From: a virus | Lineage: Duplodnaviria; Heunggongvirae; Uroviricota; Caudoviricetes | IMG/VR virus record: IMGVR_UViG_2541047174_000011 | Strand: one strand, 5' to 3' | DNA: 6,053 nucleotides | In this document: positions 1-6,053 of the stretch, one piece after another | How positions within the stretch are numbered: the stretch's first letter is position 1 | Layout: each line of letters begins with the position of its first letter | Position numbers and translations under genes: made by a program | Notes under the pieces: generated by a model | Told to the model about the DNA's origin: nothing | What the model saw: the letters and a program-made list of their open reading frames with translations, nothing else | Databases searched by the model: none

Positions 1-500
1 AGACATTCGGCACCGGACATCCAGGTTTCATCCGCCAGCATGGCGGCAATTTCATCGGTGGTTTTTCCGGTTTTCTGCGCATAGGCTGGCAACAGTACCG
101 ATTCGACTTTATCCAGCAAATCGGCATAACTGCGCATATCCTCAGCATCCCCGCCACTGAATCCCCATGGCTTATGGATCATCATGAAGGCATTTTCCGG
201 CATAATGACCGTATCACCGGCCATCGCAATCACAGATGCCATCGAGGCGGCAACGCCATCCACATACACGGTAATGGTCGCCCCCTGATTTTTCAGGGCA
301 TTAAAAATGGCGATGCCTTCAAAGACATCGCCACCCGGTGAATTGATATGGAGATTAATGTGGGTGATATCACCCAGTGCATTCAGTTCGCTGACAAACT
401 GCTTCGCGGTAACTCCCCAGAAACCAATCTCGTCATAAATATAAATATCCGCGTCACCCGGCCCCCCAGCTTGCATCCTGAACCAGGATTTATTCTTCAT
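1..500 (-). CDS. Head maturation (prohead) protease, ClpP/S14 family; N-terminal part only, 3' end beyond window start
   Basis: Hand translation of the minus strand from ATG at 500..498 gives MKNKSWFRMQAGGPGDADIYIYDEIGFWGVTAKQFVSELN..., continuing through a ClpP-like serine motif (VDGVAASMASVIAMAG) and His motif (MMIHKPWG). It sits immediately downstream of the portal gene and overlaps the portal stop by 11 nt. Not in the ORF track because it runs off the window. Start codon uncertain (alternative ATG at 476). Confidence 0.8.
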   Translation of the reverse strand, partial: MKNKSWFRMQAGGPGDADIYIYDEIGFWGVTAKQFVSELNALGDITHINLHINSPGGDVFEGIAIFNALKNQGATITVYVDGVAASMASVIAMAGDTVIMPENAFMMIHKPWGFSGGDAEDMRSYADLLDKVESVLLPAYAQKTGKTTDEIAAMLADETWMSGAEC

Positions 501-1992
501 GCTGGCTTTCGGTGTCGCGCTGATACTGTCGTTCAGTTCCGGCACTGTTGCCTCCTTTGTCGTTGACGGGGTCAGTATCAAAGACCAGCCCCAGTCTGCT
601 GTTTTCATCAATTTCAGCCTTGCGGCGACGTTTGACCTCATCCGGATTGCGCCCACCGGCACGCACCCAGTCAGATTCTGTCGCTGCACCACCCCGGATC
701 TGAATTCTCCAGGCTTCAGCTTCCTTAACCGGGTCGATCCACGGCATCACCGGACCGGAATACGTCGCGTTATATAGCGTTTTCATCTCCACATCCGCCG
801 GAATTTTCAGCAGACCTGCCGCAACCACCATATTCAGCCATGTCCGGTACACCGGGCGGGTTACCGCGCCAATAAAACAGTCCTGCAGGATCAGGTAACC
901 ATCCGTGGACTCGACCAGCTCCTGCCGCTGGGCGCTGTAGGTGCCGTTATAGTTACGCGCCGCACTGGAAAAACTCAGACGACTGCCTGCTGCCACTGCA
1001 CGCAACTGGCCGTTGCGGAAAGTTTCAAGGTTGGGATTGGGACGGTCAGATTTGACCATGCCGATATCCTCGCCCTTGCGCAAATCGTCATAAATAATAC
1101 CCGGGGTGATATGGACTTCCCGCTCGGTCTCTTTGATCCCCGGATCTTCATAGTCCTGTCCGTCACCTTTACGGATATACAGTCCCAGCGCCGCAGCAAT
1201 ACGCGCCGCTGTCAGTTCCGCATCCTCATACTCCTTAAGGGCACTGATCCGCATCAGCACCCCCGATAACATGGATGAGCCTCGCGTCTGATGCAGACGA
1301 CGAGTGAACTTCAGGTGGATCATTTTTCCGGCAGCGATTTCTTTCGTATCACTCTGCCGGCCGCTGACCGGATAATTTTTATAAACCAGATATTTTTTCG
1401 GTCTTCCCCACTCATCAAGAAAAACCCCCTGATTCAGTCCGGCGGATTCATCAGTGCGCATGGGAACAAAATCCGGCTCCATCGCCTCAAGCCAGAATGG
1501 CACTCCCGCCGTCCGTTCCAGACCGTTTCCCGCACCACTGACCATCTGCGCAAACACTTCACCATCCCGCAGCCAGGTCCGCAGCAGTAAACGTTCAAGC
1601 ACAGGACGGGTATACTGCCCTGTCACATCCGGACTCACGGACCATTCAGCCCACAAACGGCGGATATCCGCAGCCAGCTCAGCCGCCATTTCCCCGTTTT
1701 TTCGTAATGGCTGAGGCTCCACAATAATTCCCCTGGCACCAATCACCCGCTCTTCCAGCTTGTCAAACACACCAATCACCAGGTCATGATTGATATCCAG
1801 AAAACGGGCCTGCTCCCGCAGGGAAACCGCACCGTATTTACTGAGCTGATCAGCAGAGCGATTTTCCCGCCGGGCTTTATGTGTCCGGGTCGGTTTCACC
1901 GCCTCATAGGCCATGATTAACGCCCTTGAACGCAGTCTGGCTGCTTTCCACCCGGGGGAAAACACGCCGATCACATCATCAATAATTGCCAT
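490..1992 (-). CDS. Portal protein, lambda gpB family
   Basis: 500-aa ORF, about the size of lambda gpB (remembered as 533 aa), in the expected position between the gpW-like gene and the head protease. The ATG start overlaps the upstream gene's TAA stop (TAATG). Confidence 0.9.
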   Translation of the reverse strand: MAIIDDVIGVFSPGWKAARLRSRALIMAYEAVKPTRTHKARRENRSADQLSKYGAVSLREQARFLDINHDLVIGVFDKLEERVIGARGIIVEPQPLRKNGEMAAELAADIRRLWAEWSVSPDVTGQYTRPVLERLLLRTWLRDGEVFAQMVSGAGNGLERTAGVPFWLEAMEPDFVPMRTDESAGLNQGVFLDEWGRPKKYLVYKNYPVSGRQSDTKEIAAGKMIHLKFTRRLHQTRGSSMLSGVLMRISALKEYEDAELTAARIAAALGLYIRKGDGQDYEDPGIKETEREVHITPGIIYDDLRKGEDIGMVKSDRPNPNLETFRNGQLRAVAAGSRLSFSSAARNYNGTYSAQRQELVESTDGYLILQDCFIGAVTRPVYRTWLNMVVAAGLLKIPADVEMKTLYNATYSGPVMPWIDPVKEAEAWRIQIRGGAATESDWVRAGGRNPDEVKRRRKAEIDENSRLGLVFDTDPVNDKGGNSAGTERQYQRDTESQHEE

Positions 1993-2228
1993 TAAAACCT
2001 CGCCAGTTTAAATCCCGGTTTTCCCCGCCTGCGGCTCACCATCGCGGCAAGCCTGCGTTCCCACTCCTGACGTCCGGCGCGGATCTGAGAAAGGCTTTCC
2101 AGCGTCAGTTGCTGCCCGTTGAAGATGACAGACTTTCCCTCCAGTACGGCCATTTCCGCTTCACGGTACCGCTGTATCATTTCTCTGGCTTCTTCTGTGC
2201 TCACAACCAGCCTCCTGATGTTATCCAT
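1992..2228 (-). CDS. Head-tail joining / head completion protein, lambda gpW-like
   Basis: 78-aa ORF between terminase large subunit and portal, as in lambda. C-terminal ...MVSRRRGKPGFKLARF resembles the lambda gpW C-terminus (...QRRRGPAGFYV as remembered). ATG start at 2228..2226 lies 28 nt inside the 3' end of the terminase gene. Confidence 0.75.
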   Translation of the reverse strand: MDNIRRLVVSTEEAREMIQRYREAEMAVLEGKSVIFNGQQLTLESLSQIRAGRQEWERRLAAMVSRRRGKPGFKLARF

Positions 2229-4324
2229 GGATTATCTTCCGCACGCTCCGTCCGCAGTTTTTTCTTCCGGCGACGGCGTTTTTCTGCCCCGGCCGTCAGT
2301 TCCGGGGATACCGTTTCACCAGAACGCTCCTGCGGGAAGACGAGCCACGTTTCCCGCTGTGCCCAGTCCGGTGCGGAGGGCCAGCGGATCTTTTCGTAAC
2401 CATGCAGAACGGCAAGCGCATCCGCATAAACCAGCAGGTCAAACGCTTCGTTAGCGCCCCTGCCCGGTTTTCGCCATTTTCCGTCACTGCCGCGCTCTTC
2501 ATAGGTCAGCTCATCGTAAAACCACCGCCCCAGCCAGTCGGGAAAGTGGATATAGTTCGGCCCTGGTGTGTCACGCCACAGGGCATTATTTACACGATCC
2601 TTAAACGCATCCGTCTGAACCAGCCACAGCGCGACATCGCCACTGGCTCTGGCACGGCGGGCACTTCTGCCGGTATTATCCGGGAAGGTTCGGTTAATCA
2701 GCCTGTCACGGCGAAGTCCATCCCCCTTGAACAGAAACACCCTGTTGCCCAGTCCGTCACTCCGGCAACGACGCCAGAAACGATAGGCGTTATCTGTCAC
2801 CCCGGCTTCCCCTCCCGTATCCACCGCCATGGCCATCAGACGCATGCGCACATCCGGATCAGAAGCCAGCGGCCATGTTTTATGGAACACATCCGTCAGC
2901 AACAAATCCCAGTCCTCCGGATATGCCGCCGGATCAACCGGCAGACTTTCACCGTTGGGACTGCAGCGCAGTGAATGCCGGATGTTGTAGCGATCAACAA
3001 TCCAGCGTTCCCCCTGCTCTCCGTATCCGGTGATCTGCACAACAAAACGGCGATTTTTACCGCCCTGTACGTCAACCGTTGCCTCAATAAAACGCACACC
3101 ATCCGGCACAGATCGCCGGGGAAACGGCTCGGCACGCTGTTCAAGCAGTTCACTTTTACGCTGTTCCGTGGCTGAACGGGGCAGATAGGGTCGTCCGATA
3201 TCGGTGTTCACCACCGCTTTCAGGGTCTCTTCACTGCCGGTTCGCTCATACTCTTCTTCTGCCGCCAGCAGTTTAAAAATCAGTTGTTCCCAGGTCTGAA
3301 ACGCCGCAGCTGGCCCCTCCATCCAAAATGACGCAATCCGGGAGTTTCGTGGCGTTCCGGTGATACTGCCGTCCGCCGCCGCCCGTTCACCTTCACGAAG
3401 CCAGATCCCCTGGTTATTCAGTTCGCGTTTCTGCTCAGGGGCAATCAGCCCGCGACAATGCGGACACATCAGACGGGCAGCCTGACCGGCAGCCACAAAA
3501 TCCGGGTTATTCCGGTATCCGGTCATGTTATCCATCACCGGCTGAAAATATTCCCCGCAGTGCGGACACGGCCAGTACCACCGGCGGCGGTCTCCCCGGT
3601 TATACAGTGACAGGATCCCCGTTGTTGGCGGTGCCTCATGTGCGCCACCACAACGCCATTTGGTATCGGTGATATCCCGCCCCGGTGAACTCTCGACCAG
3701 GGTCATCCCCGAGGACATAAAGGTGGTGGTACGCTTTGAGGCCAGCGTGAAGGCATCCCCTTCCCCGTCCACATTTTCAGGGAAACGGTCATAATCCGTC
3801 AGCGCCACACGACGGTAATCCGAAGAGGAAAAGACGGTGATCGACGGCCAGCCAATCTTCAGGAAGGAGCCGTCAAGAAACATTTTATCGTGGACGTTGT
3901 TGTCATTACGGGAAGGACTGAGGCGCTTGCTGACCTCCGGACTGTGGCGAAACGTCCTGGAAAGACGCGTTCTGGAATGCTCACGCGCCTTCGTCTCAGT
4001 CATCTGCACCACCAGCATATCCGCCGGATCACAGATGATGCCGTACACAATCCAGCCATCAATCAGCCCTTCGGTTTTCCCGGTTCGCGCAGGTCCCACA
4101 AACACCACCGCGTCATATTCACGGGCTGATAATGTATTAATGGGGTCAATCATATAGGGCGTCAGCGATGACTCCCACGGACCGGAAGTATTGGCTCCCC
4201 GTGGAACCCGCATATAACGCCTGATGGCTTCCGCTACTGGTAACCGGCTGGGTGGGCGAAACAGCGAGGCCACTTCGCGCCAGATATCGGATGCGCGGCT
4301 ATGGCTCTCGTTCACCTGATTCAC
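2201..4324 (-). CDS. Terminase large subunit, lambda GpA family
   Basis: 707-aa ORF. N-terminus (...SLFRPPSRLPVAEAI...) is lambda gpA-like. Walker A P-loop VGPARTGKT is encoded at 4073..4096, and two CPHC motifs at 3455..3568. GTG start at 4324..4322 overlaps the small-subunit stop (ATGTGA), with a GAGG 7 nt upstream. Confidence 0.92.
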   Translation of the reverse strand: MNQVNESHSRASDIWREVASLFRPPSRLPVAEAIRRYMRVPRGANTSGPWESSLTPYMIDPINTLSAREYDAVVFVGPARTGKTEGLIDGWIVYGIICDPADMLVVQMTETKAREHSRTRLSRTFRHSPEVSKRLSPSRNDNNVHDKMFLDGSFLKIGWPSITVFSSSDYRRVALTDYDRFPENVDGEGDAFTLASKRTTTFMSSGMTLVESSPGRDITDTKWRCGGAHEAPPTTGILSLYNRGDRRRWYWPCPHCGEYFQPVMDNMTGYRNNPDFVAAGQAARLMCPHCRGLIAPEQKRELNNQGIWLREGERAAADGSITGTPRNSRIASFWMEGPAAAFQTWEQLIFKLLAAEEEYERTGSEETLKAVVNTDIGRPYLPRSATEQRKSELLEQRAEPFPRRSVPDGVRFIEATVDVQGGKNRRFVVQITGYGEQGERWIVDRYNIRHSLRCSPNGESLPVDPAAYPEDWDLLLTDVFHKTWPLASDPDVRMRLMAMAVDTGGEAGVTDNAYRFWRRCRSDGLGNRVFLFKGDGLRRDRLINRTFPDNTGRSARRARASGDVALWLVQTDAFKDRVNNALWRDTPGPNYIHFPDWLGRWFYDELTYEERGSDGKWRKPGRGANEAFDLLVYADALAVLHGYEKIRWPSAPDWAQRETWLVFPQERSGETVSPELTAGAEKRRRRKKKLRTERAEDNPWITSGGWL

Positions 4325-4797
4325 ATATCGGCCTCATCACAACAGTCAATGACTGCCTTTTCCAGTGTGTCGCGGATCTCATCAACCACAATCTGTACTT
4401 CATTCAGTTGTGATGCAGTCCACCCCCTGTCCCTCTCCAGCCGGTCAGGCCAGGTTTCCAGTACCTGAACTATCGCTTTCACCACGACAGAAAAGGACCG
4501 CCTGACATCACTGACTGGCACAAGCTGAACAGTTTCATGCTGAAATTTAAGACGCTCGCGCTCGGACTGATACCATGCCTTACGAGCGTGAGGATCCATA
4601 TCCTCATCTTCGGAAGATGGTGGTTTTTCCAGCAACGAAGTTATCAAATCCGTCAGGAGATACAGTTTTTTCTTTTCATTACTGCCTGGTGCAAGAGGAA
4701 CATCCGCCATTCTGGCGGCAACAGTCTGCCGGTGCAGACCTGAAAGGGCTGCCAGTTGATTAATATTTAACTTCATATTTTTCAGCTCGCCGTCCAT
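4321..4797 (-). CDS. Terminase small subunit, Nu1-like (DNA-recognition subunit)
   Basis: 158-aa ORF directly upstream of and overlapping the large-subunit start. N-terminal MKLNINQLAALSGLHRQTVAARM is helix-turn-helix-like and resembles the lambda Nu1 N-terminus (MEVNKKQLADIFGASIRTIQNW as remembered). ATG at 4797 is preceded by GGAGGG with a 6-nt spacer; an alternative ATG at 4776 is possible. Confidence 0.8.
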   Translation of the reverse strand: MDGELKNMKLNINQLAALSGLHRQTVAARMADVPLAPGSNEKKKLYLLTDLITSLLEKPPSSEDEDMDPHARKAWYQSERERLKFQHETVQLVPVSDVRRSFSVVVKAIVQVLETWPDRLERDRGWTASQLNEVQIVVDEIRDTLEKAVIDCCDEADM

Positions 4798-4889
4798 TTA
4801 CATCCCTCCACATAAACCGCAGAACAGAAGTGACTCTGTTTTTTTGTAAAGAAATGCCGCCATATAAAGATGTCGAACAAAAAACAACC

Positions 4890-4955
4890 ACAATCATCAT
4901 CTTTTTAATACTAACAGCATTAAAAACAACAAGTTACCATCATGATGATGATGAC
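4890..4955. repeat. Inverted repeat in the cosB-like region, candidate terminase small-subunit (R-element) sites flanking an AT-rich spacer
   Basis: ATCATCATC at 4893..4901 and its exact reverse complement GATGATGAT at 4944..4952, separated by 42 bp of AT-rich DNA. A perfect 10-bp palindrome CATCATGATG at 4938..4947 overlaps the right arm. The element lies between the candidate cosN and the small-subunit start. Confidence 0.4.
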
Positions 4956-4982
4956 GATAAAATCACAAAAATGCGCCTTTTT

Positions 4983-5000
4983 CCGCGCCCGCCCGCCCCG
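4983..5000 (-). other. Candidate cosN (cohesive-end nicking site) of the phage genome
   Basis: Minus strand reads ACGGGGCGGGCGGGCGCGGAAAAAGGCGCATTTTTG, against the lambda cos junction ACG|GGGCGGCGACCT|CGCGGGTTTTCGCTATTTATG (from memory); the first 9 nt are identical, followed by a similar GC block and homopolymer run. It lies about 190 bp upstream of the small-subunit start, as in lambda. Exact nick positions cannot be read from sequence. Confidence 0.5.
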
Positions 5001-5033
5001 TGTTCAGGCCCACCCCACCAGGAGGACCCGCAA

Positions 5034-5054
5034 AAATGATAATGGTTATCATTT
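5034..5054. promoter_or_regulatory. Perfect 21-bp palindrome (9-bp arms, 3-bp spacer), Fur-box-like; possible operator or cosQ-side element
   Basis: AAATGATAA-TGG-TTATCATTT. By my hand alignment, 5032..5050 matches the 19-bp Fur consensus GATAATGATAATCATTATC at 15 of 19 positions. It overlaps the ATG at 5036 of a 40-aa plus-strand ORF that follows AGGAGG at 5020..5025. Confidence 0.3.
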
Positions 5055-5258
5055 GCAACAAAATCCAGTTTCTTCCACCATCGCACCGGACTGGCGACTA
5101 TGAGGGGACAACACCGCGCTCCGTTAACGCGGTAAACCCCGGTGTGTATCGTTTTTGATTATCCCCGCACACTCGCGCAGAGGATTCTCCCGGTCGGGCT
5201 GCGGTCTCTGTTAATGCAGGAATACGGCGACAATACCGCGCATGAATAATAAGGTCGC

Positions 5259-5483
5259 TCAACACACTGGCTGTAATGCAGCGGATACCATGCGGCATTT
5301 AGCGGCATTCATCGTACACTCAACGGTTAGCTCTTCATTCGTGGCATTCACCTGAAAGGTCCTGGAGTGTAATTGCGTACATTTACCACTGAACGAACCT
5401 TCAACAAGAACACGACCACGCTGCAAAATACGGAACGGAATTGTTCCCTGAAAAGGCTTTACGGTTACCAATAATTTCTTCAT
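5259..5483 (-). CDS. Hypothetical small protein (74 aa), function unknown
   Basis: ATG at 5483..5481 is preceded by GGAGAA with a 5-nt spacer and lies 23 nt downstream of the Rz stop. Product MKKLLVTVKPFQGTIPFRILQRGRVLVEGSFSGKCTQLHSRTFQVNATNEELTVECTMNAAKCRMVSAALQPVC has four Cys and no signal peptide or TM segment. The ORF track lists it from an upstream TTG (5501). I do not recognise a family. Confidence 0.45.
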   Translation of the reverse strand: MKKLLVTVKPFQGTIPFRILQRGRVLVEGSFSGKCTQLHSRTFQVNATNEELTVECTMNAAKCRMVSAALQPVC

Positions 5484-5506
5484 GCATTCTCCGAATAACA
5501 AAAATA

Positions 5507-5974
5507 CTAGTTAATACACTGAGTGCGGATATATTCCTGAAGCATTCTCAATGCTGCCTGGTCGCTGATGATTCCGTCTCTGATACCGAGAACGTTTCGT
5601 CCAGCAACCGGAGAGAGTTCGACGGCGGCATCATTGCCCACGCCGGAGGTGCCGGTGGCTTCACGCACGGTACCGGGGCAGGTGGCGTTGATCCGCAGGC
5701 GCTTACGACCAGCGGCAACATCAGCACGCAGAGTTTCATTTTCAGCTCTCGCATCGGCTAATTCCCTCGAGTATTTTGCATCGAGCGCAGCAACATCACG
5801 CTGGCGCACCTGCATGTCAGTAATGGTGGCATTCGCCTGTTCCAGCTCTCTGGCTTTTTTATCGCGCTGCGCTTTGTAGGTGAGCGCGTTGTCACGGTAA
5901 TGGTTTGTTGCCAGCCACAGCGCACCACAGCCAACCGCCAGGACAATAATCACCACACACAGAACACGGTTCAT
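5507..5974 (-). CDS. Rz: i-spanin Rz (inner-membrane spanin subunit)
   Basis: 155-aa product with N-terminal TM segment ([19 protein letters not shown]) followed by [45 protein letters not shown]..., near-identical in places to lambda Rz ([45 protein letters not shown] as remembered). Confidence 0.9.
5548..5754 (-). CDS. Rz1: o-spanin Rz1 (outer-membrane lipoprotein spanin subunit), fully embedded in Rz in the +1 frame
   Basis: Product [45 protein letters not shown]... has a lipobox (LVVSAC) and a proline-rich mature region, matching lambda Rz1 (MLKLKMMLCVMMLPLVVVGC...CVKPPPPPAW as remembered). Start may be the first Met (5754) or the Met five codons in. Confidence 0.85.
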
Positions 5975-6053
5975 CTCTCTTTCACCCCACCAGTCCCGAT
6001 AACGTCAGGACTCGCCAGGCGGTGGAAAAGAAAATGGCAACCAGCATGACTAA
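5971..6053 (-). CDS. Probable endolysin (lambda R-like) C-terminal fragment; 5' end beyond window
   Basis: The reading frame ending ...[26 protein letters not shown] has its TGA stop overlapping the Rz ATG (ATGA), the same coupling as lambda R/Rz. Weak resemblance to the lambda R C-terminus (...KEAGGTVREIDV as remembered). Only 26 codons are visible, and another frame (…[23 protein letters not shown], stop 8 nt before the Rz start) cannot be excluded. Confidence 0.4.

Follow-up and report, generated by a model that had tools for sequence, protein, structure and literature searches.

Gene content of the locus

The window, by which is meant the whole 6,053-nucleotide stretch of DNA that was analysed (IMG/VR record IMGVR_UViG_2541047174_000011), is organized on its minus strand, where every long open reading frame (ORF) of the ORF list is located. 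Along this strand, an Rz gene with an embedded Rz1-like ORF (5974..5507, minus strand) is followed by genes for a small terminase subunit (terS, 158 aa, 4321..4797, minus strand) and a large terminase subunit (terL, 707 aa, 2201..4324, minus strand), with a non-coding stretch of 460 bp between Rz and the 158-aa ORF. Next come a gpW-like ORF of 78 aa (2228..1992, minus strand), which belongs to no Pfam family and is classed in PHROGs as a head-tail adaptor, and a 500-aa ORF (1992..490, minus strand) that Pfam assigns to the lambda-family portal proteins. This gene content places the window at the lysis-cos-head junction of a lambdoid prophage. The terL reading frame starts with GTG and overlaps the terS stop codon by 4 nt (4321-4324), while 28 nt at the 3' end of terL are shared with the gpW-like ORF (2201-2228). 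A further ORF of 74 aa between Rz and the cos region (5259-5483, minus strand) matched only positions 100-172 of the 291 in phrog_2571 (E = 2.8e-28), a family with no assigned function; this ORF, which carries no annotation in VT1-Sakai, is probably the leftover of a longer gene.

Megablast comparisons placed the window at 95-98% identity to Stx phages. Its cos region is 99.6% identical to that of VT1-Sakai (Sp15); many complete O157:H7 genomes, e.g., EC4115 and TR01, contain it at 100% identity, and 289 records reach at least 99%.

Architecture of the probable cos region

The virion DNA of phages with lambda-like cos sites carries 12-base 5' single-stranded extensions, and cosQ is highly conserved among these phages, as are the left half of cosN and the CG pairs that flank it, with bp 7-12 varying freely (Feiss et al., 2015; PMC4669245). 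In the window, the minus-strand block at 5000..4983, which reads CGGGGCGGGCGGGCGCGG, had been flagged by an earlier note as a parallel of the lambda cos junction, both in its sequence and in its spacing to a Nu1-like start codon. The string is present as quoted, the lambda junction given in the note agrees with NC_001416, from which the lambda ends were taken here, and the likeness extends over an upstream palindrome, cosQ, the flanks of cosN and an I1-like site. Positions 5054..4798 of the minus strand are very probably the complete cos of a lambdoid O157:H7 prophage of the VT1-Sakai/Sp15 type, with the flagged block as its cosN, a reading drawn from homology, the order and spacing of elements, gene content and the existence of related records that start at the equivalent base. 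Both the location and the nature of the site proposed in the note are upheld by this evidence. Apart from lacking one base of the usual 12-base layout, the feature is an ordinary one, namely the cos of an EHEC prophage type that is common.

On the minus strand, the elements occur in the order palindrome, cosQ, cosN, cosB with inverted CATCATCATC repeats around an I1-like site, and terS ATG, which is the order found in lambda and at nearly equal spacing. The lambda junction reads ...GATGATAATCATTATCACTTTAC-GGGTCCT-TTCCGGTGATCCGACAGGTTACG / GGGCGGCGACCT / CGCGGGTTTTCGCTATTT (NC_001416), i.e., GGGTCCT and 23 nt ending in ACG, then GGGCGGCGACCT and then CGCGGGTTTTCGC; that of the window reads ...AATGATAACCATTATCATTTTTGC-GGGTCCT-CCTGGTGGGGTGGGCCTGAACACG GGGCGGGCGGGCGCGGAAAAAGGCGCATTT. 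The palindrome ATGATAAnCATTATCA is present in the window, with an extent of 21 nt, AAATGATAACCATTATCATTT (5034..5054, minus strand); it is located 4 nt upstream of cosQ and complementary at 9/9 positions in a repeat search. Together, the palindrome and cosQ matched lambda by blastn with E = 1e-5, the lambda counterpart being GATGATAATCATTATCAC. The 21-nt palindrome is also kept in mEp213 and the Stx phages, and is missing from cdtI, mEp460 and LLS.

The cosQ-like heptamer, GGGTCCT (5023..5029, minus strand), is identical at 7/7 positions to that of lambda, in which cosQ is the element for termination of packaging. Its distance from the predicted top-strand nick is 24 nt, compared with 23 nt in lambda. 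When the window sequence was read again, the stretch at about 5001..4976 (minus strand) was found to be ACGGGGCGGGCGGGCGCGGAAAAAGG, within which cosN (4983..5001, minus strand) can be written ACG / GGGCGGGCGGG(C) / (C)GCGG. The left half, GGGCGG, is identical to that of lambda, and the nine bases formed with its flank, ACGGGGCGG, match at 9/9. To the right lies a conserved flank, CGCGGAAAAAGGCGCATTTTT (4967..4987, minus strand), which was delineated by IMG/VR family tabulations and alignment, and shares CGCGG with its lambda counterpart, CGCGGGTTTTCGCTATTT. G+C content is 74% across cosQ-cosN vs 34% downstream of cosN. The claim of lambda-like spacing was likewise confirmed: with position 4998, the predicted first base of the left end, counted as bp 1, terS ATG (4797) begins at bp 202, and Nu1 begins at bp 191 in lambda. 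In both phages, a gpA-family terL follows.

A single copy of the pattern GGGTCCT-N17-25-ACGGGGCGG is present in the window, compared with none in 200 dinucleotide shuffles of it. Global alignment of 5052..4912 (minus strand) with the lambda cos gave a score of 46, whereas 1000 dinucleotide shuffles gave 7.0 +/- 3.6 with a maximum of 22 (z = 11). These values bear on the view that the G+C-rich block is no packaging site at all, but a chance, regulatory or G-quadruplex sequence or a recombination joint, with headful packaging starting from a pac site elsewhere. Although homology between phages does break at or near this spot and the G-rich strand carries several tracts of three to four G residues, this view is very improbable, given the zero chance expectation of the motif, the strength of the alignment to lambda, a large terminase with the very ATPase and endonuclease domains that Pfam defines for lambda gpA, and relatives with annotated cohesive ends at the equivalent position. 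Nor was any Rfam family, terminator-like site or significant promoter signal found in the cos region. When genome contigs were scanned with GGGTCCT-N17-25-ACGGGGCGG, only chance matches in high-GC genomes were present among the matches listed.

Evidence for a cos site at the equivalent base comes from two related records in particular, with start positions that are depositor annotations. In the LLS record, bases 1..12 are annotated as "5' extended single-strand cohesive site GGGCGGCGCGCT" and the right end is ...CCACG; the cdtI record starts with GGGCGGGAGCGT-CGCGGAAAAAGG and ends in ...CCACG, with flanks as in the window. TerS of these phages is 50% (LLS) and about 37% (cdtI) identical to that of the window. 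More broadly, cdtI, mEp460, Ayreon, LLS, mEp213 and Fels-1 share with the window a homologous TerS (36-58% identity), a gpA-type TerL, cosQ, and the sequence CCACG/GGGCGG..., CGCGG(A/G)A... followed by GGC..TTTTT. They differ from it in having a 12-bp interior between ACG and CGCGG and a cosQ-to-ACG spacer that is 2 nt shorter, and the cosB repeats of cdtI and mEp460 are not those of the window. Among more than 200 related sites from two IMG/VR scans, ACG+GGGCGG and CGCGG are kept while the right half of the interior is variable, which is the scheme of conservation that Feiss describes for lambda-like cosN (PMC4669245).

No record in the phage collection was found to start or end at the allele of the window itself. 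Two apparent termini were rejected. LR595868 (mEp460_4F5), which begins 5 nt ahead of the predicted nick and lacks 3 nt relative to mEp460, is probably a re-oriented assembly; an IMG/VR contig that ends 1 nt before CGGAAAAAGG, the one such end found with a left-end-only pattern, comes from a draft isolate genome and represents an assembly break rather than a virion end. Phage ASU11 is listed with mitomycin C induction as its source. Its record (ON416862.2, ~2794) agrees with the window in cosQ and encodes a TerS that is 77% identical, but is without exactly the 44-nt block that holds cosN. This deleted junction occurs in 0/5,426 complete E. coli genomes, and in the only genome that matches both ASU11 flanks, CP027355 (69-112), the 44 nt are present between them. 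This is most simply explained if the physical ends of ASU11 lie inside the 44-nt block and were lost when the linear assembly was closed; absence of the junction from genomes is as expected if the ends are there and terminal bases were lost in assembly.

Mosaic joints coincide with cos subsites, at window positions 5023 and ~4965 (minus strand). Stx1a phages are window-like from Rz to cosQ and then continue with genuine lambda cosN, cosB and Nu1, while CP-1639 and 1720a-02 are window-like through cosN and then carry another cosB/TerS type.

Terminase proteins, cosB repeats and packaging specificity

The 158-aa protein was assigned by Pfam to DUF1441 (PF07278) only, with E = 3.8e-48 over residues 10-150 of 158, and matched phrog_141 with E = 6e-66. 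It belongs with the DUF1441/phrog_141 small terminases, represented here by those of cdtI, mEp460, LLS, Fels-1, Gifsy-2 and VT1-Sakai, on the basis of a full-length profile match and a gene adjacent to terL with a 4-nt overlap. It is not a member of the Pfam Phage_Nu1 family, and BLASTP found no match between it and Nu1. Nevertheless, the two proteins match each other's PHROGs profiles along nearly the full length (window TerS to phrog_57, 1.8e-10; Nu1 to phrog_141, 5.6e-8), and hhalign gave a weak match to Nu1 in the N-terminal helix-turn-helix region (E = 0.0025, probability 12%). Because of the cross-matches and the hhalign result, the description of this protein in the earlier note as a divergent Nu1-like small subunit is a fair one. 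A sequence search of the PDB returned no meaningful match for TerS.

In lambda, 5' cohesive ends are made by gpA. The 707-aa protein contains the ATPase (PF05876, 1.8e-81) and endonuclease (PF20454, 6.2e-84) domains of gpA, is 24% identical to it over nearly the whole length (E = 1e-18), and is the enzyme expected to nick cosN. By these comparisons, the DNA site is far better conserved with lambda than are the proteins that act on it.

The order R3-I1-R2(inverted)-R1 has been described for the cosB of lambda, 21, phi80 and Gifsy-1 (PMC9026076), and is present as a sequence pattern between cosN and terS of the window. A putative TerS-binding repeat resembling R3, CGTCATCATCATCATG, lies at 4941..4956 (minus strand), bp 43-58 from the nick, and an R2-like repeat in the opposite orientation, AAGATGATGATTG (reverse complement CAATCATCATCTT), at 4891..4903 (minus strand). 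The cores of these two elements form a perfect 9-nt inverted repeat, ATCATCATC/GATGATGAT, with 9/9 positions paired in the repeat search. Between them, at 4919..4936 (minus strand), is a putative IHF site, TAACTTGTTGTTTTTAAT, which aligns to TAACTTAATGTTTTTATT of lambda I1, and a weaker R1-like repeat in the orientation of R3, GTTCGACATCTTT, is found at 4866..4878 (minus strand), the place at which Fels-1 has GTTCATCATCTT. The R3-like element, with its CATCATCATC motif, is present at the matching place in Fels-1, LLS and mEp213. The repeats are of the CATCATCATC type and are unrelated in sequence to the lambda R elements, which are of the CGTTTCC type, and both they and I1 lie about 8-11 bp nearer cosN than in lambda, where R3 is at bp 50-65 (PMC9026076).

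By homology with lambda, TerS dimers of the DUF1441 type would bind the R3 and inverted R2 repeats, with an IHF-induced bend at I1 bringing the two together, and this binding would anchor the gpA-type large terminase on cosN. The predicted nicks would follow ACG on the top strand (4999/4998) and lie ~12 bp rightward on the bottom strand, yielding a G-rich 5' overhang that starts with GGGCGGG. The DNA would then be translocated towards terS, i.e., towards lower window coordinates, until packaging stops on arrival at the following cos in the concatemer, where the final nicking would require cosQ (GGGTCCT, 5029..5023). Protein binding, nick positions and overhang length thus enter the cos assignment as predictions.

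The earlier note also expected a packaging specificity different from that of lambda, and argued this from the cohesive end. The expectation appears sound, but the argument does not: the terminases of lambda and N15 show no preference between the cosN sites of the two phages, even though these sites have different right halves, and specificity instead resides in the R sequences of cosB and TerS (PMC4669245). Because the CATCATCATC-type R elements and the DUF1441 TerS both differ from those of lambda, the packaging specificity is probably different from that of lambda. Knowledge of the exact cos of this very common O157:H7 prophage type, which Stx1 and Stx2 phages have in common with it, should help in predicting which terminases can package which prophages and satellites of the EHEC pool, in orienting phage genome records and in interpreting analyses of read termini.

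The 11-bp interior and the length of the predicted cohesive end

The interior from ACG to CGCGG is 11 bp in the window but 12 bp in lambda, LLS and cdtI and 10 bp in Stx2_95 and CP-1639, and the cosQ-to-ACG spacer of the window is 1 nt longer than in lambda. With a left flank of CCACG, the interiors of 12 bp are GGGCGGCGCGCT in LLS (right flank CGCGGG), GGGCGGGAGCGT in cdtI (right flank CGCGGAAAAAGG), GGGCGGGAGCGG in mEp460 (CGCGG) and GGGCGGCAGCGG in Fels-1 (CGCGGG), while Gifsy-2 (~310-330), also with CCACG and CGCGGG, has an interior of 14 bp, GGTGGCTTCGGGCT. Where the left flank is ACACG and the right flank CGCGG, the interior is either the 10-bp GGGCGGGCGG, in CP-1639, 1720a-02 and Stx2_95, or the 11-bp GGGCGGGCGGG, in the window, VT1-Sakai and Stx2_12E129_yecE. 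Gifsy-2, in which cosQ is in addition degenerate (AGGTACT), shows the largest departure in the family.

Interiors of 10 and 12 bp both yield CG-12 nt-CG because CGCGG contains two CG pairs, and the sister alleles of these lengths conform to this rule, while an interior of 11 bp fails to do so. In the window allele, CG pairs stand 11 and 13 nt past the left CG and GC stands at 12 nt, so that the lambda-like arrangement of CG flanking both nicks 12 bp apart is absent. The closest relatives with the shorter interior, Stx2_95, KH16-043, Stx2d_112808, CP-1639 and 1720a-02, are identical to the window in cosQ, spacer and left half, but have one G fewer (GGGCGGGCGG-CGCGG), which restores the CG-12 nt-CG reading (GGGCGGGCGGCG). 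TerS is 100% identical to that of the window in Stx2_95 and KH16-043 and 96.8% identical in Stx2d_112808 and Stx2_499, with near-identical cosB in all four; cosB of CP-1639 and 1720a-02 is of another kind, and their TerS is 77% identical to that of the window. Because the 10- and 11-bp alleles are both found with 100% identical TerS and near-identical cosB, the extra G is a polymorphism inside one packaging module. Compensation for the shorter interior by the distance to R3 was considered and ruled out, as a hand count places the R3 core from bp 46 in the window and from bp 45 in Fels-1.

The bottom-strand nick could fall opposite 4988/4987, 4987/4986 or 4986/4985, which would leave a 5' overhang of 11, 12 or 13 nt, i.e., GGGCGGGCGGG, GGGCGGGCGGGC or GGGCGGGCGGGCG; if the register were set as in lambda from cosQ, the overhang could be GGGGCGGGCGGG. 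A 12-nt overhang is the default expectation by analogy with lambda, and the specific end put forward in the earlier note, 5'-GGGCGGGCGGGC, stands as one of these options, its exact boundaries being uncertain because of the 11-bp interior. This sub-hypothesis of the cos reading, in which the nick follows ACG and the stagger is fixed at 12 nt, is a real contender that falls somewhat short of an even chance. According to published descriptions (PMC9026076), the nicks of lambda-like terminases are made by a symmetric TerL pair and are staggered by 12 nt, and the top-strand context of the window, ACG/GGGCGG, is the same as in lambda, LLS and cdtI. Yet the bottom nick would then land in GC/GC instead of beside the conserved CG, which would be kept by an overhang of 11 nt (/CGCGG) or 13 nt (/CGG); counting 23 nt from cosQ, as in lambda, would give GGGGCGGGCGGG instead; and interiors of 10 to 14 bp within the family indicate that the spacing is not rigid. 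A full-text literature search with the candidate 12-mers matched no phage paper.

A second possibility is that the site is a genuine cosN by descent that has been crippled, its 1-bp shortening making it a poor substrate and leaving the prophage packaging-defective, as part of the O157 pool of defective prophages. The shift from CG to GC at position 13-14 that the 11-bp interior entails would agree with this, since flanking CG pairs are highly conserved in lambda-like phages (PMC4669245), as would the classification of Sp15 among prophages with morphogenesis defects, in its case in head genes (PMC2669165). Both terminase ORFs were full-length in only 3/8 distinct IMG/VR loci with the exact allele, a tally by a crude ORF test that carries little weight, as several allele classes with a different terS offset fail it. 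Against these points, the window has intact copies of terS, terL, the gpW-like gene and the portal gene, many complete O157:H7 genomes carry the allele with 100% conservation, the Stx2a phage Stx2_12E129_yecE has it as well, and 11-nt interiors of several different sequences occur at 43/97 subfamily sites in IMG/VR. Furthermore, Sp15 DNA was induced and was present in DNase-protected particles (PMC2669165), although this packaged DNA might have been cut by the terminase of another prophage. A crippled site is therefore improbable. Because lambda tolerates changes of 1-2 bp in the cosN-to-R3 distance (PMC4669245), the 11-bp allele of the window is expected, on this analogy, to be a functional cosN.

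The mildly interesting point is the series of 10, 11, 12 (and 14) bp between the nick flanks; the rest is ordinary. Conceivably, though we consider it doubtful, the overhang in this clade of lambda-like terminases is not fixed at 12 nt, so that the 10-, 11-, 12- and 14-bp alleles would give ends of different lengths or nicks placed off CG. If this were true, local reading of half-sites or distance from cosB, rather than a rigid and symmetric TerL dimer, would determine where the nicks fall. The 10/11/12-bp series that occurs naturally within one packaging module provides a ready test of how the two nicks are placed by lambda-like terminases.

The G-rich strand at window positions 4987-5013 (minus strand) has the form GGGG-T-GGG...GGGG-C-GGG-C-GGG, and the predicted single-stranded overhang would contain three G3 tracts, built from the same unit as a (G3C)4 quadruplex aptamer from the literature.

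What the first reader, a model, noticed from the sequence alone, without database searches (positions are those of the whole stretch)
5020..5158. Fur-box-like perfect palindrome next to cos, overlapping a strong SD and a tiny ORF
AAATGATAATGGTTATCATTT (5034..5054) is a perfect 9-3-9 palindrome with a 15/19 match to the Fur-box consensus by my alignment. It overlaps the ATG (5036) of a 40-aa plus-strand ORF (MIMVIICNKIQFLPPSHRTGDYEGTTPRSVNAVNPGVYRF) that follows AGGAGG at a 10-nt spacing. An iron-responsive operator in a phage late region would be unusual. Alternatives are a cosQ-side terminase or host-factor site, or a chance palindrome in AT-rich DNA.
Basis: partly seen in the sequence, partly recalled or inferred. 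Interest (0 to 1): 0.45.

Follow-up and report, generated by a model that had tools for sequence, protein, structure and literature searches.

The report
Host Fur-binding site beside phage cos
The palindrome is a real binding site for Fur, the bacterial iron-sensing repressor, and about half of lambda-type phages (lambda itself included) carry the same site just in front of the DNA-packaging signal cosQ. The "ribosome-binding site" and tiny gene next to it are by-products of that packaging signal.

Summary
AAATGATAA-TGG-TTATCATTT (5034-5054) is a perfect 9-3-9 palindrome.

All genes in the window lie on the minus strand (Rz, cos, TerS, TerL, portal). On that strand the box sits 4 nt (centre -15) upstream of GGGTCCT, which is lambda cosQ. 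The 40-aa ORF is frameshifted, truncated or lacks its start in diverged relatives, so it is not a gene.

The box is not a chance palindrome. Lambda, phi80 and the K-12 cryptic prophages Qin and DLP12 carry the same box at the same place. Among 111 unique cosQ-cosN sites chosen without regard to the box, 55 have it (0.46 expected), in 29 unrelated upstream contexts and with both TerS families.

Published data show Fur binding. The lambda-identical Qin copy gave a gel shift and an in vivo titration clone. A ChIP-exo peak lies on the CFT073 copy, and another lies on the identical Sakai Sp15 sequence after a coordinate shift that I inferred.

What Fur does there is unsettled. I found no conserved promoter, and the delta-fur expression effects are modest and differ between strains.

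The parts
5034..5054 (.). Fur operator core: perfect 9-3-9 palindrome AAATGATAA-TGG-TTATCATTT. The 7-1-7 Fur core lies at 5037-5051.
   Evidence: Searches give the sequence and scores. Conservation: the same box lies at the same distance from cosQ in lambda, Qin and DLP12, phi80, CFT073 and 29 unrelated contexts. Fur binding of orthologues or the identical sequence is reported in the literature.
5032..5056 (.). Extended Fur site: two 19-mer consensus alignments offset by 6 nt (5032-5050 +, 15/19; 5038-5056 -, 16/19). This is the arrangement expected for two overlapping Fur dimers.
   Evidence: Chen et al. 2007 describe overlapping sites 6 nt apart at the orthologous nohA position. That two dimers bind here is inferred.
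5023..5029 (-). cosQ (GGGTCCT on the - strand), the packaging-termination subsite.
   Evidence: It is identical to the lambda heptamer 30 nt from the right end. (PMC4669245) states that cosQ is a 7-bp, highly conserved site. I assign GGGTCCT to lambda bp 48473-48479 from memory of Wieczorek & Feiss 2001.
4983..5000 (-). cosN-like nicking site: CG|GGGCGGGCGGGC followed by GCGG. The cohesive end is predicted by alignment to lambda CG|GGGCGGCGACCT.
   Evidence: (alignment by eye) and the pattern hits. The exact nick positions were not tested.
4798..4982 (-). Presumed cosB / leader between cosN and the TerS start. It holds the inverted repeats ATCATCATC (4893-4901) and GATGATGAT (4944-4952).
   Evidence: The role is inferred from position only.
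4321..4797 (-). Small terminase subunit of the DUF1441 family. It is the first gene downstream of the box and cos.
   Evidence: ORF; RefSeq annotation 'DUF1441 family protein'; 'phage terminase small subunit'; PF07278, E = 3.8e-48.
5036..5158 (+). The 40-aa ORF of the finding, judged not to be a gene.
   Evidence: it is frameshifted after codon 9 in L011, has a stop after 7 codons in L056, has no ATG in L022, and has lost its first ATG in L058. It is retained only where the DNA is nearly identical. It is unannotated in RefSeq and GenBank relatives.

Best explanation
The palindrome is a genuine operator for the host ferric uptake regulator Fur. It is a conserved, portable part of the lambda-type cos region. 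Its centre lies 11-16 nt upstream of cosQ, so a typical ~30-bp Fur footprint would abut or overlap cosQ. That footprint size is general knowledge about Fur, not something measured here.

Shown: the sequence is a near-consensus Fur site; it is under selection at this position independently of what lies further upstream and of the TerS/cosB type; orthologous or identical copies are occupied by Fur under iron-replete conditions.

Inferred (about 0.35 on its own): in the lysogen, Fe-Fur at this site gates transcription across the junction between the lysis/accessory genes and the packaging genes. It would damp read-through or weak box-internal initiation into terS-terL-portal. In phages that carry a divergent accessory gene, it would also modulate that gene. 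Terminase and head genes would then rise only a few-fold when Fur is inactive.

The AGGAGG and the 40-aa ORF are incidental consequences of cosQ and of the ATG inside the Fur half-site.
For: (1) Match to Fur. The site scores 16/19 and 13/14. The consensus of 29 independent phage copies, gcAAaTGATAATCATTATCAttt, is 17/19 to the Fur 19-mer, including its central C and first G.

(2) Enrichment. 55 of 111 unique cosQ-cosN sites have >=11/14 within 45 nt upstream, against 0.46 expected. Scores are bimodal and the box centres lie at -16 to -11. After filtering for true cos features the count is 48 of 82.

(3) Kind of constraint. Departures from the palindrome are one-sided with no compensatory pairs, and RNA folding is unremarkable (z = -0.9 to -1.2). 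This points to a sequence-specific protein site, not a hairpin.

(4) Independence from packaging specificity. The box occurs with both Phage_Nu1 and DUF1441 TerS and with different cosQ-cosN spacers behind one upstream block. That fits a factor common to all hosts.

(5) Experiments on orthologues. The Qin/nohA site, identical to lambda, scores 22.3 bits, shifts with 150 nM Fur, and was recovered by in vivo Fur selection. The DLP12/nohB site scores 25.3 bits, third strongest in K-12. My coordinates match theirs: -233 from nohA, and 579824 + 776 = about 580600.

(6) ChIP-exo. CFT073 peak P53 (1424699-1424711, iron-replete) overlaps the box at 1424693-1424707, with cosQ at 1424715. Sakai peak P90 lies in the Sp15 TerS-upstream intergenic region. 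It falls on the identical 21-nt palindrome once a shift of about +125 nt between NC_002695.1 and .2 is applied.

(7) Expression. log2(delta-fur/WT) is +1.3 to +2.1 for CFT073 TerL and later genes, +2.3 and +2.9 for the neighbouring TU53, and +1.0 to +1.6 for Sakai ECs2961-2963.
Against: No conserved sigma-70 promoter overlaps the box in either direction. Best scores are 7-8 of 12, and the -10-like hexamer is supplied by the box itself. Classical promoter occlusion is therefore unsupported.

The delta-fur increases are small. They could be indirect, because loss of Fur raises oxidative DNA damage and could induce prophages; another Sp15 gene, ECs2976, is also up by 1.05.

In K-12 W3110 the genes flanking the DLP12 and Qin boxes go down in delta-fur (-2 to -5 log2, at low counts). 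ybcV is among the most strongly down-regulated genes under copper stress, a condition that switches on iron-uptake genes. The direction of the effect is therefore not uniform.

The MG1655 ChIP-exo list has no peak at either K-12 copy. Repeated sequence may explain this, but I did not test that.

The Sakai mapping rests on an inferred coordinate shift. With zero shift the peak would lie 125 nt away, in cosB, where there is no Fur-like motif.

The fixed distance to cosQ is not explained by a purely transcriptional role.
Confidence: 0.7

Rival explanations
1. Fur acts as a host factor of cos itself. Bound 1-2 helical turns before cosQ, it would serve as a speed bump or architectural element for the incoming terminase motor and so aid, or make iron-dependent, recognition of cosQ/cosN at packaging termination. 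This would parallel the help IHF gives at cosB.
For: The only invariant partner of the box across 29 contexts is cosQ, at -11 to -16. The box stays with cosQ when the DNA on either side is exchanged. There is no conserved promoter. The phi80 depositors include the box inside the feature 'cosQ; aka R4 region'. From memory, cosQ defects are suppressed by mutations that slow packaging (Feiss laboratory), so a roadblock is mechanistically conceivable.
Against: About 40% of otherwise typical cos sites lack the box, Gifsy-1 among them. N15 has a degraded copy at 11/14. The spacing varies by 5 nt, which is too loose for a rigid composite site. The literature I could reach defines cosQ as 7 bp and names only cosQ, cosN and I2 as needed for termination. 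I found no experiment linking Fur to packaging.
Confidence: 0.15
2. The box is the iron-responsive operator of accessory ('moron') genes that sit between the lysis genes and cos and are transcribed away from cos. Its nearness to cosQ would only reflect a compact promoter region.
For: Lambda, Qin and DLP12 have a divergent ynfO/ylcI-type gene starting about 155 nt from the box, followed by ydfO/ybcV and bor. CFT073 has a divergent small secreted-protein ORF about 100 nt away, and its TU53 genes show the largest delta-fur change, +2.3 and +2.9. The complement of cosQ (AGGACC) lies 16-18 nt from a TATCAT in the distal half-site in 47 of 55 copies, by my arithmetic on the centre positions. That is a weak leftward promoter geometry (8/12).
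Against: In the window, and in many other contexts (phi80, N15, L023, L038, L041, L044 and others), the nearest upstream ORF runs towards cos and ends 30-75 nt before cosQ, so there is no divergent gene to control. The candidate -35 is poor (3/6). The K-12 divergent genes fall rather than rise without Fur.
Confidence: 0.12
3. There is a small protein gene: a 40-aa peptide translated from ATG 5036 using AGGAGG 5020-5025.
For: AGGAGG at a 10-nt spacing and an open frame of 40 codons. The frame is kept in near-identical relatives.
Against: AGGAGG overlaps the complement of cosQ, which is conserved for another reason. The frame is broken or the start is lost in diverged relatives L011, L056, L022 and L058. 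The spacing varies with the length of an A-run. The ORF lies antisense to the late operon with no promoter and is never annotated.
Confidence: 0.02
4. It is a chance AT-rich palindrome, an RNA hairpin, or a weak terminator with no protein partner.
For: A perfect 9-nt-arm palindrome arises in 13% of simulated windows. A T-run follows the box on the late strand.
Against: Enrichment at cosQ is more than 100-fold. The base identity, not the pairing, is conserved. The fold is no better than shuffles. The stem is almost all A-U, and the lambda version has a 1-nt centre. Fur binding has been shown experimentally for orthologues.
Confidence: 0.01

Closest known systems
Fur sites upstream of nohA (Qin) and nohB/nohD (DLP12) in E. 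coli K-12 (Vassinova & Kozyrev 2000; Chen et al. 2007, PMC2189734)
   Same: These are orthologous elements. They have the same TGATAAT-n-ATTATCA core, lie 6 nt upstream of GGGTCCT cosQ and cosN, and sit about 235-250 nt upstream of the small-terminase start. The Qin copy is identical to lambda's right end.
   Different: The window copy has a 3-nt non-palindromic centre (TGG/CCA) and longer arms. It precedes a DUF1441 TerS rather than a Nu1 TerS and has no divergent ynfO/ylcI gene. Chen et al. 2007, the only one of the two papers I could read, treats the sites as nohA/nohB promoter sites and never mentions cos, lambda or prophage (zero occurrences).
ChIP-exo Fur peaks P90 (O157:H7 Sakai, prophage Sp15) and P53 (CFT073) in Gao et al. 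2023, PMC10164565, Dataset 2
   Same: P90 lies in the Sp15 TerS-upstream intergenic region, whose palindrome is identical to the window's. P53 overlaps the CFT073 box directly.
   Different: The peaks are listed only in a supplementary table as strain-specific targets. The main text never mentions phage, prophage or terminase. The Sakai assignment needs a coordinate shift of about +125 nt that I inferred.
Fur box of the stx1 promoter in Stx1-converting lambdoid phages
   Same: It is a host Fur operator in the late region of the same kind of prophage, and it is also bound in Sakai (P91).
   Different: It overlaps a defined promoter for a toxin operon (from memory: Calderwood & Mekalanos 1987). 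The cos-adjacent box has no evident promoter or cargo gene in this window.
Lambda cosQ / the phi80 'R4 region'
   Same: It is immediately adjacent. The phi80 record's 55-nt 'cosQ; aka R4 region' feature contains a perfect TGATAATTATTATCA.
   Different: cosQ proper is the 7-bp GGGTCCT. The box is absent from many functional cos sites such as Gifsy-1, so it is not a defining part of cos.
IHF site I1 in lambda cosB
   Same: It is a binding site for a host DNA-binding protein embedded in the cos region.
   Different: It lies on the other side of cosN, binds a different protein, and has a demonstrated role in packaging initiation. No packaging role is known for Fur.

Membership tests
Fur operator (E. 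coli Fur regulon) | Sequence match to the 19-bp consensus GATAATGATAATCATTATC or the 7-1-7 core, well above background | tested here: met
   The site scores 16/19 and 13/14. The background holds 5 and 3 such positions in 1.14 Mb. Orthologues score 22.3 and 25.3 bits in the Chen et al. model. I had no published weight matrix to run myself.
Fur operator (E. coli Fur regulon) | Fur binds the DNA in vitro | not testable with these tools
   From the literature only: the lambda-identical Qin/nohA oligonucleotide shifts with 150 nM Fur. The window variant itself has not been tested in vitro.
Fur operator (E. coli Fur regulon) | Fur occupies the site in vivo | tested here: met
   I mapped published peak coordinates onto sequence. 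CFT073 P53 overlaps the box in the same accession version. Sakai P90 falls on the identical palindrome with a shift of about +125 nt, supported by the neighbouring calibrators P89, P91 and P94. Caveat: that shift is inferred.
Fur operator (E. coli Fur regulon) | Overlaps a promoter, and Fur/iron controls the adjacent transcript | tested here: inconclusive
   No consensus promoter overlaps the box. Delta-fur changes are +1 to +3 log2 in CFT073 and Sakai but negative in K-12 W3110. Indirect prophage induction is not excluded.
Lambda cos subsite (cosQ-type packaging signal) | Present at all functional cos sites of the family | tested here: not met
   It is absent from 34 of 82 filtered cos sites, including Gifsy-1.
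Lambda cos subsite (cosQ-type packaging signal) | Required for packaging termination | not testable with these tools
   The primary cosQ mutagenesis papers are not in the held library. The accessible review-level text names only the 7-bp cosQ, cosN and I2.
Small protein-coding gene | Reading frame and start codon conserved in diverged relatives | tested here: not met
   One search shows a frameshift, a premature stop and lost ATGs in relatives.
Intrinsic terminator / structured RNA | Stable G+C-rich stem with a U-run, or pairing kept through compensatory changes | tested here: not met
   The stem has one G-C pair. The fold z-score is -0.9 to -1.2. There are no compensatory changes. The only Rfam match is PrrF at 20.5 bits, against a gathering score of 90.

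The most novel reading that the evidence does not exclude
Fur is an unrecognised host factor of lambda-type cos. By sitting one to two helical turns in front of cosQ, it would couple the end of DNA packaging, or the passage of late transcription into the head genes, to the iron status of the cell. If so, lambda, phi80 and the Shiga-toxin prophages would tune virion production to iron availability.
Probability: 0.15. Interest if true: 0.8.

Novelty: new member of a known kind. Interest (0 to 1): 0.45.

Why it matters
Fur binding at this sequence is already in the literature, for the K-12 nohA/nohB sites and as a supplementary ChIP-exo peak. The papers I could read do not connect it to cos.

This analysis adds four points. 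The site is the immediate neighbour of cosQ. It is present in lambda and phi80 themselves. It is kept in about half of lambda-type cos regions, across 29 unrelated upstream contexts and both TerS families. It has no obvious promoter.

That turns an orphan 'nohA promoter' site into a question that can be tested directly with lambda genetics: does a host iron sensor influence packaging, late-gene read-through or accessory-gene expression in lambdoid and Shiga-toxin prophages?

If the answer is 'nothing measurable', the site is still useful. It is a caution for regulon maps, because a top-scoring, occupied Fur site need not mark a regulated promoter. It is also a practical landmark for locating cos in prophage annotation.

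Tried and rejected

(2) The primary cosQ papers (Genetics 2001, PNAS 1993) are not held.

(3) No published Fur weight matrix was obtainable, because the Chen et al. supplement is not held. I used consensus-mismatch scoring with an empirical background instead.

(4) Promoter scans on the window and on 33 representative boxes in both directions found nothing conserved.

(5) The Rfam scan and RNA folding gave nothing significant.

(6) Literature searches linking Fur with cos, Nu1, terminase or ynfO returned nothing relevant.

(7) Two other Sakai prophage ChIP peaks, P34 and P50, are not at cos sites.

(8) I considered using the delta-fur expression data as proof of repression and rejected that. 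The effects are small, they have the opposite sign in K-12, and they are confounded by possible prophage induction.

(9) I considered an IHF site but did not test it. By eye there is no good WATCAANNNNTTR match.

Full report
**Setting.** The window is part of an E. coli O157-type lambdoid prophage. It is 99% identical to prophages in many O157 genomes, which carry up to 15 related places per genome. All genes lie on the minus strand: Rz/Rz1 (5974-5507), a 74-80-aa hypothetical, a 460-nt non-coding stretch, TerS (4797-4321, DUF1441), TerL, a W-like protein and portal. The finding lies in the non-coding stretch.

**Observation.** The 9-3-9 palindrome, the ATG at 5036, the AGGAGG at 5020-5025 and the 40-aa frame are all present as described.
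A 16/19 alignment lies 6 nt away on the other strand, and the 7-1-7 core matches 13/14.
- A perfect palindrome of this size alone is unremarkable: 13% of simulated windows have one.
- The Fur match is remarkable. In 1.14 Mb of phage DNA only 5 positions reach 16/19 and only 3 reach 13/14.

**What it sits next to.** Read on the late (minus) strand, the region is ...gcaAATGATAACCATTATCATTTttgcGGGTCCTcctggtggggtgggcctgaacaCG|GGGCGGGCGGGC.... The right end of lambda reads ...gtagATGATAATCATTATCActttacGGGTCCTttccggtgatccgacaggttaCG, followed by the cohesive end.
- GGGTCCT is lambda cosQ, a 7-bp, highly conserved packaging-termination signal (the exact lambda coordinates are from memory).
- The 'strong SD' AGGAGG is therefore mostly the complement of cosQ.
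- Lambda carries the same palindrome at the same place, although the DNA between cosQ and cosN and further upstream is unrelated.

**Is the box a general feature of cos?** I collected cos sites without reference to the box, using the pattern GGGTCCT-N18-26-CGGGGCGG on IMG/VR contigs.
- Among 111 unique sites, the best 7-1-7 score in the 45 nt before cosQ is bimodal. 55 sites score 11-14 of 14 (18 are perfect), with the box centre at -16 to -11. From the background rate, 0.46 such sites are expected.
- After filtering out G+C-rich chance hits, 48 of 82 sites have the box.
- The 55 copies fall into 29 unrelated upstream contexts. Their consensus, gcAAaTGATAATCATTATCAttt, matches the Fur 19-mer at 17/19.
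- Deviations are one-sided, never compensatory, and the RNA fold is no better than shuffles. The constraint is on base identity, as expected for a protein site.
- The box occurs with both Nu1-type and DUF1441-type small terminases. Within one upstream family it occurs with two different cos modules. That argues for a factor shared by all hosts, not a phage-specific protein.
- Named phages: lambda has it; phi80 has a perfect copy 5 nt before cosQ, inside the depositors' 'cosQ; aka R4 region'; the mEp043/LLS group does; N15 has a degraded copy at 11/14; Gifsy-1 has none.

**Does Fur bind it?** Yes, according to published experiments on orthologous copies and on a prophage copy identical to the window's palindrome.
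- Chen et al. 2007 list sites upstream of K-12 nohA (22.3 bits, gel-shift positive, also recovered by the in vivo Fur selection of Vassinova & Kozyrev 2000) and nohB (25.3 bits, third strongest in the genome). I fetched both loci. The sites are the cos-adjacent boxes of the cryptic prophages Qin (identical to lambda) and DLP12. That paper never mentions cos, lambda or prophage.
- Gao et al. 2023 report Fur ChIP-exo in nine strains. In CFT073, peak P53 (1424699-1424711, iron-replete) overlaps the box at 1424693-1424707, which lies 8 nt before cosQ.
- In O157:H7 Sakai, peak P90 (iron-replete) lies in the intergenic region upstream of the Sp15 TerS, whose palindrome is identical to the window's.
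- The authors used NC_002695.1 and I could fetch only NC_002695.2. A shift of about +125 nt places P90 exactly on the palindrome. The neighbouring peaks P89, P91 (the stx1 Fur box) and P94 (the cirA Fur box) need shifts of +123 to +141, whereas P88 needs none.
- With zero shift, P90 would lie in cosB, where there is no Fur-like motif. I regard the mapping as probable, not certain. The CFT073 case has no such caveat.

**The tiny ORF.** It survives only in near-identical relatives. L011 has a 1-nt deletion that changes the frame after codon 9. L056 stops after 7 codons. L022 has no ATG and L058 has lost the first ATG. The AGGAGG-ATG distance also varies with an A-run. The ORF is antisense to the late operon, has no promoter and is never annotated. 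It is a by-product of the ATG in the Fur half-site and of a strongly conserved block upstream.

**What Fur does there.** This is the unsettled part.
- No sigma-70-like promoter is conserved over the box in either direction.
- Expression data point to modest repression in two pathogens. In CFT073, TerL and later genes rise by +1.3 to +2.1 log2 in delta-fur, and the neighbouring TU53 rises by +2.3 and +2.9. In Sakai, ECs2961-2963 rise by +1.0 to +1.6. These changes could reflect extra prophage induction in delta-fur.
- In K-12 W3110 the genes on both sides of the DLP12 and Qin boxes fall in delta-fur. ybcV is among the most strongly down-regulated genes under copper stress, which turns on iron-uptake genes. 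The MG1655 ChIP-exo list has no peak at either copy.
- At cos sites without the box, a G+C-rich hairpin plus T-run often occupies the same spot. It ends 2 nt before cosQ and follows a rightward ORF. This suggests that stopping non-antiterminated transcription just before cos is useful.
- I therefore favour, at about 0.35, a gate on transcription crossing from the lysis/accessory region into the packaging genes in the lysogen. The effect on neighbouring accessory genes would depend on context.
- The tight link to cosQ keeps alive a packaging role, with Fur as a roadblock or architectural factor at termination (about 0.15). The divergent genes in lambda, DLP12, Qin and CFT073 keep alive an accessory-gene operator role (about 0.12). 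In the window itself the nearest upstream ORFs run towards cos.

**Comparison and novelty.** The element belongs to the Fur-operator class and is orthologous to the known nohA/nohB sites. Binding to the identical Sp15 sequence is already in a public supplementary table. I did not find any discussion of its position beside cosQ, its presence in lambda and phi80, or its breadth across lambda-type cos regions. It fails the test for a cos subsite because many cos sites lack it.

**Verdict.** This is a real, conserved, experimentally occupied Fur site of unknown role. The SD and ORF part of the finding is spurious.

Noticed in passing
window 5058-5160 (both strands): The ~105 nt immediately upstream of the box (atcaaaaacgatacacaccgggg...ccggtgcgatggtggaagaaactgg on the late strand) is almost invariant in 12 relatives, including phages with a different cosQ-cosN spacer and cohesive end. 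The conservation continues about 45 nt past the stop of the unannotated 66-aa late-strand ORF (5298..5098) and includes the small inverted repeat accgcg/cgcggt. It could be a non-coding element or a recombination joint.
   Followed up: partly
L005, L020, L025, L033, L065, L075, L096, L102 (IMG/VR contigs): Several contigs carry two or three cosQ-cosN matches within 0.4-8 kb, some in opposite orientation. Examples: L075 at 3432-, 4069+ and 4422-; L020 at 4162+ and 4722-. Typically one copy follows a terminator and the other does not. These may be satellites or PICI-like elements next to phages, or duplicated cos modules.
   Followed up: no
cos sites without the Fur box, e.g. L005, L020, L025, L033, L075, L098, L102, L106: A G+C-rich hairpin plus T-run, with different stem sequences, ends exactly 2 nt before cosQ and follows a rightward ORF that stops 30-40 nt before cosQ. 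In sites without the box, position -1 is C in 28 of 34 and positions -7 to -4 are T-rich. The sequence preference around cosQ may therefore extend beyond 7 bp.
   Followed up: partly
L001 1810-2004, minus strand (lambda 48109-48303): Lambda has a 64-aa ORF (MSTKNRTRRTTTRNIRFPNQMIEQINIALEQKG...) whose start region is identical to that of K-12 ynfO (DUF3950). It is not annotated in NC_001416. It starts about 155 nt from the Fur box and runs away from cos.
   Followed up: partly
L126 (CFT073 1423000-1426500): The CFT073 prophage has iss (a bor homologue) and a TonB-family protein gene just upstream of the Fur-bound cos box. A divergent ORF about 100 nt from the box encodes a small Cys-rich protein with a signal-peptide-like start (MKIRNILAISLA...). 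An iron-related accessory gene next to a Fur site may not be a coincidence.
   Followed up: no
K-12 DLP12 and Qin loci (L125, L124): In W3110, ybcV, ybcW, ylcI, nohD, ynfO and ydfO fall by 2-5 log2 in delta-fur at low counts. ybcV is among the most strongly down-regulated genes under copper stress. This is the opposite of classical Fur repression. It could fit Fur acting as an anti-silencer, as reported for ftnA (from memory).
   Followed up: partly
window 4893-4901 / 4944-4952 and 4933-4955: The inverted repeats ATCATCATC / GATGATGAT and a run of ATGATGATGATGA lie between cosN and the TerS start. They are candidate TerS (cosB) recognition repeats for DUF1441-type terminases.
   Followed up: no
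window 4922-5063, minus strand: The only Rfam match at E<=1 is PrrF, a Fur-regulated Pseudomonas sRNA, at 20.5 bits against a gathering score of 90 and E = 0.88. It is almost certainly chance.
   Followed up: no
Gao et al. 2023 Dataset 2, Sakai sheet: The peak coordinates are in NC_002695.1. Relative to NC_002695.2 they appear unshifted at 2.8537 Mb and shifted by about +125 to +140 nt from 2.8596 Mb onward. Peak P88 is labelled 'fbaB, intergenic', but its coordinates fall on a 15/19 Fur-like motif inside yegT.
   Followed up: partly

Follow-up and report, generated by a model that had tools for sequence, protein, structure and literature searches.

ORF74, probably a moron-type passenger gene between the lysis and packaging genes of a lambdoid prophage

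In phage lambda, the interval between Rz and cos carries cargo such as bor. A similar position in the DNA studied here is occupied by ORF74, which the original prediction took for either a small conserved late protein or a moron. Is ORF74 a gene, which of these two descriptions fits it, and what could its product do? We analysed the window, that is, the whole stretch of 6,053 nt, in which the late operon ends and the packaging and head genes begin; every one of these genes is encoded on the minus strand (Table 1).

Table 1. Features of the window and of the related loci mentioned in the text
Feature	Position	Strand	Remarks
ORF74 CDS	5259..5483	minus	74 codons + stop; ATG 5483-5481, stop 5261-5259
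Shine-Dalgarno GGAGA of ORF74	5488..5492	minus	5 nt 5' of ATG
Single-gene block	5244..5506	minus	23-nt leader, ORF74, 15-nt trailer; absent from VT1-Sakai
Rz i-spanin	5507..5974	minus	PF03245, E=1.5e-39; last gene of the lysis cassette, upstream neighbour of ORF74
Rz1 o-spanin	5548..5754	minus	PF06085; embedded in Rz
Non-coding interval, presumed cos region	4798..5258	minus	460 nt; from ORF74 stop to small terminase
DUF1441-type small terminase	4321..4797	minus	
gpA-type large terminase	4324->2201	minus	
78-aa gene at lambda W position	1992-2228	minus	between large terminase and portal
Lambda-family portal	1992->490	minus	
Long-form phrog_2571 gene, phage YDC107_1 (Ravinvirus)	L003:2701-3297		between lysis genes and Nu1
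phrog_4280 genes	L009:4265-4471, L112:4305-4511, L111:4267-4509		
phrog_4280 genes	L008:5294-5515, L007:2782-3003, L011:4227-4385		
Weak family relative, 80 aa, Pseudomonas prophage	L113:3237-3479	minus	after tail-chaperone genes

ORF74 is a protein-coding gene

ORF74 is co-directional with Rz, and the gap between the Rz stop codon and the ATG of ORF74, given as 23 nt in the original prediction, was measured as 23 nt. The prediction also called the ribosome-binding site credible, and this was borne out: relatives with 62-100% protein identity have GGAG or GGGG at the Shine-Dalgarno position, and the ATG is kept as well. The product has 74 aa, a mass of 8.2 kDa and a pI of 9.7, and exactly this protein is deposited as WP_000735655.1 (RefSeq) and BCI50138.1 (GenBank, phage PPyecE_EH1910). 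The claim that it has no signal peptide agrees with inspection of the sequence and of a structural model, in which none is apparent: MKK is followed by just five hydrophobic residues, and strand 1 of the model is made up of residues 2-8, inside a segment with a pLDDT of 93. No lipobox was found in ORF74 either.

Pairwise dN/dS between ORF74 and four homologues (proteins 62-76% identical) was 0.20-0.51. Third codon positions carry the most substitutions in nearly all pairs compared, and the stop codon is the exact end of similarity between the locus and some of its relatives. Searches returned 66 close and about 30 distant protein homologues. Because purifying selection, the third-position bias and the close and distant homologues are found together, ORF74 is more than a chance frame; it is a genuine protein-coding gene.

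ORF74 is also widespread. About 21% of the complete E. coli genomes (1135/5426) have it, most of them at 95-100% DNA identity, and the exact protein is present in at least 1000 contigs. Carriers include many O157:H7 and other Shiga-toxin strains, and the gene lies in prophages that are relatives of Stx-converting phages. Rows were sampled from top to bottom of the ranked E. coli matches, and each was annotated as a CDS for a 'hypothetical protein'. ORF74 is already catalogued as uncharacterised in RefSeq, GenBank, UniRef and PHROGs, and a literature search by accession and by PHROG or family name found no paper mentioning the protein. In one database protein (P0002, 125 aa, from a 1.5-kb contig), a DUF1737 domain at the N-terminus is fused to a 100% identical copy of ORF74; a deletion within a lysis cassette, or a gene-call fusion there, probably explains it.

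The slot of ORF74 in the late operon

The phage VT1-Sakai has an Rz gene of the same kind, and its downstream cos/terminase flank is also the same. In this phage, the Rz stop codon is followed by about 9 nt and then by sequence that starts here at 5243, and the 263 nt of 5244-5506 are missing. The junction shows that this block is a clean single-gene indel. Some related phages therefore do without ORF74, as VT1-Sakai does; the gene is not universal, and this absence says nothing against a phenotype. Mosaicism at the locus is shown directly by the split matches of Stx phages, many of which match in the cos/terminase flank alone (query 278-723) and others in Rz and ORF74 alone (query 1-468). The G+C content of ORF74 is 45.3% (GC3 44%), compared with 55.3% for Rz (GC3 56%) and 57.4% for the large terminase gene.

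The slot after the lysis genes recurs far beyond close relatives of the window. In relatives at least 60% identical, the gene always comes after the lysis cassette and before the packaging genes, on the same strand; it usually follows the last lysis gene directly, and other accessory genes often stand before the terminase. Conservation and synteny hold with three types of lysis cassette (class II holin/lysozyme/Rz; holin_2_3/DUF1327/lysozyme/Rz; holin_8/holin_3_7/M15 peptidase) and three types of terminase (DUF1441 with gpA; Nu1 with gpA; HNH, Terminase_4 and TerL). Four more phage contigs have relatives of 28-40% identity in this slot. Other relatives are found between Q and a holin gene (L006), and in tail operons, where they follow the major tail protein or the chaperone genes (L007, L008, L118-120).

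Consensus scans, which real sites can escape, detected neither a sigma-70-like minus-strand site in 5400-6053 nor a minus-strand terminator-like site after the ORF74 stop codon. The sole minus-strand hairpin in the terminator scan lies inside ORF74 (5432-5447, codons 13-18) and has a weak stem of 5 bp with a T-rich tail behind it. This hairpin probably has no function, since such hairpins are as frequent in shuffled sequence and this one overlaps the conserved coding segment GTIPFR. The scan found no minus-strand terminator-like site in 4798-5258, so late transcription should run through this interval. Given the 23-nt gap and the lack of a predicted promoter or terminator, ORF74 would most likely be transcribed by read-through from the late promoter via S-R-Rz/Rz1, and it would be translated from its own Shine-Dalgarno sequence.

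ORF74 had been placed between the spanins and cos. The spanins are upstream as stated, and the second half of the claim is merely plausible: the lambda cosN 12-mer has only chance-level matches in the window, and cos was therefore not located. A scan of the window with Rfam gave no match, and a repeat search in 4798-5520 revealed nothing notable. In the presumed cos region, a G+C-rich tract, CCGCGCCCGCCCGCCCCGTG…, occupies about 4975-5030, and CAT/GAT triplets form a run with an imperfect inverted repeat of 22 nt (4894-4915 / 4933-4954). In some genomes, RefSeq calls a 90-aa 'hypothetical protein' on the opposite strand of this interval (L005:1918-2190), which looks doubtful. Farther downstream, the 78-aa gene at the lambda W position does not match Pfam gpW and has only a weak DUF6148 match (E=0.025); its RefSeq version is a shorter hypothetical protein of 70 aa.

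Family and predicted fold

ORF74 belongs to PHROG family 2571. Residues 1-73 match columns 100-172 of the 291 columns of the phrog_2571 HMM (E=2.8e-28, 99.9 bits), and every distant relative tested matches the same columns, about 100-172. Scans of ORF74 against Pfam, NCBIfam and PADLOC gave no match, and a profile search of PDB sequences returned only noise (E>=0.1). We searched 1.8 billion representatives exhaustively with a HMMER profile and obtained 50 matches, which, spurious repeat proteins aside, are mostly stand-alone proteins of 72-82 aa. The matches treated as spurious are four giant repeat proteins (P0081, P0083, P0086 and P0103); at least P0103 is a DUF5122 propeller repeat that matches a short segment of the 'QSDGKVLVGG' type. 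No viral locus was found for P0084. Distant members start at the same M-K and share F17, Q21, G33-K34, Y43, V45 and A68.

The profile has 291 columns because it was built around proteins of 198-280 aa from N15-like (Ravinvirus) phages, in which the segment resembling ORF74 is an internal domain. Compared with ORF74, which is the bare core, these long forms have an extra N-terminal coiled-coil-like region and a C-terminal extension. In two of them (L003 and P0074), the coiled-coil-like N-terminus is followed by the ORF74-like domain at about 100-172 and by an extension of about 100 aa; the 198-aa form may itself be truncated, as it ends where the 280-aa version continues. We considered whether ORF74 is a truncated pseudogene of an N15-type protein, and rejected this, since the stand-alone M-K form is the commonest and ORF74 is under purifying selection. 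The stand-alone core domain is thus the commonest and complete form of the family. We also rejected DNA binding, which the basic pI of ORF74 might suggest, because family members vary in pI from 4.4 to 9.7 and net charge is not conserved.

A second association was observed in the family. In P0068 (181 aa), the ORF74-like domain is fused to a C-terminal part that matches phrog_2091 and phrog_2735, and a separate phrog_2735 gene lies directly downstream of an ORF74 homologue at L006:5222-5623. It is possible that these families represent a second functional link to the family of ORF74.

AlphaFold2 predicted ORF74 from a 22-sequence alignment with a pLDDT of 90.7 and a pTM of 0.77. The model is a small all-beta sandwich of seven strands and one short helix. 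Foldseek comparison with PDB and with viral models (BFVD) gave nothing at E<=0.001, and the structural neighbours are generic sandwich folds only.

Taken together, we consider with moderate confidence that ORF74 is a moron-type passenger, carried by a lambdoid, Stx-phage-like prophage of E. coli in its late operon, and encodes a binding module. The product would be a soluble protein of 8 kDa in the cytoplasm, a beta-sandwich of seven strands that belongs to PHROG family 2571, and would most likely bind a protein or glycan partner. This is deduced from fold and family only, namely from the type of fold, the lack of an enzyme-like motif and the lack of a conserved cysteine set. A role as a catalyst, or as a core component of lysis or packaging, seems less likely than that of a binding module, and we infer that ORF74 is dispensable for both processes. 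Nothing found points to an unusual mechanism; ORF74 is an ordinary catalogued hypothetical protein.

Other readings and comparison with known systems

The alternative that survives best, while still unlikely, is that the product associates with the virion or helps to assemble the tail, and that it is related, as a free-standing protein, to the beta-sandwich insertion domain of the tail-tip protein J. As a late product, it would attach to the tail tip, the capsid or the cell surface. The domain in question, PF24801 (FNIII-A_GpJ), corresponds to lambda J residues 86-207, which fall in the N-terminal hub-domain part of gpJ (PMC11101478). Four of 30 relatives of ORF74 match PF24801 with 12-15 bits (E 0.02-0.2), below the Pfam gathering threshold of 27 bits, and three of these four, rescanned singly, matched in a similar register. 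We also built a J-domain profile from eleven diverse J proteins; ten diverse phage records served for this, as a viral contig scan with the J domain yielded only copies 98-100% identical. Aligned with the ORF74 family by hhalign, this profile gave a probability of 47% and E=1.9e-4 over 42 columns; the score of 27.5 was reached by none of 200 column-shuffled profiles (maximum 20.6), and reversed profiles scored 15-18. Several signals thus point weakly the same way, from the ORF74 family toward the J domain. On the other hand, ORF74 itself does not match PF24801 at E<=1, and the J domain is a part of about 120 aa inside a protein of about 1100 aa, whereas ORF74 is a free-standing protein of 74 aa.

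A second alternative, likewise improbable, starts from a recurrent neighbour. In several contexts, a phrog_4280 gene (68-80 aa) stands immediately behind the ORF74 homologue, on the same strand. The pair comes after Rz in L009-L013 (Salmonella and E. coli), after a spanin resembling Rz in L112 and after other genes of lysis type in L111; in L007, L008 and L118-L120 it lies within tail operons. These varied contexts indicate that the pair appears in different genomic places. ORF74 could be the orphan half of a two-gene module, such as an exclusion, regulatory or toxin-antitoxin-like pair, from which the partner was lost. The partner proteins have the motif GWV.GW.VVR..PWHL.GVYAT…YGSHR.GSDDF and occur widely in Enterobacteriaceae, Pseudomonas and Vreelandella; in one source, a relative bears the label DUF2188. 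By eye, they look better conserved than the neighbouring ORF74 homologues, which are about 30% identical to ORF74. Pseudomonas prophages add to this picture, as the 80-aa gene listed in Table 1 has the SGK…Y.R.Y motif of the family, matches the family weakly (hmmsearch E=0.005 in a small set) and is in convergent orientation to a phrog_4280 gene; it could belong to phrog_2571 as a very distant member.

Several observations weigh against such a module. Four partner sequences gave no tblastn match in the window at E<=10, and phrog_4280 is missing from the whole clade of ORF74 and from the loci L014-16, L109, L110, L003 and L006, and it also occurs alone, for example in L116. No PADLOC defence model matches ORF74 or five of six long-form relatives at E<=0.1; the sixth has a lone stray ZorA match (E=0.006), which lies on an unrelated extension. 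The adjacency may be functional, or it may merely reflect shared insertion hot spots, that is, sites permissive for both genes.

ORF74 as an accessory component or regulator of lysis, and as the last gene of the lysis cassette, is a rather poor candidate. The same slot in very diverged phages could mean that the function is tied to lysis or packaging rather than that the gene is a free rider, and XepA and YomS, beta-sandwich proteins of the lytic cassettes of Bacillus prophages (PDB 6i56), would be positional analogues under the lysis reading. At a comparably low level of likelihood, the J-domain and partner leads could be combined: PHROG 2571 would be a free-standing offshoot of the J-type tail-tip hub insertion domain that forms a small mobile late-gene module with phrog_4280, located variously in phage genomes, and ORF74 would be its partner-less version, retained in about a fifth of E. 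coli genomes, among them many Shiga-toxin-producing strains. If so, the module could modify adsorption or host range, or exclude other phages.

The cysteines of ORF74 (C35, C56, C63 and C74) raise a further reading, a cysteine-dependent small protein that is either metal-binding in the manner of a zinc ribbon or disulfide-bonded, which we regard as very improbable. The original prediction rightly counted four cysteines in the 74 residues; its statement that GKC, VEC and AKC lie within 22 residues did not hold, as C35, C56 and C63 span 29, and it is C56, C63 and C74 that fall within 19. C35 is invariant and C56 nearly so, only among the E. coli and Salmonella relatives, and C63 and C74 are limited to one subclade. 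Distant members of the family have 0-3 cysteines, none of them conserved family-wide, so a metal or disulfide function is not supported. In zinc-ribbon or Cys4 proteins, four Cys/His ligands are conserved together and are usually arranged in CxxC pairs; ORF74 has no such pair, its model is a beta-sandwich and not a zinc ribbon, and in the predicted cytoplasmic location disulfides are unlikely. Finally, the reading of ORF74 as a non-gene, a chance frame in the Rz-cos spacer, to which its shortness, the lack of a Pfam or NCBIfam match and its omission from several phage records might lend some weight, is effectively refuted by purifying selection, the conserved ribosome-binding site and start, consistent RefSeq CDS calls, homologues down to 26% identity with a shared motif, and a confidently predicted fold.

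Once the function of ORF74 is established, a small gap in the late-operon map of medically relevant phages would be filled. The J-domain similarity and the phrog_4280 pairing are two leads of modest follow-up value; if either proves functional, a new small accessory module would be defined.

The preferred reading, that of a late-operon passenger, can be compared with morons and with bor. The moron concept, which covers the accessory cargo of lambdoid late operons, reportedly goes back to Juhala et al. (2000) and Hendrix et al. (2000). A classical moron is an extra gene whose two flanking genes are neighbours in a related phage; it has its own promoter and terminator and a base composition unlike that of the flanking phage genes, and it is expressed from the repressed prophage. 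ORF74 is inserted between genes that are adjacent in VT1-Sakai and deviates in base composition. The consensus scans assigned it no promoter or terminator of its own, and it is therefore not a classical self-contained moron; for the same reason, and because it lies on the late-gene strand, expression from the repressed prophage is not expected. Thus, both halves of the original choice apply: ORF74 is a small conserved protein of PHROG 2571 and also a single-gene indel, as long as the word moron is not taken in its self-contained sense. Bor of lambda is a lipoprotein or membrane protein, and Bor-like cargo has a signal peptide with a lipobox and often lies on the opposite strand. Unlike Bor, ORF74 is predicted to be neither a lipoprotein nor a membrane protein, and it lies on the same strand as the late genes. 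Like accessory cargo such as bor, it lies between Rz and the terminase flank, in the slot to which the prediction had assigned such cargo in lambda, is present or absent as a single gene and has a lower G+C content than its neighbours.
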